A stretch of 64,000 nucleotides of DNA from Guillardia theta CCMP2712 (taxonomy: Eukaryota > Protista > Cryptophyta). The position numbers were made by a program, and so were the translations under genes. The stretch covers positions 36,866-100,865 of the forward strand of contig NW_005434557.1 of assembly GCF_000315625.1 (NCBI RefSeq), written 5' to 3'. The notes beneath the pieces were generated by a model. That model did not search any database and had not been told where the DNA came from. It saw only the letters and a list, made by a program, of their open reading frames with translations. Shown piece by piece: positions 1 through 64,000 of the stretch (position 1 is the stretch's first letter; the number at the start of each line of letters is the position of its first letter).

Positions 1-950
1 AGGAGCAGGGGCAGGAGCAGGGGCAGGAGCAGGAGCAGGGGCAGGAGCAGGGGCAGGAGCAGGGGCAGGAACAAGAAGATACCGAACGAAAATCCATCAG
101 TTGCGAAGTAAGTGTAGAAGCCGTCAAAGCCGCTGCTCTTCACCTCCTCCCCGTGTGCTGGCTCCACCCACAGGCCCAAGACGACACAGTCGTTGCTCGT
201 TCCCCTGACGGTGAAGGAGCCTGACGACGTGAAAACCTGCGCCCACTCCTTTGCTGGGATGCGATAGCTGAAGGAAGTCACATAGATGCAAGAGAGCGGA
301 GGAGGAGGAGGAGACGAGGGAGAAGACACGAGGAAACGAAGGAAATACTTGGCTGGAGGGAAGAGAAAAGACAGATGAGAGGGAGGAAAAGAGAGGACAG
401 GATGGAAGAGAAGGGGAAGAGGAGGTGAGGAGGAGGAGGAGGAGGAGAAGGAGCAGGAGGAGCAGGAGGAGACCTGTCGTAGAGGTAGATCATCACTCTG
501 TTCCCTCTGAGCTCCAGCGTGTCATTCGCTTCCTCCTCCTCCTCCTCCTCCTCCTCCTCCTCCTCCTCCTCCTCCTCCTCCTCACCTCGAGGGGTTGCGG
601 TAGAGCGCTGGGTGGGACCCGAACCTCCGCAGGATGTAGGCCACGTCCTCCCCGACCTGCCAGCTGGCGGTCAGCTGGGCTGCCTCCGTGTCGCCGACGC
701 ACCGAGCGGGCTGTCCTGCCCTCGTAGGGCTCGAGGTGGAAGGCGAACTTGACCTGGTCTGACGTCAGCGCCAGGGACCCGCAAGAGGATGGGGATGAGG
801 ATGAGGATGAGGAGGAGGAGGAGGAGGAGGAGGAGGGTGCGCAGCAGCAGTCGTAGCAGCAGCAGCAGCAATGGCGGGAGCAGGAGCAGTGGCAGGAGGA
901 GCAGTAGGAGCAGGAGAGGCAGGAGAAGGAGCAGCAGGAGCAGCAGGAAT

Positions 951-1022
<72 letters not shown>

Positions 1023-2110
1023 GGATCAACCCGTCGCTCCTCGCACTTGTTCATCACGAGCTCGATCAGGCGCTCGTCTGTGGGATCCCCGTTGGCATCT
1101 GCCTGCCAGGCGCTTCGTCAGCACCAGCTGGGAAGGAACATCCCTGTCACCTTCCCTCTCCCCCACCAGCTGTACACCAGCACGCCCATCCCTGACTTGG
1201 CCATCATCTGCACCCCCCGTCACCCCCAAGTCCTCCTGAAGACAGGAGGGGTCTTGCAACCTCCACGTGCAGCTCGACTACTGCTGGGTCCTTGGAGCTG
1301 TAGGCCCCCAGGGAAGGGAAGAAGTTGGAGCCGATATCCAGAGGAGGAGCATGCTCCTGTCCTATGCGATCCTTGAACCTTTCGTTGACGGCTGCTGTCC
1401 AGTGCGGGAGGACCTGGCAGCGGAAAGAGGAAGAGGATCGCACATGCTAGCAGTCACAGACTCCAACATGAAAAGGGAGGGGGGGAAGAATGAGCAGCAG
1501 GATGTATGTGTGAGAGGAGCAGCATGATGTATGTGTGAGAGGAACAGCATGATGTATGTGTGAGAGGAGCAGCATGATGTATGTGTGAGAGGAGCAGCAT
1601 GATGTATGTGTGAGAGGAGCAGCATGATGTATGTCTCCTCACCTTGTGGTTCCAGTGGCTCCAATGATCGTCATTGTCTCTGTTGGCGTACCAGGCGTAG
1701 TAGAACACGTGAAGCCCCGTCGCCCCGCATGCCTTCTGCTGCAAGAACCGATCTAGTCCCTGGTCCTTGGCTGCTTCCAGCATCGCCTCTGCTTCCGCCG
1801 ACCGGTTGCGATAGGCTGAGACGCCATGCTGCCCAGTGGATCCGATCGGATCCAAGGAACGGGCGCGAGCAGCAGAGAGCTTGACCTGCTTCAGCTTCGC
1901 TTCACGAGCTACGGCGTGCAGCAGCATGGCTTGCGAAGTGTTGGCTGCCAGCTGCCTCGTCTCCCTCCTCCTCCCTGCTTTGTGCTGGCCCATCCTCCTC
2001 CACATCATCGTCAGCGCTGTCACCATGTAGAGGATAACAAGAGTCATCATGCACAAGAACACTCGCCATCGTCTTGGTGCCGCCCTCTTGTTGCCCGCCC
2101 TCTTCGCCAT
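1..2110 (-). CDS. MANEA: Glycoprotein endo-alpha-1,2-mannosidase (GH99 family), multi-exon, 3' end runs off the window
   Basis: N-terminal TM anchor (VFLCMMTLVILYMVTALTMM), then exons reading LHVFYYAWY..WSHWNHK, DIGSNFFPSLGAYSSKDP, GVLVYSWWG, FAFHLEPYEGR and GFDGFYTYFATDGFSFG, which are typical GH99 motifs. Introns hold microsatellites. Confidence 0.9.
1491..1634. repeat. 25-bp tandem minisatellite (~5.7 copies) in a GH99 intron
   Basis: Unit TGAGAGGAGCAGCATGATGTATGTG at 1511, 1536, 1561 and 1586, with partial or variant units at both ends and no spacers. Confidence 0.9.
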
Positions 2111-2853
2111 GGGAGGCGAGAGGAAGAGGATGTGAATGCAACAAGGAGAGAAGGGAAGTAAGCGATGTCAGTGGTTGACGGAACAAAGGAAAAGATTGCG
2201 ATCGGATGACGGAATGGGAAACGAGAGAAGGGGAGGAAGCAGAGGAGGAGATGGCGTGGAGGCAAGATGCCAGGAAGTTCTAGAGATGAGTGCTGTAGGG
2301 GGAGAGCTGAGGGGGAGGTGGATAGGGGGGAGGGGAGAGGAGGGAGGGGAGGGAGGGAGGGGAGGGAGGGAAACGAATGGACAATAGGATATGAGGCGGA
2401 GACGAACAAGTTTGTGGGAAGGATGCAAGTGAATGAAACGAGGAGGAGCAGGTGGTGCGAAGGTTGACAAGACATTGGTAGAGTGGCAGGACGAGGAAGA
2501 TTGAAACAGATCCTAGAGGGCAAGAGAAAGGCGACAGGAGTGCGCGGAGGAAGGAGATGGAGATAAAACTTTAAGAGGAGGAGAGGAGGAGAGGACAACG
2601 GGTTGTTTCATTTCCCTTTATCAATCTGCAATGAGCCGCTTCACCCAGCGTCCCTGCCATCGGATGACATCATCTTCAGACGCGTCACGTCCCATGCACA
2701 TCCAACACTTAACGAGAAGGATCTCCGCTCGCCAACTATCTGAGCAGAAGAGAAATGAAAAGCTTGATTGAAACAATATTCAAAATGTAAAAAAGACGCC
2801 ATGCTCCTCCTCCCTCCTCCATCTCAGCTCCAACAGGGGAAACCTCCCTCCCT

Positions 2854-4064
2854 TTAGTCGCTCGACTTCTTCTCTTCTCCCGACGTGTTCTCATCATGCT
2901 CTCCCTTCTCGGCATGCTTCTCATCTTCGTTCTTGTGATGCTTCCCGTGGTGACCGTGACCGTGACCGTGACCATGCCCGTGCCCATGACCGTGAGGCTT
3001 CCCGTTGTGGCTGTGGACACAGTCAGAGCAGTCCACCTCCCACTCACACCAGCGCTGCTTCACCTGATAGCCGCCAGCCAGGGCTTGGTGCTGCGGTGAG
3101 TCTTGTCCTTCATCGAAGACGCATGATCCTTGTACTCAATCGTCGTTCCATCCAGGTGGGTCATGATCGACTTCAACTTCTCCCTGCTCACTAGTCAAGG
3201 CTCGTTCAAGCACAAGTCAATTTTAGAAGGGGTTGAAGCATGCTCAGGCTCATTAAATCAGATATTTTTGCTGCCACTTATCAAGTCCAGAAGGAAACGT
3301 CTCATCATTGCAATAGCAAGCGACTGAAGAAACATGCTTTCATGCTCACCCGAGCTCATCCTTCACGGATTCGTTGTCCTCATTGTCTTTGTTCCAGATT
3401 TGAATAATATCCTCCTTTGGTTTCACACTGACCATGACGCCAACAAGCTGGGAGAAACAACAGGTGAGCTGCACCCGAGACAACACCGTCATCTACTCAC
3501 ATCTGGCTCCGCAAAAGCTTCGCCTACACACGCCAACACCAACTCCTCCCAGCATTTGGAGAGGTTTGGGCTCGGGTGGTGGTTCTGCTTCTTAAATCTA
3601 ATAATCCAAGCTCCCCCATGCGGGAAAGTTTCCCACATTGGCATGTAGCCTTCCCGAAACACTGTTCCACAGTCAAAACACGTCATGCCACAGCGAAGCG
3701 CGTGCGAACCATGATAAGTAGTCGATTGATGCATGTCATATGGACGGCTCAACTGAGAGTACAAGTCCCAAAACTCTTCGATAGTGCGAAAGCTCCCCAG
3801 ATTTTTCAGATGGTCAAAATACGTAGATGCTTTCATGACGGCGTGAGATTTGTTCTCAATCTTCTTGTCAAACCAAAATGTCCATCCTGTCTCTAAAGGA
3901 TGGCCAGTGGTATCATTCGATGCTGCCTCCTTAGGTACCTGAAGATAAGGGTGGTTCAAAACCAGCAAGCTAGGGTAACTGAGTCGTATGCACCTCAGCA
4001 TTTTGTTCGGCCGAGGTAGCTGCTGCGGTATCTGACATTTTCTCCACTTCCACTTAATCTGCAA
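2854..4064 (-). CDS. EIF4E: eIF4E-family cap-binding protein with His-rich C-terminal tail (multi-exon, start uncertain)
   Basis: HPLETGWTFWFD, LGSFRTIEEFWDLY, FREGYMPMWE..GGAW, WEELVLACVGE, GVMVSVKPKEDIIQIWNKD, IEYKDH; last exon HGHGHGHGHGHHGKHH. Confidence 0.9.
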
Positions 4065-4732
4065 AGAAAATCTTCAGCTCAAAAGTGTTTCTAAGGCAGC
4101 AGCAGAAGCATTCTTCACCGAATAGAAAGCGTAGATCAGTATACACCACCTCCTGCTCAATTTCACAGCAGGGCGGGAAATCGGAAAGACGGGACGCAAG
4201 GGACGGTGAAGTCACACGCGAGTCTGCAGGATGCTGGGACGAGAGGATGAAGTTGCGCAAGGGGAAGGAGGGGGGGGGATTCAGGAAGACAGCAAGATGG
4301 TAGCTGCAGGAGAGCAGGCGGAAGAGGAGGAGGAGGAGGAAGAGGAGGAAGAGGAAGGAGGAAGAGGAAGGCAAGTGACGCGGAGCGGCAGGCACGTGGC
4401 GTGCTGTTCTAAAAAGAACAGAATACGTTACACGACGTTACAAACCGTTCACGCGGCCCGGCCAGCCCGAAGTTCAACCAGGGGCGGCGGCCGGCGGGCC
4501 GCGAGCCGGACCCGGTTGCGGGCGAGTGTCCAGCCGGGCTGTGAGCCCTGCCGGGCATCTGAGTCAGGATCGCCGATCTCAGTCACTCACGGACCATACA
4601 ACTGCAGTGCCCACTGGGCGCACTAACCGTTCCGTTCGACGGTAAGTTTAATGATTCGCGGTGGGGCTAATGACATACGGGTGACCGCAGGCTTGAACCG
4701 GCCGGCGACCAGGAACGTGTTCTGACGGTTTA

Positions 4733-5045
4733 CAAGTTTGTTAGACTTGTACCATGCCCAAGTAATGCAGATATCATATCGACCTCAGCTGCAACAAGAC
4801 AGTTTTTGCTCAAGACCGAGTTCAATGCACATCATTGTGACTGTGTACTAGCCTCGGATGTGAAACCCAAGCATCCAGTGACATGAGAGGACCTTAGCAA
4901 GACGGCTAGGAAGGCCTCCTCTTCGTCTGACGTGCTACATTGCCGCTTCACAACACGTATGGGTCTTCTTGGTTTACAGGAGAGTTTTGTTAACTCGGCG
5001 CTATCTGACCGGCACGGCTGGCATGTGATCCATCATGTTCAAACT
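4733..5045 (+). repeat. Dispersed ~300-bp intergenic repeat, copy 1
   Basis: Collinear blocks shared with 11934-12250: ACAAGTTTGTTAGACT, ACAAGACAGTTTTTGCTCAAGACCGA, GACATGAGAGGACCTTAGCAAGACGGCTAGGAA, TCTTGGTTTACAGGAGAGTTTT, ACTCGGCGCTATCTGAC. Confidence 0.85.
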
Positions 5046-5380
5046 TAGATTCAAGTCGAAGCCGGAAATCATGAAACTGATCGTTCCTGCCGATTTCAAC
5101 AAGTTCAGTCCTTTAAAGATACCCGGCACTGTTGTGGCTCAGCGGCCAGCGTCTTGCATACACTTCAGAAGCGTCAAGCGCCACTGAGTATTTTTGCTGT
5201 GCGTCTCATCTAGAAGAATGACGTCGAAAAGCAGACACCTTGATGAGGAAGTTGATGAAATCTTGTGCAAGCTGAGCCTCAATAGCCAATTTTCGCAGGT
5301 TGTGCAAGTCGATTTGAACTTTCCAGCCTTACCGTGTGCAATGCATAAACCACAAGCTAGAAACAAACAACTTCATCTCG

Positions 5381-6899
5381 TCAGAAGGGTCTGAATTGGA
5401 GCAAGCCGCCAAGTTGACCGAAAATACCCGGAAGCAGATTGTCATTGCGAAGTCTCTGTTGCAGCCTGTCGTGTGCTGGATTGCTTCTATTCGTAGCATG
5501 ACTGTTAACCTGTAGAACATCCATACGATCTCTAGCTGATAACTTTTCAATATCCCGCATGCAACGGCAACCAGAATCTTTGTTGACGTCATCTCCACAA
5601 CGCCAGCAGAACGTTGTTCCACATCGGCAGCGCATTGCGTTGCATCCTTCTGATTTCTCAACCCAAAAGTTACAAGATGGGCACTTTTTCATTCCCTTTC
5701 TGCTAACAAGGCCAAGGAACTTTCTGTCCTCTTTTGAACCTGAATTCAGCATCGCATTGTCCTCACAAGAAGTAGTCTGATGCCACTTCGCCTTACATTT
5801 GAGGCAGTATGAGCGCCGACAAGCAGGGCAAATGTACTTTTCCTTCTCATTAAGAGTTCCAGTCTCGATGACATTGCTACAAGCTGGTGTTGGGCAGAAA
5901 AATAAAGTGTTGGGACTCCGTTCCAAGAACAGCTTCAAGGAGAAATTTTCAAACTTTTCCATGCACTCTGCATTTTCACTCAAACATCCACGAATTTCCT
6001 AGGCAAAGGTGTCACAACAACAACATACTCCATAAAGAAGGGAATGACCCACCTGTACAGTCAGAGGGGCTGCACATCCATCTTGGGGACACACAAGGCT
6101 TTGTTGAGCAACTTGCCCTTCCTTCACTTTGACAGTGACGTAGTTGGTGGCGCAATCAAAGCAGAAGCGATGACCGCAGCGAAAATAACACACCTGTATG
6201 GAAGAAATGAATGAGGGGCAAGATGGATTGAGATAGCTCAATTACCTGATCTCCTCGAGGGATGTCATCAAGACAAATGGGACAAGTGAAAGTTCTGGAA
6301 ACGGTGGATGAAATACGCAGCCGGTCTGTCATATTGTTGTCGACAGACTCGCTCGTAGAACTGCGACGCCGTGTATCTTGTTGCCGTTCTCTCTTGGAAC
6401 TTTGTAGAGAAGTTTCTTGCACTATCTTAACGTCGTCTTCAGTGGCAGATGTCTCAGGTCGAGAAATACGTCGTGAAGTAGAGTTCGCATCGTTTAGGTA
6501 TATCCTAGGCTCTTTGTACGTTCTTGAAACAAAAGTGTCATCTTCATCCGTGCTTACATCATCCACCAATATTAATCCCTGTTTGCTGCTGGGAGACCTC
6601 TGCAAGTTGGCGTGGGTTTTCCGCGCATTTCGTTTGCTTTTATTCGGCCTGTGCGGGATCCCAGGGTAGTTTTCCCAGGAGTTCTCCTGCATGGTCAGAT
6701 CAATCACATCGGTAGAAGCATATCGACTCCTATTCGTCTTTGCTTCTTCAGATGAATCGGTATTACAGCTTGATACTTCTGTCGTGCTATGCTCTGCACG
6801 CTGCACCTTTTGTGGATATTTTTCTGCGAACGATTCCTTAACGAGCGATGATTCTGGACTGGACAGAAAGTTGTTGAGTCGCATGTTGACAGGCTCCAT
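5381..6899 (-). CDS. RBR (RING1-IBR-RING2) E3 ubiquitin ligase, copy 1, about 3 exons
   Basis: RING1 CPICLDD..CGHRFCFDC..CPQDGC; IBR FCPTPAC..CPACRRSYCLKCKAKWH..C; RING2 KKCPSCNFWVEKSEGCNAMRCRCGTTFCWRC. Short GT-AG introns near 6195-6245 and 6002-6052. Confidence 0.92.
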
Positions 6900-8912
6900 T
6901 TATCTGAATCAGAGGTTAGTGCTCACCCAGATTTGAAATGTTGACGTATCAAACTAGCTGACTGACTAATTTATTCTAACCAATCTAGCTACCATTCATC
7001 TAACAAACAAACAAACAAACAAACAAATTTATCAAGTGAACACTTTGAGCGCTGACAACTCTCTCCACACCAAAACAGCATGCATAAGGTATTTGAAACT
7101 GATGCTTCAGATAGATCTGTAAGAATTACTTCTACCGAGTTGCCCACCATCCATGCAAAATGGAAGCCCAACTCGTCATTTACCAAACTAGCCAATCTGC
7201 TCCTTGATGCAAGCCGAACCGAATTCAAATCTCGGCATTACGGTTGAAGTCTGGAACGGCAAACTAACTATTTCATAACATCTTGCGGCATTCATAAAGC
7301 TTGTTTCATCCTCATTCAAATCTTTGACCTCTCTCTCTCTCTTACGTCTCCATCACCCTTCCTCTCGTCTTCCCCCTCCTCCTTCAGCCGCCATACCTCC
7401 AGTTCTTGGTTTATTCCCAGCACCAGAGATAGGGGGTGGTATCAAAGAGTTATGAGACAGGGTGGGTACTTTCCAGTGGAAATACAGAAGGCTCGCATGT
7501 ATAACTAGGGGGTACTTCACCCACCCCAGGGGCTCGAATGGACATCTCACAGAGTGGATGTTGACTGATGGGAGGGGTAGGTGACTGCTAGGAAAAGGGT
7601 CGCCACAAGGGGGCACAGAGGGGGTGGGGTACAGTGATTCTCCGAAGGGGATAGGTGGGGTACTTCTAGGGATTTCTTCCGCCACACTCGGGGTTGGGGG
7701 GTGGGGGGTACCCGGCCTTGTGAAACCGTCTGGCAACCGCTGTGGCCGCACTCAGTGCCGCCTGGCCTTTACTCAAAGCCCGGCCCGGTGACAGGCCCCG
7801 GCACTGCTCAGCTGCAAGGCGTCACTAGTACTGACCCGGCACCGTCCGGGCTACTGGCGGCCAGGCAGCCTTCGTGACGCCGGGACTTCTGAACCGTTTC
7901 CCAACTTGGCATGGCCCAGTGGCCCTAACTTGAAAGGCTGATCATCATGTAGGGGACTTCGAACAAGTTCAACTTCCGGCGCGGCCGCAACTGCAGCCCG
8001 GCCTGGCTAACGTGACTGGAGTCCAGGAGGCGGTTGGCATGGCCCAGTGGGTTCAATTAATCATTGAATCCTGGACTTCAGCATGTCACAACTTGAATGA
8101 TATTGAATATTAATACCGGGCCTCGCTCGGCCTCCGACCGTCCGGAGCACTCCGAGAGTGCCAGGCCCGCAAGCCGCTGGCAGCAGCCGTGATCACTCGC
8201 CGGAGCGGAACTCAGTCGGAAGATCCGAGGGCATCCGAGTAATGCATACTGATAACATGCTCAGCACGTCCCGCCAAAGCGGCCTTTTTTCCCATCATCG
8301 CCAGCACTGATTGACTCTTGCAGGATGATGCGGCGGTTGCGCTTTCTGTGGTGGCTGGCGGATCGCTTGGCGAAGGCTTGCCAAGGAAACGGCGACGGAG
8401 CACAAGTTTGTTAGACTCAGTTGTACTATGCCAAAGTCACGCAGATATCACATCGACCTCAGTTGTAACAAGACAGTTTTTGCTCAAGACCGAATTTAAT
8501 GCACACAAAACCAGAATTGAGGAGCACATGTGAAATTCAAGCATCCAGACATGAGAGGACCTTAGCAAGACGGCTAGGAAAGCCCCCTCCGAAGTTCATC
8601 CCACACGCTACATGGGCCGCCTTGACACGTCAGTCCGGCGTCTTGGTTTACAGGACGGCACTGTTGTGGCTCAGCGGCCAGCGTCTTGCATACACTTCAG
8701 AAGCGTCAAGCGCCACTGAGTATTTTTGCTGTGCGTCTCATCTAGAAGAATGACGTCGAAAAGCAGACACCTTGATGAGGAAGTTGATGAAATCTTGTGC
8801 AAGCTGAGCCTCAATAGCCAATTTTCGCAGGTTGTGCAAGTCGATTTGAACTTTCCAGCCTTACCGTGTGCAATGCATAAACCACAAGCTAGAAACAAAC
8901 AACTTCATCTCG

Positions 8913-10431
8913 TCAGAAGGGTCTGAATTGGAGCAAGCCGCCAAGTTGACCGAAAATACCCGGAAGCAGATTGTCATTGCGAAGTCTCTGTTGCAGCCTG
9001 TCGTGTGCTGGATTGCTTCTATTCGTAGCATGACTGTTAACCTGTAGAACATCCATACGATCTCTAGCTGATAACTTTTCAATATCCCGCATGCAACGGC
9101 AACCAGAATCTTTGTTGACGTCATCTCCACAACGCCAGCAGAACGTTGTTCCACATCGGCAGCGCATTGCGTTGCATCCTTCTGATTTCTCAACCCAAAA
9201 GTTACAAGATGGGCACTTTTTCATTCCCTTTCTGCTAACAAGGCCAAGGAACTTTCTGTCCTCTTTTGAACCTGAATTCAGCATCGCATTGTCCTCACAA
9301 GAAGTAGTCTGATGCCACTTCGCCTTACATTTGAGGCAGTATGAGCGCCGACAAGCAGGGCAAATGTACTTTTCCTTCTCATTAAGAGTTCCAGTCTCGA
9401 TGACATTGCTACAAGCTGGTGTTGGGCAGAAAAATAAAGTGTTGGGACTCCGTTCCAAGAACAGCTTCAAGGAGAAATTTTCAAACTTTTCCATGCACTC
9501 TGCATTTTCACTCAAACATCCACGAATTTCCTAGGCAAAGGTGTCACAACAACAACATACTCCATAAAGAAGGGAATGACCCACCTGTACAGTCAGAGGG
9601 GCTGCACATCCATCTTGGGGACACACAAGGCTTTGTTGAGCAACTTGCCCTTCCTTCACTTTGACAGTGACGTAGTTGGTGGCGCAATCAAAGCAGAAGC
9701 GATGACCGCAGCGAAAATAACACACCTGTATGGAAGAAATGAATGAGGGGCAAGATGGATTGAGATAGCTCAATTACCTGATCTCCTCGAGGGATGTCAT
9801 CAAGACAAATGGGACAAGTGAAAGTTCTGGAAACGGTGGATGAAATACGCAGCCGGTCTGTCATATTGTTGTCGACAGACTCGCTCGTAGAACTGCGACG
9901 CCGTGTATCTTGTTGCCGTTCTCTCTTGGAACTTTGTAGAGAAGTTTCTTGCACTATCTTAACGTCGTCTTCAGTGGCAGATGTCTCAGGTCGAGAAATA
10001 CGTCGTGAAGTAGAGTTCGCATCGTTTAGGTATATCCTAGGCTCTTTGTACGTTCTTGAAACAAAAGTGTCATCTTCATCCGTGCTTACATCATCCACCA
10101 ATATTAATCCCTGTTTGCTGCTGGGAGACCTCTGCAAGTTGGCGTGGGTTTTCCGCGCATTTCGTTTGCTTTTATTCGGCCTGTGCGGGATCCCAGGGTA
10201 GTTTTCCCAGGAGTTCTCCTGCATGGTCAGATCAATCACATCGGTAGAAGCATATCGACTCCTATTCGTCTTTGCTTCTTCAGATGAATCGGTATTACAG
10301 CTTGATACTTCTGTCGTGCTATGCTCTGCACGCTGCACCTTTTGTGGATATTTTTCTGCGAACGATTCCTTAACGAGCGATGATTCTGGACTGGACAGAA
10401 AGTTGTTGAGTCGCATGTTGACAGGCTCCAT
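8913..10431 (-). CDS. RBR E3 ubiquitin ligase, copy 2 (identical)
   Basis: Identical ORF translations at +3532. Confidence 0.9.
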
Positions 10432-11933
10432 TTATCTGAATCAGAGGTTAGTGCTCACCCAGATTTGAAATGTTGACGTATCAAACTAGCTGACTGACTA
10501 ATTTATTCTAACCAATCTAGCTACCATTCATCTAACAAACAAACAAACAAACAAACAAATTTATCAAGTGAACACTTTGAGCGCTGACAACTCTCTCCAC
10601 ACCAAAACAGCATGCATAAGGTATTTGAAACTGATGCTTCAGATAGATCTGTAAGAATTACTTCTACCGAGTTGCCCACCATCCATGCAAAATGGAAGCC
10701 CAACTCGTCATTTACCAAACTAGCCAATCTGCTCCTTGATGCAAGCCGAACCGAATTCAAATCTCGGCATTACGGTTGAAGTCTGGAACGGCAAACTAAC
10801 TATTTCATAACATCTTGCGGCATTCATAAAGCTTGTTTCATCCTCATTCAAATCTTTGACCTCTCTCTCTCTCTTACGTCTCCATCACCCTTCCTCTCGT
10901 CTTCCCCCTCCTCCTTCAGCCGCCATACCTCCAGTTCTTGGTTTATTCCCAGCACCAGAGATAGGGGGTGGTATCAAAGAGTTATGAGACAGGGTGGGTA
11001 CTTTCCAGTGGAAATACAGAAGGCTCGCATGTATAACTAGGGGGTACTTCACCCACCCCAGGGGCTCGAATGGACATCTCACAGAGTGGATGTTGACTGA
11101 TGGGAGGGGTAGGTGACTGCTAGGAAAAGGGTCGCCACAAGGGGGCACAGAGGGGGTGGGGTACAGTGATTCTCCGAAGGGGATAGGTGGGGTACTTCTA
11201 GGGATTTCTTCCGCCACACTCGGGGTTGGGGGGTGGGGGGTACCCGGCCTTGTGAAACCGTCTGGCAACCGCTGTGGCCGCACTCAGTGCCGCCTGGCCT
11301 TTACTCAAAGCCCGGCCCGGTGACAGGCCCCGGCACTGCTCAGCTGCAAGGCGTCACTAGTACTGACCCGGCACCGTCCGGGCTACTGGCGGCCAGGCAG
11401 CCTTCGTGACGCCGGGACTTCTGAACCGTTTCCCAACTTGGCATGGCCCAGTGGCCCTAACTTGAAAGGCTGATCATCATGTAGGGGACTTCGAACAAGT
11501 TCAACTTCCGGCGCGGCCGCAACTGCAGCCCGGCCTGGCTAACGTGACTGGAGTCCAGGAGGCGGTTGGCATGGCCCAGTGGGTTCAATTAATCATTGAA
11601 TCCTGGACTTCAGCATGTCACAACTTGAATGATATTGAATATTAATACCGGGCCTCGCTCGGCCTCCGACCGTCCGGAGCACTCCGAGAGTGCCAGGCCC
11701 GCAAGCCGCTGGCAGCAGCCGTGATCACTCGCCGGAGCGGAACTCAGTCGGAAGATCCGAGGGCATCCGAGTAATGCATACTGATAACATGCTCAGCACG
11801 TCCCGCCAAAGCGGCCTTTTTTCCCATCATCGCCAGCACTGATTGACTCTTGCAGGATGATGCGGCGGTTGCGCTTTCTGTGGTGGCTGGCGGATCGCTT
11901 GGCGAAGGCTTGCCAAGGAAACGGCGACGGAGC

Positions 11934-12250
11934 ACAAGTTTGTTAGACTCAGTTGTACTATGCCAAAGTCACGCAGATATCACATCGACCTCAGTTGTAA
12001 CAAGACAGTTTTTGCTCAAGACCGAATTTAATGCACACAAAACCAGAATTGAGGAGCACATGTGAAATTCAAGCATCCAGACATGAGAGGACCTTAGCAA
12101 GACGGCTAGGAAAGCCCCCTCCGAAGTTCATCCCACACGCTACATGGGCCGCCTTGACACGTCAGTCCGGCGTCTTGGTTTACAGGAGAGTTTTTCAACG
12201 GTTGACTCGGCGCTATCTGACTGGCACGGCTGGCATACGTTCCATCAAAC
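11934..12250 (+). repeat. Dispersed ~300-bp intergenic repeat, full copy (truncated twin at 8402-8655)
   Basis: Diverged homologue of 4733-5045; further partial copy at ~61397-61505. Confidence 0.85.
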
Positions 12251-12786
12251 TTCCGGCGGCAGCGCTCAGAGGATGGCCTCTCGGCCTCGCAAGACGTCTG
12301 GAGTCCTCAGGCTCGGCCTCGCAAGATGTCTCAAGCCCGGCTCCCTCAGTCCTTCGCTGCCATCCGCCGTGATCCGATCAGATGGAAATGGCGCGGGGGC
12401 CCCGGACTCGATGGTCTTCCGTTCTGGCAAGTTCTGCGGCGCCGCGCAGTTAAGTCGGAAGGTATCAGTTAAGTTTGGGGGACAGCCGAGTTGCCAGGAC
12501 GGGGTTTGGTTCTCGCTCTGCGGCTGTCTTTTCCGGGCGGCGGAGACTCGGAGCCTTCTCGCCGTTTCAAGGGCCTGTGCGACAGTGTCAGGGTCAAGCC
12601 TCCTCGACTCTCCTGATTGTCCTCGTACTGATCTTTGAGTAAAACAGCTGAGCGAAGGGAGCAAATTGTGCCTCGGAGCGGCGGCCCGTCCGGCGGCCGG
12701 GCCCCCGGGCTGCCGGCGGCCCAGGCTTTCACTGAGCCTCGGAGTTTTTTACACGCCCATCGATCGAGAAAAGGGCCTGAAAGTTT

Positions 12787-15700
12787 GTGGCCCATTCGTG
12801 GCGGGAAAAGCGAGGGGGGATGCAGGACGGTAATCACCAGAATGCTGCTTCGTCCAGAGCTCCTCCAAATCCAGAGAGGATGCCGCACTCAACAGGATTG
12901 TTACAATCTCTCTCCGATCTGAGAAACTCTTTCCTCACTTCCAGAGTGGATAGCAAGGGTGCTGCACGCATTGAGGATAGGAGTTGCCAACAATCAGGTT
13001 CTTCACTTCAGGAAAAGATTGCAGACAAATGCAATTCGCATAACTTCAGCATTTCAAGCAGAATGCCTTTCTTTCAGTTTGAAAAATTGGATTTACAAGA
13101 AAATTTTGCAATGAGAGGCAATTTTCCAGGAGTTGAACCGCTAGTTGAACCTACTCCTCTCACCCTTGGTTTGAATGCCAAATCGACACGAGTAACGGCT
13201 TTTTCTCCTTTTGACGGGCATTTTTCCAGTCCAATTGTTTTAGAGAAACATCAACAAAATGCTGTCAACATGCCCAAGATGAGTCTCTCGAATAGCTCTA
13301 CAAAACGAAAGCCTACTGTTGATGTAACCGAGCAACTTTTCACAAGCCGAAAAAAGCACTCAGATGCCAACAAATCACCAATCCTGAAGCAACCATCCCA
13401 GAGCCATCTGAAGAAACTCAATAGTCCAATCTTAAACAAATACAATCGTACATCTCCTGTAATTGAAAGGAATACTGGCCAAACTGAAAAAACAAGCAAT
13501 CAAGATTTAGATCAAACGAAAAATATACTAACTTCAACCAACTGGAAGAACGCAGGCAGAAGCAGCCGTCGGATGTCTCGATGGCACTTGTAGCGGACCA
13601 GCCCGGGACAGTTTCTGTCGAGGCCTCTGCAGATGAGGTCCAAGCCGGCGCGGTACTGCCAAGCGTGGACGAGCAGGGCAAGGTCGAGGGAGGCGATCAG
13701 AAGCAGCCGTCGGATGTCTCGATGGCACTTGTAGCGGACCAGCCCGGGACAGTTTCTGTCGAGGCCTCTGCAGATGAGGTCCAAGCCGGCGCGGTACTGC
13801 CAAGCGTGGACGAGCAGGGCAAGGTCGAGGGAGGCGAGCAGAAGCAGCCGTCAGATGTCTCGATGGCACTTGTAGCGGACCAGCCCGTTTCAAGCTTAGG
13901 TGATGCTGGATTGGATTTGTACTGTTCGGTATCGAATGATTTTCTATCAACATCTTGTAGTGAGGAAGGTTGATTGTGCTGTCTTCCTGTTGGTATTTTG
14001 ATGTTTTCCTTTTTTCATCGTTGTAGGTTTGTATCATAATGGAGGAATAGTTGACCATTCTTCAATTACGCCATTTGATCAGGGTGAAGATCTTAGTTGT
14101 TTTGCAGTTTTGTCTTTGAAATCTATTCCACAGACCTCATGCGTCAGGATTCAGCACAGTGTGGGAGACAGGTTCTACAAGGATCTTCATCTTACGAGAT
14201 GTAAGTAATCAAGCAATAGATCAAAATATTCACTTTACATGAGTTCCTGTAAAACTGTTGTTTCAGGGTGATGGAATTGTGTGCAAGCCAAAAGAACTAC
14301 ATGGAAGTTTTCAAACTTTTTCAAGCAATTCTTGAAACAGGAGTTGTTCCATCGCAAAAGATATTTGAAATTGTACAGTTCATCTGCTTGAATGGAAACT
14401 GTACCAGATTCTTGACGTCCATGATACTGGAAATGAAAAGAATAGTTGATGTTTGCATTGAGGCTCGTCAAGCGAGTGATGGAATACGGATCCCAATCGA
14501 AATTCCTCTTGATACATTTATTGGAGCAGTGAACAATCACTTATATGAAGAAGGTATATTGCTATGAAGAAGGTATGTCGAAATGATAAGAATACAGGTC
14601 TTCAATTGTTCATGAAACTATTGAGGAGCAAGGGGTCCATATATTCTTTGGAAGCTAGTAATTATTCACGACGGAAACTTTCCTTTAAGGTTTTATTCTT
14701 CTTCTAATCTTTTGTAATGTCAATGTCAGGCATATTTCTACTGTTGTGCTATGATTTGCAATTCACCGCTGCCATATCCTGATTTGTTATACTGTGGTGC
14801 CGACGAAATTGCTTTTGATACATCGGATGTGTGGTCATCCGCTATTGTTGCTTATTCAAATGCATTGGAGATTTCACATGCCCTTGAAGTGGTCAGAATA
14901 ATGGGAGAGAAGGGCGTACAAATCGAGATTGAAGCAGAATTACGGGTAATTAGTGCGGCTTCCATGGATCCGTTCACCGTGCATTTTGCTCTTCAAAGAA
15001 TTGACCTAGGTTGCAAGTCTGGAAGGTACTAATTGTTTTCAAGGCTTCATGTTTGTAAGTATGCTATTCACAGATTCCTTGAGGAAGAGCTCATTTTGAT
15101 ACTGAAACTGATTCTTGAATGCAAAAAATGCATAGATATGAACCATTGGAAGCGAATTCTCAATGTCTGTCTTCAGAATGGCATGCAATTATCCCCTGAA
15201 GTTCAAGAATTGAGCTTAGCAGCGGCTCTGAAATGTAGGAATTTTACATTCTGCAGAGAGTCGATATCAGATTTGGAAACGAGTGGCAGATCAGTTGATC
15301 CGCGGATAAGAGAGCTTGTCTCTCTTGAATTCAAAAAGAATGAGCAACCCGGGGATTTTGTACATGTTGATCTTGACGATGTTTATGATGGCAAAGCAAA
15401 GACAGACGCCGACCACTTGATTTCTCTGATTGGAAGGAGCATTAAAAATGGAAGGTATCAAATGCTTTGTTACGCATTGAATGCATTGTGAATGACATGA
15501 TTCGTAGGCTTGAACATTCATGTGAATTATGGATGGATTTGAAGAAACACTTCGGAAATGAACTTGCTATGAATATAAGTGAACCCTTAGTTTTGCACCT
15601 ATGCGGAGCTGGAAAAATTTCTATGGCAATGGACTTCATCGAGGAACACAACATTTCTATCACGTTTGAAAGTTTCAAGGCTGCTGTGAATGCAATTGTC

Positions 15701-16490
15701 TGCAACCTGATGAAGGAGTGCAGTGTTCGACCATGTGAAATGGATCATGCTGAGCAGATTGAGAAGCGAATTGCTTGTGAAAACATTCGAATCTTGATTG
15801 ATTGTGTTGTATCCACTCAAGGTTTGCATTATCAGGTCAAAAACCTTTTCCGATTGTCCTGTACAATTCATTCTGAAGTGTTTTGCAGATTTTCACCTTT
15901 GCGATCGAAGCATTTTCATGCATACCTTGTTCAGTCTCAGCCGCAGAAGAAATCATGCGATGTTACGAGGAGCTCAAAACAACGATTTATGAACCTTCCA
16001 TCAAAATATATGAAATCGTCGTTGAAAGTGCTGCTTGTGTACTGAGGGTTTGTATTTCCCATCGATTTGCGCGCTGAATAATAACAAACATAATCAGGAC
16101 GTGGAAACAACTGTACGTGTCCTTAACGAGGCAAGTCAAAACGGAATGGATCAGAGTGTGAAGATGAAGCGTGCCCTATGTTGTGTCTATGCATACAATG
16201 GAGAAATAGAACAAGCGACATGCATATTGGAGAGCATTGACCGAAGGGATGTCATGACAGTAGATTCTTGTATAGAGGCATTGTGCAGTGCCCATATCAA
16301 GGCTGGGGATCCAGTGAGTGCGCAACAGCTCGTGAAAGATATGGCTCATTCTTCGGAGGAAATAATTCAGCGGATTATCGAGGGATTTTGTCGGAACAGA
16401 GACGTGAAGAATGCACTTTTGTGCTTTGTTGAATCTGTCAATCCAAAAGCGTTGAAGCAACTGGACGAGATCATTCTCAGAATGGAGTGA
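12787..16490 (+). CDS. Large multi-exon protein with disordered N-terminus and PPR-like helical repeats
   Basis: Consecutive plus-strand ORFs separated by short introns. PPR-like segments: SAIVAYSNALEISHALEVVRIMGEKGV, ALCCVYAYNGEIEQATCILESI, IIEGFCRNRDVKNALLCF. Ends are approximate. Confidence 0.65.
13557..13886 (+). repeat. 141-bp coding tandem repeat (47 aa, ~2.3 copies)
   Basis: ATGGCACTTGTAGCGGACC at 13581, 13722 and 13863; peptide MALVADQPGTVSVEASADEVQAGAVLPSVDEQGKVEGGDQKQPSDVS. Confidence 0.95.
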
Positions 16491-16678
16491 GTTGCAGGTG
16501 ACAGCTTCATTCTCTTACAGGTCTCTTACATACTGCAAGATAAAATCAGGGCATTTTCCACCAGCATTAGAGTCAGATTGTTCTCACCAAGGCATTGGGG
16601 ATATTTCTTGGCCTCAAAAAAGATGAATTGAGCATACCTCTTCACGTTGTCGTGCCCAACATCCATCTCAACCATCTC

Positions 16679-18061
16679 CTACACATCCATGGACTCACGA
16701 AGCGCCGTGATCGAAAATCTTGTTCTTACCCGGTTACAGACACACCAGCCCTCAGGAGGATTGAGTTGCAAGCTGAAGTTGATTCCCTTTTGATTGACTC
16801 GCATCCCCTTGGATACAGCCTTGGCTTTCAGCTCCTCAGCCGTCAGATGCTGCGCCTCCTCTTCCATGGCCTGCGCTGGAGTTGTTTGCGCTTCGTCCGC
16901 GGGTTTCTGCTTGGCCTTGACGATGCGGCTGGAAGCCAAAGTTGAGACGCCGAGCCCGTACCGGAAAACTTCGCCGGGCCCCACGTCATGCCTGGGGGCG
17001 CATCTGCTCTTGCCGTCAACGAGATGGAGAGAAGAAGCGACACGGTTGGGTACCGATCTGTTGCTACCACAGTGATGTTGTTCTCGTTCTCCTGCACCTG
17101 CACACCTTTGTGACGAGAACGTCCTCCTCCTGCTCGCCGCACCTTCATCCAGTGAACGTTGTCCCTGCCCGTCACCGAGCTGACTGGGACGATGTTCGAT
17201 CGGAAGGCAACCGACTCCACGTGCAGTTTGATCAAGACGACATGGAACGAGCCTTCGAAGGTCTTCACAAACTTGAGCTCGAAGGTCAATTCGCGATCGC
17301 CTGCACAGCAAACTCCCTCATCCTCTGTTCGCAGCACCCAGCAGATCATACGCAGCTTGTCGTTGAGCACGTGACAGTAGGCCCCGATCCTCTTGAGGTC
17401 GAAGGCAACCTGCTGGAGCTGAGCGTGCGAAAGGGGAAAGGAGGGGGATGGGAGGGGGAAGGGAGGGGGAAGGGACTTTCTTACCATCATCCTCATATAC
17501 ATCAAGTAGATCACGGAGAGCACGAGCCCGAACCCTGTCAGAGCTCCAAAGATTGCTCCTGCAAGCTCATTCACCTCCCGCAGCCGAGCTCGAGGAACCG
17601 CAGGTCGTCTCCTTCACCTGGTGGTATCGACGCGTTCTTCCTCAGAGCTCCTTCTAAGATCTGAAAGTCCATTAGCTCCTCGTCCCCCATTCTCTCCCTG
17701 CTGTCACCGCCCCGATCACTCCGAGCATCACGGCCGGCAGCCAGACGAGCTTGGGGAGGATGCCATAGACGAAGCCGCAGTTGAGAGCGGTGATGATCTC
17801 CTTCCACTCCTCCCTGCTCATCCTCTCCTGTAGGATCACAGGGAACTTCTCGTCGAACCCCCACGTCCTGAGGAGGCTGCTGCAGCCATACCTGCTCCAG
17901 CGGTACTTGAGGAGGTACTCCCCCGAGCCCACCAGCCCCATCCTCTCCCACCTCTCACCCTCAGCCAGCTTCAGCTCCCGCGATGGCTCTACGACCACCT
18001 TGACTTGTTCCGTCCCTGCTTCTCCGTTCGCTTGCCCGTCTCTGTGTTTGTACCGCACCAT
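16679..18061 (-). CDS. Membrane protein, possibly Erf4/Golgin-A7-like domain (multi-exon)
   Basis: GFDEKFPVILQERMSREEWKEIITALN resembles the Erf4 F..xP..L..xIS.EEF..xI.xxN motif. Two hydrophobic helices follow (LVWLPAVMLGVIGA; GAIFGALTGFGLVLSVIYLMYM). Confidence 0.45.
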
Positions 18062-18522
18062 CCTCAACTCTCCCCTCCTCTCTCCTCCTTCACGCTCAAC
18101 GGACCTGCTCCTCTTCTCCCTCGCTCCTCTGCCCCCTCCTCTAGCTTGCGCCATCTGGGCTCTTCCTCGGAGGAGCCATTTACCAAACCGTTGCTGTCAA
18201 GCTTGACAAGCTTGACAAACATGAAAAACTTGACAGACAGAGAGGGAGGGAGGGAGGGAGGGAGGGAGGGAGGGGAGGTTGCAATCTGAAAGAGGGAGGA
18301 TGAGGAAAGTTGAGAAACGTAAGAGAAGATAGGAGAGCAGAGCAGGTGTGTAGGTGTATGAGACAGCAGGAGGGCAATCGAGTTGAGATGAGAGGGGATA
18401 CATACCAATCCTCTTGCTCCTCCCCCATCCTCTCCCACTCGTTTCTTCCTTGTCCTCCCACCTCTCCACTCCCTCTCCCTCCTCTAGCGGTCAGCTGAAG
18501 GTGACCAGCAGGATTGTTGACC

Positions 18523-21500
18523 ATGCCTCCCTGGTCGGTGGAAGACGAAAGAGCGCAGGACATGCTCGTGCTCAGCAACATCGCGATGGAGCTGGAAGCC
18601 TCTGCTCCTCAGCGACACAATGCATCTCAGATCCTCCTGGTAGCTTCTCCCTCCTCTCCCTCCTCTCCCTCCTCTCCCTCCTTCCTCCTCTCCCTCCTCT
18701 CCCTCCTCTCCTTCCTGTACCTCCTGTACCTCCTGTACCTCCTGTACCTCCTGTACCTCCTGTACCTTCCCTACCTCCCCTACCTCCTCTACCTCCTCTC
18801 TCCTCTCTACCCCCTCTCCCTCCTCGTCGCATTGTTTCCACGTCATCGCTGCTTTCCAAACCATTCTCCTCTCTTCCTTTCTTGCCTTGTCTCGTCCTCG
18901 TCCTTGTGCCCTTCCTGTTTCTTCCTTGTTTTCCTGCCTCTCTCGTCCCTCCCTTCCTCTTCCTCTTCCTCCTTGTCCGCGGCATGACGAACCTCTCTTC
19001 GCAGAAACTGCTGGAGGATGGCAAGGGAGAGGCCATCGGAGCATCGTCCTCCCTCGCTCATGCGCTCAATCAGATGCTTTGCGACAAGTCCGGCATGAAG
19101 GCGCACAAGGTCTCCTCGGAGCTAGCGCTCAGGCTCCTCATCAAGATCTTCGTGTGGAGCAAGGCCAAGATCTGCGAGGAGGAGCTTCTGGTAGCGCGAT
19201 GCCGCCGCTGCTGCTTCCTTGACCCTCGTGCAGGTCAACACGCTAGAGGACAAGGTCGAACAGTTCCGACACTCCAACGCTGCGACTCATGCCGGCATGG
19301 CATGCCTCGCACACTCCCTCCTCCTCGCCTGCAACAAGCTCTCTCTCGGAACCGCAGCATCCTACAGGCAAGACCTCCTGCTGTCTTGTCCTGCTGTCTT
19401 GTCCTGCTGTCTTGTCCTGCTGTCTTGTCCTGCTGTCTTGTCCTGCTGTCTTGTCCTGCTGTCTTGTCCTGCTGTCTTGTCCTGCTGTCTTGTCCTGCTG
19501 TCTTGTCCTGCTGTCTTGTCCTGCTGTCTTGTCCTGCTGTCTTGTCCTGCTGTCTTGTCCTGCTGTCTTGTCCTGCTGTCTTGTCCTGCTGTCTTGTCCT
19601 GCTTCCCAGTCCCTTCCGCTCATCTCCACACACACACACTCCTCCCTCCTTCCTCCTTCCTCCTTGCTCCTTCCTCCTTCCTCCTTCCTCCTTGCTCCTC
19701 CCTCCTCCCTCCTCCTTTCTTTCTCAGCACTTCCTCGCCATAACGCCTCCTCTGCCTGCAGCTACTGGCAAATCTCGACCGTCCTCGACCTTCTCTCCAA
19801 CGCGATCTTCTTGCGCGAAGACTCCAAGAGCCTCGGGGTCGCCGTGTGTGAAGTTCTCAGCGGCCTATTCGTCATGGCGCACAACCCAGACAACAGAGCA
19901 TGCATCATGGAAGGAAAGGAGATCTTTGAGGTAGGACACCTTCCTCCTCCTCCTCTCCTCCTCTGCTCCTCCTCCTCTCCTCCTCTGCTCCTCCTCCTCT
20001 GCTCCTCTGCTCCTCTGCTCCTCCTCTGCCCCTCCTCTGCTCCTCCTTTTCTGATTTTCCTCCTTTTCTTCTCCCTTCTCCTCTGATCCCTTTGCCCTAC
20101 AGCGTATCATCCATGGTTGGAAGCAATTTGTAGTTCCCTTGTGGATGCCGACTGCTGTCAGTCTTGAGGTCAGGAAACTCTCCTTGTCCTTGTCCTTGTC
20201 CTTGTCCTTGTCCTCGTCCTTGTCCTCGTCCTCGTCCTCGTCCTGGGCTCCTCCTATCTTGCTCCTTCTCTTGTCCTCTGACAAGCTATCAGGGACAGGA
20301 GATCTTCTGTAATTCAGATCTGGACATAACGGTAAGGAAGAGGGAGGGAGGGAGGGAGGGAGAGAGGATGAGAGTCCTGCCTCAGATCTGCCTGCTGTAC
20401 ATNNNNNNNNNNNNNNNNNNNNNNNNNNNNNNNNNNNNNNNNNNNNNNNNNNNNNNNNNNNNNNNNNNNNNNNNNNNNNNNNNNNNNNNNNNNNNNNNNN
20501 NNATCTTCCCGTCTCCTCATGCAACCACGTGTCCTCTGCTCTGACACGCTCGCAGAGACATTGTGGAGAATGCTTCCTCTGCCACTGCTCGTCGTTTCGG
20601 AGGGAAGGTGAAATGCAGGAGGAGGACGACGGAGGAGGGGGGGGGAAGGAAGAGGAGGGAGGGTAGAAGGAGGGTTGGGGCGGGGAGGGGAAGAGGAAGG
20701 TTGGACTTGTATGAACTTCATTTGCCAGCTGCTGTACCTCTTGTCATCTTTTGGTGACAGCAAGAAAGAGGCAATGAGCAAACTCGCAGCTACCAACAAA
20801 AATCAGCTGGTGATGATGGACAATGATGACAATGATGATGACAATGATGATGACAATGATGATGATGATGTTGTTGTTGATGATTATGACAATGATGATG
20901 GAGATGGAGATGGAGATGGAGATGGAGATGATGATCATTAATTGGGGAGGAGGAGGAGACTTATCAGATCACGGCAGGCATTTGCTGGGTATCCTCTCCG
21001 ATCGACAGCTTCGGACAAGTTGGGAGTCAACTGGCAGGGCGAGCGATCGTCGAGCTGGCAGGAAGAGAATGCAAGGATGATGGCAGGAGGAGGAGAAACT
21101 GAGGAACTGGAGGAGGTGAGGAGGGTCTGTCGTGGAGGAAGTGATAACGGTCGGCGGCAGGAGAGGAGGAGCAGGACCAAGAGGGGGAGGAGACAAGGGA
21201 TACAGAGACGTGGGTGAGGAGAGAGGAGAGTCTTCCTCGAACGTTTGCCAAGATCGTGAGGAGGATGGGGAGGGAGTTGGGGATGGAGGAAGGAAAGTTT
21301 GTGATGGACATCTCGGAGGAAGCTCTGAAGCAGCTGGAGCATGAGCTACATCAGCATGTGACAGATGCGAAGAGAGTGAAGGAGAACTACGAAAGGATGC
21401 TGGAAATCTCGCAGAACAGGTGACACGTCGAAGATACATGAGGGGATGTTGTGGTTGGACGAGTGATTGCTGGAGGAGGTTGTGTTTTGTTCGTGATCAG

Positions 21501-21617
21501 GTTGTTCGTTGTCATGTTGTTGGTCCAGTTCATGGAGCTGATGATGATGGACAATGTTGACAATGACAATGACAATGATGATGGAGTTGATGACAATGAT
21601 GACAATAATGATGATAT

Positions 21618-21661
<44 letters not shown>

Positions 21662-22524
21662 ATGATGATGGAAATAACAATGACAATGACAATGACAATG
21701 GCAATGACAAGATGATGCTGAAGATGATGATGACAATGATGATGATGATGGAGATGATGATGATGACGGTGATAACTTTGCTCTTAAATGTCTCATTTGC
21801 TTTTTCACGCTCTCCCTGTTCGAACTAACTATGCACACCCCGCAGGTACCTCACTCTCAGAGCAAGGTTTAAGAGAAACTCGCACAACGTGGTAAGGAGG
21901 ATACATGCCTCGCAGCAAGCAGCCTCCTTCGACCTCTTCCTCCTCAGCGTCAGGAAGTCGAAGTTAGAGCGTCAGCGGCTGAAACGAGCGATACAAACAT
22001 GGCGACACGTCGGCATGTCCGGGGTCGAGAGCTGCTTCGACGACTGGAAGAACGCAGTGAGGATGGAGCGAGTGCTGAGAGAGAGCGAAGAGCACAGGAG
22101 CGGAAGGCTGACAGCTGAAGAGTCTCTTGCTCGCCACCAGACCTCCGTGTCCAACATGCTCGCCAAGATCGACAACCTCGAGCACGAGCTCCGCCTGTCC
22201 CGCGCGAAGACGGAAGAGCTGGAGGAGGTGCTAAGGGAGCGAGAGGAGGAGGGGGAGGAGAATTGTGCGATGTGCGAGGAGAGGAGGATGGAGAACGAGT
22301 CTCTTCTCGATCAGTTGTCAGCGTTGCAGGAGGAAAGAGATGCGGCTGAGGAGAAGATGAGGGTGAAGGAAGAAACTTTCTGCACGTCAGCGAGAAGTTG
22401 CGGTATGCTGAGCGGAGCATTGTTGAGCTCGAGGAGAGGGTGAGAGAGCTGGAGGAGGAGACGTGCAGGATGGAAGATGCAGAGGGGGATGCAGATGAAG
22501 ACACCCTTGTTGACAGAAACGAGG

Positions 22525-22572
<48 letters not shown>

Positions 22573-23099
22573 CAATGATGATGATGATGATGAGGATGGC
22601 GATGGCGATGGAGATGGAGATGATGATGATGGCGATGGAGATGGAGATGATGGAGATGGAGATGGAGATGATGAGATGGAGATGATGGAGATGATGGAGA
22701 TGATGATGATGATGATGATGATGATGAATGATGATGATGACAATAATGATGATGATGACGATGACAATTTTGATGAATATGACATTGACAATCATGCATC
22801 TGATGATGATGATGATGACGACGACGGAGATGGCGATGGGAGTAACATGTTTGCATCGACAGCATTCCATCTCTCCCTTCCCCTGGAGGAAGAGGATCGA
22901 GATCGAGCCGATAGGAGGAGGAGCAGGAGATTCGGATTCAGTTTTCTCAATGAGGAGCAGCAGCGCCATCGCACCGAGCGAGGTAACGTGACTTGTCGCT
23001 TCTCCTCCTGACGGCGATGAAGGTGGCAGGAATCTCACACAAGCTCTTGGTAGACAACAACATCATCTCCATCCTCGTCGCAGAGATCGTCCAAGTGAG

Positions 23100-23136
<37 letters not shown>

Positions 23137-26100
23137 TGCTTTCCTTGCTCCTCAGTCATCTGCTCTCATTTTGCTTCTCCTGCTTCTCCTCCTCTCATCT
23201 TGCTGCTGCTGCTGCTGCTCCTCCTCCTCCTCCTCCTAGTGCTGCTGCTCTTGCTATGAAGCTTCTCCCGCCTTCCCTTGATCTCTACAGCCCAATTGCT
23301 TTCTTACCCGAGCAACAGATCAAGGTGGTGACGGACCACCCCTCTTCTCCAGCCTCTTCTCCTCCCTCCACCACTAGCCCGTGAACGATCGGGAGTGTTT
23401 TACAATTTTCTCGGGGGACTCCCTTGNNNNNNNNNNNNNNNNNNNNNNNNNNNNNNNNNNNNNNNNNNNNNNNNNNNNNNNNNNNNNNNNNNNNNNNNNN
23501 NNNNNNNNNNNNNNNNNNNNNNNNNNNNNNNNNNNNNNNNNNNNNNNNNNNNNNNNNNNNNNNNNNNNNNNNNNNNNNNNNNNNNNNNNNNNNNNNNNNN
23601 NNNNNNNNNNNNNNNNNNNNNNNNNNNNNNNCCTCTCCTCTCCTCTCCTCTCCTCTCCTCTCCTCTCCTCTCCTCTCCTCTCCTCTCCTCTCCTCTCCTC
23701 TCCTCTTTTCTCCTCTCCTCTCCTCTCACTGGACTTGTCAGCTTCTATCGATCACGTCCTGTGGACTAACAAGTTCGAGTCGTTTTGGAAGGAAATCTTT
23801 AGACAAATTCAGGTTCACCTGCTCCTGCTCTTGCTCCTGCTCTTGCTCCTGCTGTTGCTGTTGCTGGTTCACCTCCTCTACCTTCACTTTCTCCTCTTCC
23901 TCTTCCTCCTCCTCCTTTCAGCTCCCAACTTGTCTGTTCCGCACCTACACTTGTCATCATCATCTAAGTCGTTTCCATTCATCTTCATTCTTTTTGCTCC
24001 TTCTCAACATTCTCTCAGGTCATGAAGAAGAAAATCTCAAACCTGTCCAAGGAGATCGAAAGAAGCGCTCCCTCCCGGTCTCCTGCTCCCCTCCCTTGCT
24101 CTTCCTTCTCCGTATCATATCCCTTGCTGGTGGTGGTGGTGGTGGTGGTGGTGGTGTTGCTGGTGCTGTCAAGTATCTTCTGCACTTCTTTTTCTTGTAT
24201 TTTTGCTCTTTCTTCTCTACTCTTCAACTTGTAATCTCATGATTTACAAGCAGACAAGTGTACTTCATTCCTGAAAGTCCTCAAACCTCAGAGGTCCTCC
24301 TTCTCCCTCCATCTTCTCCTTCCTCTCGTTTCACTTCTCCTTTCCCCGATTTCTTTCCTTTCTTCTCCTTTCTTCTCCTTTCTTCTTCCCCCCCTCCTCC
24401 CTCCTCCCTTCCTTCACCGCTCCTCTCCTCCTCTCCTCACCGTCTCCTCCTCACCCTCCTCCAGATGGTCAACCTCATTCTCCAGCTGGTCCAAGACGCA
24501 AAGAAGATCCTCTCGCGAGAGGCTCGTTCCCTCCTCCAGTACTACAACCGAGCAGAGAAGCTTGATCCTTCTGCTCCTCCCACTTCTACAGGTACCTCCA
24601 TCCCCTGCCTCCTTCCCCCTCCCCTACTCCATCCTTCTTCTCCCTACCTCCCACTCTCTCCTCTGCTCCTTCTTCTCCCTACCTCCCACTCTACTCTGCT
24701 CCTTCTTCTCCCTACCTCCCTCCCTGTTTCTGACTTCTCTCCTCCTCTTTTCCATTTCTCCTCACCGCTCTGCTCTGATCTGCTCGCCTCCTCCTCCCCC
24801 TCCTCTGCTTCTTACGCTGCTCAAGTCTCGCTGAGACCTGCGCCGCCTCCTCCTCAAGCTTCGCATCTCATCGAGCTCGTCGAGCTCGAGCTCGAGCCCA
24901 ACTGGGAGAGCTGTGCAGACAAGAACGTCTCCTGCTCCATCCTTGCCGCTGACGTCGCCGCTTGTCTCGGCATCCCTCGCCAAACGGTTCTCTTCTACCC
25001 TGCAGCTGCAGCTGCTGCAGCTGCAGCTGCAGCTGCTGCTCTTCTTGTTCTCATGCCTCTCTTCCTGTTTCCGCCTGCTCTATCGCTCTTCCTCTCCATG
25101 TGCCGAACGCTGAGCTTGAGGAGCAGGTTCACGCAGGAGGCGTTGACAGCAGGACGAATAGATGTCTCCTCGTCCTCACCTCCTTCCTGGTGCCTTTGAT
25201 CTGCCGTCCTCCCCTCCACCTTCCCGTCTTGTTCTTGCCATGCTCTAGCCAGACTGCCTGACAGGAGATTTTCATCAGGACATGACGGCTGCACAAATCT
25301 TTTCTCTTATGGCGACCATGGTCTTTCCTGCATTACTTCCTCCTCCCTCATCCTCGCTCTCCTCGCTCCTCTTCTCTCTCTCTTTCTCAGACAGAGCGAA
25401 CGTCTGACCTTGCAGCAGGTGGCGGACGAGAAGAGCTCTCTCCGAACGCAGACTTGCGTCCGCGCTGTCTCCCGCGTCACCTCCCTACTCAAAGACGTCA
25501 AGTCACTTGCTCCTAATCGCGCTCGGCTCGTCTCCTCCCTAGCCAGCATGAAGGCTCTACATGCATCCGCTCCTGTCTCAGGTGATCTCCTAAGTTGCCT
25601 GCTTCTCCTTGCTATTACTCCTCCCTCCGCCCTCCTCCCTCCGCCCTCCGCCCTCCCTCCAGTCTGTACAGCATTTTAGCTTTTGCTCTTCACCTCCTCT
25701 CCTCTCTCAGAGTTCCTCCCTCCATCCTCTTTCCTTCACCCTTCCCTTCCACTTTCTTCTTCCTCACACTTACAACTTCATCTTGTCAGATAACTCAACT
25801 CAGCTCACGGATCTTTCCTTTCACATGCTTGAAGCAAGATGCGAAACTCTCAGTACAGTAAGTGCAACTGCTGCTGCTGCTCCTCCTCCTCCTCCTCCTC
25901 CTCCTTCTCTTTCTCCTTCTCCTTCTCCTCCTCGTCCCTCCAGCCCCTCCTCTCTCTCCACTACTCCCTCCCCTTCTCATGAGCACTTCCTCCGTCTCTC
26001 TCGTTCTTCTCGTTTCGTATTGTGCTGTTTACTTTGTCTCCTCTCTCCTCTCCGCCTTGCCTTCCTCCCTCAACGCCCCCCCACCACCTTCCCCCCGTTC

Positions 26101-26905
26101 GTCCTCCCTCCCTTCCCCCCTCCCCCCCTGGTTGTCCTCCCCTCCCCCCCCCCCCCTCCCCCTCGCTCTCTTCTCACCATGGTGGCTCAGGTTCTGCACG
26201 AGCTCGTCAAGGTGCTTGTTCAAAAGATGCGCAAGGACGTGAGGAAGTCGACAGTCAGGTCAGAGGAAGCGAGCAAGAGGAAACTGGTGGAGATGGAGGA
26301 GGATGAAGACGATGATGTGGACGAGGACGAGGACGAGGTCGAGGTCGAGGTCGAGGAAGGGATGACAAGAAGAAGAGAGGCAAAGGGGAGGAGGAGGAGC
26401 ATTTCTTCTCGTCTTTGTCCTTACCTCGTATCAGAATGTCAGGGTTGTCAAACAGCAGCTCGCTCCCAGCTGTAATCAGTCTCCTCCTGTCCCCCGGGGC
26501 CTGACAGCTTGACAGGCTTGCTACAGCCAGTCCAGCAGCGGCAGGTCTTCTCCTTCCAGTGGCCTCTTCTGGGAGAGCTTGCAGGTCCTCTCCCTCTCCC
26601 TCTCCCTCTCCCTCTCCCTCTCCCTCTCCCCTTCTCTCGCCTCTCCTCTCCTCTCTCTCTGCTCCTTCAAGGGTTTCTCGCCTCTCCTCTCGTCGTCTCT
26701 GATTTCACTCACCCACTTCTAGAACGTCGCCTTTGAGGAGAGGATAGCTGCTGTCCGAGACGCGTCAGTCCTCCCAGCCTTTCCCTCCGTCCTCACCCTC
26801 ATTCCTCCTTGTTCCTCCTCCTCCTCCTCCACTACCAACACTTCCACCTCCTCAACTTTCACTCCTATTTCCGCTCTTTCCCGCCATCACCCTGCCTTCC
26901 AATAT

Positions 26906-26980
<75 letters not shown>

Positions 26981-27343
26981 TTCTTAACCCAGCCTCCTCC
27001 TCATATCGTCCTTTCCTCCTTGTCTAAGCTCCTCAGCAGTTTTCTCAACGAGGAGCATCTCCTCTATCACGTCGGCAACCCCTACGAGATTAGGAGCACA
27101 TCATCCGTTCCAGGTCGAAGAGCACCTTGCAATCCCAACCTCTTGCTTCCTCTCCTCTGCTCTCCTCTCTGCTCGCTGCTCTCCTATCTCCTCTGCTCTC
27201 CTCTGCTCTCCGCCCCTTACCTCTCGCCTCTCCTAGAATGCATCATCTTGACAGTTACTAACCCGCCACGCTCTTCCCTCCTCTTGTTCTGTTGCTGCGT
27301 ATCTTCTCCTCTCTCCCCACAGACAGTGAATTCTCCGCCGTAA
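18523..27343 (+). CDS. Large many-exon helical (ARM-like) / coiled-coil protein; may be more than one gene
   Basis: Short coding-like exons between microsatellite introns, e.g. KLLEDGKGE..LALRLLIKIFVW, STVLDLLSNAIFL..CEVLSGLFVMAHNPDNRACI, coiled coil LEHELRLSRAKTEELEEVLRERE. No diagnostic motif; spans two N gaps. Confidence 0.5.
19378..19602. repeat. 13-bp intronic tandem repeat (CTGTCTTGTCCTG), ~17 copies
   Basis: Direct reading of perfect 13-mer periodicity. Confidence 0.95.
20814..22840. repeat. Cluster of intronic (GAT)n-type microsatellites (20814-20937, 21540-21770, 22524-22840)
   Basis: GATGAT/GACAAT/GATGGA runs that generate spurious poly-M/D/H/S ORFs. Confidence 0.9.
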
Positions 27344-28053
27344 TCAACCACGAAGCTCTTGCGATGAGAGAGTGAGAGCATTGACAACTGTCTACTCCAC
27401 CGCATTCCTCCTTTCTTCTCTTCTCTTCTCTTCTCTTCTCTTCTCCTCTCTCCTCTCCTCTCCTCTCCTCTCCTCTCCTCTCCTCTCCTCTTCTCTGCTC
27501 TTCTCTGCTCTTCTCTTCTCTTCTTGCTCTCCTACCACAGTTTTCTTGCTCCTCTCCTCTCCTCTCCTCTCCTCTCCTCTCCTCTCCTCTCCCTTCACGA
27601 TCTCAGTCACAGGATGAACTTCGGCGGACGGCGGCAACATGTCGACGACGGCGTCATGTATGTTGGAGGTACGTTTCCTCCTCTTCCACGCCCTTCACTG
27701 AAATCTTCGGCAGGAGCAGACGGGGTGAGCAGGAGCGACTCGAGCATTCTGTCGCTGACGATGTTACAGCAAGGAGCTGTGCGGGCAGACTTCATCCAAT
27801 CAGCTCGCAAAACTCTTGACGTCGTTCCACAGCTGCAGTTGTAGGCAAGGAGGACAGAGAAGAGAAGAGAAGAGAGGAGAGGAGAGGAGAAGGGAGGAGG
27901 AGGAGCGGGACTGGAGAAGGGAGACAGGAGATGCGCACGTTTAAATATTCTGCCACAAGGAAAGGAAGTATCATAAGACTATATAAATACACAGATCGCC
28001 ATCTTAGAGCAGCCCGAGTGACCTTTGTCGCTCCTGCACGCCAAGGGATGCCA

Positions 28054-28398
28054 TCATGGCAGCGACGGTGATGCCCTGGGCGATAACACGAGCACGCATG
28101 AAGGTCTGCGATGTCGCCTTGTCTCCGCTGTTGAAGGAGACGAGGCCTGATCCGAGGATGATCGCAGTGGTGAAGACACCTGCAAGCTCTTAAGCTGACG
28201 AGCAAGGGGAGGGCTGCTGGACTCACCGAGGGGGATGATGGGCGAATCTTTGCCGAAGTACTTGAACATGAAGGCGTCGAGCTCAGAGACCTGAACGCCT
28301 TCCTTTGCACTGGGCACGACAGGCTTCACTTGAGGCGTGCGCTCCTTCTTGCCTTGGACGGCCATGGCAGCAGAGCGGAGGGAGCTTGCGAAGTTCAT
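28054..28398 (-). CDS. Small hypothetical protein, probably spliced
   Basis: ATG at 28398; coding-like MNFASSLRSAAMAVQGKKE..LDAFMFKYFGKDSPIIPLG followed by a GTGAGT donor. Confidence 0.4.
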   Translation of the reverse strand: MNFASSLRSAAMAVQGKKERTPQVKPVVPSAKEGVQVSELDAFMFKYFGKDSPIIPLGESSSPPLARQLKSLQVSSPLRSSSDQASSPSTAETRRHRRPSCVLVLSPRASPSLP

Positions 28399-31300
28399 AG
28401 TTTGTTGGGGGTGGGGTGGGGGGGGGGTGGGGGTTGTTTAAATCAGAAGGAAAAGCTTGTAGGCCTGTCCGCAGATGATCAAAACCAGCAACGATCGAGC
28501 CCAAGTTCTTGAACATCAACACGAAAAAGACAAGCACACGCAAACAAGGTTCTCTCTCAACAACTTTCGCCTACACCCTTGGCTTTCAAGCAACTCAGTC
28601 AAATTGCAACAAGGGGGCTCCGACTATCCTAATCCTTTACACGTCACACATGCTCCCGTTGACGTCTTTGACGCTCATCTCCCTCAAAAGCGAGCATAAC
28701 AGGCATGAGACACGAATTTGCTGCTCTCTACGTCATATTCACTTCCATCATCCGACCTTGCTACCTCTACGCCTCCTCCCTCCTTCCTGCGCGCCCACTT
28801 ATCACAGACTCCCACACACCACGCTTGCAACAGCACGCCCAGTTGCAGCTTCAGCATATCTGCTGTCTGCGTCCTTCAACTCTCTCGCTCCTCTGTCCTC
28901 TCTCCCCTCCCCTGGACGCCATGTTCCGCTCTCTGTTTGCATGCCGGCCTACCAGTCTTGTGGCGGATCCTGAACCCCGGGGTTTAAATAGAGGGTGGGT
29001 ACAGGGGGGAGGGCACAGGGAAAGGCTTTTCAAAGCAGTGGGGTGGGGGGTACTTTCAGATGGCTCGATCGGGGGTCTGCTCTACGTGTACCGGGTGATT
29101 TTAGGCTAAATTGCAGTATAAATGAGGGGTATAAATAAAAAATGTAAATATGAAGGTGGTAGGGATAGGGACCCTAGTGTGTTTTTGAGAATCAAAGGAG
29201 AGCCGTGATCGACTTATCCAGTGGGGGGTGGGGTGTGCGTGGAGGCGGTAGGGGTAGTATAGTCGCATTGAATGCGCCTACAAAGAAGAGGGAGGAGGGG
29301 GTAGGGGGTGTTGATGACTTGAGTTGTAGGGGGTGGTAAGTGTGATGTAAATGTGGGGGTGGGGGTGGAGCCCAAGAGCTCCGATGTGACATCGTTTCAA
29401 GTTAGCTCGAGGGATACGGGTGACAAAATCTCTCCTTTTCAGATTTCCTGTCAGCTCAGGGCACTGACTTTCGTATTACCTAAGGAGCTCCTAAGGCAAA
29501 TGCTCGGACCAAAATCGATACCTCAAAATCATACAATCCAAATGTAGGACCTTGAACCTAGTACGTGTCCTAGGATCACCATGATATCAGGATAGAACAG
29601 GGTACTAGAAAATCGTAGCTTTCTAGTACCGAACACAACGTGTCAGGCTGACCCAGTGACCATGGTACGGGGCATGAGGGGTGGGGGTGGAGCTGTCGGG
29701 GGTTGTGTGTACAGGGGGTGGGTAGGGGTTGAAACACACGTATGAGGCTCCCTAAAGGGTCATAGGAAATGTCATAGACTCATAAGACTTCTCTACATGT
29801 GATGTACCACAAGCTGCTGACACTAAAAGTGGGGGGTCCGAAGAGAAAGCAAAGGAGGGGTACTTTTAATGCCATTGTGTTCAAACGACGTGATTTTACA
29901 CCTTCTCGACATTTCGTGAGGGGTACCCACCCCTACCCCCGGCTTTCCTCAGGCCTTGTGGCCTCCAGTATGTGGCGCATGGGGTCATGGACCTTCTTCA
30001 CTTAGGTTGATGATTGTCGATGTACCGGTACTTGGCCCTTATTTTACTCTATTTCTGAGGTAGGGTAGATGACGGTACCCTCCAAGTAAGGGGGTAAGAG
30101 TTGGGTATCTATGGGGTAGGGGTTACCTTACGACCCCTGGAGCCACACCCCTATATTCCAGCAGAGATCCCAGAGGGTGGAACGACGCCATGCTTGCGCG
30201 TGTGTTGAGCAGGTGAGATGGTCGGAATGAGCGAAAAGAGGAGGCAGGATATCAGAGGAGAGGAATAGGAGAGGAGAGGAATAGGATGTCAGAGGATAGG
30301 AATAGGAGAGGAGAGACTGAAGGATGGGAGAGAGTGAGGATGGGGGAGAGAGGGAAAGCACTGTGAAGATAGATACAAAGTAGCAGCAATTGTTGGATTG
30401 CGCAGAGGATTGAGTAGATGGAGTGTCGAGGTACGGGGCATGCGCAAAAGGATCAGGACGGGATGGCATGAAGACATGAAGTGAGCTGAAAGAACATGTG
30501 ATATGACTTGTACGTATCGAGATGCTGTGGGATAAGATGAAGACGGCACATAAGAATTAACGGAAAGTGGTTGGAACCAAAAGAGAGTGTCCCGGAAGGC
30601 ATCAAGTAGACGTCGTTGGCATCGAGGGTTTCAATGACTGAGGAGTAAGTGTCTGGTAGATGGAAAGGGATGGTATTTCAGCATGGAGTGATTGAACTTA
30701 ACTCTGAGTAAAGGAAACGATTGTAGTCCCAGTCAGGCAGACGTGTCCAAGAATCGTGTCGTGCGTAGATAGCTTCACTGTTAATCGACAGCTCTTCGAG
30801 AAGATTGGGAAGGGATACAGAAAGGGAGACCTATGCAGTCATAGCAAGGCAGCATGTTTTTGCATTGAGGACTTAGATGAAGGTGGCCATCTGTTATAAG
30901 AGAGAAATTGACTGCATGATCAAAGTGCGTGAAATGGCTGGCATTATAGTGTGTAGCTGCCTTTGATATATCTTCTTGTAGCATCGTCAAAATCACGCTG
31001 ACTTATTCCTTCTCTGTTCTGTTTTCTCAGATCACCAGCGACTCGAACTCTTCTGCTGACAAGCAGTCAAAAGTTTGCAAAGAGATCAGAAAATGTGAGG
31101 AAATTTAGCACGGAGAGCAACCCAACGCAGAAGCTTACCAAGACGTGGGGACAAATGAATGCTCTTGCCAGTCTGTCCATAACGTCTTGAAAGGCTGGCC
31201 GGCATTGCGGCGGGAGGTGTGGGCTTAGTTGCCTCGGTCTCAGCGTTCAACTCGTGGAGGGAGTCGAAGAACAAGCCTGTGGAGGTGGGAGTCGGTTGGG

Positions 31301-31920
31301 ATGGGCCACGTGGATCGATTGATCTTGAATAGGCTATCGAGGTGGAGTCGGAAGAAGAAGCTGAAAGGATGAGAAAGGAGCGTCTCAGTATGGGCATCTA
31401 CGAGGCTTGCCTGGTCTTGCATGTGACTGTCCTTTCGAGCCTGACGTAGTCATAGGGAGCCGTTCAATGGGGAGCTATAAGTAGCGTAGTCGTGTATGGC
31501 CTGCGTGCACTCGAGCCGAAGGCAACCGACTGAGTTTGCATTGTGATTGAAGTCTGACATCAGATGCATCAGATGTTGGGGACCGATAGGCTCATCAAGG
31601 CTGGCCATCCCAGGATGTTCTTCCTCATTACTGCCAGCATGTGTGCGGGGTTTGCTATCAGGGGTGAATCGAAACTCATCGATGACGGTGATGATCACAA
31701 CTCATTGTTATATCATCGCATCTGACACACTCTTCCTCAGCGAGAATACCATACCACGTAAAGGGTCAACCCAAATAAGCATCGAATAAACTAAAGCCAA
31801 GGCTGGCTGACTGAACGTTTACGGCCCCCGGATGGTCTCACAAACATCTGGGGCCAGGGAGCATCTCCTGCCGCTCTTCCTCCTCCTCCTCCTCCTCCTC
31901 TTCCTCCCTCTTCGTCCTGG

Positions 31921-34900
31921 CTACTCACCCCGGCTGATATCAGCGGCAGCAGCCTTGAGTTGGAGCCTCTGGTTCTCGGCGCGGAGCTGCTGGAGGTAAA
32001 TCTCAAGCATCTCCGTCTTCCAGTCGTCCTGCTCCTGCTCGCTGGTCGACGCCGTGTAGATGCTCCTCGACCAGGCTCGCTGCATCTTGTCCGTGTCCAA
32101 GTTGACTTTCGGGTACAACTGGCCGATGACCCGCACGAGGGCGTCGAAGGAGCAGCGCTTCTGGTTCCAGATGTCATGGCAGGGCTGGTCGGCGAGCGGA
32201 GCATCCAAGGTCCTCTCAATGTAGTTCTTCCTCCTCGTCAGCCTCGCAATCTCTGCTTCGATCTCCGTCATCTCCTTCCGCAGCTCCACCTCGTTGATCT
32301 CCGGGTCAGGGATGTGACCGTCCAGCGCCTGGACGAGACTTCGGTCAGCCCGAGAGCGGCTGAGAAGGAGTAGGAGCAGGGAGCAGGGAGCAGGGAGCAG
32401 GGAGCAGGGAGCAGGGAGCAGGGAGCAGGGAGCAGGGAGTAAGGAGGGAAGATCAAAGGAAGGGAGGAGGAGACTTGACCTCTAAAGCATGGAGCAGCAT
32501 GGTGTTGCTGTATGTGCTCCCCGCGAACAGGCTGTGGCTGATGTCCTGAACCGCCTTGACAACATCCTCATGCACAGCGTCGGGGGCATCTTTCCCGAGC
32601 CTCTCTGCCTGTTAGCAAGACACAAGTCAACATGAGAATGAGGCGAGGGAGAGGGAGAGGACAGCAGGCAGGAGGAGGCGAGCGGGCTTGAGGTCGTGCA
32701 GCCACTTACAGTCTTCTTGCCTTCCTCCTTGGCAGCAGCGTAACCGTCCATGAGGATGGCAACGAACACGTTCATGAGGACCATGCCCGTGAGAAACATC
32801 CAGGAGATGAAGAAGACGTTTGCCATGATGGGATTGATGTAGCCCAAGTTGAAGTTGCCGATGGTTGGGCCCAGGTCAAAGGCCCCGAAGAGAGACTCCC
32901 ACATCACCTGCACAGCCTCAGCTGGCGAAGACGAGAGCACGGGCGACAGACAGTTGAAAAAGAGGACGAGGCAGAAGAAGGAGGGGAGAAGGGTGGGAGG
33001 GGGACAGAAAAGCATGCGACATCGTAGAAAGAAGAGTTGAAGGGAGGGAGTGAGGGAACCAGAGATGGGAGAGGTGAGAAGGAAGAGACGTCTTGGCAAG
33101 ACAGGACGGAAGACCTGAATAGAGTTGGGGACAGTGGCGAAGTCTCTGCTCTGATTGCCGAAGTTGAGATGTCCGATGGCAGCATACCCGACCAGCATGA
33201 CCCCGAAGATGAGGCAGAAGTGATAGAGATGCACCATGGAGGCACTGAGAGTCTTGTTGACGATCTGCAGGCGGGGCTGAAACTCGTAATACTTGAAGAA
33301 CCTCAGGGTGCCAATGAGGATGGAAATGAAGTTTACGGAGAGCTGATCGCGGTTGGTGCGGTAGAGCTGCTCGAAGATGGGGTCGTAGTCGTTGGTGGGG
33401 ACGCGGACTGGATGGCAGATGATGTTCTTCATGTACCCGATGCGGATGACGATGAACATGAGGTAGCACGTGTAGTTGACCAGGTCCAGACAGGCCCACT
33501 GCGAGCAAGGATGAGACGGGGCAGGGAGAATAGGGGATGGCGATCAGAGCGATCACGGTCACTTACCATGTTGAAGAATTTGTGGAGGCGACGAAGATAG
33601 ATGGCAGTCAGGAAGTTGCGGATGTAGGAAGAGATCAAGAAGAAGACCCAGACCATGAAGGCGATCTCGAAGCCCAGGAGAATGAAGTCCTTCTGCGTCA
33701 GGTAGGGCTCCATGTTGATGGAGCCGATGCTTACCGTCGTCCCTCCAGGGAGATTCCGCTGCACTGAAGTGGCGGACGGGTCGGACGTGATGTACCTGGT
33801 TGCCGAAGGTTTCAAGCAAGCAGAGGGGAAGATGAAGGGAGAAGGAGTCAAGAAGAATCATCCAAGGTAGCGATCGACAAACAGAACGAAGAAGGAGACA
33901 ACAAGGACTGGCAAGACAAGGAAGAGAAGACAGTAGCGGAGGAGGCGGAGAGGACTTACGTTCCGAAGTGAGAGAACTGAAGAGACACCTTGGCGAAGGT
34001 GAACATGCCAAAGTTTCCATTGTAGAAGGTGAACTTAAGGTCGATGTGGCGGGTCTTGGAGTCCAACCATCTTAGCTCCTGCAGCTGCTGGATCTGCTGC
34101 AGGTTTGCCTTGATGCCGTCGGCGAGTGACAGCCACGCTCGATATCCCTGGTCCTTGTAGCTGTACTGGAACGAGTTGACAACGTTGGAGTACTCTGTCT
34201 GGTTCAGCTTCTCTCGATCTCCGAACTTGGAGTTCTCAAGGTCCACGAGGTACTGCTGGTAGTCAGGCGAGCTCTCGTCGATCTCCATGATCGGCTGGCT
34301 GCTCCCACAGACGTCCTTGGTGCCGTTGACTCGCAGGGGAGGGTCGGCAGTGACGTACTTGACGTTGCTGTAGCATGTGGGGTAGAACAAGGAGTACATG
34401 GAGTACTCGCAAGGCTCCAGCTCTCCTCTCTTCTGAATGATGAGCACCCCCCCGATGAGCTTGTTGTAGTTGTAGATCATCCCCATCTCATCGGTCGTGA
34501 AAGGATCGCCGTTGTACCAAGTCCCTCCCAGGATGCTGTTGATGAGACCCCCGTCTGGTTCGGTGCCGTCTGTGAAGCTCTGTTGCTTGTTGTCGTAAGA
34601 CTTGAGGAGATAGTCGAAAAAGTCTCCCTGCATCTGAACGGAAGAGAGCGCTTCGTCCTGGGAGCAGCTCAAGTGAGAGGCAGCAAGACTTCACCCAACA
34701 TGGCTGTCAACGCACCTGCTGCAAGAGACCGTTTCTGATCGCATCGTCGATCAAGTTTGCGACCTCCACGTCGGATTGAAAGACTACCAACATGACGAAA
34801 AGAACAAAGAAAAGCGCGTAGAAGAATAGCTCCGTGTATCCATTCATTACACCGGGCCTGCATACAAGGTTGGTATCTCAGAGGATTCATACCCACAGAG

Positions 34901-35189
34901 TTGCTCTCGTTACCATCGTCGCAGATGAAATATTGTCTGTTTGATATTGATCTCGCTGTCTTGGAAGTGATCTGCAAGACAATCGTAAAGATCTGAGGAT
35001 AAACTGATCGTGTGTTTTCTCACAGATGTTATGAACATTTGCCCCCTTACGAGCTTTCCTTTGCTTCTTCATTTTGCCGAATAGAATGGCCTGGATCGTT
35101 CCCAACTTAGGCATCTTGACTCCCGGTCCTGACAAGACCGTGACCCCAGACTTTATCGAAAGGATCCACAGAAACCTCACAAGTTTCAA
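31921..35189 (-). CDS. PKD2: Polycystin-2 / TRPP cation channel (multi-exon, start approximate)
   Basis: TOP-domain motifs NKLIGGVLIIQKR and LQELRWLDSKTRHIDLKFTFYNGN; S4-S6 region LRFFKYYEFQPRLQIVNKTL..FGVMLVGYAAIGHLNFG..DFAT; pore LFGAFD; FLTGMVLMNVFVAILMDGY; C-terminal coiled coil. Confidence 0.93.
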
Positions 35190-36801
35190 AGCGCGGAAGC
35201 AATCAAGAGAATAAGATGGCTCTTATTCCTTGAGAAAGTGAAGGACACCTCGTCAATATAACGGAAAGCAGCTTGTTTTCAACCCTGAGATGTATTCAGA
35301 CAAGCCATATACATCAAGGTTTGTCATGCAACTGTGCTGTCAGGCCCTCTTCTCTTTCCTCTATCTCTCTTTCCCATGCCTCTCTTCTCCTCTCTTCTTC
35401 TGCCGAGTTCTTCTCTGTTTCCTCTCCTGACTTCCTCTGCTTCCCTCCCACTCTCCCTCTCCTCCTACCTCTCTCCTCTCTGCTCTCGCTCTCGCTCTTG
35501 CTCTCGCCCTCGCCCTCGCCCTCGCTCTCTCTCTCGCCCTCGCTCTCTCTCTCGCGCGCGCGCGCTCTCTCTCTCTCTCCCTCCCTCCCTCCCTCCTTCT
35601 CTCGCCCTCGCTCTCGCTCTCGCTCCGAGTCGCTCTCCCCCTCCCTCTCTCCTCTCTGCTCTCGCTCTCTTCGCTCTTGTCCATCACAAGTAAAAGTCAC
35701 ATGAAGTTTTGTTCCTCTCGTCAAAGTGACCCCGACAGGACCAACACTACCCCCACCCCCTCATCCCTCAGTCCAGCGGCCCTCAAATACCCGGTACCTG
35801 TCTGAAAGTCCTCTACCCGGGTACTCGTGCCAGTTCAACGGTTGTAGTGGCCCGAGCCGGGCCCGGCCGGAACTTCGGACAAACATGGTCCAGGCCCGAC
35901 CCGGGCCCCGGCCCTTCTAAGAGAGAGACTGAAGTGAGAGCTGCCCAAAGCATTTGCTAAACATACCTGTAGGATTGATTTGCTGCCTCCAATTGCGGCC
36001 CATGGCGAGGGAGAACGGATGCGCATATGAGAGCGAGCGAGGAAGAGCGAGGAAGAGCGAGAGAGCGAGAGAGCGAGAGAGAGCGAGGAAGCAATGCAGG
36101 AGACAGTTCTTGATAGTCCTATGAGAAATGTAAACATTTAGAGGAGGGCATGCATGCATGGTGGGTCTTTTCCGTCTCAAGGAATAACTGAGGGGAGGCA
36201 GGCAGGATCTCCTTGCAGCGGAGCATCTCATTGAAAAGTGGCCGTCAACAGCACAGACCTCACTAGCCGAGGACGATGCGAGAGAGGATGGAAAGAGGGA
36301 CGAGCTGAGCCAGACTTGGATACATGCTCGTTCCTCCTGATGCTCTCATGATTGTTCTCGTCAATGCGCAAAGCTCCGACACCTAACGCCTTCACTCCGG
36401 CAAGAGGACATGCGAATGGTGAGCAACTTCCTCGTTGTGTGTCCTCTTCGATCCGTTGCTTGTGTCTGCTGCTGTTCCCTTCTCCTCCTTCGTTGGTATA
36501 TCGTCATACTGCCAGACCTTCTCATACCCTGCTCTGTGATTTGCTGCCTGATCTTTGCTGTTGTTGTACTCTTTTGTCACATGCAAATGGCAGAGAGCTT
36601 CAAGTATCTTCTTCCTTCTCTCAATCCTGCGAGAGGTCAGAGCAAACCTCGTGAGGAACCTCCCTCTGACTTAGCTGCTCCTGTCAGGTCACGACATATG
36701 CTGGAGTCTCCCATGGTCTGCAGGAAAACCTCTACTTGCTGCGGTCACCCGTCAGCGGGAGGCCGCGAGCTTCGGCCCTCTGCTTGCAAATCCGCGGCGG
36801 G

Positions 36802-37897
36802 ATGAATGACAACTCACCCAACGACGACAAGCATTCAGAGAGGGGAGGGAAAACCAAGTCGGGAATACAAGAAATGTCGCACGAGGAACTGATGAAGATA
36901 CAGCTCATTTCAAGGGTTCCTCAGATGAAACTCGACGAGCTCAAAGTGATGTACTTGGCGTGACAGACTTTGTGTGCTGATCCGTTCGCAGGAAGAGCTG
37001 AAGAGACGAGGGCTGGAGATCAAAGGAAAGAAACAGGACCTTGTGGACAGACTGAAGGAGGCGATCAGCAATGACGTAGCCGTACAGGTGAGACTGCAAG
37101 GTCTGATCTGTTTGCTCATCACCTGGAAGGTACCGGTGAAAGTCAGCAGGGAAACTTTGGACAAGAGCTCTGCGGGCCGCAGGATAGCGGGAGAGAGCAT
37201 GAGGGCTCCCAGGAGCCAGGCGGAGGCAGCGGCAGACCCTATGGAAGAGAGGAGGATGGAAGCACGAGTAGCGGATCTTAGAGAGGACGTCTACCTCCCC
37301 TCCTCCCCTCCCCCGCCCGAAGTCTACTTGCAGGAACAGAGAGACTTCCGGGAGAACCTCCGCAGACAAGCCATGGCGAGCCCGAGAGCCGAGTTCCAGC
37401 CCAGAAGCGAACACCTCTTGCGCCCCAGTGACGCCGACATGCTCAGGCAAGCTGCCGACCGTCAGGACGGTTGGGTTTCTGTTCGCGACCTCGAGACAAA
37501 GCGGCAGGAGCAGGAAGCGAACCTGCCGCCGCAGCCTTTCGACCGGCAAGAGTCCCATGGGTTCGGTACGCAGGCGCAGGGCCGACGGTGGGGGCCGGGG
37601 GAGGGCGGGCAGCAAGGCTACAAGGGTGCTCTGAGATGCTCCTTCTGCAATAAAGTAGGACACTCTGCTGCCCAGTGCTACTTCCGCAAGAACAGCTTCA
37701 GCCGAGACTCGAGCGAAAGGTCCTACTATCGTCATTCCAACTTTCAGGGTGCTTTTGGGAACAAGAAGAACGAGGAGGAGGTGGCGTCGTCATCCTCCCC
37801 AGTCCCCATCCTGACCTTTCCTCCCCTGCAGTCTTCGACAATCCCGGAGTACGATGATCTGTCAGAAGAGAGCACGCCCTCGTCGCAAGGAGGGTGA
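36802..37897 (+). CDS. SAP-domain + CCHC zinc-knuckle region, probably the 5' part of the Kelch gene
   Basis: Spliced SAP motif MKLDELK|EELKRRGLEIKGKKQDLVDRLKEA; knuckle CSFCNKVGHSAAQC; ORF ends at a GTGAAT donor-like site. Confidence 0.8.
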
Positions 37898-38184
37898 ATG
37901 CTCTTGCCTCCCGCTGATGCTTTCGCCTGCTGCTCCAATGATTCACCTCGCTTTTGCATCCCTCCTCTTTTATCTTGCTTTCTCTCCCTCCCTCCCGACC
38001 TCCCTCCCTTCTTCTCTTCCTCCCTTCCTCCCGCCCTCCTCTCCTTCCCTTCCTCCCTACCTCTCTGCCTTCCCTCCCTCCTTCCCTCCCCTCCCCTCCC
38101 ACCCTTGCCTTGCCTTGCCTCTCTACCTACCTACCTACCTACCTACCTCCTTCACATCCACGTCGGGCGGTTGAGACGTTACAG

Positions 38185-40736
38185 GTACCATGGCTTCGAG
38201 GAGGCATTGGACGACTCGATTCCGGAGCTCATCGATCTTGTTGACGACACGAAGATTGAGCGGCAGAAAGTCAGCGAGGCGATGAAATGTCCTCATGGGT
38301 TGTATAAGGTCTTTGACGTTTGACACCGCGTCTACCTGAACGCTGCCGATAGACCAATACAATCAATTACAGCAAACGAAGAGCAGACAGGGAGAGAGCG
38401 GCAGGTGAGGGGAGGAGAGGAGGTGCTGAGAAGACGAGAGCACGTCGTGACTCGGGGATGAACACAAGGGTTGTTGAAGATCACTGAGGAGATGAAGGCT
38501 TTTTTTCCTGGCGCGAGAGACAACTGCGGTGACCGAGTTCCAGCCTGATCCGTCTGATCCTTTGATTGACGGAGTTGGCACAGGGACTCTACTCCAACCG
38601 GATGTCTACACCGATGAGGAGTTGTACTCGGTCGGATACACCAAGGAGAAGATCGAGACGCTCCGACGACCTCCATCAGGTGCCCTGCCCTCGAACCTGA
38701 GCTTGTCTCATCGCATTCAGAGCGACATGTTCCGTACTTCGAAGAGCTGCTTGCTCCCGTGGAGTCTGCTCGGTCAGGGGAGGCGCAGGGGAAAGAGGGA
38801 ACAAGGCAAGAGCTGGAGGAGGAAGCGGGTTGTGAAGGGCCAGTGGAACGAGACACCTTCATAGCTGCCATTGGAGGCTCCATCACATTCCGGTGATGAT
38901 CGTGACTGAAAGGATTCAACTCTGACCTTGGGTGTGTTCGCTCGTGTAAGCTTTGATCCCTCGTCTTCCTATCAACAAGCCAACCATCTGTGTCAGTATG
39001 TCGAGACCAGCAGATTCGAAAAGTTTGTTTTGTTTGAGTGCTTCGAACGGCTGAACGACTCTGATTCAGAGGAAGTCTGTCGCGGTGGAAGTTCAAGGCA
39101 GACATGCTTTGCCCTCGAGACGGACTGGTGTGTGCCGCTGCTTCAAGCTTCAAGAGTGACGAGACTTCAGTCCGCTCTCTTCTACAAGGATCGCATCTAC
39201 ACATTCGGGGGGCTGGACGATGTCCTGCCATTGTGTTCAAATTGCTTGTCACTTGCCTTTGTAGGACGCGAACGATCTCGATAACGTTGAGAGCTGCGGC
39301 CTTGACTTTCAATGGCGTCAAGAACGGTTTTCAACACCACGACTTGTCAGTCTCCTCCCGTCGGCATCATGAGATTGATTGCTTCTTGTAGACAAGCTTT
39401 CATTCCACCGCGCTGCTCAACGACCGCATCTACCTAATCGGAGGACAAGGCTTCGATCTGGAAACAAGGCAGCCGGCGAGTTGGAGCGCATCTGTAGGGG
39501 CGGCGGGTGATACCTGCTCCTCCAGGCATGGTGGAACCAAGTCAGCTGCCTGGATCTCACCACAGGGAGATGGACTGAGTGTCCGTCTATGAACAGAAAG
39601 GTGCTGTTAGCAGCATGCTCCTGACGTGCATGACGAGCAAGGCAGCGCTGCTACTTCCAGGCAGTGTCTGTGCATGGCAGGATCTACGCCATTGGGGGTT
39701 GGAGCACCGAGTCGGAGGTGCTGGACACGAATCTAGTGAGTGACGATGTGAAGGAGGGGAGGAGGGGGTGACGAGGGGCAGGGGATTCCGGGACTGAAGT
39801 GGGACTTGCGCCACCATATCACCAACACCGTCGAGTCGTTCGATCCACGGCATCTCCAGCTGCTCTCCCTGTTCAGTCGGTGATGGTGATGCAGAGAAGG
39901 GAAGTGGCGAATGGAACCCTCGATGTGTGCTCCGCTACAGGCCGGGGTCAGCAACGTCTCTCAGCTTCAACATCCCAAGAAGGTTCTTTGCTCCCTTCAA
40001 GCTCCTCCTTGATCACGTTGGCCCAGGTGCAGGATGGTAGCCGATGCTCGTTCGGGGCAGTCGGAGTTGGGCCGAAAGTCTATGTGGTTGGAGGATACGA
40101 CGGGTGAGCACGTGGCTGAGCAGACGACCAAACTCAACTCTTGTCAGGAACCACGTAATCGGGTCTGTTGAGTCGTTGGACGTCCGTGCAGGCCGCTGGG
40201 TCGAGGAGGCAGGCCGCTCGCTGCTCCTGACAGCAAGTGAGAAATCTGCAGGCGAGCTTGCAGACTCCGAGGATGTGCCTGGCGGTATCAGCGCTCAACT
40301 CAAAAGTTAGTCATGCCTTACGCTTGTTTCTCTTGTTTCACCTGCTCGCTCCTGCCTTGCTCTCTTCTACTTCGCCCTCTTCTACTTCGCTCTCTTCTAC
40401 TTCGCTCTCTTCTACTTTGCTCTCTTCTACTTTGCTCTCTTCTACTTCGCTCTCTTCTACTTCGCTCTCTTCTACTTTGCTCTCTTCTGCGCTCTCTTGA
40501 AAACTCTCTACTTCAGTTGATTGCGGCGGGAGGATGGGACGGCACGCGAGACCTCAAGGTGGTTGAGACTTATGACGGGAGCAGGCGAGAGACGCGAGAG
40601 ATGGAGCTCGAGCCTCGCTGACGTCATCGGCAGGTGGGACGTCGCGCCTTCTCTCCTTGTCCCTCGCTCCAACTTCGCAATTGTGACGTGCGACTCGAGC
40701 CTCGATGTGCACGGGGACGTGGACTATGTGAGATGA
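38185..40736 (+). CDS. Kelch-repeat beta-propeller exons
   Basis: DRIYTFGGLD, FHSTALLNDRIYLIGG, GRWTECPSM, GRIYAIGG, RCSFGAVGVGPKVYVVGGYDG, AAGGWDG..VETYD, RWDVAPSLLVPRSNFAIV. Confidence 0.9.
40361..40497. repeat. 15-bp intronic tandem repeat (TCTCTTCTACTT(C/T)GC), ~9 copies
   Basis: Direct reading. Confidence 0.9.
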
Positions 40737-40784
40737 AACAACCTCGCGCTCTATCAGAAGGACCATCTTCACTTACAGCAGCAG

Positions 40785-41691
40785 TCGCCTCGTAGCTCCT
40801 ACTCGCCTCGTAGTTCGTACCCGCCTCGTAGCTCGTACCCGCCTCGTAGCTCGTACTCGCCTCGTAGCTCCTACTCGCCTCGTAGCTCCTACTCGCCTCG
40901 TAGCTCCTACTCGCCTCGTAGCTCCTACTCGCCTCGTAGCTCCTACTCGCCTCGTAGTTCGTACTCGCCTCGTAGCTCCTACTCGCCTCGTAGCTCCTAC
41001 TCGCCTCGTAGCTCCTACTCGCCTCGTAGCTCCTACTCGCCTCGTAGCTCCTACTCGCCTCGTAGCTCCTACTCGCCTCGTAGCTCCTACTCGCCTCGTA
41101 GCTCCTACTCGCCTCGTAGCTCCTACTCGCCTCGTAGCTCCTACTCGCCTCGTAGCTCGTACCCGCCTCGTAGCTCCTACTCGCCTCGTAGCTCCTACTC
41201 GCCTCGTAGCTCGTACCCGCCTCGTAGCTCGTACTCGCCTCGTAGCTCGTACCCGCCTCGTAGCTCCTACTCGCCTCGTAGCTCCTACTCGCCTCGTAGC
41301 TCGTACTCGCCTCGTAGCTCGTACTCGCCTCGTAGCTCGTACTCGCCTCGTAGCTCCTACTCGCCTCGTAGCTCCTACTCGCCTCGTAGCTCGTACTCGC
41401 CTCGTAGCTCGTACTCGCCTCGTAGCTCCTACTCGCCTCGTAGCTCGTACTCGCCTCGTAGCTCCTACTCGCCTCGTAGCTCGTACCCGCCTCGTAGCTC
41501 GTACTCGCCTCGTAGCTCGTACTCGCCTCGTAGCTCGTACTCGCCTCGTAGCTCCTACTCGCCTCGTAGCTCCTACTCGCCTCGTAGCTCCTACTCGCCT
41601 CGTAGCTCCTACTCGCCTCGTAGCTCCTACTCGCCTCGTAGCTCCTACTCGCCTCGTAGCTCGTACTCGCCTCGTAGCTCCTACTCGCCTC
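40785..41691. repeat. 18-bp minisatellite, ~50 copies (TCGCCTCGTAGCTCCTAC)
   Basis: Uninterrupted 18-mer with three variable positions. Confidence 0.97.
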
Positions 41692-42116
41692 CATGTTGCT
41701 CCTCTCGCCCTTCACCTCCACGCCCTTCCTCGCTCCTACTCCTGCTGCTATTCTGCTGGGCTGACCACCCCTACCTTAAAACGAAATCACCCTACGTATT
41801 GTAGTGTTTTCCTAGCTCTTCAGTACTATTTGATCACCCCTCACCCCCGGATTGGTACTACCCTACCCTGTTCACCAATACTTGAACATGGCAAAGCGTG
41901 GTGAACAGAGCCATGCGTGTGAGCAGGTGAGAGGGGGAGGGAGAGAGAGGAGAGGGAGGGATAAGAGAAAGGGAGGAGAGGGAGGGACGAGGACGAGGAG
42001 ATAGGTTCGACGATGGATGAAGGGGGGGGGGGGGGAAGGAGGCAAGCGGGAGAGAAGAGGAGGGAACCGAGCGATGAATTCACAAATTTTGATACACTTG
42101 TTTTGCTCTTCATCAG

Positions 42117-44476
42117 ATGCTCGGGTTTGTCACAGAGGCTTTCAAAGAAGCTTCGAATCTGCAGAAACGAATCGAGCAGAGAAGAAGCGAACTCGACAAA
42201 CACAAGTCTCAGCTCCTCCTGAGGTCGCTCAAGGAGCGGGGAATCAAGATTGAAAAAGAGACTTCTTCTGCCATCAAGCCAAGCAACATCGTCAAGCTCA
42301 ACGTGGGAGGAACGAAGATAGACGTAAAGAGAAGCACCATCACTCGCTTCTCCTCCAAACTCAAGTGGATGCTGAGGTGAACTCGTCCTCTCCTCTCCTC
42401 CAGCTGAGCCTCTACTAGCGGTCGCTGGGATCACATCTACAAGCTCGACAATGAAGGACGGATTTTCCTCGACTATGATGCTGGCTGGTTCGACCCTATC
42501 ATCAACCACCTGGTGTACCGATCCTCCTCCTCTACCCCATCATCCTCCTCCTCACCACCACCACTCCCCTTCCTCCCCCTCCCCATCCTCCTCCTCCTCA
42601 TCATCATCATCAGCAGCAGCACCACCACCACCACCATCTGCATCCTTTCCTCCTGCCTTCCTGTTACTCGCGCTCACATAATGCGTAGCGGGAGCTCACA
42701 ATGCAGGACCCGACCATCCCCATACGGCAGCCGAAAGCCAGTCATGGCGATCAGTTCGGATTCCGGCAGCTGCAGAAGCATCTTGGCTTGGAGAAGCTGT
42801 TCTCGAGTGAAGGCGAGGTGGAGGCGGGAGTGATGAAGCCTTGGATGCAGGCCGTCTTGGCAGGAACCATCGTGACGACATTGGAAGCAGACGGCAGAGA
42901 CTGTGAGTTCCGCCTCCTCCATCGTGGAAGCCGCGATGGGTTCGAATGCTCGAAGGTGCAGAGCAAGAGCGCAGGTGTGGTCAACAGCATCACCATCGTA
43001 CGTGACACGGAAGGGAACGTGTTTGGGGCCTTTGTGGACGTGGGGAGAAGCTTTCACGAGCAATACATTGAGTCCAGCAAGGCGTTTCTGTTCCACTTGT
43101 CCAGCAGAGGCTCACAAGACCCGAAGCTCTACAAGGTCTATCCCGTCAAGGCCGACCAGAAGCACACAGCGGTGCGAGGAGTCCGAGCTTGCTGTGCCGT
43201 GCTGGGAGCTGGGCCGGATCTGAGCATATCGAACGCATGCAACGCCAACAACGAGAGCTCTTGCCACCTGGGCACAACGTACGAGAACTATGGGAGCCCT
43301 CACGCTCTCACCAACGGTCGCGTCAACTTCCAGGTGGCTGAGCTGGAAGTCTGGCAAGTCAAGCTGGAGCTGGTCGGAGCCGAGGGTGTCAAAGACGCGA
43401 ACCGCCGAGTGCCGACCAAGTCCGCCTCGCTCTTATCGGAGCTGACGCGAAGGGTCAAGGACATCGACAGCTGCGTGCAGGAGCTGCTGGGGGAGGGGGT
43501 GAGACTGCAGCAGGAGGAGGAGAACTTGATCGAGGACGGGAGAGATCTCGACGACGAGATGGAGTACATGGAGAAGATGGAAGAGAAGCACAAGGCACAG
43601 GAGATCATCTTCTTCAACGTCGGCGGGAGGAAGCATTACACCACCAAACAGACTCTGTCGCTCATCAAGGGTTCCAAGCTCTACATGCAGTACGCGAGTG
43701 GTCAAGTGCAGGTGCCAGAGACTGACTTGGATGACGACGGAGACATCTTCCTTGACATCAACCCCTACTGCTTCGGCAAGATCCTTTCCCAGCTGCGGCT
43801 TAGACGCCTGTACGAGGACCTGCCGGACAAGGAGCAGGACGAGATCAACATCGGCATCGTCGTGGACCCCCAGTACTTGGAGTCGTTCGATCGCATGTTG
43901 AACTTCTACCAGGTCGAGCAGTCCGACTTGGCCTGCTTCCGTTCCTCCATCTTGCCAGCTCGAGAGCGAGTAACCAGATTGCTCCAGCTGCTCCGACCCC
44001 ACATGCAGGAGATCCCTTGCCGATACGCCTCCCTCCTCTTCCGCGGCAGCCGCGATGGTTTCACGAGGGGCCAGCTGCAGACCAAGTGGAACAATACGAG
44101 CAACAAGCTGCTGTTGGTCAAGGACTCCAACAACAACATCTTCGGGGGCTTCGTCGACTCGAAGAACAACAACGCTTCCTCTAGCAGAGCCTTCCTCTTC
44201 AGCCTCGAGCTCACTGCTGACATCCATCAAGACTCTCTCACTGTCTGCAGGCTGATCGGAGCCATTCCCGACGGCTGCGCCTTCAACTTTAACGTGGGCG
44301 GCTGCTTCGCCTTCGGTAGTAGGCCTGACCTGTTCCTGTCCGAGAACTGCAACCAGAACCAGCAGAGCTCCTGCAACCTCGGGCAGACGTTCAACGCTCA
44401 CAACAACCCTCACCTCCTCACCAGTGGCTCTCTCAACTTCACCGTGATGGAGATGGAAGCCTGGGGCCTTCACTAG
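42117..44476 (+). CDS. BTB/POZ (KCTD/T1-type) - TLDc - coiled coil - BTB - TLDc protein
   Basis: BTB1 IVKLNVGG..RSTI..SGRW..GRIFLD; TLDc1 LLHRGSRDGF..RDTEGNVFGAF..AFLF..ELEVW; BTB2 FNVGGRKHYTTKQTL..GDIFLDINP; TLDc2 LLFRGSRDGF..KDSNNNIFGGF..EMEAW. Introns near 42376-42418 and 42513-42706. Confidence 0.92.
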
Positions 44477-44961
44477 GAATGAGGCGGAAACAGCCCTAAG
44501 GTATTTGAGCTCTACTGGCGTCAGCCCTGCTCTTGTCTGATCCTTGAATGTGACGTCAGTCAGAGAGAGGGTCATGAACGTTGTCGTTGATAGATCATTC
44601 TGAATGCTCCTCTTGCTTGAATTTGATCCTCACAACCATGATCTCATGCCCCCTCCCTCCCCGAGCCATTTTGTCTCTTCCCCTTGTTTGAATTCTCCGC
44701 ATTTGTAGTCATTCTTGACTCTATCAGCATGTCTTCAGCTATCGCTACTCTCTCCGACGTGAGCAAAACGACTCGACCCGGAAGGATGATGTCTCCTAGT
44801 CCGTCATCATCAAGTGAAATCGAGAGAGAGCCAAGGGAATGTCCCGCCCCCCTGACTCGAGTCTGTCTTACACGCCCTCCTTCTACTCTCACAAACAGCT
44901 TCCGGTAGGTCTTGTTGTACATACACGAGCCCTACCGCTACTTGTGCATGCTCGCCTCCTC

Positions 44962-47900
44962 CTACTGGCATAGAGTGTTGCGGAAGTTCACGTACTCCCT
45001 GTGCAGATGCTTCTTGATCCCATGCATCTCCTCCAGCAGCACCTGCCACCGCCTCCATCATCCTCCTTATCCTCTCCCGCCCCCCTCANNNNNNNNNNNN
45101 NNNNNNNNNNNNNNNNNNNNNNNNNNNNNNNNNNNNNNNNNNNNNNNNNNNNNNNNNNNNNNNNNNNNNNNNNNNNNNNNNNNNNNNNNNNNNNNNNNNN
45201 NNNNNNNNNNNNNNNNNNNNNNNNNNNNNNNNNNNNNNNNNNNNNNNNNNNNNNNNNNNNNNNNNNNNNNNNNNNNNNNNNNNNNNNNNNNNNNNNNNNN
45301 NNNNNNNNNNNNNNNNNNNNNNNNNNNNNNNNNNNNNNNNNNNNNNNNNNNNNNNNNNNNNNNNNNNNNNNNNNNNNNNNNNNNNNNNNNNNNNNNNNNN
45401 NNNCCTGCCCTCCTCTCAGCTCTTCCTGCCCGGTCTCTCGCCTCCCTTCCCTCCTACCTCCACGCACACGCACAGGTCCCGGTAGCCCCCGCTCAAGCTC
45501 GTGCCGCCAGACGGGTCGTACCTGCCCCACAGGCTCAGCCGCATCCCTTGGCTCGACCCGCTTGACTCCTCTACATCCCCTCAGCTCACTCCTCGCCTCG
45601 TCTCCCTCCCCCTCGCTCCCCGCTTCCCGCTCCCCGCTCCTGCTCCTCGCTCCTCGCTCGTCTTCTTCTGGTGCACGTACCGGTTCTTGATGTTGGTGAT
45701 GCTCATGTAGATCTCCCCGCCTTCCTCTCCCCCGCCCGTCTGTCGAAGGCTCGTCACTTCCTCCTCCTCGCCGTCTCGGTTCTCTCTGCCCTCCTTACCT
45801 CCACGTCCTCCGACATCACCCTCCCTCCTCCAGGCTGGTCCCACGCGCTCACCCCGTGCCCCACCACCGACTGACCCCGCAAGAAGCTCAACCACGACAG
45901 CACGTCGTCGATCGACGACACCACGACAGTACATCGCACCAGGTCGGTCAGGCACGAGGGGTCGCGCCTGTACGACCTCACCGTCTTCTGCATCGCTCGC
46001 GCGCAAGACTTGACGTTACCATGCTCCACCCGCCCCACCCGGTTCCACCCGGACACCCACAGCTGGAAGGCGGCGCTGACCTCCTGCGCCTGGAGGAAGA
46101 GCTGCTCGAAGTCTCGGCTCGCCTGCCGGATCTTCCCGTTCCTCCTCGAGTATCGCCGGCCCCGCAGGCCGAGCGTCACCCACAAGTACCGACGCCACGT
46201 CCGGGTGTCATCGCCGATCACCTCCTCCAGCTCTTGAGCGATCGCCCGGACTCGCGCGCTGATCTCCTGCACTACGTGCGAGCTCTCCTCGACGACGCTG
46301 GTCCAAGTGTCCTCGAAGCCTCGCATGGCTGCCTTGAGGTCCCTGAAGGTCCTGGCGTACGCCCGGTGATACTCCACCACGATCGCCAGCTCCACCAGCC
46401 AGCAACCTACCCCGAGGCACAAGAAGCCGAAGCTTTCAAGGTCTGTTGATATGATCCCAACAAACAGGCAGAATGCACCCTGGACAAGAAAGGCAGCCAT
46501 CCAGAAGTAGTGCTGCACGAAATGCGCCAGGTACATCATGATCATAAGCAATGAAGAAGAAATAATCTTTTGACTCGAGTTGCAGAATGGTCCTATCCCC
46601 GTCCCCTGAGTCGAGCACTGCACAAAGTCGGCTACCATGCAGGCCACGTTGGCCGTCAGCACCAGATGCCCCGTTGACAGCAGCAGCCACTTGGCTCGTA
46701 ACGGTGTGCTCAGCAGCCCCAGCAGCACCCCGCTCAAGAACAACAAGCTCCACGCAAAGCTGATGATCGGATCTGCCATGACCGATATCCTCACAGTCTT
46801 GGGCTTGACGGGCGTGCCCGAGCTCTTGTCCGGCAGCCAGACCTGGTCGGACATGATCGGGCCCAGCTGCTTGATCCCGAACACAAGGTACACCAGGCTG
46901 AGGAAGACGATGCAGCTTCTCGCCGGCAGCTTCACCAGGGCCGTCTCGAGGGAGTTGGTGGTGCGGAGGGCGAGGACCCCGTTGACGTCAGCGTCTCGGT
47001 ACTGCCTGAGCCTGTCGTTGAGAGGGAGGAAGCGCTCGTCCTTCTTGTAGTCCTCCACCAGCTTCTCGAGCGTCCGGATCGAGCTCTCGTCTGAAGCATT
47101 GTATGCTGTGATGTCAAGGCAAGATTCCACTATCTGAATGCAACTTTGAGCCTGCGACAGTGCTCTCGTGAACAGAGGAAGTTTGTCCAGGGTCTCGATG
47201 CCCCGCAGCGCGAAGTACTCGTTGAACTTGTCATACATCCCCGTCTCCTGCAGTACCTGCAGCACCTCGATCCCCCGAGGGTTGTGTTTCGAGAACTCCC
47301 ACAGCTTTCGGTCGATGTGCTCCTTCACCACCCTCACCAGACAGTGTGCTATCAGCTCCCCCGCCTCCCTCGCGCTTCTCTCGACATCTCCGGTTGAGTC
47401 TACGTACATGCCAGCCACTCCCTTGCTCCCCTTCCCTCTCCTTGTCTCCTCCCCCAGCCCGACCTCTGCCCTCCTCCCCGCAGGCAGCAGCATCGCCACC
47501 GCCTCCTGCACCGAGACTCCCAGCAGGTACTCGAGTATCGCCTCTCTGTCCCTCCGGACGCCTCCTGCTTGTATCAGCTCGCTCGCCCGCGCGCAGCTGC
47601 GTACCGACGGCTTCCTGCTGAGGCTCCCGCACGCGCTGGAGAGGGAGGTGCGTCCCTCGGACTCGTCCCGCAGGATGGGTAGCACGGCCTTGAGTCTCCC
47701 GGCGTCCTTGTTGAGCAGGTAGAGCGCTGCCAGCGCGTGCACGAGGAAGTCACTCTCACGGTCGTGCGCCTCGTCGATCGCTGCGAGCTCCTCCAGCACG
47801 CTGTGTTCCTGACCCCAGGTGATGACGGGCACGAAGACGGAGCAGTTGCACAGGTATCTGGCTCTAGTCACCCTTGTCTCGAGGGCAGCCAGGTAGGGCA

Positions 47901-48153
47901 CGCAGTCCATGTCGAGGTAGGTCTTGCCGGGGTAGATCTTGTAGACGTCATTTGACCTTTTCGAGAGAGTCTCGTGCAGGACGCTGTGGAGGCGATCTTT
48001 CAGAAGGGCTGTCTCGTGATGGCGGCTGTCGAATCGCTGGTACTCAGGATGGAGCCTGTAGACAAAGATGTGCGTGTGATCGCTTTTAGTGTCATCTAGT
48101 GACCGGGCTCGTTGATTGTTCATTTCAAAGATCATGAAGGGTGTTGCTTTCAT
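44962..48153 (-). CDS. TIR-like / SAM-like / 6-TM / RelA-SpoT-like nucleotidyltransferase protein, copy A (open frame; one exon hidden in N gap)
   Basis: 799-aa first-exon ORF plus short 3' exons. Motifs: HIFVYR..YLDMDC..SVFVPVITW..AVLPIL; EVLQVLQETGMYDKFNEYFALRGIETLDKL; six hydrophobic helices; VKSCARAMQK, LTDLVRCTVV, IKNRY, GGYRD, MHGIKKHLHREYVNFRN. Confidence 0.8.
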
Positions 48154-48680
48154 TCACTTGTTGTTCAGCCCAGAAACCAGCTCAAGGAACGTTGTGGGCG
48201 GACACTACATGACTCTCAAACGCTCAGAGCTACTCACCATCGTGAAGAATGTTGGTGCATGACCTACTCATGTCGTATCAGACTGTTTCAAGCCGCATGC
48301 CCTTGCATCGCGCTATCGTCTGCTACCGATCTTCCAGTTACCTTTTTACTTTTGAGCCTACCCCTCCCCTACTCCATTACCCCCCCTTCTCATAGCAAAT
48401 GAACCCGTCCGAGCTCCCACGTCATCACGCCACAAATGTACCTTTATAACCTTATAGTGATTACCCGAATCGTTGCGGATTCGAGGCTCCTTCAAAAAAC
48501 AAAGCCTAGTTATACTGTTACTGGGCTGAGCGGGCCCGGGATGAGGGAGGTTACTGCGTGGCATGACCCGGCCGCCGCCTCGTTACCACTGAGTTTTCAA
48601 GTTTGATCCGATGATCCGAGTCACGCATGTCAGAGTCACCGTCACCGGGCTTTCTGACTCGGGCGCTGTGATCCGAAGTA

Positions 48681-48880
48681 GTCTTTGATGTCTTTGATAT
48701 TTTTGATATCTTTGCCATGTCTTCACAGAGTCAAGTTGATGTCTTTGATGTCTTACATTCACTCAGCGGATGTCTTTGATGTCCGATCTTTGACTCTGTG
48801 ATTCAACTTGGCAAGTTGATGTCCGAAGTTTGATGTCTTTCAGTCGGATGTCTTTGATATCTTTGATGTCTTTGAACTTA
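48681..48880. repeat. Degenerate 9-bp repeat (GATGTCTTT)n in the spacer of the inverted pair
   Basis: More than ten GAT(G/A)TCTTT-like units, interrupted by AAGTT/TCCGA words. Confidence 0.8.
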
Positions 48881-50009
48881 GTATCCGAAGTTTGCCAGTG
48901 ATGTTACGGAGTACGGGTTTTGATATCCGTTTGATGAGTCAGTACTTTGAGATGTCGGAGTCACCGTGCCACTGCGACTCGGCGGGCCTCCGGCAGAGCT
49001 CGGAGGCAGCCCGGCACCGGGCACCTGCTACCCTGAGGCTGCCATCTGGCACTGACATGAGTCTCACTGAGGCCGGGCCGATCTGACGGTCCGATCGGCA
49101 GTGAGCCGCTGCCGCAGTGCCACGGACAGTGTCAGGGTCAAGCCCGGCCTCCTCGACTCTCCTGATTGTCCTCGTACTGCTTTTTAACTTAACTTTGAGT
49201 AAAGCCACGGACTGACAGCACTAGCTGGATGTCTTGATGAGTCACGTGTAGTAGATGTTTTATATCTTCATCAGCGACCGTTCGGAGTTCAGAAGCCAAC
49301 CAAGGGAAAGAGTTTTAGATGGGGTTGGGGTGGGTTAAAACTTGATCAGGATGGGTGAAAATTCACTTAGACGATATGGTGGGAGGAGACAGGGGGGTGG
49401 GACAATTGAGTGTATTTTTAAAAATATCAAAAGACGTGTTTTGGAGTGAGAATTGATGTAGGTGCAACTCGCGAAGAGTGTGTAGGTATTTCCAGTCATT
49501 CAAGGGGGTAGTCTGGCAGAGGGGGGGTGCTCCTCCTCACAAGGCGGAAAAATGCTCAGTGCGGGGGAACGAAAGGAGGAAAAGAAAGAGAGAAGGAAGT
49601 GAAGGAGAGCGAAGAAAGAGACAGCAGAAGGAGAGAGAACAAACAATCATATCTGCAGTGACTGACAGGCAATGGATGGTTGGGAGCTATGCCGGAAGAT
49701 TGAAATGTTGAATCGAGCGATTCAATCGAAAGCAAACTTTGCCTATCGGCAACACGGGTGAAAGAGATTGAGCGTGTGAGCGAAAAAGTGCACGAGATTT
49801 AGGTTGAACTCGACTCAGAAACTATCATGCAATCCTAGCATCAATTTCGATGGACTGACGAAATGACGATTTGCTCAAGAGTGTATTTGAAAGGTTTTCA
49901 GAACTGATTGTGTAAAATTTGCAGATTCGCATATGCTGCCGGCTGATATGTATCGGGAACGTGGTGATTTTGTAAAATGGTATCCATGACACGTTAGAAA
50001 CAGCAGATC

Positions 50010-53000
50010 ATGCACAAGAGCAGGTCCGAGAGTAAGGAAAATGTACTTTTACCTACGCTTGCATCAAACCGAGCAAAGCGCCCAGTTTTGCACAAGCAAC
50101 AAACCGGGCTGCAGCCTGAAAGCAACTTACCACTGGCTGCTGCCAAGGACAACCTTCACTTCTTCGTCTACAGGCTCCATCCTCAGTCCGCCAGCAGCGG
50201 ACGTGAAGAAGAGACCGAGGCAAACACTGGTCATGACCAGCAGCTTTCAAGGCGCCTCCATCGCATCCTGCACGAGATCCTCTCCTCTGAAACTCAGAGC
50301 TTCTACAAGATCTACCCCGGCAAGACCTACCTCGACATGGACTGCGTGCCCTACCTGGCTGCCCTCGAGACAAGGGTGACCAGAGCCAGATACCTGTGCA
50401 ACTGCTCCGTCTTCGTGCCCGTCATCACCTGGGGTCAGGAACACAGCGTGCTGGAGGAGCTCGCAGCGATCGACGAGGCGCACGACCGTGAGAGTGACTT
50501 CCTCGTGCACGCGCTGGCAGCGCTCTACCTGCTCAACAAGGACGCCGGGAGACTCAAGGCCGTGCTACCCATCCTGCGGGACGAGTCCGAGGGACGCACC
50601 TCCCTCTCCAGCGCGTGCGGGAGCCTCAGCAGGAAGCCGTCGGTACGCAGCTGCGCGCGGGCGAGCGAGCTGATACAAGCAGGAGGCGTCCGGAGGGACA
50701 GAGAGGCGATACTCGAGTACCTGCTGGGAGTCTCGGTGCAGGAGGCGGTGGCGATGCTGCTGCCTGCGGGGAGGAGGGCAGAGGTCGGGCTGGGGGAGGA
50801 GACAAGGAGAGGGAAGGGGAGCAAGGGAGTGGCTGGCATGTACGTAGACTCAACCGGAGATGTCGAGAGAAGCGCGAGGGAGGCGGGGGAGCTGATAGCA
50901 CACTGTCTGGTGAGGGTGGTGAAGGAGCACATCGACCGAAAGCTGTGGGAGTTCTCGAAACACAACCCTCGGGGGATCGAGGTGCTGCAGGTACTGCAGG
51001 AGACGGGGATGTATGACAAGTTCAACGAGTACTTCGCGCTGCGGGGCATCGAGACCCTGGACAAACTTCCTCTGTTCACGAGAGCACTGTCGCAGGCTCA
51101 AAGTTGCATTCAGATAGTGGAATCTTGCCTTGACATCACAGCATACAATGCTTCAGACGAGAGCTCGATCCGGACGCTCGAGAAGCTGGTGGAGGACTAC
51201 AAGAAGGACGAGCGCTTCCTCCCTCTCAACGACAGGCTCAGGCAGTACCGAGACGCTGACGTCAACGGGGTCCTCGCCCTCCGCACCACCAACTCCCTCG
51301 AGACGGCCCTGGTGAAGCTGCCGGCGAGAAGCTGCATCGTCTTCCTCAGCCTGGTGTACCTTGTGTTCGGGATCAAGCAGCTGGGCCCGATCATGTCCGA
51401 CCAGGTCTGGCTGCCGGACAAGAGCTCGGGCACGCCCGTCAAGCCCAAGACTGTGAGGATATCGGTCATGGCAGATCCGATCATCAGCTTTGCGTGGAGC
51501 TTGTTGTTCTTGAGCGGGGTGCTGCTGGGGCTGCTGAGCACACCGTTACGAGCCAAGTGGCTGCTGCTGTCAACGGGGCATCTGGTGCTGACGGCCAACG
51601 TGGCCTGCATGGTAGCCGACTTTGTGCAGTGCTCGACTCAGGGGACGGGGATAGGAGCAGAGTGTAACGGTTTCTCGGATATAATCACTGTGAGCTTTCT
51701 GGCTATCATGATGTACCTGGCGCATTTCGTGCAGCACTACTTCTGGATGGCTGCCTTCCTCGCTCAAGGGGCTTACTGCTTCTACTCGGCTCTAGCTCTT
51801 GACAATCAGTTCAGGTACGTGATGGTCTGCCTCGGGGTAGGTTGCTGGCTGGTGGAGCTGGCGATCGCGGTGGAGTATCACCGGGCGTACGCCAGGACCT
51901 TCAGGGACCTCAAGGCAGCCATGCGAGGCTTCGAGGACACTTGGACCAGCGTCGTCGAGGAGAGCTCGCACGTAGTGCAGGAGATTAGCGCGCGAGTCGG
52001 GCGATCGCTCAAGAGCTGGAGGAGGTGATCGGCGATGACACCCGGACGTGGCGTCGGTACTTGTGGGTGACGCTCGGCCTGCGGGGCCGGCGATACTCGA
52101 GGAGGAACGGGAAGATCCGGCAGGCGAGCCGAGACTTCGAGCAGCTCTTCCTCCAGGCGCAGGAGGTCAGCGCCGCCTTCCAGCTGTGGGTGTCCGGGTG
52201 GAACCGGGTGGGGCGGGTGGAGCATGGTAACGTCAAGTCTTGCGCACGAGCGATGCAGAAGACGGTGAGGTCGTACAGGCGCGACCCCTCGTGCCTGACC
52301 GACCTGGTGCGATGTACTGTGGTGGTGTCGTCGATCGACGACGTGCTGTCGTGGTTGAGCTTCTTGCGGGGTCAGTCGGTGGTGGGGCACGGGGTGAGCG
52401 CGTGGGACCAGCCTGGAGGAGGGAGGGTGATGTCGGAGGACGTGGAGGTAAGGAGGGCAGAGAGAACCGAGACGGCGAGGAGGAGGAAGTGACGAGCCTT
52501 CGACAGACGGGCGGGGGAGAGGAAGGCGGGGAGATCTACATGAGCATCACCAACATCAAGAACCGGTACGTGCACCAGAAGAAGACGAGCGAGGAGCGAG
52601 GAGCAGGAGCGGGGAGCGGGGAGCGAGGAGCGAGGGGGAGGGAGACGAGGCGGGGAGCGAGCTGAGGGGATGTAGAGGAGTCAAGCGGGTCGAGCCAAGG
52701 GATGCGGCTGAGCCTGTGGGGCAGGTACGACCCGTCTGGCGGCACGAGCTTGAGCGGGGGCTACCGGGACCTGTGCGTGTGCGTGGAGGTAGGAGGGAAG
52801 GGAGGCGAGAGACCGGGCAGGAAGAGCTGAGAGGAGGGCAGGTGGGATGGACGATAGACGAGTCGAGCCAGTGCTGCACGTTCGTACCGGTGAAGGAGTG
52901 GGGGAGGACAGCAGGGCTGCGGAAGCACATCTGCGAGATACAGGTGAGGAGAGGAGAGGAGAGGAGAGGAGAGGAGAGGAGAGGAGAGGAGAGGAGAGGA

Positions 53001-53255
53001 GAGGAGAGGAGAGGAGTGGAGTGGAGTGGAGAGGAGTGGAGTGGAGTGGAGTGGAGAGGAGAGGAGTGGAGAGGAGTGGAGTGGAGAGGAGAGGAGAGGA
53101 GAGGAGAGGAGAGGAGAGGAGAGGAGGAGCAAAGAGGAGGGGGGAGAGGAGTAGGATGATGGAGGCGGTGGCAGGTGCTGCTGGAGGAGATGCATGGGAT
53201 CAAGAAGCATCTGCACAGGGAGTACGTGAACTTCCGCAACACTCTATGCCAGTAG
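50010..53255 (+). CDS. Copy B of the TIR-like/SAM-like/6-TM/RelA-SpoT-like gene, with a 1-bp deletion at ~51998 (truncated form, pseudogene or sequencing error)
   Basis: 672-aa ORF to 52028. GAGTCGGGCG versus GAGTCCGGGCG in copy A. Downstream exons 52507-52565 (ITNIKNR), ~52725-52788 (YDP..GGYRDLCVCVE), ~52841-52943 (..HICEIQ), ~53175-53255 (VLLEEMH..NTLCQ*). Confidence 0.8.
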
Positions 53256-53551
53256 GAGGAGGCGAGCATGCACAAGTAGCGGTAGGGCTCGTGTATGTAC
53301 AACAAGACCTACCGGAAGCTGTTTGTGAGAGTAGAAGGAGGGCGTGTAAGACAGACTCGAGTCAGGGGGGCGGGACATTCCCTTGGCTCTCTTTCAGTTT
53401 CACCCGGGTCCATCGCTTCTCCTCCTTGCTCAGGATGCTCAGGAACTTGTTGGGAGGGTCTTCATGCACGCGCACCCGCCTGCCCTCCACCTGAAGGAGT
53501 CGGTCAGCTCCTCTCGCGTCTCAGGCTGCTCGCACGGGGTGGTCGAAGGCG

Positions 53552-54762
53552 ATGGAGCACGCCCAGAGGAACAGGGCGCCAGCCTCGTCTGAGTGCGAGT
53601 TGGTCCGGTACCTGCCATGGCAGAGACTCACAAGGAGCCTCGTCGCGTTCCTCACTCGCTCACTTCCTATCCCCGAGGATTGGCGTCCCCATGCCCGCCA
53701 TGTGCTTTCTGAGCTGAAGGCAAGAGACGTCACGAGGCGAAGGCGGAGGGGAGTAGAACCTGATGCATTCGGCCCGTCTCCGGGATCAGCTTGAGCAGGG
53801 ACAAGTGGCCGAAGACGAGGGAGGGAACGGACCTGCATCGCTCAGCTACCTCCTCTCCTCTGCTCAGAGCTGCTGCTACCTCATGCTCATGTACCGCGTG
53901 CGAGCACGGCGTCCCCTGATGTACCAGTCAGTGAGCCCGAGGGGAGCAAGCGCCATCTTACTGCAGCTCAGTGTCTATCGAACCTTCTCCTTCCACCTTC
54001 CCTACCACCACCTACAACCGGTCAAGACAAGCTGAGAACGCTCAAGGGAGAAGAATCGTCAAGGAGGAGGCTTGCGAAGTGTGCAACGGTAGCAAGGAAG
54101 GGAGCAAAGGGAAGCAGGTAGCGGGTGAAATTCATACCGCCATGTACATTTTCTCAACCCTCCTTTGAGCGAACTGTTCACAGATGTTGGCAGCAACCTG
54201 TCTGAAAATAGTCACGAGAGTGGGAGCAAGGAGGAGGAGGAGGAGGAGGAGGAGGAGGAGGAGGAGGAGGAGGNNNNNNNNNNNNNNNNNNNNNNNNNNN
54301 NNNNNNNNNNNNNNNNNNNNNNNNNNNNNNNNNNNNNNNNNNNNNNNNNNNNNNNNNNNNNNNNNNNNNNNNNACATAATGATTTCATGCGCAGGTGTAT
54401 CAGTGGAATCCGAACAGCCTGGGGATCGTCTTTGTCTGCCTGTTCACTCCGTTCCATTGTTACCTCTTTCTTCTTGGCATTCCAGATGAATCGCTGCTGA
54501 TGTCATATGTGGTTTGGGCGACTGGATATGGCTACATGCTGTTACTTTTGGCGTACCTCTTTACCCAAAGAGAGAAAATCTTGTCGAACATAAACAACGC
54601 TTCTTATCGCCACCAGGTGGAAGAATACAACACAGCTTGGAACGCTAGGAGACAACAAGAGACTGTGGTGAGTTGTTATGATCTGCACTGACACGAAGTC
54701 GATATATGATGAGTGTGTAGGAGTACGACGATTTCTTGAACACGCTGAATGTTATGCGATGA
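53552..54762 (+). CDS. Multi-exon membrane protein, possibly NUR1/Mug154 (DUF2418)-like
   Basis: VYQWNPNSLGIVFVCLFTPFH..LAYLFTQREK..EEYN recalls the VWDP..LFCLFSP.H..EY pattern of that family; N-terminal ELVRYLPWQRL. Spans an N gap. Confidence 0.35.
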
Positions 54763-54900
54763 TGTCAGGTATGAATGAAACATGAATAAATGTGATACAG
54801 CCGCATTCGGATTCGGATTCAACTTTTAATCACGCTTGCCGATGTCACAGGCAATGAAGCAATTATCACTTGATCTTTGCGACTGTTACATGCAAAGAAA

Positions 54901-57395
54901 TCACATTTCATCTTGGAGCGGGCTGCCGCAGTGGCGGCTGGCAGCGGAGGAGGAGGAGGAGGAGGCGACGTTTCTTGTCTTGGCTATGAGGAGGACTCCT
55001 CCCGTCCCGACGTCAAGTCTATGGCAGGGCGAAGCCTTCCAAGGGCCCTCCTTTCTCATCTCTGACGTCAGGACGTCAGCGTCTTCGTCATTGTCTTCCG
55101 CTTCCATGCTGCTCTTGTTCCTCTCGTCGTCTGTCGCACTTGTCAGCGCGAGCATGAGTTTGAGGCTGACGGTACCTCGAGCATGTGGAGGAGCTACCTC
55201 TTCTTTCAACCTCGGGCTCTCATCAACGTCTTTCTCTTCGTCTCCGCCAACACTCGACAGAGACGCTGACAGCAACGACTTCACGTCTCCGCTGCACCCT
55301 GGCTGCCAGTGCGACCTGCGAGTTTCTCTGGGTAAGGAACCATCACAGCATGGCTTCAAAGGTGAGGGTCTGGTGAAAAGACGGCATCGGCAGAAGGAGG
55401 GAGGAGGGAGAGGAGGGAGGAGGGAGGGAGGGAGGAGAGGGAGGAGGAGGGAGGGACGGGAAGGGAGGGAGGGAGGGAGGGAGGAGGGANNNNNNNNNNN
55501 NNNNNNNNNNNNNNNNNNNNNNNNNNNNNNNNNNNNNNNNNNNNNNNNNNNNNNNNNNNNNNNNNNNNNNNNNNNNNNNNNNNNNNNNNNNNNNNNNNNN
55601 NNNNNNNNNNNNNNNNNNNNNNNNNNNNNNNNNNNNNNNNNNNNNNNNNNNNNNNNNNNNNNNNNNNNNNNNNNNNNNNNNNNNNNNNNNNNNNNNNNNN
55701 NNNNNNNNNNNNNNNNNNNNNNNNNNNNNNNNNNNNNNNNNNNNNNNNNNNNNNNNNNNNNNNNNNNNNNNNNNNNNNNNNNNNNNNNNNNNNNNNNNNN
55801 NNNNNNNNNNNNNNNNNNNNNNNNNNNNNNNNNNNNNNNNNNNNNNNNNNNNNNNNNNNNNNNNNNNNNNNNNNNNNNNNNNNNNNNNNNNNNNNNNNNN
55901 NNNNNNNNNNNNNNNNNNNNNNNNNNNNNNNNNNNNNNNNNNNNNNNNNNNNNNNNNNNNNNNNNNNNNNNNNNNNNNNNNNNNNNNNNNNNNNNNNNNN
56001 NNNNNNNNNNNNNNNNNNNNNNNNNNNNNNNNNNNNNNNNNNNNNNNNNNNNNNNNNNNNNNNNNNNNNNNNNNNNNNNNNNNNNNNNNNNNNNNNNNNN
56101 NNNNNNNNNNNNNNGAGAGGAGGGAGAAGAGGCCTTTTATCTGGTGGTAGGCCGGCGGCCTGATGACAGCCGGCAGGCCAGACGGATGCCAGCTAACTGC
56201 ATACCACGACCCTTCCTTCCTACTTTCTTAAGTAGGTCCGTGAGCCGTCTGTCAGTGTCACCTGCCTTCTTTCCTTCCTTCTTCCCTTCGTGGGCCGGCC
56301 CGCCGGAGGAGGAGGACAATGGAGGGAGGACGGACGATCCACAGGATCTCCTTGGGACTAATTTATCATTTATCTTTCTTTTTTCATTTAATAATTCCCT
56401 ATTCTCCCACTCACAAAACAGGAAAAAAATCAAAAAAAAATCACTTACGGTTTGCCGGCCCCTTTGCTCCCGGTAGGGAGGGAGGAGGGAGGGAGGGGAG
56501 GAGGGGAGGGGAGGGAAGGGGTGGAGGGAGGGAGGGAGGAGGGAGGAGGGAGGAGGGAGGAGGGAGGAGGGAGGAGGGAGGAGGGAGGAGGGGTATCCCA
56601 CAGGAGGGAAGGTGGTTTGACTACAACAGCAAGGTGAGGATCCTGTAGCAACTTGAGGTCAATCGTTGAGCTCTCAACTACTTGGGTCACCTCGATGAGA
56701 ACTTTCAGCTTTGCTTCCGTGCAGCCGGAGAGATGAGCTTTGAGGGCCGAGGCATCCTTTGCTTGCTTGGGGGGCTTGTAAACAAACATCAGCTGCTCTC
56801 CTGCTCCAACACAGTCCTTGCATATCAGAGCTGAGCCGGACTTCTGCAGAGCGTCCGGCCGAATTGAAAGATCGTTCGTGCTTGAGCACTGCTCCTCGTC
56901 TCGCGGAGAGGTACCTGCTCCTTCCACGCGGAACACTCTCGGGTCTCCACCGCGACGAGCAGCTCGCTTTGCTGACGTGAAGGTGGGGAATTTGTCGGGG
57001 AAGCACAGATGCAGCGCTGCAGCCACAGGGAGCCTGCCCTCCTCGTTCTTCTTCTCCTTGAACCCCTCCGGAGGAGAAGGCAGAGGGTCAGGGAGGGTCA
57101 CCATCTCAATTCTCTCTTCAACTTTCTGCTTCTTTCCAGAAGTTTCCCGTGCATGTGGCTGGCTTTCCTGCGGCGATGCCTGTTTGCGCTTCGCGCGTAG
57201 CACTCCGATCTCCTTGTAGATCTCAAACCATGAGGATGAGCGCTGAATGTCTTGAGGGGCTGGTCGACGACCATGTACGTCATAAAACTGTTTCACACGC
57301 ATAGACATCTGTGCTTTCAACTCGCGCTCTCGCTCGAGGTCTCCTTGAGAAACAGTCGCGCTCGCGTCGTTGTGCTCTCCATGAGCGTGCGACAT
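54901..57395 (-). CDS. RluA-family RNA pseudouridine synthase, apparently lacking its C-terminal half
   Basis: S4-like FPTFTSAKRAARRG, motif I DPHLAVVVKPP, catalytic motif II PCHRLDVGTGGVLLIAKT; spans an N gap. Confidence 0.75.
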
Positions 57396-57413
57396 CTCTG
57401 CCTCTACCCGGTT

Positions 57414-57629
57414 GATGACTGAAGCTGCTTGCTAGAGGGCTGAGGAGATGATGACTGAAGCTGCTTGCTAGAGGGCTGAGGAGATGATGACTGAAGCTGC
57501 TTGCTAGAGGGCTGAGGAGATGATGACTGAAGCTGCTTGCTAGAGGGCTGAGGAGATGATGACTGAAGCTGCTTGCTAGAGGGCTGAGGAGATGATGACT
57601 GAAGCTGCTTGCTAGAGGGCTGACGAGAT
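57414..57629. repeat. 36-bp tandem repeat, 6 copies
   Basis: GAAGCTGCTTGCTAGAGGGCTGA at 57421, 57457, 57493, 57529, 57565 and 57601. Confidence 0.95.
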
Positions 57630-58049
57630 CGTGACCATGCAGAGGCCTGTCCTTTGCTCTTTGCTTTGGTATTGGCCCCCGATCACCCTCGGCGATCCGG
57701 GCCGAGCCTCAGTTACCCGGCCCCGGCGTCAAGGTGCCACTACTGAATTTTAACTTAACATTGAGTAAAGAGTTTTAGAGTACTACGGCCGTAGTACTCG
57801 CGGCCGCGCACGCGGCACTGACTGCGGCTTTCGCCGCCTTCCAACGAGTCACTGCCCGGTTCGGGCCCAGATGCTAACCGACAAACGTGCTCGCACTCGT
57901 ACGACATGCTGAGTTGAATTGCCTGTGCAATTTAATGTCTGAATTCTTTACAACTTAAGCGAGTGTTCGTTTCAGTACAGGGAGATTGTAGAGGCCGGGC
58001 TGATTCCTGAAAGTATGCGATCCCATCAATATTCTTGAACTAAAAACAA

Positions 58050-58980
58050 TCAGGATTCAAGGAACACATCTCCCATGAACCCATGATCTTCGTCATCCAT
58101 GTCGCAAGAGTCAAAAGCCAGCGAATGGAAACAGCCCTCGTCTTCGCCCCCGTCTGCATGATACTCGTGAAAGAAATGATGATCTCCAGATGGAGGCAAC
58201 GATTGTCCCGTATGAAATTCTCCCTGCGCTGTCGGCAGCTGTCCATCGTACTGCATTTCACCATTAGTCTCGCACTTCACTTGAGCATGCCCTGAGATGG
58301 TGCAGGGGTCATCATTTGAGCCGGCACATCCTGCAAGCATTGCAATGATTTCATCGTCGGACATGGTCTTGCCTTCAGCGCTTACGATATTCTTCATCTC
58401 AACGGAAGAAGAAGCCACTGCATCAGCTGCTGAAGAAGGTTTTGTTGTTCTCTTAGATTCAATGCTCGTCTCATTTGACAAGGTGTCCAACTGATCGCAT
58501 TGAAGGGTGAATCGAATATGCTTCCCGCTTCCAATCTGCTGCAGCATCTGTGGGGAAAGAGACAAGGAGATCTTGACATTGTCTTTGCTTTCTTGTCCAA
58601 TCTTCTCCACGTCAATCTGAGGGAAACCACGGATCTGGAAGGTAGCTTCGGGCTCGGGAGAGTTCGATGGTGAAACTGCCGTGCTGGCCATTGACATTTC
58701 TGAGGGAGACTTGCAGTCCAAGGAAAGAGGAGTAGAAACAGATTCACACACATTCCTTTGCGCCTTTCTGTCAAGACTCTTCATCTGTTCATATCAGGTG
58801 AGATGATGAGATCCTCTCACAACAGCATACCTTGCGGTAGGGCCATCGATCGATGCCATGGCTGCGACACACTTTCTTCAGCGAAGTGAGACAAATCCCC
58901 AGCTGTTTCGCTACAACTTTCTCTGGAAGCCGGAAGTACTGAGAGAGTTCGTTGTAATCAATATTTCTCTGGAGAGGCAT
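58050..58980 (-). CDS. RWP-RK transcription factor (RKD/NIN-like domain)
   Basis: IDYNELSQYFRLPEKVVAKQLGICLTSLKKVCRSHGIDRWPYRK; a 46-bp GT-AG intron at 58785-58830 joins in frame to MKSL. Confidence 0.95.
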
Positions 58981-61396
58981 TGTTCTGGTTGGAACCGATA
59001 GCTCTCTGGATCAAATCAAGAAGTAGATGTGTAGCTATTCGATCGTTGAGTGTTTGGAGCTGCACTGAACCCTTTAAGATTGGCTTGGAAAATCTGGAAC
59101 TAACCGGCCTGTACAACGTGCAAGGTCAGATCTTTGACGACAATTCATTTCACCCCTCAAAAAAAAACTGAATCAGTGTCTTCTCTCAGGAAAGCAAGGT
59201 CAGAAATATGAGAACAAACTTATTCAACCATGAAATCTTTGAATTGAGCTAGAGAACCAAAACCTATAGTGCTTCAACAACAACTATTTACAGACAGAAT
59301 GCCTAGTTCTCAACATCATCTTGTAGAGCATCCTTCGTCAGAGATTTTCGCACATCGTATGTGTCCGCAAGTGCGTTGGGTGAATGAGAAAATTTTCCCG
59401 GCCTCTCTAACATCTCTAACAGATCATTTCAATGTGTTTCTCTCGCCCCTGCATGCCCTTTCCTCCGTTCACGATTTTCCGTCTGCCATCCTCTGTACTC
59501 GCTTGCTCCGATCCCCACCGTCGGCACCACCCCACTCCGACCGCATCTCACCACCACCTGTCCTAAGGACCACCCCTCTATATTCCTGAAGGTTGAAATA
59601 CCCACCTCTGGCGCCTACCTATCTATGATTCAATGCTACCCGTAGTTGCGACCAATTTTCACCCCTGCCTTAGAAGCCAGTATTGTCCAACACCCGTTGA
59701 TTCTACCACCCCACCCCCTCGATTCCAATTCCAGGCAATCCCGGTTCCGAGGGAGCGGTGCTCTTACCTTCTTCCTCCGTGGTAGGGGGTCCCCATAATA
59801 GGTGGTAGGGGGTCCCCATCATTTGAGTAAAACCCTCCCACCCCCACCCTACACAAAAAGTACCCAAAGTTTTGGGTACTACTGCTTCTCAACTTCCAGG
59901 CAAGCGTACGGACCATACCATCACTACATTCGTGAGTACCCTACCCTGTTCGGCTGATCAATCTCTCACAGACCTGCGGTCCTCCGAAGACTACCCTCCT
60001 CTCCTACGAACCAATGTACCCACCCCAGTAAGTCGTACCCTTCCGATCCGCAATGGTCAACACCTCCTACTCCCAACCGGACGCTTCCTTGGTATGCCTG
60101 GACCCACGTGCCAGGGGTAGGGTAGGCAGACACCTGACCATCCCAGGTTCCCTGCCGTAGTAAATACCTACCCTACCCTGGAAAAGTCCTTTCATTCCCT
60201 CTGACATGTACCCGTACAAGTTCGAGGCAGGACGGTCCCACCCCGTTGATATCTTTCTCTGAACAAATGACCCCCACCCCCCCTGTCATTTGTCTCGCTT
60301 CGATGCACCCCATTCCCAGTTAAAAATGTTAATATCATGACCCCACCATAGTCATCTCTGAGACATCAGACTACCCCTACTCAATAATCTTAGAGGAGCC
60401 GTGATTGAGTAAAAGCTGGTACTCCCAAGCTAAAATGAAGGTTTTTACTAGTCATGATTCATGTACCCGTCCTATGGTCGGCAGGTTTACACCACCCCTC
60501 AGATCCTACCCATAGGGAGGTGACCAGAGGAAAGGAGGGGTAGTACCTCTCAGATCGGACGACCCCTACCTCTCTTCTCCCAACGTCGTGCCAGCGCAAA
60601 TTAAAACCTTTTATGTTATGGGTCGAGATGAGATGGGGTATATTGTTAAAAGCAATCGGAAGGGTATTGAAGGGTGGGTACTTGAAGTGAGGCAGGAACT
60701 CGGGGTGGGGATGGGGGTGGGGGGCGGGGNNNNNNNNNNNNNNNNNNNNNNNNNNNNNNNNNNNNNNNNNNNNNNNNNNNNNNNNNNNNNNNNNNNNNNN
60801 NNNNNNNNNNNNNNNNNNNNNNNNNNNNNGCTCTGATAACCCTAAGGCAACTTACGCCCCTTGCCTTTAAAGTACCCTACCCCTATCTCCCTCATCTTCC
60901 ATCAGCAACCCCTGCAGGATTTGTCCGACCACCTACACTATACGCTGCTTGGAACTACTGATGGCAGGGGGGCCCGTCCTTGGTCCCGGACAAAGATTGT
61001 ACCGCAGTGGTGACCCCCCCCCCTGACCCCCTCCGGCAACTTCGGATGCCTTGGTACCGGATCTCAAGAGTTCGCCTGACTCGCCTGTCTTGCTGACCGT
61101 CGTGACTGGGCCATGTGACCACTCCGGTGACGGGTACCTCCAATACTTTACTCAAAGTTAAGTCAAAGATCAGCTCGCCGTACTGAACTTTAACTTAACT
61201 AGTCTAGGCTCTTTACTCAAAGTGAAGTCACTGCACGGTTGCGGCCTCCGCCGGCGGCGCCGGGCCCGCCGGGAGCACTGACACGGTACACCGTACTTTG
61301 CCCGGGCCTCCGACGGGCCTCGGTGTGACTCCTGAGCAGTGGCCGCCCGGAGCCCGGCGCTCGGAGGCTCAGCGGCTGGCAACCTGACGGACTCCG

Positions 61397-61505
61397 TTGT
61401 AACAAGACCGTTTCAAGTTTCCTGAAACACATAAGTCGTCTTGGTTTACTGGCAGGAGAGTTTTTGCCAAGTTAACTCGGCGGCTATCTGCCATGCCAGG
61501 CTGGC
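61397..61505 (+). repeat. Partial, degraded copy of the dispersed ~300-bp repeat
   Basis: GTTGTAACAAGAC..CGTCTTGGTTTAC..CAGGAGAGTTTTT..GTTAACTCGGCG(G)CTATCTG..GGCTGGC. Confidence 0.75.
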
Positions 61506-63122
61506 GTCAGAAAGTCACACAGTGACAACTTGAACATGATGAGAATGTCAGCAGAGTTCCAAGTCAAGATATGATAAGCCTGACCGTCTGCGTCAAGTTC
61601 ACAGTTATGCTGAACAGTGGGCAATAACCATTCATTCTGTAGGATTTCGCCCAGGAAAAACCAAGGAAAAGTGGCTTTTTGTCAGTTCTCGATCTCCCAG
61701 TACCGGTTATGACTAATGACCCGGTGGTTTCCCCTGAATATGGGGGTGGTGGTACCTGGATTGTTTGAGAGGGGTCGTTGAATTAGTTTTTAATACAGCG
61801 TGTTTTTGTTCAAATATCTCATAGCTATTTTTGTATGAGTCAGTTAGACATTTGTATTATTTTCGTTTTATTTATTTTTATATATATAAACACATACATG
61901 ATGTTTACATATTGTTACCAGGAACTTCCAATCCCGTACAGAATGTCACAACATACCGGTACTGCTTACCCCAAAATCTAAGTGGGGTGGGTGGAAATCG
62001 TCCCACCGCAGCCAAAGAGGATTCATGTTTGGAATGGCATCATTCTACCACAGAGCATGAGATTGTGATGATTGAGCAGGGTCTCTCGAGATCCCAAGCA
62101 TTCTCTTTCTACAAGCAACACTGCATGGCAAGCAAGGATGCGAATTTCACCGTCAATGGGGCTTTGGCATGTTACATGCGGGGAGCAACACAACACAAGG
62201 CGTTGTCGTCATGTGTTTGTCTAGGATAAATCGTATCCTCCTCATGTTTGGAAAGTTTTGAATAGCCTTGAAGATTTTCCTGCAGATGAGCCGCCCAGTC
62301 ATATTTACCTTCTCAACCCCTATGAAGCACATTCTGAGGTTTACACAGGATTTCTGTCAGAACCTGCAACAGTTAACATGGACACATGCAAACGTATGAA
62401 GAAGCATGGACACATGTAAATGTATGAAGAGGATGTTGCTTCTTCGAAGATGGTATGGAAAGACTCATGACAATGAAGAAAGTTTGGGCCAGGAAAAATT
62501 TGAGGAAATTTCCCAAATGCGTTAAGCTTTCCTCATAGCTGCATTGTACCATCAATCAGATGTAGGTAGCCTCATTTTAAATGTTCTAGGCAGGTGCGAA
62601 GCGGATGTTCTCCTATAAAATTTATGGTCTACGATGCTGATTCATGCAACACTTGTGATTTTCTGATCGTAATAATCAGATTGTCAGAGTGTGTTTCCAT
62701 GTGTTAGATAACCTTCTCCACTCAATATGGTAGATTGAATTTGAGCTTAGTGATAGTTTACTAAACCAAAGTTGAGGGTCCTCTCAAATAAAGCTTGGTT
62801 TAACATCTCTGCGTCTGAGCAGCAAGTGTGCTGCTTTTCGCTGCAAGTCAGATGTCAAGCTTTGCATCAACAATAATTTTCTGCGACAGAGCAATTATTC
62901 ATTTGAATCTAGGAATATATATGTCAAAATCAAGCCTGCATGCTTTTCTTGCTGGAATTCTATCTGAAAGTCTCTTGAGAAGCTAGTCATCTCTGCAGAG
63001 TATCTGTGAACTCTCCAGCGCGCAGTGTTGTAACAAGGGAAGTGAAACACGGGAGATTATCCGTTTGAATGCTCTCACAACGATCATTGGGCTGCATGGC
63101 TTCCAGATATCTGCGATACCTT

Positions 63123-63430
63123 CTGTGTCATTGTCTCTCTCAACTGCTTCTCATCCAATGGTCCACATCAGCAAAGGACAAGGAGGCAGCAAAATAAAAT
63201 ATTTTGGAGGAAAACTCTCATTGAAAAACTCAAAGCACATGTGTAAGCTTCCGAATCACACATCCGTCGCAAGCCTTCAAGCACACATGCATGTTGGGCT
63301 TCTGATTCACCTGTGTCATTGTCGCTCTCAACTGCTTCTCATCCAATGGTCCACATCAGCAGATGGTTTGCATCGATGCCAGCATCAGGGAAGGGGTAAA
63401 GGACAAGGAGGCAGCAAAATAAATTATTTT
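63123..63430. repeat. ~80-bp direct repeat pair (63123-63205, 63311-63430); second copy has a ~37-bp insertion
   Basis: CTGTGTCATTGTC(T/G)CTCTCAACTGCTTCTCATCCAATGGTCCACATCAGCA and AAGGACAAGGAGGCAGCAAAATAAA each occur twice. Confidence 0.85.
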
Positions 63431-64000
63431 TCATTTTGTACTGTTATCGACATATAAAAATTATTCTAAGGAACATTTCAAATCAATTTCGTAAGGTCTC
63501 AAATTACCTGGTACAAATAACTGAAATCACTAAACCACCCCTCGATTCCCAGGGACTACCCTACAAGATACCGTATATACCTACCTGCCCAAAATCCTAC
63601 AGAATGATTCAATTATTCAAGGATTGTCCATTCTGAAGAAGATTTTCATGCAGGGCTGTTAGATGTGCAGTACAGAGATAAGGGAGATGCATATCGAGCG
63701 GATGCAATGAAGAGAGATAGAGGATAAGATAAGAGAGTCTGAGGAGAGAGAAGATAAGAGAGAACAAGAGAGAAGTTTGCTCGCCAGCATTTGAAGACCA
63801 AAAGATAAATTTTGAACCGTAAAGAACTTGTGACCAGAGATTGCTGCAGCGAGATTGGAACATCCGTTTCAAGGCATTTGAAGATTGTTGTGCAGTTGTA
63901 CCCTGTTCGCCGATCCAGAAGTAGCTCCAGTTATGCATGCCACAGCCTAGCTCCGCATCAGTGACATGAAACTTCCGCCAGATCTCCTGGGAGTTCCACT

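Follow-up and report, generated by a model that had tools for sequence, protein, structure and literature searches.

Does a single gene of a cryptophyte alga encode a TIR-like module, a SAM-like module, a multi-pass membrane block, and a nucleotidyltransferase of RelA/SpoT homologue (RSH) type, and if so, what could such a protein do? The question was raised by an earlier note, made from the letters alone, on a 64,000-nucleotide stretch of Guillardia theta DNA (the window). We found that the locus product is a protein of approximately 886 residues encoded by five exons, which combines a TIR fold, a SAM-like module, five to six transmembrane (TM) segments, and a linker followed by a domain of the RSH superfamily. 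The motifs of the earlier note were recovered at the places it gives, and the profile and fold statistics reported below put these features well outside chance. As to function, we favor, with a probability of about 0.5, a receptor-enzyme in which sensing at the membrane would be relayed by TIR/SAM clustering to an RSH-type pyrophosphotransfer. The coordinates of all features are compiled in Table 1.

The gene is present in the alga as a near-identical inverted pair (copies A and B), the inverted arms being 100% identical. Differences between the copies are confined to the first ~100 residues and to patches at TM4 to TM6. Exon 1 of copy A carries the TIR-like and SAM-like modules, the TM block, the linker, and the first half of the RSH-like domain, and the GT donor after position 45799 corresponds to a copy B joint present in transcripts. 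In copy B, the junctions 52447/52507, 52565/52725, and 52788/52842 are GT..AG joints found in transcript contigs from two runs belonging to different studies, and the junction 52943/53175 was detected in one transcript contig and in 10 raw RNA reads. Overlapping pieces of transcript contigs span the copy B-specific TM patch and every exon joint. The transcript-derived protein P0002 of Hanusia phi has the same joined sequence as far as exon 4. Copy B is transcribed and spliced as modeled. The proposal of the earlier note that the RelA/SpoT motifs GYRD and EIQ are assembled by splicing is thus backed by RNA at the copy B joints.

Exon 4 of copy A falls within a run of Ns, and the ICEIQ motif had for this reason been read from copy B. 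The flanks of the gap align to copy B up to position 52842 and from position 53134, showing that the gap represents ~291 bases. The corresponding bases of copy B contain exon 4, whose 34 codons run from phase 0 to phase 0, as well as an intron rich in (GGAGA)n. No further copy of exon 4 was found on the contig, and we infer the continuity and the frame of copy A through the gap from copy B alone. Exon 1 of copy B as assembled stops at position 52028, and reads of three runs place an additional C behind position 51997. The apparent frameshift and stop in this exon are an assembly error, and thus both copies may be intact.

Table 1. Features of the inverted gene pair, with positions in the window
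Feature	Positions	Strand	Remarks
Copy A exon 1	45799-48153	-	785 codons, single open frame, ATG at 48153
Copy A exon 2 (…IYMSITNIKNR)	45681-45739	-	Same joint in transcripts on copy B
Copy A exon 3 (YDPS…GGYRDLCVCVE)	45458-45521	-	Copy B transcripts
Copy A exon 4	Hidden inside N gap 45089-45403		Inferred from copy B
Copy A exon 5 (VLLEEMH…NTLCQ, TAG stop)	44962-45042	-	Equals copy B 53175-53255
Assembly gap	45089-45403		Covers copy A exon 4 (ICEIQ motif) and most of the microsatellite intron
Copy B exon 1	50010-52447	+	813-codon frame once the read-supported C is added
Copy B exon 2	52507-52565	+	GT..AG joints, transcript contigs X1 and X3
Copy B exon 3	52725-52788	+	Joints in transcript contigs
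Copy B exon 4 (VGWT…HICEIQ)	52842-52943	+	Sole readable copy of the exon
Copy B exon 5 and stop	53175-53255	+	X3 contig 13 and loose ends of X20 raw RNA reads
TIR-fold module	47449-48081	-	Residues ~25-235; core strands 28-34, 77-84, 105-113, 156-164
TIR motif HIFVYRL	48072-48052	-	
TIR motif KTYLDMDC	47925-47902	-	
TIR motif SVFVPVITW	47841-47815	-	
TIR motif AVLPILRDE	47688-47662	-	
His139 codon	47737-47739	-	Column of the NADase-TIR catalytic Glu (SARM1 E642)
SAM-like module	47038-47304	-	Residues 284-372; best conserved 296-329
SAM-like stretch read in the earlier note	47268-47167	-	
Membrane block	46375-46914	-	Six hydrophobic segments, Kyte-Doolittle scan
Helical cytosolic linker (predicted)	46135-46374	-	From last TM helix to RSH-like domain; helices 2-25 and 42-63 of the paralogue AF2 model
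RSH-like domain, N-terminal half	45799-46134	-	NVKSCARAMQK from 46017, LTDLVRCTV from 45951

The C-terminal domain is a member of the RSH synthetase superfamily, as had been suggested from four motifs in the expected order. When profile A5 was searched against the PDB, Tas1 (6ox6; E 6e-10) was the only significant sequence match among solved proteins. This match covers the donor-ATP half of the domain only: the N-terminal half was aligned with Tas1 residues 243-326, and K, R, K, R, D, and R are invariant. Pfam gave nothing significant for the window ORF and the full-length paralogues; PF04607 matched 10 of 52 family members below its cut-off (best E 5.6e-5), and in a separate match it reached E 1.8e-5 in P0101. 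The AF2 model of the domain was made for a paralogue (P0006, residues 740-978, 52-sequence alignment) and not for the window protein, to which P0006 is ~63% identical in the C-terminal region. It reached a pLDDT of 81.9 and has an RSH synthetase fold. The best 50 Foldseek matches listed were all RSH synthetases, FaRel2 included. In the VIA search, the model matched RelQ (Z 12.8), CapRel (Z 10.5 for 9erv and 9.6 for 7ztb), and Tas1 (Z 10.0, 26% identity), whereas Pol-beta-type enzymes (TdT, Pol lambda) reached a Z of ~7.

Ten residues (K75, R79, K83, R86, D97, R100, R175, E211, Q213, and R234) are invariant in the 52 sequences, which, the closest paralogues aside, are 26-39% identical to the reference. 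All ten are present in the window protein. The K/R/K/D/R half was aligned to Tas1 residue by residue, and GYR and ExQ were matched to the RSH motifs by motif order and fold. By sequence, Tas1 is the nearest neighbor of the domain; by fold, small alarmone synthetases and CapRel are. The Lys/Arg/Asp/Glu set conserved in the family is intact. Neither an HD hydrolase nor TGS/ACT domains were detected by Pfam in the window protein or its paralogues, in agreement with the earlier remark that an HD domain is not visible.

For the N-terminal part, an AF2 model of residues 1-398 of the window protein was used, with pLDDT values of 83-93 at residues 101-220 and of 43-66 at residues 21-100 (strands A and B). 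Foldseek returned nothing below E 0.001 for this model (L6 TIR, probability 0.90, E 0.08), and the TIR fold became clear only in the exhaustive VIA search. There, eight of the nine best matches were TIR domains, among them those of RPS4 (Z 11.4), RPP1 (10.8), Cat1 (9.9), and SARM1 (9.7). Homology was supported by hhalign: the clade profile A10 was aligned to A11, a profile of relatives passing or flanking Pfam TIR_2, with a probability of 97.3% (E 2.6e-11, 135 columns). In these relatives, Pfam TIR_2 scored 34.2 bits (P0044) and 28.6 bits (P0054) at a cut-off of 28. The window TIR sequence had no direct Pfam or PDB sequence match. No PDB match was obtained for the N-terminal 390 residues by phmmer or profile, a 16-sequence profile of the TIR region gave zero PDB matches, and the ESM Atlas, searched with the N-terminus by features and structure, gave no usable match. 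Thus, the TIR-like module that had been placed at about 48070-47660 has a predicted flavodoxin-like TIR fold and is homologous to TIR domains at the level of profiles.

NADase activity of this module is doubtful, since the column of the catalytic Glu holds His139 in the window protein. Close paralogues have His, Tyr, or Leu in this column; more distant relatives have Glu or Asp, with Glu in P0044, P0054, P0015, and P0142. The P0044 Glu aligns with SARM1 chain index 90, which is E642, in a weak alignment (E 0.7). Judging from these residues, the TIR-like module is more likely a scaffold than an NADase. The Glu-Glu of HSVLEEL after strand C was also considered as the catalytic Glu and was rejected, because the profile alignment puts the column in the next helix (FLVHALAAL).

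The SAM-like stretch proposed for about 47280-47160 found support at the level of a family profile. The SAM structures matched by profile A7 include SHIP2/EphA2 (E 6.6e-6) and AIDA-1 (E 1.4e-4); of its 25 matches, 22 were SAM domains. Four of 14 relatives had a SAM_1 or SAM_2 match (E 2.3e-4 for the best), and two G. theta paralogues are named 'SAM domain-containing protein' in UniRef. The SAM-like piece of the window alone had no Pfam match. AF2 predicted helices at residues 294-303, 306-317, 322-335, and 356-369 with a low pLDDT (58-70, and <50 at residues 333-351). When the SAM-like part was included in a fold search, the matches were taken up by the TIR part. The second half of the module is diverged in the clade.

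Hydrophobic segments were found at residues 414-427, 462-482, 489-511, 530-546, 550-568, and 575-593. Of the six helices that had been described at about 46915-46370, the position stands, but the number has to be given as five to six, as TM4 is under the threshold of the Kyte-Doolittle scan on which this prediction is based. The block is conserved across paralogues. Pfam yielded only weak sub-threshold matches to TMEM120, TMEM220, and DUF948, which we took as noise, and the ESM Atlas, searched with the TM block by features alone, gave no usable match. Six helices, together with the lack of a signal peptide, would place both ends of the protein in the cytosol, which has a supply of ATP.

The window gene is not a lone oddity but belongs, as one branch, to a large paralogous family in which several architectures occur. 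There are ~50 loci in the G. theta genome and 468 cluster representatives elsewhere, coming from cryptophytes, MMETSP/EukProt transcriptomes, and metagenomes. A region-restricted word search retrieved only cryptophyte paralogues and unnamed metagenome proteins, and in public records the family appears only as 'hypothetical protein' or 'SAM domain-containing protein'. Among the relatives there are proteins with discoidin, kinase, or HEPN modules and proteins with a pair of RSH-like domains. For example, the order in P0044 is TIR_2, SAM, TM helix, F5/8 type C domain, second TM helix, and RSH-like domain, and in P0038 it is HEPN_DZIP3, kinase, SAM, TM block, and RSH-like domain. The canonical RSHs of G. 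theta are encoded at two HD-plus-synthetase loci (contigs C47 and C24). A search of the genome for a stand-alone alarmone hydrolase (PF13328) gave matches only at these two loci, which speaks neither for nor against a nucleotide product. In our literature search, which had incomplete coverage, an architecture of TIR, SAM, multiple TM segments, and an RSH-like domain was not described.

In the receptor-enzyme that we favor, a signal would be sensed at the membrane block. This role is assigned to the block because its outer loops vary between the copies and because relatives have in its place two helices that flank a discoidin ectodomain. The signal would alter how the SAM-like and TIR-like modules cluster, the latter being a probable assembly scaffold, and clustering would turn on the C-terminal domain. 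This domain would use ATP to pyrophosphorylate a purine nucleotide at its 3' hydroxyl, and the product would be a (p)ppApp- or (p)ppGpp-like nucleotide. This product could act as a second messenger; otherwise, Tas1-like drainage of the ATP pool could lead to growth arrest or cell death as a defense. The functional proposal of the earlier note, a sensor that produces a nucleotide messenger and takes part in immunity or cell death, is a hypothesis, for which the relatives with an ectodomain, kinase, or HEPN provide circumstantial support. It counts against our reading that no cytosolic (p)ppNpp receptor is known in eukaryotes.

Other readings of the locus were weighed against this one. The C-terminal domain could instead pyrophosphorylate the 3' CCA of tRNA like CapRel and FaRel2 and halt translation, which would make the protein a membrane-anchored suicide effector. 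CapRel is indeed among the best structural matches (both entries given above) and FaRel2 among those of Foldseek, and TIR, HEPN, and kinase modules, which accompany the domain in relatives and are of an immune type, would suit an abortive-infection logic. We nevertheless consider a tRNA target unlikely: the sole significant sequence link is to Tas1, which is a nucleotide pyrophosphokinase, the sub-classes are not separable by fold similarity, and an antitoxin-like or pseudo-zinc-finger domain was not seen. Algal plastids produce ppGpp, which could point to a housekeeping organellar (p)ppGpp enzyme, i.e., a membrane-anchored variant of plastid RSHs devoid of a sensing or defense role. Divergent synthetase-only RSHs of eukaryotes are also on record (PMC3153485). 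Such a role is harder still to reconcile with our data and appears improbable, since the genome already has its two canonical RSH loci, ~50 loci with shuffled architectures are unlike a housekeeping gene, the N-terminal hydrophobic signal for cryptophyte plastid targeting is not evident in the sequence, and the RSH-like domain is found together with TIR, SAM, HEPN, and discoidin modules.

It is slightly less probable again that the RSH-like domain is a pseudoenzyme, which would bind nucleotides or act as a scaffold without catalysis, and that the protein signals only via SAM/TIR assembly. The TIR-like module of this clade is already devoid of the catalytic residue and could be seen as a precedent. 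However, the invariance of ten charged or polar residues, including Asp and Glu in a putative metal-site pattern, across 52 diverged sequences is what a working active site would leave. Finally, the gene model could be an artefact, with a pseudogene pair or a mis-joined assembly feigning one protein from four modules. The gap over copy A exon 4 and the frameshift in copy B as assembled fit such an artefact, and the identical inverted arms could come from assembly problems. For copy B, this has largely been refuted already, by the reads of three runs that restore the missing C and by the overlapping transcript contigs that cover its TM patch and all joints. In addition, one uninterrupted exon holds the TIR-like and SAM-like modules, the TM block, and half of the RSH-like domain, and the module order is identical in full-length paralogues and in the Hanusia phi transcript. 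We regard this explanation as by far the least probable.

RSH enzymes are stress enzymes of bacteria and plastids and also bacterial toxins. Our tentative suggestion, which is bolder and less probable than the receptor-enzyme reading itself, is that cryptophytes and other protists (known only from metagenomes and transcriptomes) have a large family of membrane receptors with a cytosolic RelA/SpoT-type pyrophosphokinase as output. Either an alarmone-type nucleotide or a depletion of ATP as by Tas1 would then serve in the eukaryotic cytosol as a signal for innate immunity or cell death, with assembly through TIR and SAM. If this is true, the family would be a eukaryotic counterpart of bacterial CapRel- and Tas1-type systems. 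Cyclases, cGAS-like enzymes, and TIR NADases would be joined by a fourth kind of nucleotide enzyme coupled to receptors. Alarmone-type chemistry would then operate within eukaryotic receptor signaling or programmed cell death, and proteins recorded under uninformative names would gain a function. It would also extend the growing list of domains from bacterial conflict systems that eukaryotes have rebuilt into new architectures. The catalytic tail, a domain of ~210-240 residues with clear candidate active-site residues, makes the suggestion directly testable.

Several known systems invite comparison. Tas1 is a type VI effector of Pseudomonas aeruginosa and a (p)ppApp synthetase. The K…R…K…D..R pattern in its donor-ATP half recurs in the G. 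theta domain, and its identity in the structural alignments is the highest (26%), whereas the acceptor-side half does not align by sequence. Further, the toxin domain of Tas1 is secreted by a bacterium and is paired with an immunity protein, and the G. theta domain would be a cytosolic tail, carried by a eukaryotic protein that crosses the membrane several times and has TIR-like and SAM-like modules. The best folds are those of RelQ/SAS1 and RelP/SAS2 (5ded, 6fgk, 6ex0; Z 10.6-12.8 over ~145-150 residues), which have the same domain size and are likewise synthetase-only, without an HD hydrolase. In contrast to the window protein, which is under the Pfam RelA_SpoT cut-off, they are soluble bacterial homotetramers, and the identity is 12-15%. 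CapRel and FaRel2 are toxSAS tRNA pyrophosphokinases of phage defense and toxin-antitoxin systems. They have the fold in common with the C-terminal domain and, by analogy, may share the logic of an RSH domain that is off until triggered. They are, however, bacterial and soluble, and are regulated by a fused or separate antitoxin, for which the window protein has no equivalent.

SARM1 (ARM, SAM, SAM, TIR) also combines SAM and TIR in a single protein. Its TIR domain was matched by the N-terminal model, and no other sequence match of P0044, a relative, is better. The window protein differs in that its TIR precedes a single SAM-like module, an ARM part is missing, His139 occupies the E642 column, and the presumed output enzyme is the RSH-like domain and not the TIR. 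The likeness to six-TM adenylyl cyclases and receptor guanylyl cyclases is one of analogy only: a membrane or ectodomain sensor is joined to a cytosolic nucleotide enzyme activated by oligomerization, but the catalytic folds are unrelated (class III cyclase versus Pol-beta-type RSH), and homology is not claimed. Members of the same superfamily are the plastid RSH1-4/CRSH proteins and divRel, the latter representing synthetase-only RSHs that occur in some eukaryotes (Atkinson et al. 2011, PMC3153485). Unlike the canonical G. theta genes, which encode HD and a Pfam-positive synthetase, the window family is without HD, undetected by Pfam, membrane-bound according to its predicted helices, and greatly expanded.

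Copy A, a minus-strand gene of the window (contig C117:36866-100865), begins with an exon that is a single open frame of 785 codons (ATG at 48153, GT donor after 45799). A near-identical copy B, inverted relative to copy A, lies on the plus strand at ~50010-53255. Matches of the window proteins were Guillardia theta CCMP2712 paralogues and Hanusia phi transcripts. A run of Ns interrupts copy A. The sequence beside it aligns with copy B as far as 52842 on one side and from 53134 onward on the opposite side, indicating that the gap stands for ~291 bases. The corresponding stretch of copy B comprises exon 4 and a (GGAGA)n/(GGAGT)n-rich intron, probably the cause of the gap. Exon 4 of copy A, expected to carry the ICEIQ motif, is absent from the assembly (87.1 Mb, 669 contigs), and we infer its presence and frame from copy B only. 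The five-exon model of copy A, with exon 4 borrowed from copy B, encodes 886 residues.

Contigs from two runs of different studies were placed on copy B; their record kind is "RNA?", yet they are spliced. In these contigs, GT..AG joints fall exactly at 52447|52507, 52565|52725, and 52788|52842, and the join 52943->53175 is seen in one contig and, as loose ends, in 10 raw RNA-seq reads. Raw RNA reads cover the exons of copy B and not its introns. A transcript contig matched the copy B-specific membrane patch with zero mismatches, showing that copy B is expressed. The same joined sequence is present in the H. phi transcript-derived protein P0002 and in the G. theta paralogues P0004 and P0006. 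Thus, the splices that assemble the GYRD and EIQ motifs, for which the earlier note had looked to RNA-seq, are backed by RNA in copy B.

The 10 reads joining exon 5 come from RNA run X20 (loose ends at 53172). Their upstream consensus (agreement 0.7) equals copy B exon 4 only over the last ~20 bases and differs upstream; these ends may originate from a paralogue or from copy A, whose exon 4 is unseen. Three of 14 reads had a T>C variant at 53243.

Assembled copy B has a frameshift, with one C missing at 51997-51998 and a false stop at 52028. All three contig runs covering the site (two transcript-like and one unspliced, therefore genomic) have an extra C behind 51997, indicating that the frameshift is an assembly error. 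With this C restored in silico for copy comparison, exon 1 is an open frame of 813 codons. The two proteins match exactly at residues ~100-519 and 594-785; their differences lie in the first ~100 residues and in patches of TM4-TM6 and the loops of these helices. Residues 500-599 show 29 nonsynonymous versus 10 synonymous changes. The mosaic is suggestive of gene conversion; the N-terminus and the membrane patches perhaps escaped it or diversified locally.

Positions of the gene copies, neighboring features, and related loci (window positions unless a contig is named)
Feature	Copy A (-)	Copy B (+)	Elsewhere
Exon 1	48153-45799	50010-52447	
Exon 2	45739-45681	52507-52565	
Exon 3	45521-45458	52725-52788	
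Exon 4 (copy B: 34 codons, phase 0 in and out)	in gap	52842-52943	
Exon 5	45042-44962	53175-53255	
Ns	45089-45403		
Intron 4, long (GGAGA)n/(GGAGT)n microsatellite		52950-53135	
Divergent membrane patches	46375-46600	51650-51880	
BTB + TLDc ORF			42701-44476 (+)
Tandem array, 18-base unit			40641-41800
Direct repeat, 300 bases			5124-5423 and 8656-8955
Canonical RSH genes			C47:131263-132737, C24:131220-132315
Double-RSH-like loci L009-L018, L020			G. theta contigs C13, C12, C86, C1, C56, C62, C40, C30, C206, C226, C17

The neighboring ORF encoding a BTB + TLDc domain protein is convergent with the 3' end of copy A, and no functional link between the two was evident. Elsewhere in the window, a long tandem array of at least 51 copies lies within an ORF, and a 100% identical direct repeat has a spacing of 3532 bases.

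Pfam gave no match for the window protein or its paralogues, and PF04607 was matched below its cut-off by 10 of the 52 sequences of the family alignment A5. P0004 alone matched Tas1 (6ox6) with E 0.005. Alignment A5 matched Tas1 with E 6e-10, placing GPVKrpeRAiQKvvRsYrrD…LTDLVRC opposite Tas1 APIKSRERAMQKINNDYKGD…IKDLARN. Residues K75, R79, K83, R86, D97, R100, R175 (GYR), E211 and Q213 (ExQ), and R234 are invariant in the 52 sequences, and the window protein keeps every one of them (NVKSCARAMQKTVRSY, LTDLVRC, GGYRD, CEIQ, FRN). An AF2 model of this domain, made for paralogue P0006 and not for the window protein, reached pLDDT 81.9, and its top 50 Foldseek matches were RSH synthetases only. 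In VIA, the P0006 model scored Z 12.8 with RelQ, 12.0 with SAS2, 10.5 with CapRel, and 10.0 with Tas1 (26% identity), followed by Pol-beta-type polymerases at Z ~7. A shape search of the ESM Atlas returned bacterial RelA_SpoT clusters along with unnamed ones that were mostly eukaryotic. Together, the profile, the invariant residues, the model, and the fold matches identify the domain as a divergent RSH synthetase whose catalytic site appears intact, and the RelA/SpoT-like tail proposed in the earlier note is borne out.

The N-terminal AF2 model, made for residues 1-398 of the window protein, had pLDDT 67.7 overall, with 83-93 at residues 101-220 and 43-66 at 21-100, the region of strands A and B, and showed strand-helix alternation. 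Foldseek matches were weak, with the TIR domains of L6 and RPS4 among the highest-probability rows. In an exhaustive VIA search, eight of the nine best-scoring matches were TIR domains (RPS4 Z 11.4, RPP1 10.8, Cat1 9.9, SARM1 9.7, AtTIR 9.6, IL-18Rβ 9.2, TIRAP 9.0; stated noise level, Z 7-8). Two relatives sharing the RSH-like tail passed the Pfam TIR_2 cut-off (P0044, 34.2 bits; P0054, 28.6 bits), and the cryptophyte clade profile matched that of the TIR_2 relatives with probability 97.3% (E 2.6e-11). The best PDB match of the P0044 TIR was the SARM1 TIR; in this weak alignment (E 0.7), the Glu of NVLMEF falls on chain index 90, SARM1 E642. At the corresponding position, the window protein has His139 (FLVHALAAL); close paralogues have His, Tyr, or Leu, and distant ones Glu or Asp. 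The module thus has a predicted TIR fold, as first suspected, and TIR ancestry, and lacks the NADase Glu. A G. theta TIR having the Glu is reported to make cADPR (preprint 2026, 10.64898/2026.04.20.719644), and 17 Pfam-positive TIR_2 loci lie elsewhere in the genome.

The SAM-like piece of the window protein gave no Pfam match. The 14-sequence profile A7 of this region matched almost only SAM structures (SHIP2/EphA2 E 6.6e-6, AIDA-1 E 1.4e-4, then Caskin and Eph receptors), SAM_1/SAM_2 is present in 4 of the 14 relatives, and UniRef labels two G. theta paralogues "SAM domain-containing protein." The SAM relationship is thus supported at the sequence level, and a full five-helix fold is putative; in the clade of the window protein, the second half has diverged and AF2 confidence there is low. 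A hydropathy scan found hydrophobic segments at residues 414-427, 462-482, 489-511, 550-568, and 575-593, and a weaker sixth at 530-546. The scan suggests five or six helices (six in the earlier note) and a putative topology. Conserved Cys and N-x-S/T sites in the loops after TM1 and TM3 would fit an outer-face location.

The RSH-like domain gave 88 exon-level matches in the genome, by our count roughly 50 loci. Pfam HD_4 and RelA_SpoT detected only the two canonical RSH genes, and the genome yielded no stand-alone small alarmone hydrolase. Among 20 sampled paralogue loci, four combine TIR-like, SAM-like, and RSH-like modules, two have TIR-like + RSH-like, two SAM-like + RSH-like, and one a single domain. 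The remaining 11 belong to a second, larger class, in which an intron-poor ORF of 1000-1500 codons holds two RSH-like domains and lacks any detectable TIR-like or SAM-like module. Among 1.84 billion representatives, an exhaustive HMMER search yielded 468 proteins at E ≤ 0.001, mostly via the RSH-like domain. Relatives were found in metagenomes and transcriptomes; in two metagenome-derived ones, the same predicted catalytic tail is part of an architecture of receptor or conflict type: P0044 (TIR_2, SAM, TM helix, discoidin [F5/8 type C] ectodomain, second TM helix, RSH-like) and P0038 (HEPN_DZIP3, protein kinase, SAM, TM block, RSH-like). Modules like these are characteristic of sensing and conflict systems, and the case for a receptor or defense role, which is circumstantial, draws mainly on them.

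These data show the domain anatomy, that copy B is transcribed and spliced, and that active-site-type residues are conserved. We propose that both protein ends would be cytosolic and that clustering via the SAM and TIR modules would control the RSH-like domain, which would move pyrophosphate from ATP to a purine nucleotide, yielding a messenger or draining ATP. Unlikely rival readings are that the gene model is an artefact, with the copy A gap and the assembled copy B frameshift for it and the RNA-backed joints against it, and that the RSH-like domain is a pseudoenzyme, with the lost TIR Glu for it and the invariant residues against it. The C-terminal domain might also have a tRNA-directed, toxSAS-like activity, or the protein an organellar housekeeping role.

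A literature search of incomplete coverage found no published description of a TIR-SAM-TM-RSH protein or of the cryptophyte expansion, in line with the earlier note, which knew of no characterization of this architecture; public names in the family are "hypothetical protein" or "SAM domain-containing protein." New, on this search, are the architecture and a eukaryotic branch of the RSH superfamily. Divergent synthetase-only RSHs are reported from fungi, Dictyostelium, and diatoms (PMC3153485), and RelA-type domains are reported to be effectors in bacterial conflict systems (PMC7159879).

Follow-up and report, generated by a model that had tools for sequence, protein, structure and literature searches.

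Two short divergent patches in otherwise near-identical inverted gene copies of Guillardia theta

Two gene copies, here called A and B, lie head to head in the window (the whole 64,000-nucleotide stretch of Guillardia theta CCMP2712 DNA that was analysed, scaffold C117, positions 36866-100865), in the arms of an inverted repeat, and within these near-identical arms two short, sharply bounded patches differ heavily. The locus raises the question of how old the patches are, how they stay different between copies that are otherwise almost the same, and whether they are, as a preliminary description of this DNA had proposed, the specificity-determining segments of a diversifying receptor.

The inverted gene pair and its two patches

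The two arms are separated by a spacer of ~2.4 kb and hold one long ORF each, at the following positions:

44814 to 47945, minus strand: inverted-repeat arm A (repeats I1-I5), with an N gap at ~45090-45400
50302 to 53403, plus strand: inverted-repeat arm B, the partner of arm A
45754 to 48153, minus strand: long first exon/ORF of copy A, 799 aa
50010 to 52492, plus strand: ORF of copy B, the same as that of A, split in the reference into ORFs 50010-52028 and 52025-52492

The NCBI model of copy A (GUITHDRAFT_117878) is 852 aa long, with two short 3' exons added further downstream. Arm B also carries a minisatellite at 52893-53192 (10-nt period, ~30 units, EERRG/SPLLS-type frames), and the matching place in arm A is taken up by its N gap. 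A neighbouring intronless ORF on the plus strand (42701-44476) encodes two TLDc stretches (TLDc E = 1e-34) and a BTB_2 domain. In the spacer, a stretch of ~55 nt (49150-49204) reaches a contig depth ~300 times the single-copy level in DNA runs (19455 vs. 66), has many different flanks and is abundant in RNA runs too; it is a short dispersed repeat.

The patches and the island between them are located as follows:

46543 to 46590, minus strand: patch 1 of copy A (A-type), residues 522-537 of the 799-aa ORF, PFCNSSQKIISSSLLM
46420 to 46489, minus strand: patch 2 of copy A, residues 557-578, VQGAFCLFVGIISTDLESFGFL
51657 to 51704, plus strand: patch 1 of copy B (B-type), B residues 550-565, AECNGFSDIITVSFLA, end of loop 3-4 and predicted outer half of TM4
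51705 to 51757, plus strand: inter-patch island, 100% identical in A and B, encoding the family-conserved IMMYLAHFVQHYFWMAAF, predicted inner ends of TM4 and TM5
51758 to 51827, plus strand: patch 2 of copy B, B residues 585-606, AQGAYCFYSALALDNQFRYVMV, predicted outer half of TM5, loop 5-6 and outer start of TM6

Pairwise alignment of B with A revealed 30 differences in the 48 nt of patch 1 and 43 in the 70 nt of patch 2, while the 53 nt of the island between them had none. Outside the patches, 0 of 1,117 nt differ in the 5' arm and 4 of 665 in the 3' arm, so that 73 of the 77 differences fall within 118 of ~1,953 aligned nt (binomial tail 1e-83). The preliminary description had placed the patch boundaries correctly to the base, and it was also right that the patches are free of indels and stops, that they encode the peptides it quoted and that the Cys pair of loop 3-4 (C513 and C524 of the 799-aa ORF) is retained. 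All family-conserved residues are kept in the patches (C, N; Q, G, A, C), and the predicted outer residues differ, with K529, D571, E573 and an NSS sequon in the A-type and E, D, D and R in the B-type. The island is only 77-82% identical in nucleotides to the paralogues C339, C53 and C32, indicating that the identity of A and B in this stretch stems from homogenisation and not from constraint alone. A small inversion or a compensated frameshift was rejected as the origin of the patches, as substitutions are spread across all codon positions (judged by eye).

We compared Logan contigs and reads from four runs with positions 46150-52100. Two of these are DNA runs from different studies (X1 and X2), and in both of them A patch 2 (46390-46519) and B patch 2 (51728-51857) assembled into 130-nt contigs of their own. 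The depth of A patch 2, B patch 2 and the shared arm was 66, 57.5 and 129 in X1 and 3, 2 and 6 in X2. Since each patch-2 version is present at ~1x relative to 2x for the shared arm in independent DNA runs, the two versions are not an assembly artefact. A contig from X1 (46490-47865) carries A patch 1 contiguous with the arm, and a 2.6-kb contig from another run, X6 (49545-52100), passes through both B patches with zero mismatches; X6 is probably an RNA run, because the spacer upstream of 49545 is uncovered. B patch 1 is absent from the DNA contigs, which is the expected outcome of popping a 48-nt bubble. Further, the MMETSP transcript P0132 contains both B-type patches together with the B-specific Ala of LAIAVEY, in frame. 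A chimeric consensus, which the preliminary description had allowed for, is contradicted by the DNA runs and the RNA run, and also by the MMETSP transcript with its B-type patches.

The arms show a single indel between A and B: in the reference, copy B lacks one base after 51997 and thereby loses its frame. In the X6 contig, the B-specific T at 51986 is accompanied by one additional C behind 51997, and the MMETSP transcript that carries the B patches reads in frame across this site. The missing C is an error of the reference assembly and the frameshift is false; as the transcripts are in frame, copy B is both intact and transcribed. In the runs examined, no transcript contig specific to A turned up.

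Protein family and predicted placement of the patches

Copies A and B belong to a family of uncharacterised membrane enzymes with a TIR-like domain, six transmembrane (TM) helices and a RelA/SpoT (Tas1)-like domain, listed also as TIR-like/SAM-like/6-TM/RelA-SpoT-like, with GUITHDRAFT_117878, _122485, _111645 and _108018 and Hanusia phi A0A7S0EMU0 as members. Alignment of A and B with the family proteins is full-length, at 55-66% identity. There are ~15 full-length paralogues in the genome (87 Mb, 669 contigs), and full-length relatives were found here only in the cryptophytes Guillardia and Hanusia; an exhaustive HMMER search retrieved 125 proteins, most of which share the C-terminal domain only. 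Searching Pfam with a single sequence gave no match. With the family profile, the C-terminal domain was matched to the (p)ppApp synthetase Tas1 (6ox6_A; E = 1.1e-6, ~43 profile positions), and by this match the domain is predicted to adopt a RelA/SpoT-homologue (RSH) nucleotide pyrophosphokinase-like fold. For the N-terminal part, Foldseek gave a weak match to the plant L6 TIR domain 3ozi (probability 0.92, TM-score by target 0.53, E = 0.32). Fold searches with the TM domain and with the whole model (PDB Foldseek, VIA wide, ESM Atlas) returned generic helical bundles only (Z <= 9.6, TM-score < 0.5), and a literature search gave no paper naming these genes or PRJEB17505. The N-termini of A and B show a mixed resemblance to different paralogue clades.

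The AF2 model has a pLDDT of 84.9 for the whole protein and 89.1 for the TM domain alone, and places the helices at residues 409-434 (TM1), 456-481 (TM2), 484-515 (TM3), 526-545 (TM4), 547-568 (TM5) and 572-623 (TM6). An even number of helices puts both soluble domains on one side, and both termini are predicted soluble domains of nucleotide-enzyme type. Lysines and arginines cluster on the side of the soluble domains (RAK in loop 2-3; HRAYARTFRDLK after TM6), and loop 1-2 contains N-x-S/T sequons in several paralogues. The two cysteines of loop 3-4 are either both present or both absent in 26 of 26 aligned family members, a co-variation that would fit a disulfide in a non-cytosolic compartment. 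In the model, patch 1 (522-537) covers the last four residues of loop 3-4 and the first 12 of TM4, and patch 2 (557-578) runs from the last 12 residues of TM5 through the 3-residue loop 5-6 into the first 7 residues of TM6. Taken with the positive-inside rule and the Cys co-variation, the model places the patches at the predicted non-cytosolic ends of TM4, TM5 and TM6. About 30 of the 38 patch residues are helix, mostly membrane-embedded, ~7 of 38 lie in loops, and the exposed QC..GTGIG..C loop is conserved. The earlier placement of the patches was correct, in line with the model, the side of the K/R residues and the Cys pair. Most of their residues, however, sit in membrane-embedded helix, and it is the exposed GTGIG/Cys loop that is conserved.

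Concerted evolution and the age of the two types

A close relative is represented by two metagenome contigs from two samples (L027 and L028), with ~97.6% nucleotide identity in the arms, for which a routing error is possible. Synteny pairs L027 with A (TLDc-gene flank, A-like 5' end) and L028 with B (B-like 5' end, B downstream flank), indicating that the duplication is older than the split from the relative. A and B each differ from the relative copies at 27 of 1,117 nt (2.4%). Within one genome, the two arms match each other completely in G. theta and at 99.5% in the relative. Since the duplication predates the split and yet the copies within a genome are more alike than the orthologues, the pair has undergone concerted evolution. 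Both syntenic copies of the relative carry B-type patches, and judged from these sequences the two patches appear to behave as one unit and to travel together. The 3' end of the TLDc ORF is kept beside the A-syntenic copy of the relative. As a separate observation, both relative copies lack two in-frame segments (12 and 14 codons) that correspond to A residues 108-119 and 133-147 (sites in the relative: L027 ~529-569, L028 ~277-280). In the G. theta model, the absent segments correspond to one strand and one helix of the TIR-like domain, and a G. theta RNA contig shows no splicing at these residues.

Exchange also reaches a third paralogue, in a tract located as follows:

45928 to 46152, minus strand: ectopic conversion tract of 224 nt, A residues 668-742, 100% identical to C339 over a background of 68%

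The identity of A/B with C339 in this tract is significant by permutation (p < 0.0005); C339 lies on another scaffold (L003 ~3450-3760), where the tract stands just before an assembly N gap, and P0005 shares the peptide of the tract. Transcript P0132 switches from B to C339 sequence inside the tract, and this join is probably a chimeric assembly. The tract shows that the family exchanges segments by conversion. Two other pairs were available for comparison. C4a/C4b, likewise head-to-head and inverted (C4:1071618-1079280), differs at 52 nt over 833 codons, with 35 of these differences in the TM domain, and the tandem near-identical pair C37a/C37b on scaffold C37 behaves similarly; dS in the TM domain is 0.12 and 0.15 in these pairs compared to 0.003-0.04 elsewhere. 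Among the pairs found, A/B alone combines saturated patches with a TM domain that is otherwise identical. What looked like a third divergent patch, in C37a/C37b (residues 220-259, 'omega 50'), turned out to be an assembly N gap.

Nearly all codons of conserved residues in the patches differ synonymously between A and B (Ser TCA vs. AGC; also Cys, Ile, Leu, Gln, Gly and Ala). Synonymous differences amount to 9.3 of 10 and 14.6 of 15 sites in the two patches when compared to 1 of 240 in the N-terminal domain, so that the patch dS is saturated and not computable, and the nucleotide identity of 38% is like that of the most distant family members. This saturation indicates that the patches are ancient and not the product of recent point mutations. 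In a tree of the 38 patch residues, the A-type forms one group with the paralogue C339 and with P0003, the orthologue of C339 in Hanusia (support 95/95; AU test vs. an A+B grouping, p = 0.044), and in the core tree A, B and the relative are joined at 100. A patch 2 shares 12 of its 22 aa with Hanusia P0003 and 4 with its B counterpart. For B patch 1, the nearest sequences are C53 and Hanusia P0007 (8-9 of 16 aa; 62% nt identity with C53).

The reading that we favour, and hold to be reasonably probable, is that the patches are a retained ancient two-type state in gene-converted old head-to-head duplicates. Repeated gene conversion between the inverted arms would keep the cores of A and B identical, and the patches would be islands still carrying two anciently diverged versions of one unit, made up of the non-cytosolic ends of TM4-TM6 and their short turns. 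The A-type would be the version native to the group of A/B and C339, and the B-type a second old version, with its patch 1 nearest to the C53/Hanusia P0007 group. The unit could apparently be overwritten whole by conversion, as in the relative with the B-type in both copies. The persistence of the islands may have two reasons: heterology this strong would stop conversion tracts or lead to their rejection, and helix ends converted halfway could pack poorly or alter the function. With two versions, the TM module would expose different surfaces at its outer mouth, for which a ligand or partner is purely hypothetical. Work on the GOT1 paralogues of Tigriopus (PMC3728101) states the general idea that divergence islands persist under conversion.

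Several observations weigh against retention. A converted island of 53 nt between unconverted patches requires a very short or discontinuous conversion tract. Three soluble-domain segments that are equally hypervariable in the family (~227-246, 323-342 and 617-636) are identical in A and B, so heterology alone is insufficient to explain which segments stayed different, and the relative shows that two types are not obligatory. These points also bear on the earlier suggestion that the patches are segments that resist conversion or are exchanged: the 224-nt tract shared with C339 and the movement of the patches as a unit are in keeping with it, but the homogenised hypervariable segments are not.

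Instead of being retained, the difference may have been imported recently, both copies having once been B-type and A having received both segments ectopically, after the split, from a paralogue of C339 type, since lost or else hidden in an assembly gap. This we regard as unlikely. The B-type patches in both copies of the relative, the clustering of the A-type with C339 and P0003, the directly visible ectopic exchange between A/B and C339 and the many assembly gaps are all in its favour. However, a whole-genome DNA search (87 Mb, E <= 10) found no further copy or donor of either patch, each matching its own locus only and the conserved island alone matching paralogues, and the A patches reach at best 47-56% nucleotide identity to any paralogue. 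The same search speaks against cassette swapping, which had been put forward as one way for such patches to arise, since the assembly contains no donor cassettes. A C339-like donor also differs in the island (77% identity), so that import would have required either two separate tracts (48 and 70 nt) or a discontinuous one. A scan of JGI metagenomes with the TM segment found no relative, and a word search with the 141-aa TM4-TM6 piece gave no match, leaving the A-type known only from CCMP2712.

Base composition likewise sets the A-type apart from such a donor, its GC3 being low, unlike that of the C339 equivalents of the two patches (1.00 and 0.86). GC3 is 0.44-0.64 in the patches (0.50 in B patch 1) vs. 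0.83 in the arms, and the unconverted 5' ends have 0.60. We had considered this dip as proof of a long escape from GC-biased conversion, but that argument is weakened by residues 335-354, which are identical in A and B and have an equally low GC3 of 0.35. Low GC3 in the patches may mark weakly constrained codons only.

Variability, selection and comparison with known systems

When B was compared to its orthologue, 12 of 118 nt differed in the patches and 44 of 1,835 in the arms (4-fold; p = 8e-5). Synonymous changes numbered 6/27 in the patches and 22/319 in the arms (dS raised ~3-fold), and nonsynonymous changes 6/93 and 9/965 (~7-fold; p = 0.001). Omega is 0.09 and 0.42 in the patches and 0.14 in the arm. 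Among close paralogues, the patches have a mean identity of 0.29 and 0.36 vs. 0.56 overall, within the lowest 4% and 7% of windows. In the near-identical pairs C4a/C4b and C37a/C37b, differences are concentrated in the TM domain, but not at the patch positions, and they are biased to the outer side in C37a/C37b and to the inner side in C4a/C4b. The orthologue pairs C339/P0003 and C53/P0007 show no bias to either side. The expectation that variability and dN/dS would peak at the patches was borne out to a limited extent: among close paralogues no windows of the TM domain are less conserved than the patches, but the three hypervariable soluble-domain windows equal them and other pairs differ elsewhere. 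Omega stays below 1 in both patches and dS is raised too, which gives no sign of diversifying selection.

These data bear on the proposal that the patches determine the ligand or partner specificity of a diversifying receptor and are kept different by positive or balancing selection or swapped as cassettes, which we consider rather improbable. Such a role would fit their predicted non-cytosolic position, the lowest conservation in the TM domain, the ~7-fold amino-acid substitution rate in the orthologue comparison, the joint travel of the two patches and an immune-like context in which a TIR-like N-terminal domain is combined with a Tas1-like enzyme domain. It fits poorly with the omega values and the 3-fold rise in dS, with only ~7 of 38 residues in loops next to a conserved exposed loop motif, and with the two orthologue pairs that show no outer-side excess and C4a/C4b, which differs more on the inner side. 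There is also no cassette archive, one lineage has a single type, and the TM fold matches no known receptor. The diversifying receptor of the preliminary description thus finds no support in the rate tests, with omega below 1 and no consistent outer-face excess across the family pairs.

A more far-reaching version, that a few ancient, co-adapted types of TM4-TM6 outer ends are shuffled as units among paralogues by conversion and make up a recognition repertoire, seems quite improbable to us; if true, it would be a membrane-embedded counterpart of immune-receptor diversification in a TIR-containing cryptophyte enzyme family. That the reference is merely a chimeric consensus or a collapsed repeat is extremely improbable: it does have a real error 170 nt downstream (the missing C) and N gaps in the arms, but two independent DNA runs and one RNA run contain both versions at the expected depths, and the B-type recurs in the MMETSP transcript and in two metagenome contigs.

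The verified map of A/B differences, in an unstudied algal protein of TIR/6-TM/alarmone-synthetase-like type, is a natural domain-swap design for tests of what the TM module may sense. In addition, the locus provides evidence that concerted evolution and ectopic conversion are active in the nuclear genome of Guillardia, and the reference frameshift in copy B is corrected.

Diversification by cassettes from silent donors is familiar from trypanosome VSG, Neisseria pilE/pilS and chicken Ig pseudogenes. As in those systems, short segments of A/B are replaced as units within an otherwise constant gene; unlike them, A/B has no donor archive, no second genomic copy of either patch and only two known versions. 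Divergence islands between converted duplicates are known from human RHD/RHCE and from the red and green opsin genes, and the GOT1 paralogues of Tigriopus are a further case. A/B resembles these in that the copies are closer within a species than orthologues are between species and that short, sharp stretches keep the old divergence, with tracts also common to a third paralogue, and it departs from them in that its islands lie in the TM helix ends of an uncharacterised protein and that a sister lineage has erased them. Viewed against both kinds of system, the A/B mosaic looks like a familiar evolutionary pattern, that of old divergence surviving between duplicates that overwrite each other.
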